This document shows, piece after piece, positions 1 to 64,000 of a stretch of DNA of 64,000 bases; position 1 is the stretch's first letter; every line of letters begins with the position of its first letter. The DNA is taken from contig RHPI01000003.1 of NCBI GenBank assembly GCA_009103225.1, positions 62,001 through 126,000 of the forward strand, read 5' to 3'. The position numbers and the translations under genes are program-made. Origin of the DNA: Chlorokybus atmophyticus. Taxonomy: Eukaryota; Plantae; Mesostigma and Chlorokybus algae. Below the pieces are notes generated by a model. The model was not told the origin of the DNA and did no database searches. It saw only the letters and a list, made by a program, of their open reading frames with translations.

Positions 1-417
1 AACCGGCAGGTGCCTGTCACATAGGCTGAGTCACCTAAGTAAGACTGATGTGTAATTTGCAAATGCCTGCTAATTAGGTGTAGTCACCTGTTAAGGCCTG
101 ATGTGTAACTTATAGGTGCCCGTTGATTAGTTGTAGTCACCTAGTAAGGCCTGATGTGTAACTAACAGGTGCATGTACATTATACAAAGTCACCTGTTAA
201 GGCCTGATAGGTAACTAACAGGCGCCTGTTAATTAGGCATAGTCAACTGTTAAAGACTAAATTGTAACAAAAAGGGCCTAATAGTAACGGAAGTTACTAT
301 TAGGTCCCTGTATTAAAATTACAGGTGGACTGAGCCACAACAGTCTAGATTAGTGTCCTAAGGTGCACGACCGTTGCCAATATTTAGTCGGCCGGCAGGG
401 AAAACATATTGCGACGT
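1..417 (+). mobile_element. Partial copy (right arm only, cut by window start) of a dispersed non-autonomous short-TIR element family
   Basis: About 315-415 (ggtggactga...acagtcta...ggtgcacgaccgttgccaatatttagtcggccggcagggaaaacatattgcgac) matches 10240-10330 and the reverse complement of 55885-55955; similarity stops at ttgcgac in all three copies. Confidence 0.75.
29..290 (+). repeat. Degenerate 53-bp tandem array (~5 units)
   Basis: Anchor agtca(c/a)ct recurs at 29, 82, 135, 188 and 241 (exact 53-bp period); the units share gtcacct-n-taaggcctgatgtgtaact. Confidence 0.85.
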
Positions 418-433
418 TGTGATGGGTTTCCAG

Positions 434-976
434 GTGGCAGCAATTGCGTGCACAATACATGACGCTCCGCGGTTACATGGGCGAGAGCGGTAAAGCCAGC
501 TACTTTAAGTGCACACCTGAGATGAGGGAGGACTATGGGTGGCAGAAATGCTTGCTGCTGAATGACCTTGAGGTGAGCTTTGGTTGCAACAGGTGTCAGC
601 CTAAATGGTAACAAGTGCTAAATGTAAGCCTGTGCTGCAGCTGTACGAAGGCATGGTGTCGTGGCTCGATGACAGTCACGCGGCTGATCCAGCAGCTCCA
701 TGGGACTCTGGCTCACCAAATGAGCAGAGTGAAGGTGTGACCACAGCATCTGGCAGCAAGAAAATGGGCAAAAAAAAAACAGCTGCTACCGCTGACAACT
801 TCATTCACCCCGTGCGTGAAGATCAAGAGTTCAGCCGTTCACTTCTTGCTGAGATGTGTGCTCAAAGTAGTAAGGCCACTGCAGCAATGGTAGAACAGAT
901 GACTGCCGACCGCGAGGCATTCGTGTCGTCATTTGACAAGGTGGCGACAGCACTCGCAAACTTCAAGGCAGCCTAA
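434..976 (+). pseudogene. C-terminal exons of a Harbinger-associated Myb/SANT (trihelix-like) DNA-binding protein
   Basis: After acceptor ttccag (433) reads RWQQLRAQYMTLRGYMGESGKASYFKCTPEMRED..., then a GTGAG intron, then LYEGMVSWLDDSH...FDKVATALANFKAA*. The W..L...Y helix and the coiled tail are typical of Harbinger accessory proteins. Confidence 0.55.
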
Positions 977-1029
977 GCTCTGATAAACACATTGCCGTGC
1001 ATGTGTGTAGCATGTGTGGTTGGCTCTTT

Positions 1030-2520
1030 TTTGCTGTGTATGTAAGTATCATGTAAGCTGTATGGCAGTGCATGGCAATGACGAGCTCATCACCCGGATG
1101 ACGCTGCCACAAATAGTATGTGACATTGTCTCAATTCCTTGCAAACATTTCAGCAAGTAAGTCGCATACGTAGTTGGCATTGTTGTTAGGCCATAAACTT
1201 TGAACTTCTGGTTGTATGTTATCTTCAAGCAGGTGCTCAGGCTGCAGTGCCTGCAGTATAATCTATGAGTCCTCCTCAGCGCAGTCAAACAAGAAGTTAT
1301 GAAGCACTACGGCTGAGATGATTGTATCACGCAAAAAATTCTATGCAACACCTTGTGGCACCATGAGTATACGCCAATGTCTCTTCAACACCCCTGCACA
1401 TCCAAATGCTCTGCACCAATTGCCTTGAGTGCGTACATATGCTATGTTATGACCACTTACTCAATGCATGCTCGATGATGATACGTGCACTTGAATGCTT
1501 GAAGTTGAAGTCACGCTTGAGTTTTGGCATGCGAGAGTTGTCGCGTGGACCAGAATATGGCACCACCAAGTGCTGCGTTGCTGGGTAACCAGCATCACCA
1601 AGCAAGTATGGGTGGATCTCATCACCTACCACGCAATGTTTAATCCACAACCTCATAATGTTTCAACAGCAATGCACCTTGACATCAACATGTGCAGGAC
1701 TCACCTACGGGTAAGGTCATGATAGGGTCCCTCAAAATGTCCCCACAATCAATCCCTTGCCACAGAGAGGACCGTTGAAATACCCATGCGTTATGTACAG
1801 AACCCGGGAAGCCCAGCTGCAAGTCTTGAAAGCGTGCGGTCATGTCACAGGCAGCCTGTGAATAGCACGCACGTCAAATTTCCCACATATTGTATCCAGC
1901 CGAGGCACTTACTGCCCTTACCTGTATGACGACACTGTAGTGACCTTTTCTGTTGTAATATTTTGCACACTGCTCGGTGTGTGGTTATCAAATGGGTATT
2001 TGGCTCCCGTCAATGGCTCCACAGCACCCGATCATGCCCTTCTGCAGCTGAAACTGAGTCATCACACGTGCTAATCTGTCGCCTGTAGGCCAGTGTATAA
2101 ACTGCCTTCCAAAGGATCTGACGAACATCTCCTTTACAATGTCTGCAACTGTCTGAACACCAACTGCGTATGTCAAAGATGGTGTGTGGTAGGCACTACC
2201 ATGTGCTAAGCGATGAAGGCCTATCATAACTCTCATCTCCAGTGGGACAGTGTTGCCTGCACAAGTTTCTGACCGCCGGAGGGGCTCGATCAAGTCGCAC
2301 AACTTGATAAAACTTGCACGACACATACGCCAATGATGACGCCAGAACAAATCCGGCCAACTACCTGACATAAATGCTGTAAACCAAGTCTGTTCTCGCA
2401 CATACCTAACCGGCCTTGGCCGCAACAGTCTTTGCCTAGCCCTGTCTAGCAACAACAACCGCCCTCAACGAGAGCGTACGTACAACCAGAGGTGCTGCAT
2501 TAGTTGATGCAGCATCTGCA
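1030..2520 (-). pseudogene. Harbinger (HARBI1/DDE_Tnp_4) transposase, spliced, inactivated by in-frame stops
   Basis: Motifs RMCRASFIKLCDLI, GCCGAIDGSQIPI**PHTEQCAKYYNRKGHYSVVIQ, FQDLQLGFPGSVHNAWVF, YLLGDAGYP, FNFKHSSARIIIEHAL, GVLKRHWRIL, VVLHNF; in-frame TGA TAA near 1985-1990. Confidence 0.9.
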
Positions 2521-5500
2521 TCCTTCTGCGTTGTCTTTGCTGCCATGTCCGCGCAAAGTGCAAGAAGACCACTACCAGAAGGCCCAAGACGAACGCATCA
2601 TCTCTTGACACTTGCTGGCCTCTCTGCAATACACGCCATACTGAATGTGAGAGAGCTACACGTTGCCAAGACCATGCACGAAGACAAGTTCAAATGCCGC
2701 AATTAGCAGAGTTTGTGCAAGCAAGGGTGAACGCACAAGCACGGTAACATTGATCAGTCCTGCCCGCACTCAGCAAGTAGCAGGAGTGTGCGTGCAAGAC
2801 CAGATGCAACAATACACCATACCATGCACACACCCTAAGCACGTTAACACTGTACACTCTTGCACGCACTCAGCCAGTAGCAGAGCGCAAGACAAGTTGC
2901 AACATGGGGACATTAACAACTGCGCTTGCTAACGCTGACAATGCACACCTACAAGACAACGCACACCTACACACCTTGCACATGCTCACACACGCATGCT
3001 CACACACGCATGCTTGCACATGCTCACACACGCAAATGCAGACACGACCAGCACTTGCATGTGACAGTTTTCACCTCTGGCATGGTGCACCTCAAAGCTC
3101 CCTTACAGTCCGGATTCACTAGTCAGTTGTCATTCGAGGCGAAAAAAAAGGGCGGGTTGTGTGCACGATGGCGGGGCCTGCAGGGAGGGGAACACGTTGG
3201 ACAACAGAGGAGCTGATAGCCCTTGCCCATTCGTCAGTTGTCAAACTGATGAATGACTGGCGCACCAGGGACAGGGCGCAAGGTTTGGTTGACATATATG
3301 AGTACTTGTGTCTTAAAGCTGCATGTGTTGACACAAACGTCAAACCTTAGGTGGAACTTCTTGTGGAGCCGTTACAGCTGCTGATGAGCAGACTGGCCGA
3401 ATACAGCAGACTGCCACCCGTTGACTAGTTAACAATTCTACTGCAACTACACTACTCACAATATCCCTTGACACCCCTCTAACAACCGCCGCCCCCACCC
3501 CCGAAAATACCGTCCAGCCGCCGCCCCCACCCACACCCGCACTCTGGACACGCGTCACTGTTTGTTTAGTCGAGGGAGAGACACAGAACGTCGCTCCCCG
3601 CCATTCGTAACATTTCAAGCCCTAAAACGTCGGGCCGTTTGCGTTTAGGGCCCGACCAGTTTTAGGGCCTAAAACCAGGTTTTAGGGCCGCCCTAAAACT
3701 TTCCGCCCTAAAACTTGGTCCGTTGTGGCTCTCAATCTACCAAGCATTTTCAACGACCGGACAATTCAGTAGTGAACAGCTAGCAAATATCCGTGATTCG
3801 ACCGATTAGCGCGCTGAGGCTCAGCCAGCCCGGACAAATAGCATAACACGGGGTCGAATGCTCAATCGAATCGAGCTGCCACATTGTTGTTGGCAACGGC
3901 TCATGTAACAATCGTTGCAAATACGTTTTGTTAATGCTCCGGATAATGATTGATGATGTTCACAGCAATTCAAACACCACATATTATTTTTGAAAGCGTC
4001 GTTTGCACCCGTGTTAAAGCGTGCCGTTGCAGCAAGGTTACAAGTTTTGATTTGTTGCGATATGTTACACGCAATAATGCAACATATGAGGATCATGCAT
4101 AAAACGCTCGCCAAATGTCGCTATATGTCGTGTAATTTTCAATCATGCGTTGATGATCATGAGCGAATTGCATTGGGAATGTAGCTTGGTAAGGTATAAC
4201 GTACATCGAAGCAATATGATCTCTCGCTTTAAATGACGCGAACAACACTTTTACTTTTGTCAAGTTTGACTATACTGCGACAATCGTAGTACTGCAACAG
4301 TAAGACTAAAGTAGTACCGTCGCAACACTACAATTGTCGCAGTATTAGTCATACTCTAGTCTAGAGTACTCGGAGTAGCAGTACTTTAGATACTTTAACA
4401 ACGCGCTAGTGATTATGCAATCGGGTTGGGTCTGGATGCCAATCAAGCAATTATACCAGATGCCTGGTACACAAATTAGAGTACTTACAAATCAGACTAG
4501 TATCGTCAGATTGTTCTATGTACCTGACAACCTATGCTACAATTGGCATAAATTGTGCCATTACTGAATGTTAATTTGTAAACCTGTATTGGCATACAAA
4601 AGCTGTGCAATCAATGGCATGAGAGCAGCTCCCAATGCAAAAACTGGCATCAACCCGGACCAATGTCAACTTAAGTAGTTTATGTTAAGATTAATAAAAT
4701 AAAAAATTTAGTGCCATTATTGATATAAGACTAAAAGACTGGATCCGAACGCGAAGTCTGGAGGTCTTAGATCGTTGGGTATTCAAGACCTGGCACATTA
4801 ACAGGCACAAGTCCAGCTCGGCACAAATCCATCAAGTGTCAGCTTCTGGATGACTACATACGCACTGATTGAATAACGATTGATCGTGAGTGGGCGAGTT
4901 GTTATTGCTATCGTAAAGTGTTAGGTCAACATCGTCAGTACTATAACAACTATGAATTAAGTACCTTAATCAGCACTATTAATTGAGAAGACAAGCAAAG
5001 TGAGTTGTTACATCAATTATGCAACCATTTCAACCAATAACATGTAGGTTGTTATTAACTAAGTGTACAAGCTTATAACTTACAGACTTACAATTTTTAA
5101 GTTTGTATGTTTCTCGCCCAGCTTAGGCGGCCGAAGACACTGGCAACATTTGACTAAGCACACTTGGCAAAGCTCAGGCTAATTGATGAGGTGGGCCGCA
5201 TGCCAGGCAAGCGGCGCTAAGATCACAGTATACTTCATCTAAATCTGATACCGCAGCAGCAGGCAAGCCAGTCGCTGGCTGTTTCCTTGAGTTAAGCAGC
5301 TTTTGCTAAGCTGTTTAGCAAAGCAGCTTATCATCATTGGATGATTGCGTGCTGCTATTGCCTCTCTCTCTCTCTCTTTCTGTGCATTTGCACACGCGCG
5401 CTTGTTTTTGTGTGATTTTTCTTGTGTAGCAAGCGTTTGCTGCAACACCAATGCAGATCCTGGTTACATGCAGATCAGAAGTTCAACCAAGTTCAAACCA

Positions 5501-5959
5501 AGTTGGCATGTGCATTAGCATTTTCAATCGTCGTTTTGGCTCTTAAGAGCCTGCGCTACAGCAGGTATATACCTGCTAGAGCGCAGGATATTGAGTTCAA
5601 GAAGAACAGTTAGGAAGGCTATATATGTATTGCACTTGCTGTGCACACCCAACTTTTAAAGATACAATGCATGTCGCGCCAATTTTACGGATCATATGGT
5701 CACCTTAATCATAGCATGTTGTTGCCCTACAGTCCAAAAACATTTACAGCCTCACATGTTTAGGTTCACCGCTTCGAGTCCAGGCATGACATATTCACTA
5801 CAAGTTGATGCTTGAGTGTATCTCAGCATTGACAACATCATGTTGTAATGAGTACGTTAGGCATTGGGGTGGCTAGAACTCATCTTCCAAATGTGCCACG
5901 CTATTATCGCCTAAATTGTACAAACAATTTGGGCAAAAGTATGTATATACCGGAATTCG

Positions 5960-6130
5960 CGGCGCGGGCCATTTGCACACTAGCAGCTATTGGCAATAAT
6001 AACAAAGGTTTCAAACATCGAAAGGCTACAATCATTGTGGCATTATACATGATTGCCAATGGCAGAGATTGGCGGCTGTTACTGGTCATCGGCAACGCCA
6101 AGCAATCTACGCTGTTTTCTAAGTTGTCAA
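5960..6130 (+). pseudogene. pogo/Tigger (DDE_1) transposase relic, N-terminal part of DDE domain
   Basis: KGFKHRKATIIVALYMIANGRDWRLLLVIGNAKQSTLF resembles the K.R.TV.L..NA.G..KL.PLVIGK.K.PR.F motif. Confidence 0.5.
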
Positions 6131-7959
6131 TGCATGGAGTCCAACCATTGCATCCACGCCCACCGGCAGCCTGCTAATGGCAGGTGGGCATAGAGTATGA
6201 TAGCAATCAAACCACATGAATGACGTCTCAGATACTTCTGTTATCCGCTAGTAACCATAATTCCTAAAGGGCCTGCCCTTATTGCAATGCATATGCACCC
6301 TCAAGCAAGCTGGAGCAATGCTTCACAAGCAAACTTCACGATACTCTGCTTACGTAACACGGCGCCTTAACCACTAGGCTATGGCAAAGTCGCTGCCATA
6401 TGGTTGTTGGCACGCTACCAAGTATCAAACTTGGGCCAATGCGCTCAATAGCTTTACAGCAACCATACCACAATATGAAGCCATAAAGGTGTGGCACTCT
6501 ACATGTATTTATATATAAACGTAATAAAAGCATGTTCACACATGTTCCAGTCTTTAGACTATGATGAATGCATTTTGAAACTTACGATCATACTGACAGC
6601 ATTGCACTGGCATCGTTTGCGTGCTCTTTGACTTTGCATAGGCACCGAAACTAATGTTGTTAAGGCAATGGTAAGGCCGGTGCCGTTAAGACACTGTTGT
6701 GCAGTGGTCAACCGACTTTGTCAAAGTGAAACTAAATCATGGCGGCGTATCTGCCGCGGGTCCCCAAAAGGAAGTCGTTCATTATCTTGTGTATGACCTT
6801 TGCATGCCTTTTACACCATGTAAACGCATCTAACACGCTCAAAGTACCCTTCACAACCCACACAGGTTTAAATGTTACGCCGTAATTCGGTGGAAAAACA
6901 CAATACTTTAAGAGTATCGATGGTGCTATAGTTGGTATGATTATATATTTGCATAGTTCACACTATGGTAAAGTGTTTACATTTTACTTAATGTATACCG
7001 TAGAAAACAATTGATCGTGATACATTGTTGAACTTTCTGCTGGCCCAAATTGTAACACTTTTTGCACTTGGTAGCGTGCTAACAGCCATATATATCCCTA
7101 TGAGGATAGCCACAAGTCTCATATATGCCTCATGCCATATACGTTACAGCTTGCATAAGTGTCAATGGTTGCAACACTTGGCGCTGTCTTACCTGGTCCG
7201 TAGCACTCCCTCTGAGTTGTGAACGCACACAAGGACTTAATCAAGCAAGGAAGTATAGCACCCAAGAGGTAGTCCAGGAGCACCGCACCAAGGAACGAGC
7301 CCAAAATGACCACACGCGCACCTCTAGCTCCAGACCCCAACGCCCCACAGACACACACACTACCCCCACAAGGGTGGTAGGAGAAGAGCCCCTCTAACAG
7401 CTCAAAGCCCAGCACCCCATACAGGATGGTACACTAGTAGTGCAACTCCACGTTGCCCACCACTAGGATAGTACTTAACTTGTGTACCCCTTGCTGCTCT
7501 CCGACCTGGCACACACATTAATCATGGCCCTCATAGCCCTTCACAGTGTGCGCTAAACAGTCAGCGCACACTGTGAAGGGCTCACATCAGCTGAAATATT
7601 CCCTACCTCGAGAACATCATCCGTCACATCAGCTTGCACCTCGGGAATGTCAGACATAGCCCTGAGGGCCCCTTAGGGTGCTGGGGACAATAATTGCCAC
7701 CAACAGCTTAATGCAACTTGCAGCGGCCACATAATGGCAAACTTTGTCGTCTTTATTGGCAATCTGACGTTAACTGCCATCGGCAGTTCACAACTGCTTG
7801 CAGGCTACCAGTTGTGGCTACATATGTCACATCAGTTACAAACAAGGCCTTCATGGCCTGTAACATTGACAATCTTTGTGCTAGCATGTATCAATGCTGT
7901 GTGTATAGTAACATGCCCTAGAATCCTAAGAAGACATGGATTAACCTCATGAGCACACT

Positions 7960-8273
7960 TGACAACCGGGATCCTCACTTAGCTATTCTTACTTACCACA
8001 TAAGCAATGAATCGAGAGTGACTTACGCCAACCATGTGGGCGTGACAATGGTTGTGCCATAGTAATGTTGATGTGATGTTGAAGCGTAAGCCCGCGTTAA
8101 TGCTCTTGGACAATGCTTCCACGCAAGAATGCACATCCGCTGAAGAGGAGCAGGTTGACAACTTTAAGGGCTCGAAGCTGAGCAATATGACATGCATATT
8201 TTTGCCAGCCAACACCACCTATGTCATACAACCTCTTATTGCTTGCATCATAGCGGCGCTGAAAATGCGATAA
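7960..8273 (+). pseudogene. pogo/Tigger (DDE_1) transposase relic, catalytic part
   Basis: KRKPALMLLDNAST...KLSNMTCIFLPANTTYVIQPLIACIIAALKMR matches RK.LLLLDNA...LSNI...FLP.NTTS.LQP.D.GII..FK. Confidence 0.75.
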
Positions 8274-8854
8274 GCACCCTTGAGTACTACTATATTATAG
8301 TATGCAGCTGACTATCATAAGACCCGGCATACAAACTTACACAGGCATTCACTAGTATATGCTGCGCGTGTTATGTAGTATTATGGTACACGCGTGCGCA
8401 TGCCGTGCATTCTATGCGCGCACATGCGCCTGGATTGCATTGTGCACATCATTGCACTAATTGTAGGTGCGTAACGCACATATATATATGCATGCCCACA
8501 CACACGCCCACATGCATGCGCGCACACATACGGCAACTCAATTATATATAATGTTGCAGCTACAAGAAAGAGCTTGTTGCCAAGCTTTTTTAACACTATA
8601 AAGTTGACAATTTCGCAAACTGTATTTAATGTTATTGTAATGCAACTTACACATGCTTCAAGCAATGTAGACCCAAAAATCACACCCTTGTAGGAGAGCA
8701 TTTCTTATTATGTGTGCAGTTATGGAAAAATACTCTTTGAGCTGATTAGCACATAAGTGTGGCGTAGAAAATCGTAAAGTGCTTATGATTATGTAGCATG
8801 TGCCTGCGCAATGTGTTGTACTGTTATCGCTCGAACAACGCCTATACATTGATA

Positions 8855-10330
8855 ACGTCGCATATTTTACACGGTGACTGACAAGGGACTGAGGGGTGCC
8901 TGACCCTACCTGACGTAACGGATTGGTCTACAAAGGGACTTTTTAGGACGGCTGTTAATATCAAGCAACATATACCGACGGCAAGCGGTCGACCGATAAG
9001 TACAATCGACGGCGGCCTGCCTGTAACGGCAACACCGCCCTTTAAGGTGACGGCCGATTGTTGGTCGTCCCATTTGTGCGATGGCGACCTATCTGTGTAG
9101 CAGATAAGTCACATTTTAGTCACATAAAGTGACGACCGACCGTCGATCATACCCTGACCGTCAAAAAGTATGCGCGACGGCCTGCCTACTTTGGCAAGCC
9201 AGTCACCGTTAGTCCCTATCAGGTGACCTTATCGCGTTTATTAAGTGACGGCCGATCGCCGGTCGTGCACTTAACGCGGCGGCGACCTACTTATTGTGTG
9301 TCAAGTATCATAAGCAAGTGACCGCCGGTCCCTAAAGGTCGGCAAGTCGGGACGGTGGTACCGGCCGGCAAGTCGAGACGCTGGTACAATGCAGCCACCG
9401 TACTATGTCAATGGTACGATAGTGCCATTGCAACAATGATACTTCGTACCAGTATAATAATACAATAATGCAGTTGCGAGTAACGTTTCGACAACGCGTT
9501 TGAATAACTTGGGCTGCCCAAGTTAAACACTCCACGGCTTCAAGTTGACCAGAGCGTTGTGGGCGGCGGCGGCGGCGGTGGCGGCAACGGCTAATAGTAG
9601 GTGAGCTTGGTTGCTGTCTGACGTTGTACTACGCGCAACACCGCATGCCATCTAACCACCCTCGTTGCCTTAAGGCGGCCAGGCTAGGCCAGGCCAGGCC
9701 AGGCTAGGCTAGGCTAGGCTAGACCAAGCCAGGCGGCGGCAGCGGCGGCGGAGAAGGAATGGCGGCGGCGGAGCTGGAGCGGGCGGTGCAGGAGCCGCAG
9801 CTCAGTACAAGGGTAGTACTAGCAGTAGTGGTAGTCTAGTTGTACTAGCAGTAGTAGTAGTAGCTCAGTATATTACATTATCATTTATTTATTTCTTTGT
9901 TTTTTTTTTATTATTTTTCACTCATTCTTGCACAGCTGATGACGACAATCAAGTGTAACACCTAATCATGACTGAGCGGTACCAGCAGGTACCTTTAAAG
10001 GGACACATCATTAACGGTAGGTATCTTTGGGTATCTGACCATTTCGCTCATTTAGCGTACAGTCGCCGTTACCTAAATGATAGGTACCGGTCAGTTACCT
10101 GTTAATTAGGTCAAGTCCCCTTTGCTTAACTGTTGAGTACCTGACAGGTACCTATTAATTAGGGTCAGTCCTTTTATGCAAACGGCCGCCAACGAATGGT
10201 GACGGCCGTTATGCTCAGGTCCCGGTATCGAGATCGCCGGTGGACTGAAGGTAGACAGTCTAAATGAGTATCCTCGGGTGCACGGCCGTTGCCAATATTA
10301 AGTCGGCCGGCAGGGGAAACATTTTGCGAC
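8855..10330 (+). mobile_element. Full-length ~1.47-kb non-autonomous element with short imperfect TIRs (acGTCGCA...TGCGAC)
   Basis: The left end gtcgcatattttacacggtgactg and the right end reverse complement gtcgcaaaatgtttccc form a TIR. It is colinear with the reverse complement of 55883-57450 at both ends and in the internal GGC, CCAGG/CTAGG and AGT microsatellite tracts. No long ORF. Confidence 0.75.
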
Positions 10331-11759
10331 AAAAGTGTGCGCGAGTAAATATGACACATGTTTACTAGCGTGTAGTAACGATCTTTAAAAGGTTGATAGC
10401 CATGATATGCTTGATATAGCATGCGCTAATTCATGATGACCCATTGGGTTATGATGTGCTGCAATGTTTGTATGACCTTAAACATGTGCGGGAGATATAA
10501 TATGAACCAATAATATAAACCTAACCAACATATTTCTCGTGTCGGCTTTCATATCCTGCTTGTTTGGTCATTTATGGCATGAGCCTCATGCATATGTGTA
10601 TAACTTGCAACATGTGTGTTGACTCATTGAGTCAACACACATGTTGCAACTTGATGGCAAAAAAGTCCAATGTTCAGCACAGTAGCCATCATAATGTTAA
10701 GTTCTATTGTGGAGTCGTGAAGCATGGCAAGAGACTACATACACTACCATGCGTAATTACTGAGACAAAATGCATCGCTAAAGTGGTTTGATAAAGTGGG
10801 CCAGAGGCGCTGCCAACGGCGTTTCATGGCGCATTTGTGTCTGGCAGTCACAAATGCGCCAACGGTGCTGCAAAAAATGCAAATCATTATGTAGTGTATG
10901 TTTACATATAAATATACCAGGTGCAGATTTATTACTTGACATTGGAGGAGTTTAAAGCATTTGATGATCATGTCAAAACACATGATGGGTGAGAATCAAG
11001 AAAACTCTCACTCAGACTTTTACGCACGATAAGCATACTTACGAGCGAGGGGGACGCGGTTGAAGGTATGTTCAGTGTCTACATTTGTATGTAATGAGTT
11101 TGAAGGTGCACTTCAGGAAGTCAACAACGCAATGCTGCCGCAAGTAATAATGACGACAAAAACGATGTCATGCATGATGCCAACTTTACGTGTCGCGGCC
11201 GTCGTGTTTACGCAGTGCTAAATGCATTCTAATTATATGTGTTGGAGCTTTCACAGCAATTGCGATGCTCGATTACCTGAGCCATCATGGCTCAGGCAAT
11301 CAAGCATATTTAGTTGCAATGATTGCAGCTAAGGATGTTGGTGCGGTATGTATACAGTTGTTTCATGATGCATCCGATATTATCAAATTAGGGTAACAAT
11401 GAAAGTAGTTTCACTTGGCATTGAGATGCTAGCAGCGCAGCACAAGGCTCAACCGTAAGCGCAGCTAATTGTACAAATTTAGATGATTAACGATGCACGC
11501 ATGATGCTTGCCGTGTTTTACACCAACACTGATTGATGCCTATCATAGCACAATTGTTATAGCCGTGTTCGACGTTGTTCTTACCGTACTTGGTACCTTG
11601 CATTAGCTATTGCTGCTATGGTTGTTGCTAGTTGAGTTGCTAGTCGTTTTACAGTACTTGCATATAATGTATGTTTGCTTACATTCTCATAACACCTCGC
11701 TGTGGGTGAGGAGGGGGGGGACGGGAGGGGCAACCTCGCTGTTATGCTTACATGCGATA

Positions 11760-12800
11760 CAAAAATTTCGATACCATCATCGTGACTAGAATATCTCCTT
11801 CATAAAATCACGCTTACTAACCAGCATTGACACTCATAGTAAAGGTAAACTCTATGCCTAGCAAAATTATTTATGTATCTTCGCTCGCAAAGGTTCGGAA
11901 TATAAACCCTACCTGCGCCGTCGCCGACTTCCGCACTGTTCGTATCAAGGTACGATGTGAACACAATCTCCCCGATTTGCACACAACCGTCCGTTGACAA
12001 TGATGTCTGACAGCTTGCGTCAAAGCCTCAGCCGGGTCACGTGACCTACGGTACCCTTCAAGAAGGCAAGTCGTCAATTAACTCAGGAACCCCTAATTCG
12101 TAGTCAACTCCATCCGTTTGACGATGCAGTGAGCAGAGTGAGGCGGGGGGGTTGGGGCTGTTAGGCCTATTGCCTGCCGTTGTGCAACATCTGCGCCGCC
12201 GGCTCGGGCGACTTGACTGCTGGTCTGACCGAGAGTCGCGACTCTGACGTCCCTCGCGATGCAGAGGCTCAGAGAACTGTCGACACCCTTGCGCTTGGAG
12301 CGTGGGTTCTATCCGTGGTACGGGTACCTTTGAGGTCACATGCGTGTCGCTACTGACCTGCTGACTGCTGGCTTCACTCAGCACTTCGTCGATGACTTGA
12401 TGAAGGTCGGGCAGACACGAAAGCTGCGAATTGTGACAGCCGGTCCCGCGACCCCGTGCCAGTTAGGGCTAGGATTAGTGGCATACGTGGTGCGACAATG
12501 CGTGCGAATTACTACCTGAAGCAGGAAATGTACTGGTAAGCTTGCTTCTTTTCCGCGCCAGGACCGCTTCCGTGCTGGCACCGTGCCGGCTGCTCGGTAG
12601 GCTACTAAGCTGTAATTGTCAATAGCTGTCACTGGTGATGATGCATCGCAGTTGCGATTCGCAATTTTTGTCCGCTGACCTAGCGAGGCGAGCACTCTGC
12701 AACATGTCCCGCACAAGTCGTGGTAAGTGGCGCTGTAACTCACAACCTGTTTGTATGTTAACTTGTATGTAAGGAATGTAGTAAACATATCCATACATTC
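11760..12800 (-). mobile_element. Possible highly degraded LTR-retrotransposon gag/protease remnant
   Basis: Minus-strand VQIGEIVFTSYLDTNS resembles a retropepsin V.I.G....LDTG motif, preceded by an R/S/P-rich segment; many stops. Weak. Confidence 0.25.
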
Positions 12801-13066
12801 TACACCTGCTATGCAGAGTGTTACAAATTTGATTGAACACTGGTTACAGTTTGTTTCAACTTCAATTTAAGCTTATGGTAGCTGTGGTGCATCTCGTTGT
12901 GTATAAGATGTAGTTTTGTTACCATGAAAATTATACATGAAAACACTCTAAAGTAATTGCTACGCGTTGCAACCATTATTCATTGTAACGCTCTAATATA
13001 ACGGTCTTTGATATGCGTCAACGACACACTTATAGTGGTTGTCGTCAATTATGCATAGGCGCGCGA

Positions 13067-13081
13067 GGGGGGGGGGGGGGN

Positions 13082-13147
<66 letters not shown>
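13067..13147. other. Poly-G tract with embedded N (probable assembly join)
   Basis: About 80 G with an N at 13081. Confidence 0.8.
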
Positions 13148-13148
<1 letters not shown>

Positions 13149-14749
13149 GTAATTAATGAATTGAAAACTATTTGGCCAATACTTTTTATAGAGATTTCAC
13201 GGCACTACGGTATATATGTATCCAAGCTGCAATTAGATGTGATAAATGATTGTAAGCTGCAAAAAGTTTAATGTAACTTAAGGTTACATTACGCGTCATG
13301 CAACAAATGATCATGCAACGCATTGCGTGATGATATGTTACTGCACATCGAGTATGCAAACACACTGTGCATGAATGCGATAGTATAAATATGTACAAGA
13401 TATGTTGTATATATGTGAAATGTAAGTTGTATACACAGATATATTTATAAACTTGTAACATTGAGACATGCATTTTGAATGAATTGTAAGGTATATATAT
13501 AGTTGGACACAACCTTAAGGCTCCTCATGTAACTTAATATATATATGATTACATGTGGCGCTTAAATGTTGTGAGAAATTTTTGAAAGTAAGTATATATA
13601 CGTGTAGCGCAATTTATCACACAAGCTGTCATAAGCAAGAATGTGAGCACTGCATAAATTTAAAAGTGCAATGTGCTGTCGGTAGGCATGGCTACCCAAC
13701 TCATGACCACCGCAAATTGATGAAACGTCGTCGCAAAGTGCGCAACTAGACCTATTGGTAACTGAATAGGGCTTTCCATGCTACCGGCTGCACAGAGTGC
13801 CGTCTCGGCACATGCCCGCGGTCAAAGCTCGTCCGTCACGCGTATCAATCAATTGCGCCAAGCGTTACTGGGGTGGAAAAGCACAAAATAAAACAACTAT
13901 GCCTCGGAGGTTAAAGATCGTCAGCGACAGGCATCACGTGCCCTGCTCAGCACTTCTCAATGGACTTTGACAATTGTATCCCCGTGACTGTTGTTGCTAA
14001 ATAAGCACGCGAAGGCACAAGCCGGTTTCGCAACCGTGTAACCGTAAACCCCTCAGCTCTCCGAACTCAAACAAGCCGAGATATTTCTAACCGCGGACCG
14101 GCGCAAACTGACTTCCTTCTCACTGCGATTCGTCCCGGTAGTTACGAGCAGTGTGCTTACGACCGGTCGGACGGTTAAAGAGAGCACACAAACAAAAACA
14201 GCCAACATCATGACATTGAGACCGCGCCCCTCATTCACCAGGGTTAGGGTTAGAACGAACCGAAGCTCTACCCGCGGTTGTTGTTGTTTGTTCTAACCGA
14301 GGTTCGACGGTTCGGCGTTGCTGCTGCCGCCGCTGGCCACTGTTCAGAGCGTTGACCAAAGCGGCAGCACGGGGATATTGTTGAGGGGGGAAGCTTAGCG
14401 TAGCTTGGATCAGTGTGCTGTTGTTGGTGTGCCTTGTCGGTGTGCTTGTGCTGGTGGGTGTTAGGGCGGCGATCGTGGAGGCGGCGGAGCAGGACGGCGT
14501 GTGTAAAGACAGACAGTGGCCCTGCAGCCGGCGGCGGTAGACAACAAGCAGACAGACAGACAGACAGATAGAGAAGCGATGGACTGCTAACTAGGGCTCC
14601 GGCGCCTGCGCTGGGCGCCGTCTATACCAATCAGTGTATTTTACTGGATATACACACGCAATAAGCATTAGACAACGAGAGTAAGTGAATGTTTTTGTGC
14701 TAAGGGTCCTGTTAGGAGGAGTGCGTGGGGTGTTTCCCCCCTCAGTTGG

Positions 14750-17235
14750 ATGCAGCAGGTTGAGGGGGAAGGCGGCGTATCCGCATTAGGGTGGTACCAA
14801 AGTCAGCTGTCAGCTGCGGTTGCTAGCAGCGGTGGCAGCACCAGCAGCAGCAACTCAGCAGCTCACCATCAGCACCTCCGGCAGGGAGCTCCTCCTAGCG
14901 GAATCAACAGCATGATGATGATGCAGGACTGGTGGCACTCCCCCCTTGATCAAACACAGGTAATACCACGGTGCTTTGTCGATAGGTCAACTCTACAGCA
15001 TTAGCAAAGAGATGTACAAAGCAGTGGCAGTGTTACACATGCTTCGGTTAATAGAGGCGATGCTGCCTGGAGCTTGTCAAGCGCGTGTTAGAGCTCGGTC
15101 AATGATATAGTAGTTCTGTCTGCTTGAACACTAGTCAGCTTGCAAGCTGCCGAGCAGTCGCAATGTTCATCCTTCTGTAAGCTCTCTTCACAGAGAGTTG
15201 CTTCAGTGGGAGTGGTATTTTCAGCTCGTTGTGCTTGTTGGCTTTGCCAGTCGTCTTCTACTCACAACCTCGAACAAGCTGTTGCTGAGGGCTGTTGCTA
15301 ATGTCACACGCGCGTGGCAGGTTGCGGCTCGCCTGCCACTGCAGATGCCTCCCCAGTTGGACACACAACAGCAGCGCGCGCTTCAGCAGCAACAGCAGCA
15401 GCAGCAAACTCCTCCTCCCGTCACGGGTCCCCCGAGCCAATTGCAAGCCAATCAGAACGCCTTCAAGTTCCTGTCTCAGGTGCAGAGAGAAGTGTGTCCT
15501 TGTTCTTCACCCGCTGCGGCCTGGCCCGTGGCGGTAATGCTGGCCTGCCTGATGTTGTGTGTACTTATCGTCCTTATTGCATTGGCGCAGGACGCCTCCT
15601 CGGAGATGTCGGGGCTGGCGGGGATGGGCGGGTATAACGGCGGCATGAGTATGGGCGGTGCCGGTGGCGTAGGTGTGGGTGTGAGCAGCGGGCCGGCAAC
15701 GCATCCGCTCGCCCAGCTCGGACCCCTTGCGCATCACTCCCTCGCCCAGCACCACCAGTTTCAGCACCCTGCCCACAACCCCTTACAGGTGCGTGTGTGC
15801 GTGTGTTTGTGCGCACCAATGTACAAAAGGCACACATTGTGTCGGGTGCTCAAAGAGCGTGTGTGCTTCTGTTGCAGTGGCGAAGCCCGATGGCGAGGCC
15901 CATGGTGATGGACCCGTACGGGCCCTCGGGCCCGGTTGGCATGGGCGGCGGCGCGGGCGGCGTTGTTGGTGGCGGCATTGGAGGCGGCCCTATGAGCCTT
16001 GACGACCAGTATAATGCTGCCACGAGAGCGATGTCGATGTCCTCGTTGCTGGCTGCCAGCGGCATCGGGGGCCACTCTTCCCTGCCCAACACCCGCTGCG
16101 TGTCTCCCCTCGGCGACTGTATGCTCTCCCTCAACTCGCACGTGCAGGTGAGAGCAGAGCTCCTGTAGTTATTTGCGTACGTGTACGTGTGTACCACTCG
16201 CGCTCACACGTACACAACTTGCAGGCGCACGCCAACCCGTTCCAGCAGCTGCCAGCGAGGCCGATGAGCGCAAGCGGGAACGGCCCTCAAGTTGTTGGAA
16301 ACGGAACCGCGGGGATGGACCACGACGCGGCGGCGGCACACGAACTGCTCCTCCGCCAGCCGCAGAACCCGCTCGCCCTCAACATGATGCTCGCCAACAA
16401 GCTCGGGGCCATGGCTGGGGCCGGAGGCGGCCACGTGGGTGCGGGTGGGTCTGGCGGCATAGGCAACATGGGGCGTCGGATGGCTATCGTGGTGAAGGGT
16501 CAATGGACGATTGAAGAAGACGAGGCGTTGCTTCAGTTGGTTGAGAGGTACGGCGCGAAGAGGTGGTCTTTGATAGCCGCGCACATGCCCGGGCGCATAG
16601 GCAAGCAGTGCCGTGAGAGGTGGCACAACCACCTGCAGCCGGACATCAAGAAGGACGTGTGGACGCCCGAGGAGGAGGCCCGTCTGGTGGCCGCGCACAG
16701 CATGTGGGGCAACAAGTGGGCCAACATCGCCAAGATGCTCCCGGGACGCACCGACAACGCCATCAAGAACCACTGGCACGCCACCATGAGGCGCAAGGAC
16801 CGCCACGGTCAGGTGCGCTCATCCATCCTACGCGACTACATCACTAAGCACCAGCAGCAGGCTCACCACGCCAACAGTAGTGGTGGCGGGTCCTCCGGCA
16901 CGTCCTCACGCCCCACGTCCTCCTCACCGTTGGGCGCCGGCTACAACCACTATCACAATGCCCAGCATCACCACCATCACCACCACTCCCACTCTGCACG
17001 CAACTCCCCTTCTCCTCAGGTACTATCACGGTCAACAGTTGTGTTGTTGTGCACCGCCAACTCGAAACCCATATTGCTTCTGGCTGCTTACACGTGCATC
17101 GCTGTTGCTGCGCAGACACCTCCCACGCCGCATCTCAACAGCGGGTCTGATATGGACCCGCTGGATTCGGCGTCGGACATTGCCGAGGGCGAGTCGAGCC
17201 ACCGCCGCATGCCGCTTCAGAGCATGACGGTGTGA
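14750..17235 (+). CDS. R2R3-MYB transcription factor (MYB98/MYB64-like clade), multi-exon; 3' end uncertain
   Basis: Exons about 14750-14959, 15345-15479, 15591-15788, 15878-16147, 16225-17019 and 17116 onward, with phase-consistent GT/AG. R2R3: [103 protein letters not shown]-rich flanks. Confidence 0.92.
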
Positions 17236-18710
17236 CCCACCCACCCACTCACCGCGCGTGCCACGACGGCGTTATTAGAAATGTCAACCCACCTCCTGAT
17301 AAGGACTGTACCATTACACCCCTGTACTCCCCCCACCCGTCTCCCCTGCTACCAACCTACGCACACGCCTCACTCGTGTCGCTGTGCGAAAGGGGGCCCT
17401 TTCGCACAAACCCAACTATAACATTTCCATTCTTGATAAGCTGTTCCACCGGCAGTAGACCGGCATTCAGATGCTGCACCTCCCGTCTCCATTTGATCGA
17501 TGAGGGCCCATCCTTTCCTCTCCCCCCCTCCTCCTCCTCCTCCTCCTCCTGACTCTGTTTAGGCACATTGGAGTTGCGCTGTGTCTCCTCATACCAACGG
17601 CAGGCGCCGATACGACGATGACACACCACCAGACAACGATGACAAACCCACATAGTGCAGAAGACTTAGCCTGAGCCCTCAGTTCATCATCCTCTTGTGC
17701 CATGATGACGGCCTATCCATGGCAGCCATTGGGTGCGGTGTAAAGCATTTTGTCTGCGCCCCTTCTTTTCCATTTACGACAGTGATAGGGAACAGAAAGC
17801 AGGGGTGTTTTTATTGGCACGCGGCTGCACCGACCATTAGGCTTTGCTTGGATACGCTGGGGGCCTAAACCAAAACTCCTACTTGACAAACAGCAATGGC
17901 TTCTGACTCTCGGGTTTCTTCACTTCTATCTCAGAAGGGGGAGACCTTGACAATATATAAGAAGAGTGGTATCAGGACAGATATACAGGCCCGTCGTAGA
18001 GAAACCGGGCTAGTGGGTTGTGTGCTGCCTGTATACTGGCAGCCTATGCTGCCCATTTCAATAAACATATCGGTTTCTTTTGTTCACCCGGCTTGCTGCT
18101 ATATTCCAGTCAAGAGTGCCATGCATGTCACGTTCCCTTCATTGTGAGAAGTCCATAACTGCACCGCTGATTGACTTGCATCAGCATCCTGCAAGCCATG
18201 TGCACGAACATTCAAGTGCGATGAAAGCAGCGCTGCAACCGCATGCTGTTGCGTCATACCTCCTGTTATGGTGAGCCAGTGGGCTCAATGGGCGATTGAT
18301 CAGGTGTGCAGTAGGTGAGATGAGCACGGTCACACCAGACACATGACTTTCTCGTACACTTGCAAACAGCAGCACAACAACCACTAATCAGGATGCTTGC
18401 CACCACCTGCGCATCCTCAAGGCGCCAGTCATGCAGGTGCGCCACCGTCTGCACAACACGCTCACACATGCACACAAGCGTCACCATCAATGCGCGCAAC
18501 TGCAGCTGCTCCCAATGCAACGTTATCTTGTAGGATGTACCTCAGGTTGTATCACGGGTTTAACATCACAATGCCTGTACTACTCAGATACGCAAAAACA
18601 TTGACTCACAACAGTGACAACTGCCACAACACTGACTACGCAAGTTCACAAGCGCAATTATTGAGTGCCCGACACAACCATGACTAAAACTTACTGCACA
18701 TTTGCGTGCA

Positions 18711-21700
18711 TTAAGCCGTGACGAGTACCGGGCCCATACGCCCTGCAAGGGAGTGGATGTTGCGCTTGATGGGCGGCATATCTGCCACAATGTGTGTGGT
18801 AGGGTAGAGCTTCAGCCACTGTACAACAATGGCCTTCATTGCGAGCGTGCCGAGATCTTTGCCGGGACACAAATGACGACCGCCGCTGCGTGCACACAAG
18901 GGTTGTATGCCGCATTAGCTGCTACAGTCACATAGATGCGCACGTGCTGTTGTGAGACCAACATTGCTGGCTGGACAGAAGCTATGCACGATGGATGCTG
19001 TGCGGTCGACTCGAAACAACTTGACCCTGTGCTGCATACAACTTGCACAGATTACATGAGCTCAGAAGAACCTGACAAGCATACCTGAATGGCAGCCAAG
19101 TATACTTTGCTTTGAGGTGTTCCTGGCGCGGCGGCAAGAACCTCTCCGGCTCGAATGCATCAGGATTCGCGTACACTTTTGGGTCTGTTGACAGGAGGAT
19201 GTGTGGAATGCCGACAAACGTACCGCAAGGAAGCACTCTGGATTCACCGGTCTCGGCAAGGGTGCACTGCAGGTTCAAAAGCGTTGGTGAGTATAAGGCC
19301 TAACATGAACTTTGTGCAGCAGGTTCTCTAGTAGCTACTATTTCCATGCACCATGCACGCACACACGCATGCACAAACTTACACGGAAAATGCACACCTG
19401 CACAGACACGTGTGTGCGCACACCCATGCACGTGCGTGCGTGCATGCACCTAGACGCACACGCATGCACACGAGCACACTCAAGTAGCCCAGTACCTGAA
19501 ACCCTTCTTTGGCCACCACACGCCGCATCGTGCCTATCGGGTGATGTATCAACCGGAGGGCTTCCTTGAGGACAGCATCGAGGTACTCCAGCGCGTTCAG
19601 CTGTTCAATGCCAAGATCGCTGACATTCGCAGTGTCGGGGAACGCGACGTCTACTTCCTGCAAACTTCACGTCAACAACAGTGGCCAGTTGCATTCACTC
19701 AAACCAGCTGGCATCCAAGAGGGAGTACGCCGTGTGTCAGTCAGCACACACCTGTTTGAGCTTCTTGAACACAGCAGGGTGAGACAGAAGGTATGAAAGC
19801 GCTTGGGAGCTCCCAATGGCTGGATTGTTGAACGAACCCAAGATGGCAGCCAGCATGAACTCCGCCACGGCATCAGGAGTCAACATGTCGATTGACTCCG
19901 GTCCCTCTGTGTGATGTTTGATACTTGTCTAGTGAAACACATCAATGATAAAAAGCTAGATTCATTTGCTAACAGGACAAAGACCATCGGCTTGATCACG
20001 CTATGTGCTGCAATGCTGTTGGGTGTTGGGTGTAAACCAACACCCAACATGCTGTCAACATGTCATTGGAGCTTTACCTGTTTCAACATGATACTCGACG
20101 ACATAATCCAGGTACGACTCATTGGGTCCATAGCGCGGCAGCTCTTCTCCATCAGACTTGGCTCTCTGCTCTTTTAACACACGCTTGAGCGTGGCGGTGA
20201 GCTTGTCGCGGATGACGGCGGCGAGTGTTTGCGAGAGCTGCTTCTTCTGCACATCCACCTTCTTCCACGTGGACGCCGTCATGAACTTTGGTAAGAAGAA
20301 TGTGCTGCGCATCGCACGGCCCTTCAAACGCTGGGACATGATGATTTGCTCGTACAAGCCCGAGCTAAGCACCTGCGCAAAATTGCACACACTATGTGTA
20401 GCAGTGGCGTTGCATGCAAGCGTGTGTTGACATGTTGGTTTGTGTTTGAGACTTGAGGTTGGGTTGGGGTTGACAGCGCAGCAATTGTGCTTAGGGTTGG
20501 AATGCATAGGGTTTCAGCCAATCATAACCTAACGAGGAGCTGGCTTTCAACAACACCACAATTTATAACAAGACTGGACAACAGAGTGTCTGAGTTAGCT
20601 AATTGTCCAATGCACACCTCATGGCCGACAAAGGCGGACATGTAAGCTTTGCTCATGACGCCGTGCATGACTTGGAAGACGTCGGCGGGGTTGTCGCTGG
20701 AGCACTGGGCCAGCTCCTCCTTGAGCAGCGCCGCGGACTCGGCGGAGAAGCGCCGCACGAAGCTGTCGAGCCGCGGCCCGTTCGTCATCTTGCGCTTCAC
20801 CAGCTGACGCGTGATGTCCGGGATGTCCGTGAACAGAGGACGCTCCTCCTTCCGCCTGAACCCGAAGTCCTGCGCACATGTTACACATAATCTTGGCGAC
20901 ATTAACAACACTGATGTCAATGATAAAAATGACTGTGAGCGTGAGCAAGAGCATGAGGATGAGTGCCTGCATGCTCGCACATGTGTGTTTGTGTGTGTGA
21001 GTGCACGTGTGAAGCTTCTATGCTTACAGAAAAGGCTGCATGGGCGTTGAGGACATCTTCAGGCGCCCTGTAGTAAGCGCCTATGGCGCCCTGGTCTGCA
21101 AGCAGCACGATCTCACGCCCGGCCAGACTCATGCCGAACACGGCCCCGTACTTCGCGCGCTCACGCCTTTTACCAAAACAGAGGAGTGTTGTTCAACCTC
21201 CCAATGCTTGTGGGTACAGGTGGTCATGTGCTTGCGTACATAGAACAGCCAGACAGATAGGCAAAATGGATTGGACGCCTGAATACTGGTGTTCATCAAT
21301 GTGGGCGTTTGAGAACAATCACGCGTGCAAACCATGGACAACACTCACGCCCAACTGTGTCACCTCATATTGTACCTCACAATGCAGTGGCACCTCACAA
21401 CAGGTAATAAGGCGTGCAAACTCACGCAACGTGCATGCATGCTCGCTGCCTGCGCAATGTGGCAATGTGGTGTGCTCTGTGACACACAAAACACAAAACA
21501 GCTGCGTCCTCGAAGGCGTCAGCACGCTTGCATTCACGTGACACGGACCCAAAATTGTGCTGCAAACAGCGCTGATCTACTATCAATCATAGGAGTTTGA
21601 AGCTGAAAGCAGCAAAAGGCGTCAGCCAGGCTTACTGCAGCCAGCCGACAGGGTCCTTCATGTAGGGCACCATGACGCCCAGGATCGGCATGCCCTGGGC

Positions 21701-21796
21701 GATATGGACGCCATTGCGCCACTGCCGCCGCCCTCCAATTAATGCCCCCAGCAGAAGCAACGTGCTGAGTGCCACAGCCGCCCACGCCCACTCCAT
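18711..21796 (-). CDS. Cytochrome P450, divergent, CYP51-like scaffold with a non-canonical I-helix
   Basis: N-terminal anchor MEWAWAAVALSTLLLLGALIG; YMKDPVGWLQRERAKYGAVFGMSLAG; K-helix KEALRLIHHP (ExxR); PDAFEPERF (PERF); heme loop WLPFSGGRHLCPG spliced across exons; stop TAA at 18711. Confidence 0.92.
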
Positions 21797-24474
21797 GACT
21801 GCTTTACAGATGCCACCACCGCCGCCGCCAATGCCACGGCAAACACTGCCAGCGACATGCAGGCGAAACTGGCGCCGCGTCAAGTCGTGACAACAACAGT
21901 CATGATAGCGGTCATCATGACCGACTCACAGTGAGCGACATTCCGTGCAACATGCAAGCAAGTGTGTCAGTACGGGCTGGTGTCGACTACCTGTTCACAA
22001 TGACAATTGCAACCCATCTATGCAACTTGGACAGATATGCTCACCCTTGTCATAGAGTGTCAACACATGGTCATTTTTATTAAATTCATGTTTGCGGTTA
22101 TGTGCATGTATTTTCGTCTAGTATATCGTATGATATATATTTAATTTACGCAATTCATTAAAGTCACGTGGTTTCACGATCAATTGTTTCAAACTGTCTC
22201 TTGTATAAAATCTCGATTTTTTATAATGCATTATTTCGAGTAATAAGTTGCTAACTGTTGTTAACAATTATGCTAACCATTAATACAATGTTAGGTCGTA
22301 TACATGTATAATTGCTCACACACATATATACATCGCACGGCACACTATTCACTCTCCGCCCCTGCTGCTGCTGCTGCAGCCTTGCTTGCCTGCTTGCTTG
22401 CTATACTAGAGCGGGAGGACATGGGTCTATCCTTTCGCGTTGTTGCTACAGTGGCAGGTCGGCTACTTGCCCATGAAATCTGCTGTGCTTGCTGCCTGCT
22501 GCCCGCTTCTTCGCCCCATTTCATGCATATGATTAGTGCACATAGGCAATGCTCCTGCCCCTATTGTAATCATTGCAACAAAGGCATGACGCCTAGCTGC
22601 ATGTGGCTGTGCTTGTGTGCGTTTCGGATGTTTTGCATTTGTATCATTGGAATGCCCATACATGCAGATGACAACGCCATCATTGAAATGATGAGGTAAC
22701 GGTGGGCGATGTGGGCGAAGGAGGAGGGTAAGTTCATTGGGTCTGCTGCTAACATCCCTACAAGCATGGGCTTTTTGATGATCTTGATGCAAATGTGCAC
22801 ACGCGCAAGCAAACACAAGCACAAACACATACACGCACACAAGGCAGCTAGCCGATAGCAGATAGGCGAGAGGAAACTAATAAAGCATTGGCAAGGGCTT
22901 GCTAAGCCGTGTGCTCGTAGCTAAGTGCATGAGCGGGTTGAGGGCGAAGGGGCGGGGCAACAAGCGGCGAGGCAGAAAACAGCAACAGGTCTGAACAATC
23001 AAGTACTGAAAGTTAGGCGCGGGGACTTGTGGAGGGCGCAAGCAAAGGCAGCGGAGGCAGCAGCAGTCGGCAGGCATGAGGCGAAATGCCAGGTGGTGTA
23101 GATGCTGTGCATGGTTGTGTGTGAATGATGGCATAGGCGTGGCGGCAGCAGGCTGTGTAGCGGGCATTTCCCCTCTATGGTAAGACCCGTAGTACTACGG
23201 GCTGTCGCTATTAGTGCGCAACTGCGGTCACATGCAATTGCAGTCGCGGCTACGCCACACCCACCCAAATGCACAAGCAATAGCTCTTAGCGATTAGTAG
23301 TTAGGAGTTGGCCAAGAATATCACCCAGTCAATCAGTCTATGAAGCCGCCACCAATAGCTATCACATGTTAGTGGTCAGGACTGAACAAAGCAGCAGCAC
23401 AATACAGTCATTCACAGCACGAGCAAGCAAGCATCGGGCCGCAAAGCAACAGCCGTGATAAAGGTGGTTACTCCTTCTCCTTCCCTTGCTCCCTACCTTC
23501 CCATACTGCTCCCGCCAGCTTGCAATCTTGCTGTGCTAGCGTTGTGGTCTAGCATGGTTTGTCGATAGCGCTGTTCTTGACCCCCTCATAAATGTTAATG
23601 CTATGTTTATGTGCAATGTGTGCATGCATGTTTGTTGTCACACTTCTACTCGCATCTTTTTGCTTTACATACATGCAGAACATGTCGTGACATAATAAAG
23701 TGCTATATTGTAATGCATAAACAAATTACAAAAGTGTACAAAGTATCTTGAATGTATATTGTAACAAAGTAAATTTGCATATCATTGGCACTTGTAGTGG
23801 GTTGAGTGATCAATGCTTGTGATCATCATTACTTGAACATACTACATTGCTCAACATGAGCTAAAATGTCTACAACTTAATAGAAGGGTTTAGCCGATTG
23901 CTTGCGATCATATCAAGAATTGCCAGCAATTATCTACATCACATAATTCAGCACATTGTCAAAACTTGCAGCGCACTTCGCAGAGGCACGGCCTCACTTG
24001 TCTGCGACCTCATCAAAGGTAATTGATAACAATTGGTTGTCATCAATTATTTGACATTACATCGTTTTAACCACCTTGACGATCTGCAGCGACCTTGTTT
24101 GAGGCTACTACACAATGTATACGAGTTCATGGCATGTGGTGGTAATGCTTACGTCGCATCTGCAACTATTGCAGCATGTACATCATCAACCTACGGTAGA
24201 GACCTTGTTAAGGGCTGTGGGTCACAGCCTGTGACCTGGCTTGCTCGTGACACATTCATGTATTTCGTGACCATGACATGAATGTGATAGGTGTATGATG
24301 TTGTGGCCATGAACTCTATTGTACCCATGATGGTAGTACAACCGCATCACGGAGTCATCGTAAAGTACATACCAGACTTGTCTGTGAAGTCAACAGCGCA
24401 GATTGTAACATTTCAATCAAACATAGTAGAACACGCACCAGCAGGAGACAATCACTTGTGCGGTCTAACAAACA

Positions 24475-27157
24475 TTATAGCCGTAAAGTTCCACCCGCAA
24501 ACGCCTGCAACCGCCGTTCAATGGCAGCGTCCATATTAATTGCCTGCACAGCCATCCCAAAGCATGTCAGCTCTGCAATGCACTTGGAGCAGCAACAACA
24601 TCACACAATACCGCCACCACCATACCTTGTTAACTTCGTCTTCAACTGCGTACTTAGACAGCATAGCACGGCGTTCCTCCTGTACAGTTCATGCAGTACA
24701 TGACAAGCCTGACAGGCTAGCTTTGAGCCAAACACCACATGCAAGATGCCCAGCAGCTACCTTGTTGTTGTGCCCTTACCAGTGGCTGCTCAAGCCAGCA
24801 CGTGTCCATGCAAGTAAAGTAACGGCAATGCTGGTGGCATAACATGAACGCTAGACTACTAAAGGACAGTTGCTGCGCCCTAATGTCGTGACAGCAATAA
24901 TTGCTCTGCTGGTCTGTGTTACTGATAAGTAACCTGACTGTACGTACCGGGTGGAGAAGGGACACAAGCAAGTTGGGTTAGCAATGCAGATACTCACCAT
25001 AGAGTAGTCCTCATCATCCCACACGAGATAGACCTCATTGGTGCCAGGAGCAGCGGCAGGTGGCTGGGCAGTCCCTTGTTGTGGCGGTGTGGGCGTTGCT
25101 GTTGGCAGAGCTCCATCAGAGCCCACTGCATACGTACCTGGCACTGTAGTGCCGAAAGCGCAATCAGGCCAACAAATGCTAGCATGTCAACGCGTCAGCA
25201 AATGCACCATGCCAACCTGCAGGGGAGCCTGCAACTGCAGGACTGGCTGAAGGTAGAGGAGGCGTGTGCGCTGGTGCTGAACCAGGGGTACCTGGCGTTC
25301 CTGGCGTTCCTATGGGCCTGAAGTCGGGACCTACTGGTGCCGATGGCGGCCTGCACCAAGCCAAAGCAAATTAATCGTTGAAAAATTGGATAGCAACGGC
25401 AAGTACTCTTGCAAGACTTGCATGTTGTGCATGAAACAAAAGAACCAACAAGCAAATAACTCAAAAAACCACACCTTACACCGCCGATAGGAAAGAGAGG
25501 GCGAGGTGGTTGACCGCCTGGCTGCCCTGGGATGGGGGGTGGGTAGGCAGCTTGACCATTAGGGGCGCCATATGGCGGAGCACCTGCGAGGGGAGTTACA
25601 CATCAGAGGCAGGCTGCAATGCAACGGTATTATGCAAGCACGAGTCAACAAAAGGCTGGTACAGCTGTCAAATCTGACCAGGCGTACCATAAGGAGGAGG
25701 ATAAGCTGGATACGCAGGCTGATAATGCGCCTGCCCGTATGGCTGCATTCCGTACCTGACATATCAACAAGTGAGCACATAATGCAACATTGAGTTAAAG
25801 CTTGCAAGCACATGACATGGACTGGTCAAGTGTAATGCTTGCACTAGATGTTGACATACGGGGGCATTCCGTATGGGGCCGGCGCGAATGGCACTGGAGG
25901 CGGATATGATGCTGGTAGAGGGGCAGCCTGGCGAGGGGTTTGATCCAGACCTACTTTTGCCACCTTATTTGAATCGTCCTCACCACCTCCTGCATGCACA
26001 TCCATTCAGACAACAACCAGCCCGTCCAAGCAAGTGTACGAGCTAACTGAATAACGTAATGGTCCTACGCGCACAGGGCTGTCAACACACCCACATAGAG
26101 AGTGTCCATCCAACTCAGCAGGCTTGTTGTTGTTGTGGTGGTGGTTGGGGTGGGGGGTGGGGGGGGGTGCTCTTGTGTGCCGCACCTCAATTATATGAAA
26201 GTGAGTGAAGCAGGCATTGCCCTTGCATGTTTACAACGTTACAGAGGTCCAGAATCAGCACATACCCAAGGGGACAACACTCGTTCTTGCACTCACAATG
26301 AGAAATCAACCAGCGCTCGTACAGTCACAAGAGCACGGCTCAATTGTACATCGACACAACAGTGAATCCTGGCTTGTGCCACGCACCTTGGCGGTCAGGT
26401 CCCGCATCCAAAACATCCTGAGGTATCCCATTCATGCCAAAGATCTCCAGATCTGTGGAATCGCGCCCAGGCTTTGAATTGGGCACCCTGCAGCCAATCC
26501 AACGACTCCTTGAACCGCATGGTGCACATGATGCAGCTGCGTGACTCCTATGCTGACGGGACAAATGCGGCAGAGTAACGCCATGCAAGAGCGTGCATGG
26601 TTTGACACCGTACGTTACGCATATGCTACAGGGCTCGCAATACATGAACATGTAGTACGTGAAATGCCTGCTACGATGTGACAATAATGCACCCACACTG
26701 CAAGATGGGAAGCCTCCACTGAGCAGAGAACAGAGCGAAGTTACTGTTTGCTGTTGCGACCTTGTACGTGTTGTACAGCAATGATGTAGACATGCACGTC
26801 GTATGCAGTGTTCTATACACTTCAACTCAACAATTCTGAGTCTTTTATGTATATGGTTTGAAGCAACTGTAAGAGAACCATGGCTGTTCATCACAGCGAA
26901 TCCCTCATTAAAGGAGCAAGCGCACGAGATAACAATGCAGCCTTAAAACAGCGCACTTACCTGGTGACATTCTCCTTATGTACTTGAAGGACATGGATAA
27001 CCATGCCGCTGGCGGTAGAGAGCTTCTTGTGGCAGACATGGCACTTGAAATGCTTGGCCTTTTGGTGCTGCACCAGAATCTTCTCGTCCTCAAACTCCCT
27101 CCCGCAGTAGTAGCACCAGGGCCGAAACACCTCCACCTGCTTCTTCTTTTTCCCCAT
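24475..27157 (-). CDS. SUF4: SUF4 / BuGZ / ZNF207-type double C2H2 zinc-finger protein
   Basis: [62 protein letters not shown], then [22 protein letters not shown], a Pro-rich middle, [14 protein letters not shown]|[10 protein letters not shown] and the plant-like tail [22 protein letters not shown]. Confidence 0.93.
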
Positions 27158-27310
27158 GCTCTAGACCCACCTCCGCCCCAATTCGCCCTTCTCTCTGCTG
27201 AATTTGATCCTTCTTTCAAAAGGCCACTTTCCAATAGTGGCCTCCCTCCCCTACGACACCGCCGCCGCCGCCGCCACCGCCGCCGCGCCCGCCACCCCCA
27301 CCGTCGCCAG

Positions 27311-27326
27311 AAACCCTAACCCTAAC
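27311..27326. promoter_or_regulatory. Telo-box-like motif in the SUF4/ISS1 divergent promoter
   Basis: aaaccctaaccctaac lies between two head-to-head start codons (27157 and 27523). Confidence 0.5.
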
Positions 27327-27522
27327 GCTCACTGAACACGACCAGCTGACTCACACAGTTCACTGAGCCAGACCGTTAGGTTGCCAACCTGCTGCAGCGT
27401 ATCAGGTGAACCGCCATGAACCCAAGGCAACCAGTGTGCTGAATCAGTGCCATCGCTGATCCTGCACTGAATCAGAACACCTGCCTTCATTGGCTTGCTG
27501 AATTAGAAGATCCGAGCGGGAC

Positions 27523-30500
27523 ATGCTGCGTGCGGCGACGACGGCGACGTCGTTGTCGTCGTCGTCGTCGTTGTGGCCGTCGTCGTCCTCGTTGCCATTG
27601 CTTGGTGTGCGAGCACGTGTCAGGATGGCGCTTGCCGAGAATGCTTCTTCCGCCGCCGCTCCCCCTGCGGCCGCGCCCCCTCCGCCCACCTTCTCCAAGC
27701 GCATTGTGGCGACGGACCCGCCATGCATCATACAGGTCTGGCCTGGCCTGGCCTGGCTGGCTCGATCACGCTGTGCATGAGATTGTTTCGTGGCAGGCCA
27801 GGGGGTTCTGCAAGGCGTAATTGTACCAATGCAGCAGTCCCTGTTAATTTATCAGCTGTCATACCCCCAGGCAATGCATGCTTTCAATGCTTATGATGAG
27901 CTACACGACGCCATGACACTTACTAGGGTCTTTGCGATCTGCTCAGCTACCAGTTTGCGTTCATTGTTCTCAACAGCCAGCTGTGGCTGCGATGAACACA
28001 AGCGCGCCAACAGTTGTACTGCATTGCACGAGCACGACGCAACACAATGCTCCAGCATGATGACTACAGACTTATGTAGTATGCTGTGTTCAGCATTGTC
28101 AGCTGTGTTTGACATTCTAGCCTTTGCATTCACGGACGCCCATCTTGTGAATACCACTGTCATGTAGAAGCATAACAATATGTGTGTCTGTGTGTATGTG
28201 TGCGTGCAGATGCAGAGGCTCATGCGCGGTACAGAAGGAGTGATGTCGCTGGCGCAGGGCATAGTGCATTGGACGCCACCGCAGAAGGCTCTGGACGCGG
28301 CGGCTGCGGCGATATCGGACCCGCTCACCAGCAAGTACGGCGCTGATGATGGCATGCTTGACCTTCGCGCCGCGCTTGTTGAAAAGGTGTTGCTCAATTG
28401 ACATACACACAGTGGTATCCAAGCTGTTGTACTTGTGTCACATTTGTGACTGCACGGGTGCGTTGTCAAACAGGTTCTGACTTGTGTGTTCCTCTTGGCC
28501 TTTGCAGCTTAAGAATGAGAATGGCATGAAGAATCCGGCTGTCATGGTGACAGCTGGAGCTAATCAGGTACCAGGTGTGTTGGTATTGACTTGTGGTTTT
28601 GTGCTGTCCATCCTGCTGGCACTGACAGTGTACTCTAATAAAAAGGTGTTTAGTACTCTGATCAGTTGACAGATGACCTTTGCAGCACATGCACAAGTGC
28701 ACACGCATGTGCATGCATGTGTGCATGCGAGTGCGCACGCACGCACGCACACACGTATACACACAATGTCACACCCTGTGCTGCGTTTTGTCTTGTCCAG
28801 CTGTGCCCGATGACACAAACAAACTGCGAATCCAACATGTTGTGATGGCCCAATTGGCAGTTGATTACAGTATCCCACGCACCCATGCACACACAGGCGC
28901 GCACACGCACATGCCAACACACCTGCACACCCAAACACGAGCACATACTGACAATGTGCATAATCTAACACTGCGTGATGTGGTCCGGTCAGTGCAGGCG
29001 TTCACCAACGTGGTGGTGGCGCTGTGCGATGCGTCTGACCCTGTCGTCCTCTTCGCTCCGTACTACTTCAATCATCTGATGGCGCTGCAGATGACGGGCA
29101 GCGCGGGCTCGATTGTCATCGGGCCCTCGGACCTGCAGACCAACATCGCCGACATGCGCTGGCTCCGCGAGCAGTTCGCCTCGGACAGGAAACCGAAGAT
29201 GGTCGTGTTGGTCAACCCGGGTAACCCCACAGGCGCTCTGCTCCCGCGCCACGTGCTCCAGGTTTGTGTGCTTGCATTAACTGCCAACGCCACGCCTTTG
29301 CAAACGTATCTGCGCAAAAGCACATGAGTGTGTTGCAGTTCTGTTGTAATAAAGTTCTGCTGCGCTGCTTGTGCTTGCACGCGTGATATTGTGCGCAGGG
29401 TGAGTATTGGGCTATTGCCAACCTGTGGTGATAACACGGGCGAGCATGTTACCGTACTATTTAATACGTGGCTGTGCTATGTGCGTGTGTGTTCAACAGC
29501 GGGTTGTTGTGCTTGTTCATTATGTTGATTATCTTTGCGGCTTGTGTAACCACATAGCCAGAAACTCAACAACAGCGGAAAGCGTAGTAGAGGCTCCTGT
29601 CCTCGATTGCTCCTTGTCTGCAACGTGCTTGGCTTATTCTGTTGCTGTTATGCAGGAGGCGTCGGAGCTGTGCAAAGCCAATGGCGCGTGGCTTGTGATG
29701 GACAACACGTACGAGTACTTTTTGTACAATGATGCGGTGCACAGCGTGATTGAGGCGGACCACGTAATCAACATGTTCAGCATGTCGAAGTCGCATGGGA
29801 TGATGGGTTGGCGTGTTGGTTATATTACCTACTCTCCAAATGTACCGGGCCTTCTTGACCAGCTGCTGAAAGCACAGGTTGGATGCTTGTGTTGCAATGG
29901 CAGAAAATCAAGCTGTTGCAGGCACAACATCTGACTGTACTCGATACACGCAACAGGACACGATACCTGTCTGCGCACCCATCATTTCGCAAAGAGCAGC
30001 GCTCGGCGCACTGCAGGTACTTTTCAAACAGGTGTAATCAACCGTTGGTCAGTCAACATGGTGTTGGCTGTACAGTTGCATCTGTCCGTCTGCGTGCATG
30101 CGCGCGTGTTTGTGTGTGCACCGGCGTGGGTTGTGCTTACGTTCTGTTGGGCACCCTACCAGGAAGGTCCCGAGTGGGTGAAGAACCAGGTGGCCGGACT
30201 GTCAAGCAATCGCGCAGCTGTGTTGAAGGTGATCCTCATTGCATGGGGACAAACGTTACGTGGGGAACCACCACTCATGTGGCTAAATGGTGCCATGCCG
30301 TGCTGCGCGTATGCAGGCTCTGGAGCCACTGGGTGCCGGCGCAGTCTCCCCTGCAGATGGCGCCATTTACTTGTGGGCAAAGCTGCCACCACACGCTGAT
30401 GATGATCAGGTAATTGATATTGTTGTTGATACTTGTACTTGATGCGTGTTGGGTTGATGTTGTAACGGTATTGCAACACGTAAAGATGTCAGGTGAGATG

Positions 30501-30705
30501 TTGTGTGCTTGGCTTGATCACACAGGCGGTCATGGCGTGGCTGGCTCAGAAACACAAGGTCTGCATCATACCGGGATCCTCGTGCGGGCGCGGGGGTTAC
30601 ATTCGCATCGCATTTGCCAACCTCAAACCCGCAGACTGTGTGTTGGCGGCCGAGAGGCTGAAGGCGGGTCTTGAAGACTTGGTTGCCAATGGGTTGAGAT
30701 TGTGA
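27523..30705 (+). CDS. ISS1: Class I/II PLP aminotransferase, ISS1/VAS1 (aromatic aminotransferase)-like, with N-terminal transit-peptide-like extension
   Basis: MSLAQGIVHWTPP, SKYGADDGMLDLRAAL, VMVTAGANQAF, APYYFNH, VLVNPGNPTG, WLVMDNTYEYFLY, PLP-lysine motif FSMSKSHGMMGWRVGY, DTIPVCAPIISQ, IPGSSCG..GYIRIAFANL. Confidence 0.9.
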
Positions 30706-32092
30706 GTAAATTGGGGTCAGGCTTTGATTATTCTTGCAGTTTGCAGTATGCACGCATGTGTAGTCATTTGGCAGTTAGAGGAACAACTTGATTGCAATAA
30801 ACAGTGTTTAAATCTCCTGTGAGGCTTTGACGTGCGTAGGTTATGTACAGATCATGCACCTGAGCTTTTGCGTTGCGTTTGTGCAGATTTGCATTGTGTA
30901 GATGAGGCATGTTGCTCCAACAGTCGTCTGCTCGCAGAAGTATGGTATCACCTAGGCTGTGTGTCAACACATGGGTGAAGTTTGATGTAGACAGGTTGTA
31001 TGGGTTGTTATTGCTGCATCAGTGCTGCTGCCTTTGGAGTAAATGTGCGGGTCTATGTGGGTGTCAATATATGAGGGTGCATCTCATGTCTGCGGGTATA
31101 GCCGGATTGCTGGGGTGAGAGTGTGCAATGACAGTGCACGTGTGTACACGCGTGCATATGCTTGAGCCTTAGTGTGTGTTCGTGTGTGAAAGTGGCAAGT
31201 GTGTGTACACTGTGCACTCTGCACGGTCTTATTTGCGAGTATGACTCCGTTCTTGTCGTCAAGTGTGCATCGTTTACATTGCCCTGTCATATACCAAGTG
31301 TGAATGTGTGCCACTTGCCTGCTACCGGAAAGTCTACAGCATGACGCTGCAGTGTTGACCATGGGTCCTATGCGGTGGCCGCTCCCAGTCAACTCCTGCC
31401 TGACGGCCCCAATCTCTCTCTGGCCCCAGTCACTCTAGCCCTGGCTTTGGCTGTCACTGACAGGGCGGATGTGGCAAATGAGGGCGCTGCTTGCGTCAAC
31501 ATATCTATACACAATGCATCTGCCTGAGTGGCCCAGCGCACTGCCAATCATTGCACTGTTGCTGCTTCTCCATCGCTGTCCACTTGTTTGAACAGCAACC
31601 TGCCTCATGCACATCCCTGCATAATGTTACTAAACACTTTGTGTTACAGGATGTGTCTGTTCTTTGCACACGACTGCAGTCTTGGCACCATTTCATGCCG
31701 ATGCTTGTGTCATGCACGCTGTTGGCATGCACTGCTGGGCGGATAAGGAAGCTTGAAATATCTGTAAGGTATGGCATACAACGAAGCAAGTTCACCAGCT
31801 GAAAACCTGCGCGTAAATAGTACGGTGCATGCTGTTACAGGTTTGTTGCCTTCAATCAACCAACCTGATGTCATCGGTCAATAATCAAGTTGGTTCGTGT
31901 GCACAGTTGCCAGATCGCAATGCCACAACGAGGAAAAGCAGGTGAATGCCAGTGTCTGTACGGTAAAAGATTGTCACGATATTTAATGTTGAATATGTAT
32001 AACTAGAATACGCACATAAAAACGGTGGAAACAAGTTCATACTGCAATCGACAGCTACAGCTAGATTGAACGTGTTGAACACAGAATGCTCA

Positions 32093-35000
32093 TCAGTCAT
32101 AGATACAGACGGCGCCAAGCTCCATAGCTAGACGGTACACCCAATGGTCGAGTCCCGCAAGGTGCACAGTGCTCATCACCGAATCACGCTCAAAGTACTT
32201 CCCGGACCCTTTCGCGGTGTATCCATACAAATCTATCCGCGAGCACATCCCCGACGCAAGCACCTGACGATGCAAAGTACATGGGCTTGATTGCCATATA
32301 CGCGTGCACGCGCGCACATGCGTGCACAGGCACGCTCTCAAACACTCACGAACGCGTGCGCGCATGGGCACACACATATGCATGCAAACACAAGCACATC
32401 GTATGCACACTCGCGTGTTGCAGACAGCTCTTGAGCGACAAGAGTTGGCGACAGACAACAAAAGTCAGCGATGCAGCAAGCATTGGCCAGTACCTGTACG
32501 AACCACTTGAAGCCACCCGGCGGTGCTTGTATGGTGTCCAGCTTGGCTTCTTTCATGTACTTGACATAAGTCGGATAGATCAACTGCATTCAAGAAAGCC
32601 AGGCAATGCAGATGACAGAGTTGAGAGTGGATCAATACCGTACAGGCGCACATGTGTGCGGCTCTACCCCACGGCAAGGCAACACTTTGCGTGGCAACAT
32701 GCAGAGTCAATTATTTTCAATAAACCAACGCGATGCTTGCATAGCTTGTCATAGATATAGCGACAAACCAGCACCCACAGCTTTAAAGTGGTATAATACT
32801 CATGTGGTATAATTGATGTGACATACATCCCCTTTTCACCTTGTCGGCGAGCCGTGTGGGCCAGAGCAAAGGCAAGCCCAGGTACTTCTGTTGCTGCACT
32901 TCGCTGCTCTCTACATTCTCAAAGTACTTGCTCATGCTCTTGAACATGTAAAACTTTGTCGCGCGCTGGTTCTCTTGGCCGTACTGGACTTCATCGTTGC
33001 GCACCTGTGCCCACATGCATCATGTTAATTGACCACTTCAGCGGCAGGCACAACATTATAACAACCCACGCATATACCTTCCAGTATACGATGTCGCTCT
33101 TGATGCCAATGTCATCAGAGTACCTCGCCATCGGCGAGTTGTACCTAAACACCGTGTCGTGCGAGTCTATTTCGGGCCCTCGCTGCTGGTGCAGCATGTT
33201 GTCTCCAACCTGCATGCACACTATTCTGTCAACCATACTCGGACAAGCTGCAACTATGTGTACACCTTCGTTACAAGCACACGTGCACAAAGGCAGTTGT
33301 CATCGCTCACTGCAACAATGGCGCAGGTACCGAAGGCACCCGGTTGCAAGTCTGGGAACAGTTCCAGATAGTTCTCCGGCATGCCCTTGTTGGGAAAATA
33401 GTCTGCGGGGCTATCTAGCAGACCCATCATGTCACCCATCATGTACCTAGTTTGCAAGTCAGAACACAACTTGTTGGGAGTGTCTTCTCAGGCACGCAAG
33501 TGTACACAACATGGGCGTATTGTACCTTCTCACGCAGTCGCGTGTCCAGAACCCGCATTCCGTCTCGTTGCCAGCGACCCACGACGCGATCATCCTACCA
33601 AACTGCTCGCGCATTTTCAGCGAGGGGGGAGAGAAGCGCGGCTGGTGCTTGCTGCTGCTCTTCTTTTTCTTCTTGCTCAGCAAACGCCTCCCAATGTTGC
33701 TGTTGGAGTCATCTGAGTGACACACACAGAAGTGAGCACAGGCTGTATACCTTACACATCGGGCACACTTGCATGTGAACGCGACGCGCGTGTACGAGCA
33801 CACCACTTTTTGAATCCACGCATGCACGCACGCACACACATATGCGCCCACACGCGCGCATATGCACACGCGCACACACGCGTGCGCGCACGCACGCACG
33901 CATGCACGCCTTCTGTCCCCAGCCACAACCCCACACTCACAGCCATGTGTGATAAAGTGCCACACCTGTGACCGCGAATGACGGTTGCGTGCTAACAGAG
34001 TGAAACCGAAGCGGTCCGGGAGCTCTCCGGCACATCTCCGGCACAATGGGCTCGGGGCAGAGCGGACAGTTGGGGACAACACGCACGGGTGGACGCACAA
34101 GCGGCCCTGCACACAACACCACAACAGAGATGTTGATAATCACTAGCCATGGCTGGTAAACCAACCGAGTGCATGTTGGGATTACCTGCTGCGGGTCTCT
34201 GGACTTGTTGTGCGTCCGCTATGACGACATTGAACGCCACAACTGCATCGACAACAACAATTTCATCAGCAAAGGTAAAGCAAGTGTTTTGTGAAGATTT
34301 GTTGCTGCTTTAACCCATATGCAAAGAACAAGTGGTTAGCAGGCGTACGTGGTGGTGGTGGTGATGGTGGTGGTGGTGACGGTGGTGGTGAGGGCGGTGG
34401 TGGCGATGACGGTGGTGGTGATGGTGGCGGTGGTGGTCGTGATGGTGGCGGTGGTGCCGGAGATGGTGGTGGTGATGCGGGTGGGGGTGATGACAGTGGC
34501 GGTGAGGCCTGCACTTTATCAGCGAGCTCGGAAGCTACCGTGCGCGTTGCAGTGTTTGCATCCTCTGTCGCGGCTTGCAAGTCAGCGTCGCCTAGTGCTT
34601 TGGAGGAAAGACATGAGAAGCATGGGTAAGTCAAGCAGACATGCGCGTGCGTGCAGGTAACCATTCAGACTTTTGGACACTCGGAAACTCTCTCGCGCAT
34701 GTGCGAAGACACATGCACACGCGCACACACACTTATAGTTGTGTCGTAATATCTGACATGCAGATGAACAAAGACATCAGCCCAACAGTACCTGTGAACT
34801 CCTCTAGCACTCTCCTATCCAAGGGCAAAGCCGGCAATTGCGCTCCCGCTTGCAACTGGGCTGCATTTTGCACCGGTAGAGAAGCTCTTGCTTGTGTTTG
34901 CAGTGCTGCCCTTCTTGGCGCTGCTGGCACTGTGCCTGCTTCAAGATGTGACGATCAGTTTGTTTACTACTTTTGTAATCAACACATCTGCCACGAGCCG

Positions 35001-35308
35001 GCAGCGTGGACTTCTTCCATCCAACACTCCAACACGAACACCAGCACCAGCACCAGCACCAGCACCAGCAACGACATTAACAACAATACACCACACCAGC
35101 AGCAGCAGCATCAGACTTTGATAGCTTAGATTGGTAGCAGTAGATGCTAGCAGCTGTGAACCGCAGCTCCCCTTCAGGCAGGTGGGTTACCTTGACCAGG
35201 AGGTTGTTGTGTGCTGTCGGGTGATGATGGAAAAGACGAAGTTCCACGCGCAGGAGCAGTCAAACAGCTCAAAACCAACACTGTGACCAGCACACCGTGC
35301 ATCTTCAT
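32093..35308 (-). CDS. Glycosyltransferase family 29 (sialyltransferase-like) with N-terminal signal/TM and Ser-Pro3-4 stalk
   Basis: Start MKMHGVLVTVLVLSCLTAPARG (ATG 35308); SPPP-repeat exon near 34345-34500; L-motif CAIVA|VGDNMLHQQRGPEIDSHDTVFRYNSPMARYSDDIG; S-motif PPGG...MCSRIDLYGY; VS-like HLAGLDHWVY. Confidence 0.85.
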
Positions 35309-37034
35309 CAGGCAAGCCCTGTGCCTGAGCTCAAGCTACAAGCTAAGAGCTGCAGCAGCAGTGCGTCTGGCGCACAGCATACGCTAATAGGTCAGTTCTG
35401 TCAGTAGGTTGCTAGAGCTTAAGCAGCAGGTCACGCCTTGAGGAGGGCGTCAGGGTGCACGAGGAGCGCGCCCACTACCGCCTCGCCGACACGGCAGCGC
35501 CCTGCCCATATGCTGCAGCAGGCACAGCAGCAACAACATGCTTACATCGGAACGCGGTAGTTGCTGCACCGACTTTGTGAAAGGCGAGTTCATTCACGGC
35601 GTGCATCTTCGGTAGGTTCTAGTGATCCCCGTTGTGATTGCCGACGTTTTGCATGAGTTCGCGTCACGTGAGGTGGACATCCCAAGTTGGGAGTCCCAAC
35701 TTGGGTGAGATCGCCCAGGCAGCGCGCCTCACGAATAGTGATTCATGGCCCCTGAAGCCATGAATCACTACCGCAATGTACTACATACATCACAACCCGC
35801 ACTCTATTCAAATCATAATTATTCACTTCAACCTTTTGCTACTATAATAATCAAGTCAATAAAATGCATTGATGTTTGTGTTGCTAAGACTCTCTGAAGA
35901 GCTAATAAAAAATAAAATCTGAGACAATTCGGAATTACTTTTTTATCGTAATGTTTGTAGCAGTACGGTATTCATGAGTCATGAACACAAGTTGCATTAC
36001 CCAACCCCTTGTTATACAAGTCCCAATGGCCCCTGTATATACAATATGAGAGATGATGCAAGACAAAAAACGTGTGTATGCATATTTTGCCACTTTTACT
36101 ATTGAGCTTATAATATGCAAACTCATGTGTCTGTATGTTTGTATGGAAGCAACCGCGAGGGGGTTGGGGGGGTAGAATGGAAAAGAGTGTACATAAATCC
36201 AGAACATCAATGCATGCATTGTGACGTTTTGGATACGTGTCTGTCTCGTTAAAAGCAATGGATTTGTGTGGGCGGGGTAATTGAACTGCATTAGAACATA
36301 CTTGGTTGATTGTATCACATTTGCCAGGATTCTTGGTAAGTGTAATACAATGTGCACTGACGCGTTGTATTTTACAAGTAACAAAAAGTCAAACCACATA
36401 ACAAATTGCACTTGATTGATATTGATAACTATACTGCAGCCCATACCGGTGCTACCTTGTTACCGGCGGCGCGGTGGCAAGGGGGCATAGGGTATAGCTC
36501 AGGGGCCAACAAGCAACCACAGCAACCAATAGCAACGCAACAACAATAAGCAATGAACACCACAACAAGCAGCAAGCAACACAGAGCTAGCTAGACTAAG
36601 GGGGCTGCTACCTATGTGCGTGCAACGTGTAGGCAGTGGAGCAGGCAGTGGCAGTTAGGACAGATCTGCCAAACTACCTGTACAAGGTAGGGGCATAGGG
36701 AGCGGTCAAGGGCTTGACTGGTATTGCTGTCAGCGGCGACGATCAACTCTTACCACCCCTGCTTTCACCTTGAGGTGCCATTATGTTGGCTGACCCTTCT
36801 CCTTGCCCAACCTGTGTAACCCCTGCAATCCATTCCAACTTACACAATAATTGCATCTGTTCATACACTTAGGTACGGGTTTGTTCTCCAGTCTTGTGGC
36901 AGTCCCATGTAGCCTCAAGCCCCACGTGTCAAGTATGTGAACACTGCTCATGCCACTGGTATGAGTTCTATTTACTTGTTGCAGCAATACATGACGTGAA
37001 GTCAGTAGCGAGTTGCAGCGTCATGCATGAACAC

Positions 37035-39461
37035 TTACAAGACCTTCACACGCATTGCAAGCTGTGTCCTCCAGATCCATACTACCAAAAAAAATGCTGT
37101 CAGACACGCCGTCCACGCTGCCCAACCGGCATGAATGTAGCCGTTGATCGCGAGAGCTTGAGCCATTGCGGCAACTGCATTGCAGGTCAACGCACACGCG
37201 ATGGCCACTGTTGGCGAGTGCAGTCGTCTACCGTGAGCTGCACTTGAAGCAGAGAGCAACACTGCGGAACCGCCCACCTGCAATTACAAACGAAACCAGC
37301 TGTTGGGTTTGTCATAGACAACATGCACCCTATGATGGACCTTCCATCAGGCTTTGCAGTGACTTACCAAAGCATAAGCCATACAGGACCCCGCCATGGC
37401 ATCCCTGGCATGGAAGTAATACATTGCCTCGCATGCGTCTCTCTCACAACCCTCAACACCTGCCTCCCCTCTCTCACGCATGTCACGAGCTCTTGTTTGC
37501 AAGTAGGCAACACGCTCTGCCGCCTCTCTCCTCGTGCAATCTTGCAAGCTTGCTGAAGCACGTGCGGCTGCCCGCGCTATGTTGGGCATTGGCACTTCCA
37601 TTGAATGCAACTGCGCATGTTGAGGGTTGAAGCCACATGTGACACTACCAAAAGAGAGCGCACGCACCTTAACAATGTCACGTGCGGATGCATCAGGTGA
37701 CACAGATATGGCCGCTGCATTGTTCAGCTGCCAGGCGCGCTCTTGCCAGTTCCAAGTGCAAGTATCAGCGCTGACAACCTATATGAAGCGAAGCTGATGG
37801 AAATGCTTGACATCAGTGCAAGGTGACCGTATGCTTCTTTTCAATCAGCTTACCCTCAAGGGTTTGCCAGCGGGATCGCACTCGAGCATGCACAGACCAC
37901 GCATGCATCCGCCCTCAATCATGCGCGCATACCAAGCGCGCTGCAATGCGTGCGGGCCTCCCTTCACCTGCGCGAGGGCGTTATGTACCACTCCCCACGC
38001 CACGTGTACACATTGCGATTAGACGCGTTGCAAGTCGGCGGGCACAGCAACACGTGCCCGCGCATGGTACTCCGAGTACATGAAGTCCGGTCGCGGCTGC
38101 ATGGAATGCAGCTCTGTCGTCAAGGCGCTCTCAACCAGCTTCCTAGCTCTGCAGACAGAGCAATTGCAACCCTGATGTGTAACCGTGTTTGGTTGTCAAC
38201 TCTCACTTACCGCATGCTTGCATCTGGCACAAGCCACTCTGAGCAGCCCCATGCCATGCCAGCTGCTAGTACGCCCACAACACAGACAGGCACCATGAGG
38301 CGGGCGGGAGACACGCCCGCAGCAGCGAGCGCCCCCAACTCTCCATCCGCCTGCGTGTGAGCACGTCCTGTTAGCAACAGAGACTGACAGCCAACAAGCT
38401 GATTCCTGTTCTGTAGCTCGTCGTGCCTGCATGCGCGACAGTACGAACAGCACTGCTGCCATTGCTGAGTATGGCAGCGCTAGAGTGAAGAAACGCGGCG
38501 TTTGGAGGAGGGCTGCGCCCAAAGCCACACGAAGTGGAAGGCCTGCACATGCACGCACATTTGTGTGTTGTCAACAGCTTTCCTATTTACAAAAGTTACA
38601 TGCAAGAACATGCTAGTACAGGTTGCTTCCTTGACAACCATGCAGGAGTAAAGCCGCATGCACATGGCTACAGCATGCACATAGAAAAAGACATGCACTT
38701 CTGTGAACCCTGACAACTCTGAGTTACATGCAAAGAAAAAACAGGGAAGTGTGGTGGGCACAAGGTGCACGCATGGCTTAGCTCTCGTGTGAACGAGTCT
38801 GCGCACGCGCACTATGCAGCTTAACAAGAGCGTGTGGAACAAAGGCACGGCCATGAAAGCCACCTGAATGGCACACATGGCACACATGGGTTGATAACCG
38901 GGCAGCGCTGGGCTTATCATTGCCTGCAGCAACGCTGTTGTCACAATGCTGAGCGGACATTGCTAAGGCGGCAGTGCAATTGTCTTGCATTCAGCAAAAC
39001 ATTTCAGCTCAAGCACATGCGCGTGAGTTGCAAGCATTGGGCGCGTTTGCTGTGTAAGTCAAGGCAGTACCAGACACAACCACTTCGCGGGCAAGCTGAA
39101 CGAGGGCGCCAAGGGAGACGCCCAGTCCTGCAATGGCGCCGACGGCCAGGAGGAAGGGGCCTGCTGCTTCTTTCAGGAAGCAGCGGTCCAGGAGCGGGAT
39201 TGCCAGCTTTGTCGTCAGACTTCTCAACTTCGCTGTAGCGCTAAGCCGCAAGCTTGCATTGAGCCGGAAGCAGCGGACTAGTAGGCGGCGAGGAGGCAGC
39301 GGCGGCGAGCGGCAACGCAGACACTCTGGTCGAACCGGAAGCTGTGCCCGGTAGCATACCAACTGGCAACAACGCTCTGACAGAGCTCTTTTTAGCCACG
39401 TGGCGGCATTGCCCGGTGCGACCGCCGCCGTCATGCCTCTCCGCTCAGTCTCCCAGGCCAT
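37035..39461 (-). CDS. lptF: LptF/LptG (YjgP/YjgQ) family permease, cyanobacterial type, spliced, with transit-peptide-like leader
   Basis: Exons give IPLLDRCFLKEAAGPFLLAVGAIAGLGVSLGALVQLAREVVVS|GLPLRVALGAALLQTPRFFTLALPYSAMAAVLFVLSRMQ|ADGELGALAAAGVSPARLMVP..WGCSEWLVPDAS|..LQRAWYARMIEGGCMRGL..|VVSADTCTWNWQERAWQLNNA..|..MYYFHARDAMAGSCMAYAL|VG..GYIHAGWAAWTACL. These follow the cyanobacterial YjgP/Q order. ATG at 39461 or 39434. Confidence 0.85.
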
Positions 39462-39639
39462 AACAGTTCAGATCGGCGCAAGGGGCACAATCAGCACAAG
39501 CACTGCTTCAAAGCCGCTGCCCTGCTGACCGTTCGATCAACGCAAGCGCCTCGCATCCGTACTGTGCAACCCAGCGCTTATCGCCACCAGTCGTAGAGGA
39601 GTGGACCCAATATAATCTGGAGTTACATGCAATGTGCGC

Positions 39640-39836
39640 ATACCTTTCTCGGCCTTTTGGCTAAGATCAAGTGTAGTATCTGTTCTTATCAGCTTAATAT
39701 CTGATACGTGGCCCATCGGGTCACAATGATATTAAACTAATTTGTTTGGGTGGAGGTCTCATACGGGTGGGCTTGCTCACCCGAGGCCTCCGGCGTCGCC
39801 TCAGCATTGCACTGCCGCAGAGGATGGCGCAGCCCA
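39640..39836 (+). ncRNA. U2: U2 spliceosomal snRNA
   Basis: atacctttctcggccttttggctaagatcaagtgtagtatctgttcttatcagcttaatatctgatacg..., branch-point recognition GTAGTA, Sm-like aatttgtttg, 3' attgcac stem-loop; ~197 nt; TATA-like tataat about 30 nt upstream. Confidence 0.97.
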
Positions 39837-41225
39837 CCCCTTCCGGGGACCACCACAACCACCCACCCACACGCAACGCACACACTATCAACACAATGTC
39901 AGTACACACTCATCAACAACGCACCTCCACAAACACACATGCCACACCTTCACCCGCTCGCATACTTGGCGTAGGCACCCACATCAACACCCACCAACAA
40001 CGCACCACCACAAACACACATGCCCATCCCACACCTTCACCCACTCGCATAAGCGGCGCATGCACCTACATTATCGTGCTAATGCCATGCATGTAAGTTC
40101 ACCAAAGATTACACGCGCTTGATATAGCTTTTGCACCAGATCCTCGTGCCAACTACACGCATACCTCCCTTTATGGTATCCAATGTGTGGCGCTTGCGCT
40201 TCGTGCATACCAGTTGTAGCAATCGTTGCCCCCACCTGCCGCTGCTACATTCTGTTGAAGTATTGTGCACGTGCATGTTTGGTGGTGAATGTTGGCATGT
40301 GCATTGCGTTTCACAATATTTGTAAATTGTTAACGACTACCTCATTAGCTTCACTACTGCACTGACCCCCGCTAGACAAGCATGCATGCATGTTGAGTCA
40401 CTTGTGCATGTGCCTTGGTCAGCGGCCAGCATCTTCTTAGCATGAGCGTCAGCAAACAGCCGAGGTGCACTTCCCCTCCCCCCGCCTCCATCCCCTCGGC
40501 CGTCATCCGTCTCCCTTGCCACTTCCGTCTGTGTATTGTGTTGTTGGTTACTGTATCTAATCTTATTCTATACACTATGCGTCTCCTCCTGCTTTGCTCT
40601 ACTCTCCTTTCCTTGTATGTGCATACATAGCATGTTATTTAGATTTGGTACAAATTACGGAATACGTGTATATGCATATACTTGCGAGGTAATGATATAG
40701 CTGATTCAAGTAACTGGACCAGTGTACAAACAACAGAGTGTTATCATGGATTCCTATACAATGCGTCATGCAACTGCGTATGCATAGACCATGCATTATG
40801 TGATAGAGAGTACTGTAGCTCCGTTGCATGCAGTAATGCACCTTTCTAATTTATTTGAAGGGGCCGCAAACTACCCAACTGACATCACATGGGGAATCCC
40901 GGTAGGGATGCCAAGTGTGTGCATAGGTAATGCAGCGGCTGTCCATGCCTGCCCGGTATAATTACGCTGGCTACCTGCAACTCAAATGAGTGGCCTCAAA
41001 TGGTTGGGCATACAAATTGTGCTTGCATGATTTACTGTAGGTGCAGAACCTGCTGTAGCAGTCGAGCTGTTCTACCATTGAGTCGACTAAAACACATACT
41101 GTACATTACTGCAGTTAGCATGGTCCCTGCAGAGGGCCAATTCGTACATACACCTTCTCGCGTGCAGCATGAAGGGTGGAGTAAAAGGGAACGTTGATAG
41201 AGTTTACCGGTGCGTTCAGGATGTG

Positions 41226-43021
41226 TTACGAAAGGGTGAAGAGCAGCTGCGCATACGCGACGGTGATGAGCAACGCGATGCCTGCGAGCCAACCAGCTGG
41301 GTACGCTCTCCCAGTCTTTATGAAGACGCTACCAACAGCACCCAGCACTGTTCCCGAAGCACCTGTCCAAGAAACAAAAGAGCAGCTCGCCTGTCAAGAC
41401 ACAACTTGCAGTCCGTCCATTCAGTGAAACACAATGGCGTCATACCTAATGCAAGCTGCGATGCCAACAATGGATTTAGTGGAAAGTTTGCTGCTGAGTA
41501 TAGCAGGATGGCGGACACCGCCAGCGCAAGGGACAGCCACGTCAAGCTGCCCTCTCTCATCCACGCTGTGATGCCGCCGGCAGCCATGATGGCCGCATAC
41601 AGCGCAGTCAGCGCCTGCGCCGCATCTTGAGCAGCAGACTTCTTACCGCTTCGACCATCGCCACTGCTGTGAAGGTCAACCACAGGGAATGCACAGGTCA
41701 GGCTGCTGCATACTATCCGCAATGATGTGCAAATAGCCACTCATGGCATGACTGACAAACCTCAAGCACGATATCTGTGCACAATGACCAACTCAGCACC
41801 GAACATGGACATCACTTCATTCTCCACATTCACCACAGACGGCTTGTAAAGTAAGTGACAAAAGCCGTTGTACCCATTTACAGCTGTGGCACTGAATGCA
41901 GACTTGGAAGACATCAACGCTAGTTAACATTATTGGCGACGATTGACGGTTTCAATACCGAGTATGCAGTACGTAGTTCTGCCAGTGTTGGGTATGCATG
42001 TGCGCATACCTTGCATCCCCCCAACCATCTCCTCCGCCACCCCCGCCTCCACCCCTGCCGCTGATTCCATTGCCACCACCGCTGTCATCTAGGTTGACCT
42101 CGCCTGTCCACACATGCTCTGGTCTCGCTTGGTCGGGCGCCTCACCTGCACCAACGCATGTTGGCTTATATTTGAGGGTGTAATAAAAAGTCTACTTGCT
42201 TTGTAACTTGATGCCTACGTGACAGGCCTGCGCATGGATGCAGGCTGTAACATGTAGTATGTTCAAGTGCACAGGCCACACATGCAAGCAGCCAAGAGTG
42301 CAATGCGCCCCAGCCCATAGGACCATACATGCACAAAATACATGGCAACATACAGATTCATGCATGACGTACAAGCCAGCGACACGCAAAGTCAGCACAT
42401 GTGCCACTGGCGTAATGTGTAACTGGCTACGTTCACAGCATGCTTGCGGTCGTAAGTTCAGAGCATACATACGTGCATATTGTGAATGTGTATAGCTTTC
42501 AAGATGTGACCTCAACCAGAGCAGCCTTTCAGCAATGTTGCATGTCGGCGAGTAGCTGTCGTGCATGTAAGCATGCTGTGAACGTAGCCTTTCAGATGTG
42601 ACCCCAACCAAGGCAACGCTGCATGCTTCAGAGAGAGTAGATTAACCTTCAGGCTCGCACCTAAAGGATCAACCCGGCGCTCAGCGAGGGCAGCGCCGCC
42701 GCCCGAGCTGCGATCCGCATAGGCGGCCGGCGGCGAGTGGCCATACTGGTAAGGGGCGGCGTAGATGACCGGGGAGGTGTAGTCCTTCGGGGAGCGGTAG
42801 TCCCGAGGCGCCCCGTACTGCCAGGCCAGGCCTGAGCACACGGCCGAGGCGACCACGGCCTGGTGCCGACGACCGCCGCACAGAAGGCGCTGCCTGGGCG
42901 GAGCTTTCCAGCAGGCCGGCGACCCAGGCCGGGAAGCAGCCGATCCATGCCTCCGCCTCGGTGCGCTGACCACGCCTCTTCCCAGCACCGTTGCCGCCCC
43001 GGCCAGCGCCGCCGCCGCCAT
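41226..43021 (-). CDS. FAX: FAX (fatty acid export)/TMEM14 family plastid envelope protein
   Basis: Transit-peptide-like MAAAALAGAATVLGRGVVSAPRRR..., Gly-rich linker exon (DDSGGGNGISGRGGGGGGGGDGWG), TMEM14 core LYAAIMAAGGITAWMREGSLTWLSLAL...|GASGTVLGAVGSVFIKTGRAYPAGWLAGIALLITVAY..*. Confidence 0.8.
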
Positions 43022-43174
43022 GAGCGGCGGCCACGCTCGCTCCCCACACGTCTGCGCCAGGTCAGGCTTGCTGTTTGTTGCGCAACTTGAGCAGTCGAGT
43101 GTGGCCAGGCTAGACCAGGCCAGGCCAAAACGAGGAAACCCTAGCTCAGGGCGGGCCGGGCGGAGTGGGCGAGC

Positions 43175-46100
43175 ATGAGGAGGGCGCGGCGGCGACGGTT
43201 CACGCCGCTGCTGCTGGATGAAGGCGAAGACCACGAAACGGACGTCGCTGCCTCCTGCCTTGCTGGCGAGGAGCAGCAGGAGAATTCCAGCAGCCAGCCA
43301 GTGAGGTGCCTACAACGACTCCTACAGTCACTGCTGCTTGCTTTTTTGTGCAATGCAAGATGACAGTGCATGACAGTGCATGCCAATGGGCTTTCGCCTG
43401 CGATCTGTCTTTGCTTGCACCTTGTTTATCCATCTCCCCCACAATGTGCATTATGGTTGGCATGCTGGTTGGTGCGTGCTCTCCACATATGCGCTGCATG
43501 TCAGTGCAAGCAAGACTTACAAACTTGCTGCTTGTGTGCAATGCTGCTCGTTTCCAGCTGGTGTCTGCAGCTGGATGTTGTGTGCACCGATGTGTTGTGT
43601 GCTTTGTGTTTATGTGACTGCATTTGTTGCGCATGCGCAGGGGCCGATTGTGGTTGAACACTGCAAGTCTAGTGTGGGAGCCTGATGACTTCAGCTACCC
43701 GGTCACGCGCATACCGTTTGCGCACACAAAGGAGCTCAAGGCAGTGCGCGCGGCCGGCTTGAATGCATTGGCACCGTCGTCGGCATTCACAATCAGCGCA
43801 ACTCGCGCTGCGCGCATGCGGCATGACGGCGCCGACGTGCCCTACGTCATTAAGAAGGGCTCGCAGGAATGGAGGTTCAGCCTGGAGTACGCATCGCTCG
43901 ACCAGGTATGTTCACTACTGCACAAATGGTGTGGTTGCATGCTTTTGGGTTGTAGTGTATTGTGAGGTGTGGTAGCTGTCGGACTGCGAGTGCATGAGTG
44001 GCTGCTTCTGTGCTCATGAGGGAAACCACACTGCAAACTATTACATGATTTACATACCACGCAGTACTTTGCTTCTGTGCAGTATGTTGACAGTCCTTTG
44101 GTTGTTTTGTCAGCTGGTGACTGATTGAAATGCGTCGTGCAATGCGTGGTTGTACTTAACGACTATCAGTTCATTGGCAGGGCACGTGAGCTATGGCGCG
44201 TGGGCCAACTGCCCTATGCACAACGAGAGGCAGAACTCAATGCTCTCAAAAAGCAACGTGAGGTATGTGCTGGCCATGATGTATGTTCTGTATCGTACGT
44301 ACGCCTGGTGTGCAATTTCGGTGTCTTCCAGTAACAGATTTTGTAGAAAGAGCGTAATGGAAGTCCGTTGCGTACCCTGTGCGCATGAAAGTTCTGTGCC
44401 TGCTCAGTAATGTCAATGTGCGTGCGTGCTTGCATGTACGCACGCATGCGTGTGCGTGTCTTTAACTTGACTTGGTGTGCGCTGAGTGGTGTGCCTTGCG
44501 GAGGTGATGTATCTAAATGCCACACTATGGTGATGTGTCCAACAGGATGCTGCGGCCTTTGATACGTCTCACTTGCGAACTCTGTCAGAACGAATACTGG
44601 CAGACCTGCCTGCGGCTCATGTGAGTGACAACGCTGCAAGTGGTTGTTGAAGTGGTGAAACTAATATGTACACTCTCCATGTCAATTTTCCAGTGCTGTA
44701 CTGATGTCTTTCAGCACACTCTACCTGACGGATGTTGTGGTACAGGTTACACCGTTAATCAAGGAGCCTGGCCGGTTGGTTGTCACACAGGCCAACGTGT
44801 ATTTTCAGGTGTGTGCCTTGTCATGCTGTTGTTGTTAGTGTACCAACACATCTCATGTCATAACGGCACTGTTGTCCTCAGCCGCTTCATGCTCTGGCCC
44901 AGCCAGTGCTTCACCAGCCCATGCAGTCCATCGCAGCAGTTGCGCGCCGGCGGCATGCTCTGCGCCCGCTCGGACTTGAGCTGTTCTTCAGCGATAAGGT
45001 AGCTGTTGTAGCCCAGTTGTGTTGTTGCCATCGCTGATTGACTGCAGTACGCGCAGCCATGGCCCTCTGATTTCCCGGCTGGAGGCGCGTCCGCGTTCTT
45101 TGCGTTTAGGAGCGAAGCTGTTCGAGAGACTGCCATGGCCGCGCTGGTCAGTGCAGTGCCAGTGAATGCTGCCGCAGCCGGTAAACCATGTGTATGATCA
45201 GTCATACTGTAGGGTGGTGCACATACCATCAACCCTCTGCGTGCATGCGTGCATGTGATGGGCCATGCACAGGCTCTGGACACCAAGGTGCTGCTGGGCA
45301 ATTGTTAACCTGGCATGGTAACCATAGGGTCCCTGCTGGAGCCGGACAGCGGCTGGTTGAAGAAAGTTGCCGCGGCCTGGTGCGATGGCAGGCTGACCAA
45401 CCGAGACTACCTGCTCTTTCTCAATCTGGCTGCGGGCCGAAGTTTTTGCGACCTGGCACTGTGGCCTGTGATGCCCTGGGTACGGACTGTTCAGACATTT
45501 GTCGCATTGGCTGAAATCAACTGTCAGCATGCTTCTGATTTCTTAGCCATATGCTACAGGTGTTGTTGGACTACACAAGCAGTAGCGCGGACTTGACCAA
45601 CCCAAAGTCGTTTCGCGACTTGAGTAAGCCGATAGGTGCACTGAACCCTACACGCCTCGCCCTATTGAAAGAGCGCTATGAGCAGATGGTACAGACTGAG
45701 CAACTGGACAGCAGTTGCCGCCTGTGTTTGCATGGCAGTTGTGTACACCCAAGTTCACTTGCGTGCACAACAGTTTGAAACTTGCATACACAGAAGCAAG
45801 CCATCCGCAAGGATCCAACGTCACAGCCTCCTTTCATGTACGGCACGCATTACAGCGCCCCCGGTTACGTCCTCTTTTGGCTTGTCCGCTCCGCACCCGC
45901 CCATGCCCTGCGCCTTGGCGGTGGCAAGTTTGATGTCGCAGAACGAGCATTTGGCGATGCGGCTCATGTGTGGAGGTTGGTTGCTATTTGCTTGTCATTG
46001 CATCGGGGGATGGGGCAAGCAATATCGAGAGCACTGTTTTGGTGGCCTTCAGTGTGTTGAATGGAACACGTGATACTGTTGCTGTGGGAGATGACACTTT

Positions 46101-49100
46101 ATGGCCGCTGCGCAACTTGTCTTCAAATTTTGACATATGCATTGTAAAGACTGTGCAAGCTGGCAACTTACTATCAACGCCTTTCTTGCGCAGGTCTGTT
46201 CTTGAGAACCCTGCAGATGTCAAGGAGCTCATCCCCGAGTTCTACTCTGGTTCAGGAGATTTTTTACTGAACACGAGAGGGCTCGCATTAGGCAAGCACC
46301 AGTTAGAGCAACCGACACATCAATGCAGAGTTGGATAAATGATCTGCATGCACTCAAACCTGCTGACCCTGTGCAGGTTCTAAGCAGGGAGGGGAGACCC
46401 TAAATGATGTCACCTTGCCTGCTTGGGCTCCGAGCCCAAAAGCATTCATCAACATGCAGCGCAAGGCGCTGGAGTCCGGGCACGTGTCAGCCAACTTGCA
46501 TCACTGGATTGACCTCATCTTTGGGTACAAGCAGCGAGGTCTGAGGAGTGCCAAACACTGCAATACTGCACTTTGTAGCCATCATAAAGCTATTCAGTGC
46601 CTGTTGCCAAGCACAGTTCTGGACCTGGTGGTTTGATTTGTATGTTAATGTGCAGTGCCGTTACAACAGTGTATGATGTGTAATCGCACTCCAGAGTGAC
46701 CAGCAAACGCATGGGCACGCAGGTGAGGCTGCCGAGGCCGCTAACAACGTGTTCGTCCACTTGACATACGATGGCGCCGTTGACATCGATTCTGTGCGCG
46801 ATCCAGTTGAGCGAGCTGGACTTGAGGCCCAGGCAGGTGCAGCATTCAGTTGCATGTGTCACAGCTGCTGCTGCAGCCCAATCCAGCTCTATGAAGCGCT
46901 ACGTAGTTGGTGATGAGTGGTTGTCTGCATACAGATCAATGAGTTTGGTCAGACTCCAAGGCAGCTCTTCTTTACAGCTCACGCGCCTCGTCTGAGGCAG
47001 TCAGAAGCGACTGGTAATGTCTACAGGCTGAGTGATGTCCGCCGTACTGGTTGCCTGTTTGGGGCTACGTGCATTGTAATTAGGACCTGCGTACACCGTT
47101 GTCCAACCTCAGTTACGCTTTGCAGCTGAAGACTGCTCGCAAGAAGAGGACACGACACTTGGCCTCATTGCACGCGTGGTTGCAGCCACAGGGGCTGACT
47201 TGTCAACACCACCAGCGGTAAGGCTGGGTTGTAGTGCAAGTTTTCGTGCTGGACGGTGTTGGTAAACAGCCATGCAAGATGCTAGGAGTTGTGTATAATT
47301 ATAAAGTCAACCACATGAACAGCATTTTTAAAATGAGGAAATCAGGCGAATCAATGCATTGCATCTATAGGACTTAGAATGCCGTTATCATTATAGGCGT
47401 CATCACTTGATAACGGCCCTTCATCAAACTCTACTGCTTCCGCATCCGCGGAAAGTAGTAAACCAGTGGGTGCAGCTGGCATAAAGCGTCCGCTCAGCGA
47501 TCAGCTTTGGCAACAGCTTCTTCGAGGCAACCACAGGTGAGTACCGCCGTGATGCTCTCGACTACAGGTGACAATGCAAAGCAGCACACACGTGATGCCT
47601 ATGTTTCCGCAGGGCAGTGAGGTTGCATCGCGAGACTGTCAGTGGGGTGCAAGTTGTGGGGGACGAGTTGTACACATGCGGACACGACGCCTTCTTGAAA
47701 GTGTATTCTCTCACAAGCAACACACAAGTGGGTTTGCAGAGGCTCTTGCTCTGTATGTGACTGACTTCCATTCCACAAAGCAACCACGCAGTTTCAAGAA
47801 ATTTGTGGTGTCGCAACAGGTGAGAGCAGGAAGAGTGGGTGAGCTACCGCTATCATCTCTGGCAGTCTCTACAAGCGATGAGTCAAAGGCAGAGTTGGTG
47901 TGGCTCGCCTCCTATGACAACAGCATGTAAGTGTACGCATGCAGTGCTCTGGGCTTGATGGCTGCTTGCTGATAGCGTCTTGGCAGTTATGCGTATTCCA
48001 GTGTATATGGACGAGTTGTGGGCTCCCTGCAAGCACATGATGCGGCGGTGTCACGTGTCGTGCTAACTGACAGGTTGAGGACTATCAAGATTTACACAAG
48101 CATGCTGTGTTGCATGCGTCGATTGACTGAATGCTGGTGTGTTGGTTAGTCAGCTGTTTTCGGCCTCATGGGATGCAACAGTAAAGGCATGGGACACATC
48201 TACAACCGGAATGGGAGCCCGCTTGCCGACACACGTACGTTACCATATGCTGTATTACAGACCACCGCAAATAGGCACACCTTTGGATGTATCCAACTTT
48301 GGTACACAGGAAATGGCAGAGCATGAGTCGATGGTGGTTAGCTTAGACGCCACAACCAATGGGTCATGGGTGCTGTCAGGTATGCTCTCTCACACGTCAA
48401 CGCTCACATGGGAGCAAGACGGTTGTCCGTGATCCCCAAAGGGTGTAGCACTGTTGTGGTTTACACATGAATATGCTGCTGATCCTGTTGCATTACTGTG
48501 TGCTGTGCTGTGCTGTGCTGTGCTGTTGCGCGTCTTGCAGGTGTTGACATGTGTACATGTTATTGCATGTGTAGGGTCAGAAGAGGGTGTGGTGATCGCA
48601 TGGGATCCGCGAAGCGCTCATTCCTCATGGATAGCAAATGTTGGAGACGGTGCATGCGTATCGGACCTTTCAATCACGCAGGACGAGCGCTATGCTGTCA
48701 CCGCAGGTACTTGCTGCCATTCATTCCGTTGGTTTCACTCATGCGTCACGGACTTGTACACCAGTGCAGCTCGCACCATTTGTCATGGGCTGGTGCAGTC
48801 CTGGGGTGCGTGCGTGCGTGCAGTAGCCATGTATGTTTATAGAGGCATGCTTTGTGATGGATAAGTCAATTACACTATTGGCCTTGGATCAATGTCACGA
48901 GTTTGCCAAATTTGTGCTGTCAGACTTGCGTACATCATGCACGCATTGTTCTGGTATAAACCAAGGCAGGTGCCACATGGTTGTCAGCTTTCTCACCTGC
49001 ATGTGCGACAGCCAGCCCAGTGTTGAACTGAATGAACTCTTGTGCTGCTCATACACACTTTAGCATTTTTCGCTGCAGGCGGTGATGGTATGTTGAGACT

Positions 49101-49528
49101 GCTGGACCTGCGCACGAGCGGTGCTGAGCTTTCATCAATGGACTGCGAGGACCCGCTTAAGAGCTGCGCGACGGATGGACGCTGCGGCTTCGCTGGAAGG
49201 TGTGTCAGACCACTTAATTTGTTTCACTGTGTGCACACACTTGCAGTCACATTTTACAACTCGTTCACTTCTGTCATCTGCGGGTATTCATCCTTGTGTG
49301 GGTTCTGTGTTGTGCAGTGATGCAGGGAGGATACATTGGTGGCCAATGTGGCGCAGTCATAGCAGCAGCGCGTCCGACATTGAGTGGAGCGAGGAAGAGG
49401 TCCCAAAGTACAAGGACACTGGTTCAGCCAGTCCTGTAACGTCGATCATGGTTGCTGCGGCAGAGAGTGGCGATTGCATGCTGGTGGGAGGTGCTGATGG
49501 GCAAGTGCGGATATACATGGCATCTTGA
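43175..49528 (+). CDS. BEACH-WD40 protein, FAN/NSMAF-like architecture (N-terminal GRAM/PH-like region, BEACH, WD40), about 20 exons
   Basis: [28 protein letters not shown]; BEACH: [92 protein letters not shown]; WD40: [38 protein letters not shown]. Confidence 0.92.
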
Positions 49529-51125
49529 ATTTCAATCCATCTAGCAGTTCACTGCGCGTACAGGCCTGTGCACGTGTTCCTTGCGCATTGCAAGCATTTG
49601 CATGCAATGCGTATGAAGTCATTGTCCGTTAAGTAAAAGCTGGTCTTACAGTGTTAGCAACTTGTGGGGTGCCACCTCCTTGACTACCCTGCTGCCATAC
49701 ACTTGCATGGGCATGCACACATGGAGGCACGCGCACATGTTCAGAAGTTCATGTGCCGCACGAACCCGCAAGGATGGTCCCTGCCAGTGATCTGCATTGC
49801 TTGGGCTTCGGAGTGTCGTCCAACCAGCAGTGCTCTTGGAACGGCTGCTTGAGGACCAGCAACAGGACTTGATATTATGCGCCCGTATGATCACTTTGGA
49901 CGGCATGAACATGAAGAGCTCGCCTGAACCGTGCAGCTGTGCAACCATTCAGACATGCCTAAGTAGTCTGCAAGCATTGCGTAGGCTTGCTTTCCTAAAG
50001 CCAAATAAAGATGTCGTCCCTTGCTCCAAGCTTGCACTGCAGTCCTATCACTGGTCACCCCTCAGCTGTAATCAAGGTCAACAACACAAGTACTAGTGCG
50101 TTCACCCGTGGCACAACCACATGTCAATGTACAGATGTTACAATGTTGGCATTGTGCCTGTTTATCAGAGCCCAGGATGTTGTTATTGCATTACCTCACA
50201 TGTGCAGTGCAAATTTTGTTCTGGATTGGCTTACGTGTAAATACATGCATCGTACACTATTAACTTGTATTCAAGTTTGTGGCTCCCTACTTTTGATGCA
50301 CGATGCACAACATTTGCTACGCTTGCAATGCGTGATCATGCCAAGTGTAGCTGCTCATGTGCAAACATGGGCTTTGTTATCTAGATATTCACATCGCGCA
50401 TCGTTGTGTACATTATGAATAAATTAGATAAACTCTTTCAAATACATATTGGCTAGCTATTCATCATACAATGTGCTTCATCTGTATGAAAGTTTCTCGG
50501 ATATTGTGCATACATTCAACATCTCCGCATTATGGCATCGGCGCTAAGTTATGTGGACCATGAGCATTCTTCAGCGTGTTTTTTTACTACGCAATCGGTC
50601 TGTCCTTCAACAACTACTACAACTCTGCTGCGCTATAGTGCTGCTATTTGGTTGCTGTGCTGCTACCGCACACTCGTTCGCTATTGGCACTTGTAATGCT
50701 GAATACATGCGTATTTGTAAAGATGTGCAAATTCAAGTTGTATTCAACATCCCATTGCACGATGTCAACCCTTTACACAATTTATGGCACTTCCATACGT
50801 CGTGCATATGTTCAGCAGGTCAGTCGCGCGCTGATAGCTCTAGTGCTGCACTGTGACATCAGCGTTGAGATGATTATAAGCTTCAGCAACGTGTTCTACG
50901 TGATCTGCTATCCGTTTTTAAAAAGTACACCCACCACCAACCATCATCCACGTAATTTCTTACACATATACATATAACTCTACTTTGAAATGTATATGTG
51001 TACAATGCTTTTTATTATAATAAATTTATCAATTAATTGTGTGCATGTTTTTCACCTGTGTGTGTATGATCTCACAGTAATGAGCAGGATCGGTAACGGC
51101 AAAGTCGCTGGCCAGCCCCCCCCCC

Positions 51126-51245
51126 NNNNNNNNNNNNNNNNNNNNNNNNNNNNNNNNNNNNNNNNNNNNNNNNNNNNNNNNNNNNNNNNNNNNNNNNNNN
51201 NNNNNNNNNNNNNNNNNNNNNNNNNNNNNNNNNNNNNNNNNNNNN
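51126..51245. other. Assembly gap (N run) after a C tract
   Basis: 120 N. Confidence 0.99.
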
Positions 51246-51437
51246 ATCTACCATCAACCCAACATCAAAACTTACACCCAACCAAATTGTTTGCTACCCT
51301 ACAAATAGCATGGATCAGCGCATGAAATGTATATACAAATCAATAGGTATGTGCGTACATATATATAGCATGGATTAACGCACAATATATGTACATGTAT
51401 ACATGTATATGTATGTATATACGCATATATTTATGTA

Positions 51438-51439
<2 letters not shown>

Positions 51440-51482
<43 letters not shown>

Positions 51483-51512
51483 GTGCGTGTGTGCGTGTGT
51501 GCGTGTGCGTGT
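51440..51512. repeat. (GT)n / (GTGTGC)n microsatellite
   Basis: Directly visible dinucleotide run. Confidence 0.95.
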
Positions 51513-52389
51513 ATATGCGTGCATATGTCTACATATTATGTATTATACATATATCGTAGTGCTACGAAGTTGTTCATGAAATAAGTAATTATGAAAGGGC
51601 GCTTTACGAACTAAAAACCCCCCTGCTCGACGGTAGCAACTGTGCATGCCATCGTAAATACACTGGAATGCATAGGTTCGCGGGGTTTTAACGAAAAACG
51701 AACTATATATCTTTGCGGCGCTTGTCACGAACAATTCGGAGCATTACGGTATACGCAGATCATGCCAATGTAGTGTATATTGGCATGAACTGCCTATACA
51801 TACATACGTGATGTCAAGGTCCACATAAACCATATGCATTAGATATAGTGTATGATACGTCATGTATAACATATACTGCGGTATACACTGTACCTTCAAA
51901 CGTGAAATATGTGCTGGCCTGGTCGGCGCAGCTCGCCGCTCGGCGCTTCCCTCCGCCGACGCGCGGTTAGCCGCGCTGGCCGGCGGATCGCCGGTCGCGG
52001 GGCTCGTTTTCGGACAAACCCCGCCGGTCGCGACCCCGCGGCTGGAGTGGAAACGACGGCTACCGAGGGGATGGAATGCGTTGGGCTTCACCACCTTGGT
52101 GTCCCCCAATGCATTGCATCCGATTTATACCATGATCGGTCCATGTTGGCCTCCGGCTGCAACGCGAGCGGCGTGCATCAAATTCAGTCGCCACGTGGCG
52201 GCCGAACGAACATACAGACTGACAAAACGTTGTTTATAATGTTAGGGACTCAACAGCGCGCATGTACACGAGCCTTGCATATGCGGTGACAGTTACATAT
52301 CTGTATGCCTATGTATTACAAGTTTTGCTACATACAGTGATGCAAGCCTTTCATGACCACTTATAAGCCGGGGGGGGGGGGGGGGGGGG

Positions 52390-52608
52390 NNNNNNNNNNN
52401 NNNNNNNNNNNNNNNNNNNNNNNNNNNNNNNNNNNNNNNNNNNNNNNNNNNNNNNNNNNNNNNNNNNNNNNNNNNNNNNNNNNNNNNNNNNNNNNNNNNN
52501 NNNNNNNNNNNNNNNNNNNNNNNNNNNNNNNNNNNNNNNNNNNNNNNNNNNNNNNNNNNNNNNNNNNNNNNNNNNNNNNNNNNNNNNNNNNNNNNNNNNN
52601 NNNNNNNN
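52390..52608. other. Assembly gap (N run) flanked by G tracts
   Basis: About 219 N between poly-G runs. Confidence 0.99.
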
Positions 52609-53084
52609 GGGGGGGGGTAACGTGGGAGATGCTGCTTGTGTACACAGTACATCTGCAATACTTGTGATACACATGATTGGTGTGGTCGTGCAAGCTAGTA
52701 GTACCTTCTGCCAATACCCTACAGTACATCCAATACACATTATTGGTGTCGGCATGCTACCTAGTAGTACCTTCTGTTATACCCTACAATACAATCAACC
52801 ACAGGTTTGAACCTGACAGGCTGCAACAACATACCTCCCGCACATTGTGAGTTGTGCTTGCACTAGGGTCGCTTCAGAAGCCGCCATTATGGACTGGACA
52901 AAAAGCAACTGCTCCATCAGCTACAGGAAACGGCTGCATACACTTGAGTCAAACGCACATGGGAACGTCTCGGACTTGAAAACCAACAAGAACACAATGA
53001 AGTACAGTACTGCTGGGGATTACGACACAATCAACAATGAGGTTGACAATCTACAAGGAAACCAAACCGCGATCAAGTGCACAC

Positions 53085-54931
53085 TCACTCTGTATGCGGA
53101 GACACGAGTAGTCTGAGCATGGCGAAGGATAGGTTGCAGCCGACACCAACGAGTATCCCAACCTTTAGTCGCTGCGGCACGCCACGCTCGATCAACCACA
53201 GCATCATGATAATCCCCAATAAGAACCCCATCACGATGCCTAGCAACATGTCCGTGTTGGTGCCCTCGCGGTCCGGCACCATCAATGCATCTTGTGAAGC
53301 CTCTGCAACCTGCACGTCACACAAACTCAGTGTGATGGCGGTAGCTGCAAGATCATGAGTGCATGACTGAATGAAATTTGATGTTCCAAGCTGTGCTCAG
53401 AAACCAATGTACGACCGAAAGTGCACAGCATGTGTGCTGGGGATTGTGCAATGCCTGCCCACCGTTGCAGACAAGCTTGCCCGCTATGTAGAACACGCTG
53501 GAGTCTGCAACTATACATAGGACATGCAGGTGATGTCACAGGATGACTTGCCACTGCCACAGTCACGTGCGTGCGTGCACAGCTGGAACTGCAACCTCAG
53601 AAATTCAAACAATACGACACCAACTCGAGCAACTACTCACTTGGATACGCAGCAATCTAGACACAGCATGTGTATGCATACAGCCACAAACAGGCGAGCA
53701 GCCTGCAACACACTCACCGCAGCAGCAGCCTGCATCCTCGCAGTCAACTCGCGCAGCGCCTCCTCCTGCGCTTCCGTGTCGCTGCTGGTGCGCACACTGT
53801 CGGCGCCTGTTGTTGGCAGCGGTGGTGGCGGCACGCCATTGGGGCGAGCAACAAGGTGGAGGATGTGGCCGTTGGTGATGCCCAGCGAAGTTAAAGGCAA
53901 CTGCAAACAAAGCAATGTGATTGTGGCTTCAGAATCAGCACATGCTTGAACCGCACATCAATCCACCGGCACATGGCATAGACGGTGCTGATCATGCCTT
54001 TCAACTGTCATAAAATATACATGTGAATGTAGCCAGTGTGCACATGTTATGTCTCAACACTTCATGGACAGCTTCACACAAGGGCGTCACTGCCCCGACA
54101 GCGCCTGTCACCCTACTGGTTTGAGACTCGTGTCAAGTACTGTGTTGCACACGTATGTACTGCTATATCACACACTGCTCAGGAGAGTGCGAAGGAAAGG
54201 TGGCGCACCATTAGGTAACTCGAAGAAGCATGTTATGCCAGTAACGGAAGTAAAAAACCCTCCTTTACGCACAGATAAAGGAGCTGCTTGTGGCTACATG
54301 CAAACCAGTGAATGTGAACTACGAGTCCCCACCACTCTCAGTACGACAAGCTCTTGGCTACAGGGGCATGCGCTGATTGCATGCTGTCCTACACCATCAG
54401 AAGCTGGAGCGAAGGTGGCATGGTGTGAGACCTATCCTAGAGTACGCTGTGCATGGCATACTGCCGCTTCAAACGCCGTAAGTTGCTATGCAGACATTGA
54501 CGCTTGAACAAAGCACAGCTGAATAACAAAACACAGTTGCATAAGGCTGTCGCACATGAAGTCTGTGTGGCCTCAGCCTGAGTCATGCAGCTGCTGGCAA
54601 CGTGCTTTACGTTGTGACCGCTTTAACCTGCTGTTATTCGCGGGCATCCTGTAAGCTGTGGTGTTTGTGTGCTGATCATGGGAGTGAGTGGCCTGTAGCT
54701 TACATGTTCTGGTAGGCGCTGGCCGGACCAGATGAGGCGCTGCTGGGCGGGCGGCAGGCCGACCAGTTGGTGGATGCTGGCCTTGACGTCAGCGGCGGTG
54801 GCCTTGGGAGCGCAGGCGATGGTGAGGTCGGGGGCGTCTGCGCTGCGGACGTTCACCGTGAAGTTCCCGGCGGTGACGGCGGTGCCACCAGCAACACCAC
54901 CACCAATGCCACCGCCCACGCCCTCGGCCAT
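53085..54931 (-). CDS. DSC3-like (ubiquitin-like domain plus DUF2407-type two-TM C-terminus) membrane protein
   Basis: UBL: FTVNVRSADAPDLTIACAPKATAADVKASIHQLVGLPPAQQRLIWSGQRLPEH|LPLTSLGITNGHILHLVARP; C-terminus EGTNTDMLLGIVMGFLLGIIMMLWLIERGVPQRLKVGILVGVGCNLSF. Confidence 0.75.
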
Positions 54932-55882
54932 GTACCGCACCAGGCCAATAGCCTGGGCTCCCTCAGCGCCGACAGCAGCTGTCTGCAGCCATGGGTGGGT
55001 GGAGAGCTCTCAACATAGACTGCCTGCTTCGTCTGCCCGTCGACACCCAAGACAATCACGATGACAACGTCCCCGTAGCCCAGCAGCCTGCCCTGTAGTC
55101 CTGTAACCAGGTCAACACAGCTCCTGTATAGGGATGATAGAGGTATGCCACGCGGTCATGCCGCATGCGGCATGACCCTACATGAGCTACCGTACGGTAA
55201 GTCACCTCCCATCAGTGTACAGGATGCATAACGTGCTATGTGTTATGCGAGATAGAGTACATCATGATACATGTGGTGTTGCATTGCTCAAGTTCACAAG
55301 ATTATGACCTCGAGTAATGCAAGCTATATGTGATGAAAAGCCATGATGCATGCAAGTTATGTTATACTCATTACAACTGTACAACACCGTTTAAAACATT
55401 GCAATCAGCATGTTATAACAATTGATGATTTTATATTTGTTTGTATCATGTAGCTCACGTCACGTGAGTGATTATGTCAAATCATGTAATGCATCGCTGA
55501 CTCGGCGCTACTTCAGCGCCTTGATTTTGAAGACGATAATGCTTTTGCCTTTGAAAAAGAATGATATATAATCTTATTATTTTCGAGTTGTATTGAAACC
55601 GAGCGCACATGATATCAATCTTTCGAGAGTCAATATCAACAATGTAAAAAGTACTAGGTATAAGAAATAAATTGTAACATATCCCGTTATGCGTCGATGA
55701 AAGATTGAAACATAACATATGTTATTACATATTAAAAAGACATATGCATACACAATGCCATGCCTTATATACGATTCATTCGCATGCTATGTTATTAAAT
55801 ATCTTATGCATTGATATTTATATGCAACCTATAAAGCTTGCTTCGTTGCCATGCATGTTTCAGAGCTAACATGGGCCACTAT

Positions 55883-57450
55883 ACGTCGCAAAATGTTACC
55901 CCTGACGGCTGACTCAATATGTAGAACGGTCGTGGGGCTGAGGATACTTAGTGAGACTGTCGTTATTCAGTCGGTCGACGATCTTGATACAAGGGCCTGA
56001 GCATAACGGCCATTACCATCAGTTGCTGACCGTCTGGATAAAGGGACCAACTCCAACTAACAGGTACCTGTAAGAATACCCATCAGTTAAGCAAAAAAGA
56101 CTTAACCTAACCGACAAGTAACTAACCAGTACCTTATAGTTAGGTACAGGCGATTGTACACTACCTGATTGTAACTGACAGGTACATCATGGTTGCTGCC
56201 GTTACTGAAGGGCACCTTCAAAGGTACATGCCGGGTTCCGTTCGGTCATGATTGAAAACCTCACGTGAGTGACGTCAATAATGATGAAATAATCATAAAA
56301 TAATATATTACATGTGTTGCAAGTCATACTGGTACTATGCTACAACATGAACTACTGTGAGCGGCTACTACTGCTGCTGCTACTACTACTACTACCACCC
56401 TAATTCAAGGCCTTATACCAAGCCGCCGCTCTTTGTCCACCGCCGCTCTTGCAAGCACAAGTCAATCACACCAGTGCCATCAGCAGCAAATTACACATCA
56501 ATGCTCACAATGTGACAACTTACATACACATGCTGTTGCTTGCCATATACCGCCGCCGCCGCCTGGCCTGGCCTAGCCTACTAGGTAGTAGCCTACTAGG
56601 CTAGTAGCCTGGCCTGGTTTGGCCTCGTTTAGCCGCCCTGAGATCAAGAGGGCGGTTAGGCTGCATGCACTGATGCGCATAACACAACGTTACAGCACCA
56701 AGCAAACAAGCTGTTAGCCGTTGCCGCCGCCATCACGGCCGCCGCCACCGCCGCCGCTGCACAACTCAACTGTTGAACTGACTTGAAGCTGTTAAGCGTT
56801 TCAACTTTGAGCAACCCAAGTGACTCCAAAGCGTTATCACAATGGCACCATCGTACCATGAAATAAAATGGTACGATGGTGCTATTATAATAATGGGATT
56901 TTTGTACCATTTGTATGATTCGATAATTGCATGTACCAACGTTCCGCATTGCTCACCAGCAATAAAAGACGGGCATTCACATAATCGTCATAGTCGGTTT
57001 GTCGCCGCCGCACTAACGGACGATCGGTGGTCTGCCGTCACTTATCGACAAGCGGGCAGGTCACGGAATAAGGACTGACAGTGACTGGCTTGCCATAGTA
57101 GGCAAGCCGCTGCGCATACGGTAAGATGGTTATGGTACGACCGGCGGTGGACCGTCGCAAAAAATGACCGAAAGGTGACTATCTGCTATGCATGATAGGT
57201 CGCTATGAAGCAATATACACGACCGGCGATCAGCCGTAACTTGAAGATGCGGTGACGTCACGTTCCAATCATCGCAAGCAGGCTTTGATTGCGTGTAGCT
57301 ATCGGCCGATCGCTGGCCGTCGTTAAATGTTGCTGAGTAGCACCGACCGTCTTATAAGTCCCTTCATGAACCAATCCATTAGGTCATGCAGGGTCAGGTA
57401 CCCGTCAGTCCCTCAGACTCTTGACAGTCACCGTGTAAAATTTGCAATGT
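55883..57450 (-). mobile_element. Third copy (reverse orientation) of the short-TIR non-autonomous element
   Basis: acgtcgcaaaatgttacccctgacggctgactcaatat at 55883 and cagtcaccgtgtaaaatttgcaatgt at ~57425-57450 are reverse-complement matches of both ends of 8855-10330; internal tracts are in mirrored order. Confidence 0.8.
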
Positions 57451-58699
57451 GTTGCTTAGCAAGATCCAATTTGCGTAGCCTACCGGTATTTGACATGCGT
57501 GACTTTAATTTACAAACCTGAGACTGGATAGACTTGTTAGCGCTGACTCGGCAATAAGCGTGATATATGAAGCGTAATATCTTATTATACTACCGTTTCA
57601 CATTGATAAAGTGAACATATTGCTGTGCTTTACAGTGAACATTTTACGGTTTTTAATCTTTAGATTCAAAAGCATGCGCACACCGTAACAGTGGGCTCTG
57701 ACCACTATGCTATGGTAGCAAGACGCTACCGTCAGTGAGGTCTATCACAATGTATCCCAAATGTGACATTCCTCCTCAACTTAACCCACGGGTTCCTTAT
57801 TATCGAATGAAGCACTTATTAGCCCACGTCGCCGTGGTCACGGCCGTACCACGACCGGTCCGACCGCGGCCTTTTTGATCCGGCCTACGAACGATCATAA
57901 CCGATTGAACTGCAGCGGCCTGCCATTAAGGCGCGACCGCTCACGCGACCATAGGTCAAATTGGCTCGGCGCGCAGGTTGCGAACCTGCGCCCAGCCTAG
58001 GGCAAGCCGCCCCAAATGTTTTGTGCCCTTGGATCTGCCTCAGTGCCCTACGGGAATTAAATCCACGACGTCAAGCTCTGTTGCCATTGTAACAACTGGG
58101 CTCCGACCATTAGGCTATAGTAGCAAATAGCGCCACCACGAGTAAGGTCGCAATTTATCTCAAATTGTGACACACACGATGTTCATAAACATAAGCGAAT
58201 GCAAGTATGGTTTGCATTAAATCGTAACATAATTGACTTGTCGTCAGGCATACAACTTCACATATTGCATCAGTATGTATACAAAGCATGCTCACTTTTA
58301 AGGATTTTACCACTTCCGTTGCTATTGAAAACTTTGCAAGTTGATATGACACTATTTTTAACATTATGCGCTTAAATGACACAGGAGTTTAAGCCATTCA
58401 TAAAGCCTTATTATGCGTTGATTGAATTATATTAACAAAAGTGTATTCATTTTCACTACTATGCTTGTCGGCTCACAAAGGAGCGGCAAGACACCTCTAC
58501 TTCGGCAATATATGAAGTAGAAGAAGCTGTGCTACACGCCGTGTTACATCCATTTTCGAAGAAAGGCATTTATTAATGCTTGTGATATAGTAAATTTACT
58601 ATATATCGCATTGATGGTCGATCAGGACAACACGGAGAGGCTTTCAACGATTTACGCCTTTAAAGGCGCCAATATACGAGACATTATTCGAAGTCTTCA

Positions 58700-59600
58700 A
58701 GCAGTCTTCATCGAATGACTTGCAAGGGAAGATGATAGAACTTCAATGTGGCGATTGATATCATTATTGACAGCAAGGGAGCCTCGGGCTGCTGGATCGC
58801 GTTGCTTTTCATAAAGCTTCTTTATTGAAGCAAACTTATGGATTTTAAGTTTAATGAGTTGCTTGAGGTGATGTTAAGTCAGTGGCATCATGCATATGGT
58901 AGCGTGCATGAAAAACACAAACAACAGGAAAGTGGTAACCATCTTTTAAGTTTGTTGATGATGAAGCCAACGTGCGTTTCATGTGGCGTGATATTGTCAA
59001 CCGTAATGCCTGACGAAGATTCTTTGCGGCTATCACTACCGATAAGCAGAATTCTTCATGGGCATATGTTATTCTTACTACTGACTCTGATTCCAATTCT
59101 GGTCGACGACGCTGTCAAGGGCATTATTTATGTAAAAACGCATGTTTTGTGGACTACTATCAATGATTATCCACGGCTTTGGGTTGTTAAATTCATGCAC
59201 TGGCTGAAAGGCGGCTAGCAACTGTTTTGGAAAGGTCTTGCCCTCCTGGGCGCATGCCTTTGAGGTGTGCGGTGGGAATCATTAACTTTTAACAACTGTC
59301 GCTGCGTCGCTCCTCATTATATGGTCTCTGCATGAACTCGCAGCAGCAAAAGTGGAGCTCGAGGTTGATTGCATTTTGGACTTCATAAGTGATAGGGCCT
59401 CCCCTACAGCGGATGTTGGCTACATGCGTGATTTTGTTTTCCTCATAACAAAAACTATTGCTTTCAACTTCACCTTTCATGCAGTAAAGTTCAAGCGTGC
59501 GACTCATGCTTTTAAGTATCAGAGAATGATGCTATTGCAGCAATGGTGTTTGTAGACTACTTCATTTTGCGTTCATTTCGTGCTAGGTGGGTGACATAAA
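58700..59600 (+). pseudogene. CACTA/EnSpm (Transposase_21) relic
   Basis: IPILVDDAVKGIIYVKTHVLWTTINDYPRLW..WLKGG resembles L.PL.DEL..L..G....LLWTINDFPA...S.KG; multiple stops. Confidence 0.5.
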
Positions 59601-60870
59601 CGCCAGCGCATTTGGCGTATCTTACAAGTCTGTATTGGCTACAACCATGCAAGTCCTCAATTTTTTATCATACACATGTTGCGCCTCCATGTTTATGAAA
59701 GCAATGATGGGGGTGGCACCCCTATGTGTGAACAGTAATGACGGATGCAAATGGCATCTGGCATGAGCATGTGCTCAGTGGCGGAGCAGCAATTAATCAT
59801 GCAATATAAGCAATATAAACATGGATATGGACGTAAATAAGGTGGACAACGCGAGCAACATAGGCCATTAATAACAGATGATCACTTGTTAGCAGTGCTT
59901 TGTGTCATGTTGTTGTCGTCGTGATTGTCAATCCGTTAACGCCGCCATGCAATTATTGCTTAAACTTGCGCTAGACTTCTGGCCAGCTTTCTATTTCATA
60001 TATTGATATATTTGCTAGCTTATTGTTGTTCGGATGTGCAAATGCATTTGCATGATAGCGCATATGTGATACAGCTTGGTAAATACATAGACACACATAG
60101 CTGCCTACCCAGAATACATTATGATATTGATATCATACAAAATCCATTTGCATTGGATGCACTAAGATCTAGTACTCTTGGTAGAATGCAATTTGCTTAG
60201 CCCACTGGTGCATGACATGCTTTCCTTTGATTCTGCTGGGACCAAACCGGCAGTCACATCAAGCTTGGCAAGCCACATTTGCGCGCCACACCTGCAGCAC
60301 GTGGCTGTGTGTCAGCTAACCGCGGCAAGCAGCGACCAGCGTGTAGGATGAACGTCCTTGTTATATGTATGCGATAGACTTTACACGTTAGGGCACACTC
60401 GCAGTAGCAGTAGCAGCACTCAATGGCAATGCACTACTGAGTAGTGCACTGCCATTGACATTCGCTACCGAGGCAGTGCGAGAGACTGTCTGCGTGCTTG
60501 CAGTTGAGTAACGTGCGCAGATGATTGCAGAACTTGGATTACGCAGTGGGTTAAGCTTCTAGGCGACGGCAAGAGGAGGGAGGGAGGAGGAGGAGGAGGA
60601 GGAGGAGGAGGGGGGGCTGCTGTGAGGGTGGCGTTACAGACTAGCAGAAAGCATGCCTTGGTGGTGGTGACGGGTGCTGTAACACCACCCCAGCGCGCAG
60701 ATTGCCATCACCAACACTCGCTTCAGCACTGATCAAGAATAGCGCAGGCTTGTTGCTAACGCAACAACACCGTCACGGTTGCCGACAGCGACGTCGCCGC
60801 CCACGTAGCAAATGAGATTGCTACGCGCAAGACGCACGAAAAAAGTGCAAAAGTCATCCCGGATGAACCA

Positions 60871-60958
60871 TCCGACGAGCCGGATTCGAACCAGCGACCT
60901 AAGGATGTCTGCTTGTCACAACTACAGTCCTCCGCTCTACCAACTGAGCTATCGTCGG
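60871..60958 (-). tRNA. trnY-GUA: tRNA-Tyr(GUA) with a 15-nt intron (60907-60921)
   Basis: Reverse complement: CCGACGATAGCTCAGTTGGTAGAGCGGAGGACTGTAG[ttgtgacaagcagac]ATCCTTAGGTCGCTGGTTCGAATCCGGCTCGTCGGA. Perfect 7-bp acceptor stem with C1:G72, A and B boxes, T-run terminator near 60839-60844. Confidence 0.97.
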
Positions 60959-61061
60959 ACTCGATGCAAGCAAGTGAAGACTACAAAAATATAACTGTAT
61001 ATTTGCATAACAGCGGGTGCGCACAACAACATGAAGAAGTGTCAAGCTTGGCGTTGAAACA

Positions 61062-64000
61062 GTGAGTCACTGTGAGTGGCATGTCAAGATTCATGATGCA
61101 GAGAGAAAAGTTACCGCAGCAGCCAGCCATCTGCTGTGCCCTGCATCAGATCCTCTGGTGCCAGCTGGCTATGCCGCTGACGTGGGGGCAGNGCAAGGTA
61201 GGTCTCCGTCATACTTCTCCTGTCCAAACCTTTGCTCGTCATTAGTGTCCTCCTCATCCTTCGCACCCTCATTACTGTTCTTGTTCGTTGGCCTGGCAGG
61301 CGCCGCTTGAGTTTGACGAGGAGCCTGGCGCCGCCAGCACAGAAGTGCAGTGCTACAGCTGCCTGAAAGTGTGCCATTTCCTCTCAAAGACAGAGAAGAA
61401 GCCCGCTGAATGCAATCCCAGCAATGTCACAAGCCTTGCAGCTGTGCCATTGCCGCCACACAAACAGGAGAAGGCGGAGGTTCAGTTAGTGAGGGAAATA
61501 GACAACAGTCCATACAACACGCACATCCCACCACCGGTCCAGCAGGCCCATTGTTCCGCATGCAAAGCTCAGCTAGAATTCGACGACGTTCCAGGTTGGT
61601 TGACAATCTGTGTTTACCTTATATGCAATAATAACTCGATATGTAAACATTTGCATGACCAAGTGCTGCTCTATGCTGGCTGGTGGTAAGACATGACAGC
61701 TATCATCAATTGTATCAGAAACTTTGTTTCATACTCCTCACAGGCGCGGATGGGTTGGTGGAAGTGAGCTGTTGGCAGTGCAGCAAAACAAGCAAGCTGC
61801 CTTCATTGCATTTGAAGGAACAGCATCAGCAACCAAATACTAGGAACCATCTTCCCAACAACAGCAACCATCACAATATACAGAAGCAGCCGCAGGTTCT
61901 CATCCGACACCCGTGCAAGACGTGCCAGCACGTCATTGAGTTTCACCCTCGCCCCGGCCCCGACGGTGTCACTCCACTGCGATGCCCCAGATGCAATGCT
62001 GTCTCGCGACACCATACCACAGGTGGGACTCAAGACATTGTAATGGCTCACTCACTCAAGCACTCCGGTGCGTGTTTCTTTGGTTTTGGTTTTGGTTTCT
62101 TGTGGTCAATATTATGCATTCAACAACCAGTGATGTTCACCTGCACTCGGGTAAAAGTGTTCATCCATGTTGTTGACACAACGCATGGAACGCATGTTGG
62201 TAAGTCCCCACGCGCTTGCTGTCCATGGACGTGGGAATTAGCAAATTTGACTAATTCCCACGTCCATGGCTCATCTTCTTCACTTACACTCTCACGCCCT
62301 CTGTCGCGCATTTGCTCACTTGCAGCCATTCACTCACTCACTCACTCAATCAGCCGGTTTTAACTTGCTCACCCACTGTTTTCTTGCACACTCATTCACG
62401 GCCTCTCGGAATGTCAGTTAGTCCAAGTTTAGATAGTGACTCCCTCTGGTCAGGTCCCAAGCCAGTGACGCCAACCTCCAATGTCAAATCGATCAAGGCC
62501 CTGCCGCAGCTGCTGCTCACCACAATCAACGGCGTCCCGCTGAGTGCATCTGACCGCGCGCTGCTACTCTCATTAAACGCCTCGCCGCCGCCCGGCCACT
62601 TGTGGTAAGGGTGTTGAAGTACCAATCCTTTGTCTGTGTACATAAATATGCGTGTGCACTACGCGCGTGTGTGTGCACTATCTTGCTGTGTACAGAGCAT
62701 GCACGTCAGTGCACACACACACGCGCTCTCAGGCATGCAAACACGCATACACAGGCAGCCACACGCACATATACACGACAGGCGCATACACTCAGACAGC
62801 CACACACACAGACGCATGTACGCACAGATGGGCGCGTGCGCACACACATTGCATTTGCATCTGTGGCATCCACGTGCAAGGTTGAGGTGGTGTACATTTG
62901 GGCTGTGTCGTTGGGGTGGGTGCTGTCCCATAGCATATATGTAGTGCGCACAACTCCTAGCAGTGTGTGAAATAGAGTGTCCAAGTGCTCTCTCACCATT
63001 GTACAACGTGTTGAAGATGTAGTAATCAGGTGCATCCTCTTCTAAGTACACCATCAACACACCTTCCAATGTTAGGTACAATCGGCTGGATGGGACTTGG
63101 GGGTTTTGGGGTGCACCCGTGCAGGGGCGGATACAGCCAGGGCTTCACCTCGGCGGGGGCAATCTGCCAGGCGGGACCCCACCCGGCTTCGCCCTAAACC
63201 CCACTCCTCCTACGCACACGCCAACAACACCTTATCAGCTGCACTCGCCGCTTGTCAACGACGCCAATGTGGTAGTGGTCAAGCCGCCCACCAAACCCGC
63301 TTCGCTCCAACACGCTTACTCGGTGCCAGCGACACAACAAGTAGCGTACACGCACCCAACCCAAGCCGCACCCCTCCCTCACGCCGCCACACTCGTGCAC
63401 ACGTACAGCGCACCCCCAACAGTGTTGGTCACACCCACCCCACACCAGGTGTGGCCTCCACCCTCGCAGAGCATTACGAACGTGCTGAACTCAATCAACA
63501 ACGCGCTGATGAGTGTGTCGCTCGCTGGCCGTACGAGGCCGCCAACATTCTCGACACAGCAACACCAGCAACAGGTACTTGTCCCTGTACAGAGGCCCGC
63601 TGCTGTTGTGATGGTGCCCCCAGCCACTGCTCCTGCTGGTGGGATTGTCGCTCAAAGGCCGAGCGTGCTTTACCAACCATACAAGATAAATAAGTATCAA
63701 CAACAGCAGCAGCAGCACAATCAACCGATGCTACACCAGCAACAACAACAACAACAGCTTGATGGCAACACGCAGCTGTTCCAGGGCCAGGTATGCTTGC
63801 TATCAACAGCTAAAACAGAGGAAATGCCAACATTGAGGAAATTTGAACATGTGGACATGGCCTGAAGTGGCATGCGCGTGTTGCGTGTGACAGGATCAGG
63901 ATCAGCAAGGAAATGACTGGCAAAATGGGCCGGACAGAGTGGATGATGGGAGCCAGCAGCAGGTGAGAGCATGTTACAATAATACAAACAAACCATGGTC
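61062..64000 (+). CDS. Multi-exon protein with repeated CxxC zinc ribbons (LSD1-like spacing) plus an EDR4/extra-large-G-protein N-terminal-type module; start uncertain, continues past window end
   Basis: EVQCYSC, AHCSACKAQLEFDDVPG|ADGLVEVSCWQC, PCKTCQHVIEFHPRPGPDGVTPLRCPRC; then TINGVPLSASDRALLLSLNASPPPGHLW|YNRLDGTWGFWGAPVQGRIQPGLHLGGGNL, a P/Q-rich tract and DGNTQLF. Confidence 0.65.

Follow-up and report, generated by a model that had tools for sequence, protein, structure and literature searches.

An intron-split nuclear gene of probable cyanobacterial descent encodes an LptF/LptG-family permease in the alga Chlorokybus atmophyticus

Introduction

The LptG and LptF proteins of the proteobacterial LptB2FGC complex (PDB: 6mjp, 6mit, 5x5y) have three plus three transmembrane (TM) helices that flank a beta-jellyroll, and their coupling helix carries a strictly conserved glutamate. 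The algal protein described here belongs to the same Pfam family and shares both features, at an identity of about 17-19%. Unlike the proteobacterial genes, the algal gene is eukaryotic, nuclear, split by introns and equipped with a presequence of 84-88 amino acids. Its locus also differs from LptB2FGC in holding a single permease with no adjacent lptB, and several of the LPS-phosphate contacts are replaced in the protein.

In plant plastids, the TGD1-TGD2-TGD3 importer, which is MlaFEDB-like, and the TGD4 and LPTD1 barrels are likewise endosymbiont-derived machinery for envelope lipids. They belong to families other than that of the permease, namely MlaE/MlaD/MlaF and the LptD barrel, and their relation to the permease is putative. 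To our knowledge, plastids have no described Lpt engine in their inner membrane, even though they have kept the LptD-like barrels. A review (PMC12096540) discusses no Lpt-related plant proteins other than TGD4 and LPTD1.

Here we report an intact nuclear gene, found in a window of 64,000 nucleotides (the whole stretch of DNA that was analysed), for a single TM subunit of the LptF/LptG family (type VI ABC) that is nearer to LptG. We give a probability of roughly 0.7 to the reading that this gene was passed on by endosymbiotic gene transfer from the cyanobacterium that gave rise to plastids and has been nuclear since before the alga, Klebsormidium and the mosses split. A conserved LptG-like permease of such descent would be a testable candidate for the missing Lpt engine of plastids, and it would mark the extent to which the endosymbiont's machinery for outer-membrane biogenesis has survived.

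Gene model

On the minus strand of the window, positions 37035-39461 are predicted to encode, upon splicing, an intact 493-aa permease (Pfam: PF03739). The gene starts with the ATG at 39461 and ends with a TAA stop codon at 37037-37035, exactly the limits given in an earlier sequence-only reading of this DNA. That reading had proposed about seven exons, all bounded by GT and AG; the gene is indeed split into many exons, but the predicted model has eight of them with seven introns of spliceosomal type, and intron 2 is GC-AG. The 1482-nt reading frame is unbroken over the eight exons, with no frameshift in the gene model.

Exon 1 (39071-39461, 391 nt) encodes first the N-terminal extension, from nucleotide 39461 to about 39207 and as residues 1 to roughly 85, then the LLDR sequence that opens the LptF/G domain, and then TM1. 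The exon has another ATG in the same frame at 39434-39432 and ends in phase 1 with the donor G|gtactg. Intron 1 (38543-39070, 528 nt, GT-AG, phase 1) is the sole long intron, and its position and phase are common to Klebsormidium and Ceratodon. Within it we dismissed a 60-nt candidate exon (38925-38866), because joining exon 1 directly to exon 2 reproduces the sequence of the orthologues without a gap (EVVVS-G-LPLRV at the junction, EVVSAGLPLRV in the orthologues).

Exon 2 (38427-38542, 116 nt, the same length as its Ceratodon counterpart) contains the GLPLRVALGAALLQTPRF motif and TM2. Its translation matches PF03739 with 23 bits (profile 37-78) and NCBIfam LptF with 19.4 bits. The following intron 2 (38351-38426, 76 nt, phase 0) has the non-canonical borders CAG|gcacga and cacgcag|; its position and phase are also present in Ceratodon, and the P-to-E spacing agrees with that of the family only if this junction is used. 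Exon 3 (38211-38350, 140 nt) encodes TM3 and the coupling helix with Glu173 (GAG, 38341-38339). It matches PF03739 with 37 bits (profile 77-121), above the gathering score of 27.9, and scores 25.7 bits with NCBIfam LptG and 25.3 with LptF.

The beta-jellyroll region begins in exon 4 (38025-38148, 124 nt as modelled), whose acceptor and phase 2 are common to the Klebsormidium and Ceratodon orthologues. Intron 4 has an ambiguous donor, at 38024, 38045 or 38051; the two alternatives stay in frame and would move the end of exon 4 to 38046 or 38052. The beta region continues in exon 5 (LQRAWYARMIEGG..., 37854-37967, 114 nt), which is followed by an intron whose position is common to all three species, and in exon 6 (37668-37778, 111 nt), which has a W-x-W motif and the identical length in Klebsormidium and Ceratodon. 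Comparison with the orthologues revealed an in-frame intron of 57 nt after exon 6 (37667-37611, AAG|gtgcgt ... gcgcag|), and with it excised the HMM score is 187 bits instead of 172.8. Exon 7 (37368-37610, 243 nt) completes the beta region and adds a charged linker and TM4. TM5 and TM6 are encoded by exon 8 (37035-37277, 243 nt including the stop codon), which matches PF03739 with 14 bits (profile 289-352).

Family membership and fold

We compared the spliced protein with an HMM of length 365 that was built from bacterial sequences only. It matched nearly full length (187 bits, E-value 2.4e-59, HMM positions 3-361, residues 87-483), while a shuffled copy of the protein gave no match. The Klebsormidium orthologue (P0002) matches PF03739 with 159.5 bits over profile positions 1-350 of 353. 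Together with the exon 3 match, these scores bear out the earlier claim of a full YjgP/YjgQ permease.

By Kyte-Doolittle hydropathy, the protein has six hydrophobic segments in a 3+3 layout, at residues 103-121, 148-166 and 187-205 and at 422-440, 458-476 and 482-500 (in the numbering of our first gene model), as had been proposed from the letters alone. The AlphaFold2 model of P0002, which stands for the orthologue and not for the window protein, agrees with this layout (pLDDT 83.9, pTM 0.75), with three TM helices, six beta strands and three further TM helices. A Foldseek search with this model returned confident matches to LptG and LptF chains alone: these make up all of the best 30 PDB matches, with LptG first (E-value 1.7e-16).

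Glu173 aligns with E84 of E. coli LptF and E88 of LptG, and its column is invariant in our alignments A3 and A6 (37 of 37 rows in A6). This glutamate has a role in LptB binding (PMC5082905).

With the NCBIfam models, P0002 scores 105.7 bits for LptG and 82.9 for LptF, and a second eukaryotic orthologue (P0003) 67.9 and 63.1 bits, all below the equivalog cutoffs (LptG TIGR04408, 240 bits; LptF TIGR04407, 230 bits). A cyanobacterial-type protein from a metagenomic locus (L131) is likewise under both cutoffs, with 161.9 and 137.9 bits. As the scores stay below these cutoffs, we file the gene as an LptG-like member of the LptF/LptG family and not as LptG proper.

Eukaryotic orthologues and age of the gene

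At least four eukaryotic members were found. Orthologues are present in Klebsormidium nitens, in the moss Ceratodon purpureus and in one transcript (P0010); word-index protein searches had these three and short fragments among the matches listed. An exhaustive search of representative proteins with exons 6 and 7 as query (137 aa, with the 57-nt intron unremoved) gave only the Klebsormidium protein and a 3676-aa protein (P0001), which we rejected as spurious. The earlier expectation of novelty stands in part: the orthologues of Klebsormidium and Ceratodon were already deposited, the former in UniRef as 'Permease YjgP/YjgQ family protein', and our literature search found no paper describing the eukaryotic permease or its orthologues.

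Five intron positions, with their phases, are common to Chlorokybus, Klebsormidium and Ceratodon, and a sixth is shared with Ceratodon, in which the exon lengths of 116, 140 and 111 nt also recur. These five to six shared introns mark the gene as an old nuclear gene and not as contamination. The family is otherwise bacterial and we found no literature on eukaryotic members, so that the gene might be taken for a bacterial contaminant or for a recent horizontal acquisition from bacteria, but the shared introns rule this out. The window has a U2 snRNA gene 178 bp upstream of the permease gene, a Myb gene is found on the same contig, and the protein is only about 28% identical to its best prokaryotic homologues. 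Nor is the contig human: its introns recur in streptophyte plants, and the U2 snRNA and Myb genes are close by. The orthologues in Klebsormidium and Ceratodon are also flanked by eukaryotic genes. P0010 lies on a Logan contig of 2561 nt that is free of introns, which is consistent with a spliced transcript; by this sequence, the orthologue appears to be transcribed and spliced.

Prokaryotic relatives and phylogeny

Of 120 metagenomic ORFs, 112 are homologues. The top metagenomic scorers listed match the eukaryotic proteins with about 130-160 bits, compared with about 50 bits for Azospirillum, and the identity to the nearest ones is 27-31%. The nearest relatives found, at up to 160 bits, are permeases of cyanobacterial type in lptA-lptB-lptF/G operons (for example at loci L131, L133, L041 and L083). 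They share with the eukaryotic proteins the ESGLPL...P.F...SEL.AL motifs and an invariant arginine at the end of TM1. They differ in having neither introns nor an N-terminal extension and in being linked in operons to LptB and an LptA-like protein. The metagenomic homologues in general are intron-less, and most adjoin lptA-like, lptB and lptF/G genes in that order.

In the IQ-TREE phylogeny, the eukaryotic proteins form a clade (100/100) with long branches. This clade groups with 37 metagenomic rows, the cyanobacterial-type permeases being its sister, at 98/98 in a metagenomic sample that was picked by a motif which the eukaryotes share and that has limited taxon sampling of phyla. Approximately unbiased (AU) tests rejected two other placements of the eukaryotes, one beside alpha-proteobacterial LptF (p = 0.0009) and one beside proteobacterial LptG (p = 0.0004). 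The cyanobacterial affinity suggested by the sequence-only reading is thus supported by both the grouping and the AU tests, within that sampling.

The name 'cyanobacterial-type' comes from one subgroup of the metagenomic homologues (subgroup A). The HIP1 motif (GCGATCGC) occurs there 5.9 times per 10 kb, compared with 0.15 expected (about 40-fold), and locus L083 holds a BioU gene (605 bits, cutoff 600). Judged by this HIP1 enrichment and the one BioU gene rather than by named genomes, subgroup A is cyanobacterial. Subgroup B has a GC content of either 0.63-0.66 or 0.25-0.28. Rfam searches of 13 metagenomic loci gave no taxon-diagnostic RNAs, and the neighbouring genes that NCBIfam searches named in L131, L116, L133 and L041 were all housekeeping genes. 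A pattern search of genome contigs with P0002 patterns had no match; with P0002 and Azospirillum patterns combined it found only an Azospirillum-like LptF and no cyanobacteria. A tblastn search against plasmids matched only Proteobacteria and one Bacteroides.

N-terminal extension

If translation starts at the first ATG, the extension before the domain has 84-88 amino acids; a start at the second ATG, at 39434, gives about 75-78. It is rich in R, A, L, P and C, with 14 R, 0 D, 4 E and 5 S and a net charge of +13. It had earlier been described as a leader of about 75 amino acids, rich in R, S and A and poor in acidic residues. The basic, acid-poor character holds, while serine is not enriched and the length fits only from the second ATG. 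Ceratodon, P0010 and the Klebsormidium-like fragment P0007 have N-terminal extensions too, whereas the prokaryotic relatives have none. By its composition, the extension is supported as an organelle-type leader.

Arginine-rich amphipathic leaders of algae do not discriminate between plastid and mitochondrion, and plant Lpx enzymes are reported to be mitochondrial. The same protein might therefore be imported into mitochondria and handle lipid A-like precursors there: its arginine-rich, amphipathic and acid-poor leader would also suit a mitochondrial presequence, and the bacterial matches in the plasmid collection included the LptF of the alpha-proteobacterium Azospirillum. We consider this unlikely: the tree places the eukaryotes with the cyanobacterial-type sequences (98/98), a clade with alpha-proteobacterial LptF is rejected by the AU test (p = 0.0009), and most genes of cyanobacterial descent function in plastids, though retargeting is known.

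A possible lipid extractor in the plastid envelope

In the favoured reading, the extension would be a transit peptide that directs the permease to the inner envelope of the plastid, where it would dimerise, either as a homodimer or with a paralogue that we have not seen, and its coupling helix would dock an LptB-like ATPase. ATP would then drive the lifting of an amphipathic lipid from the outer leaflet onto the beta-jellyroll, from which it would be handed toward the outer envelope, the site of the plant LptD-like proteins TGD4 and LPTD1. The cargo may be similar to lipid A or be a different glycolipid. That a part of the green lineage (the alga, Klebsormidium and at least one moss) runs a working extractor of this kind, in which a single LptG-like permease, possibly a homodimer, and an LptB-like ATPase feed such a lipid toward TGD4/LPTD1, is a tentative proposal that we hold to be doubtful. 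If true, plastids would have a second bacterial lipid-export route beside TGD/Mla. Ceratodon is a transformable moss, and therefore the question is genetically testable.

Bacterial LptB2FG is a heterodimer. In the 64-kb window, a tblastn search found no gene for LptB, LptA/C or a second LptF/G.

The LptG residues for the phosphates and acyl chains of lipid A are K34, K40, K62, R133, R136 and Y320 (PMC6744409). In an alignment of less than 20% identity, the K40 position is an invariant arginine and the K62 and R133 positions are arginine in three of the four eukaryotes, while K34 is changed to A, R136 to V and Y320 to N or T. A basic residue is retained at some of the LPS-phosphate contacts only. 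The tyrosine at the Y320 position is kept in the cyanobacterial-type permeases and lost in the eukaryotes.

Such altered contacts would fit a decaying or function-shifted relic, which either acts outside any ABC transporter or is unexpressed, as would the long eukaryotic branches, the patchy-looking distribution with at least four eukaryotic members found, the scores of the orthologues under the equivalog cutoffs and the one GC donor. We regard this as improbable, even more so than import into mitochondria. The 1482-nt frame is intact over eight exons, the HMM match is full length, the contig of P0010 fits a spliced transcript, and the coupling glutamate, the GLPL motif and the TM1 arginine are invariant with the prokaryotic relatives.

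Gene model of the permease

On the minus strand between 39461 and 37035, stop-free pieces with a frame shifting between them match the LptF_LptG family (Pfam: PF03739) co-linearly. The matches cover profile positions 37-78 with 23 bits, 77-121 with 37 bits, which is above the gathering score of 27.9, and 289-352 with 14 bits. Connected at splice-like boundaries, the pieces made up an initial model of seven exons and 512 aa, and comparison with orthologues revealed an extra in-frame intron of 57 nt (37667-37611, AAG/gtgcgt...gcgcag/). The final model encodes 493 aa in 1482 nt and eight exons: 39461-39071, 38542-38427, 38350-38211, 38148-38025, 37967-37854, 37778-37668, 37610-37368 and 37277-37035. 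Introns 1 to 7 measure 528, 76, 62, 57, 75, 57 and 90 nt, all of them GT-AG except the GC-AG intron 2. For intron 4 the donor is uncertain, as a loop of variable length contains three in-frame GT sites. Within intron 1, the 60-nt in-frame segment AMISPALPGYQPMCAMCAIQ (38866-38925, minus strand), bounded by AG and GT, looks like an exon and was taken as intronic because none of the orthologues has an equivalent of it.

An HMM of bacterial sequences only matches the eight-exon product in one domain (residues 87-483, HMM 3-361 of 365) with 187 bits (E 2.4e-59), compared to 172.8 bits for the seven-exon product; a shuffled copy gave no match to it. Six hydrophobic segments, three on either side, flank a hydrophilic middle of about 215 aa. 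The intact permease of the PF03739 family proposed by the sequence-only reading is thus borne out, and its count of about seven exons rises to eight with the 57-nt intron.

Eukaryotic orthologues and age of the gene

Searched exhaustively, exons 6 and 7 led to one true relative, Klebsormidium nitens KFL_001080110 (UniRef: 'Permease YjgP/YjgQ family protein'), which matches PF03739 with 159.5 bits over profile positions 1-350 of 353. Word-index searches added KC19_8G050300 of Ceratodon purpureus (592 aa), a 600 aa protein on a 2561-nt Logan contig (run SRR8128905), which is probably a spliced transcript since it is intron-less, and short Klebsormidium-like fragments. The eukaryotic proteins share 34-40% pairwise identity. 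We count at least four eukaryotic members, a number which does not establish a patchy distribution.

The exon structures of Klebsormidium and Ceratodon were mapped exactly on their loci and all introns were projected onto one protein alignment. Five intron positions, identical in phase, are common to the Chlorokybus, Klebsormidium and Ceratodon genes, the GC-AG intron has its position in common with Ceratodon, and exons of 116, 140 and 111 nt have the same lengths in Chlorokybus and Ceratodon. This sharing validates the junctions of our model, including the GC donor. The neighbours of both orthologues are eukaryotic genes: in one case a chromo/BAH DNA methylase and a GATA factor, in the other a glyoxalase. 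Bacterial contamination or a recent transfer as the source of the gene is excluded by the common introns together with these neighbours. The comparison shows that the common ancestor of the three lineages already had the gene in its nucleus, with introns.

Bacterial source

Outside the metagenomes, no cyanobacterial sequence was among the matches listed, the only bacterial ones being to the alpha-proteobacterial LptF of Azospirillum, with about 50 bits. A degenerate DNA pattern encoding G-L-P-L x11 P x7 P x18 E-L-x-A-L was run against a metagenome collection, and 112 of 120 loci contain intron-less LptF/G homologues, mostly of 350-450 aa. Scored against the eukaryotic proteins, the best of the matches listed attain about 130-160 bits. 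In most of the longer loci the genes are ordered lptA-like, lptB (329 bits to TIGR04406), permease. This order with a single LptF/G-type permease is kept in L131, L133, L041, L054, L058, L121, L061, L142 and others, and no second permease gene was detected by HMM within these same loci.

In an IQ-TREE phylogeny of 57 rows (LG+C20+F+G4), the four eukaryotes form one clade (100/100), which is joined with 37 metagenomic sequences at 98/98, and proteobacterial LptG and LptF fall outside. Grouping the eukaryotes with alpha-proteobacterial LptF or with proteobacterial LptG was rejected by the AU test (p 0.0009 and p 0.0004, respectively). The cyanobacterial markers come from one of the two metagenomic subgroups only. 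Its 18 loci carry the HIP1 octamer GCGATCGC, a cyanobacterial marker, 5.9 times per 10 kb against 0.15 expected, and one of them, L083, encodes BioU (605 bits, cutoff 600), a cyanobacterial-type biotin enzyme. Tree, AU tests, HIP1 and BioU support a cyanobacterial type, as first suggested from the sequence, with sister sequences picked by a motif common to the eukaryotes and a limited sampling of phyla.

Fold and functional residues

The AlphaFold2 model was made for the Klebsormidium orthologue from a 37-row alignment and is confident (pLDDT 83.9, pTM 0.75), in which six strands stand between three long helices and a further three helices. Its 30 top PDB matches are without exception chains from LptB2FG(C) complexes, either LptG or LptF, LptG ranking first (E 1.7e-16). 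The NCBIfam models likewise score LptG above LptF for the eukaryotic orthologues, both far below the equivalog cutoffs.

Glu173, invariant in its alignment column, is the coupling-helix glutamate and the counterpart of E. coli LptF E84 and LptG E88, which is strictly conserved and required for LptB binding and LPS release (PMC5082905). That it is retained speaks for a permease that still docks an ATPase. Contacts to the lipid A phosphates are made by LptG K34, K40, K62, R133, R136 and Y320 (PMC6744409). In an alignment that is only indicative at such identity, K40 corresponds to an invariant Arg, most of the eukaryotic proteins have Arg for K62 and R133, and K34, R136 and Y320 are replaced.

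N-terminal leader and location

Ahead of the LLDR domain start lie 84-88 residues with 14 Arg, no Asp and 4 Glu (net +13). The acid-poor leader of about 75 aa noted in the sequence-only reading corresponds to a second in-frame ATG at 39434, and is not Ser-rich as had been stated. Extensions are also present in Ceratodon, the Logan protein and the Klebsormidium-like fragment P0007, whereas the prokaryotic relatives have none. The annotated Klebsormidium protein (L021:6001-6238) has only about 38 aa ahead of the domain and P0007, which begins with a Ser/Arg-rich stretch, has about 140 aa upstream of it. The N-terminus may therefore have been deposited in truncated form.

We infer that the permease sits in the plastid inner envelope, and its partners and cargo are putative in the same way. 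No lptB, lptA/C or second permease was found within the 64-kb window. The main rival location is the mitochondrion: the leader type does not discriminate between the two organelles, and for plant lipid A-precursor enzymes a mitochondrial location has been reported.

Known and new

A full-text literature search found no description of a plant or algal LptF/G, in line with the proposed novelty, and a 2025 review names TGD4 and LPTD1, both LptD-like, and no other plant proteins as related to Lpt (PMC12096540). Orthologues are already public under a Pfam-derived name, which tempers that novelty; the permease thus adds a new eukaryotic member, so far unstudied, to a known family and is not a new kind of system.

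Other features of the window

The window is eukaryotic nuclear, non-human DNA. A complete U2 spliceosomal snRNA gene (39640-39837, plus strand; Rfam: RF00004, 167.8 bits, model 1-192) lies divergently, 178 bp upstream of the permease ATG, so that a short bidirectional promoter region may serve both genes. A long ORF with two Myb DNA-binding repeats (16189-17235, plus strand; Pfam: PF00249, 131 bits) is an R2R3-Myb-like gene or exon, and an aminotransferase class I/II piece (28680-29327, plus strand; Pfam: PF00155, 31 bits) is probably a single exon of a split gene. The tRNA gene of 88-90 nt at 60870-60959 (minus strand; Rfam, 60.7 bits), whose anticodon ARAGORN did not name, fits an intron-containing nuclear tRNA. 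A/C-rich low-complexity tracts of CAACAA/CAGCAA type lie on either side of the permease gene (36500-36582 and 39850-40000), and TRF reports a 22-nt unit repeated 2.4 times at 36531-36582.
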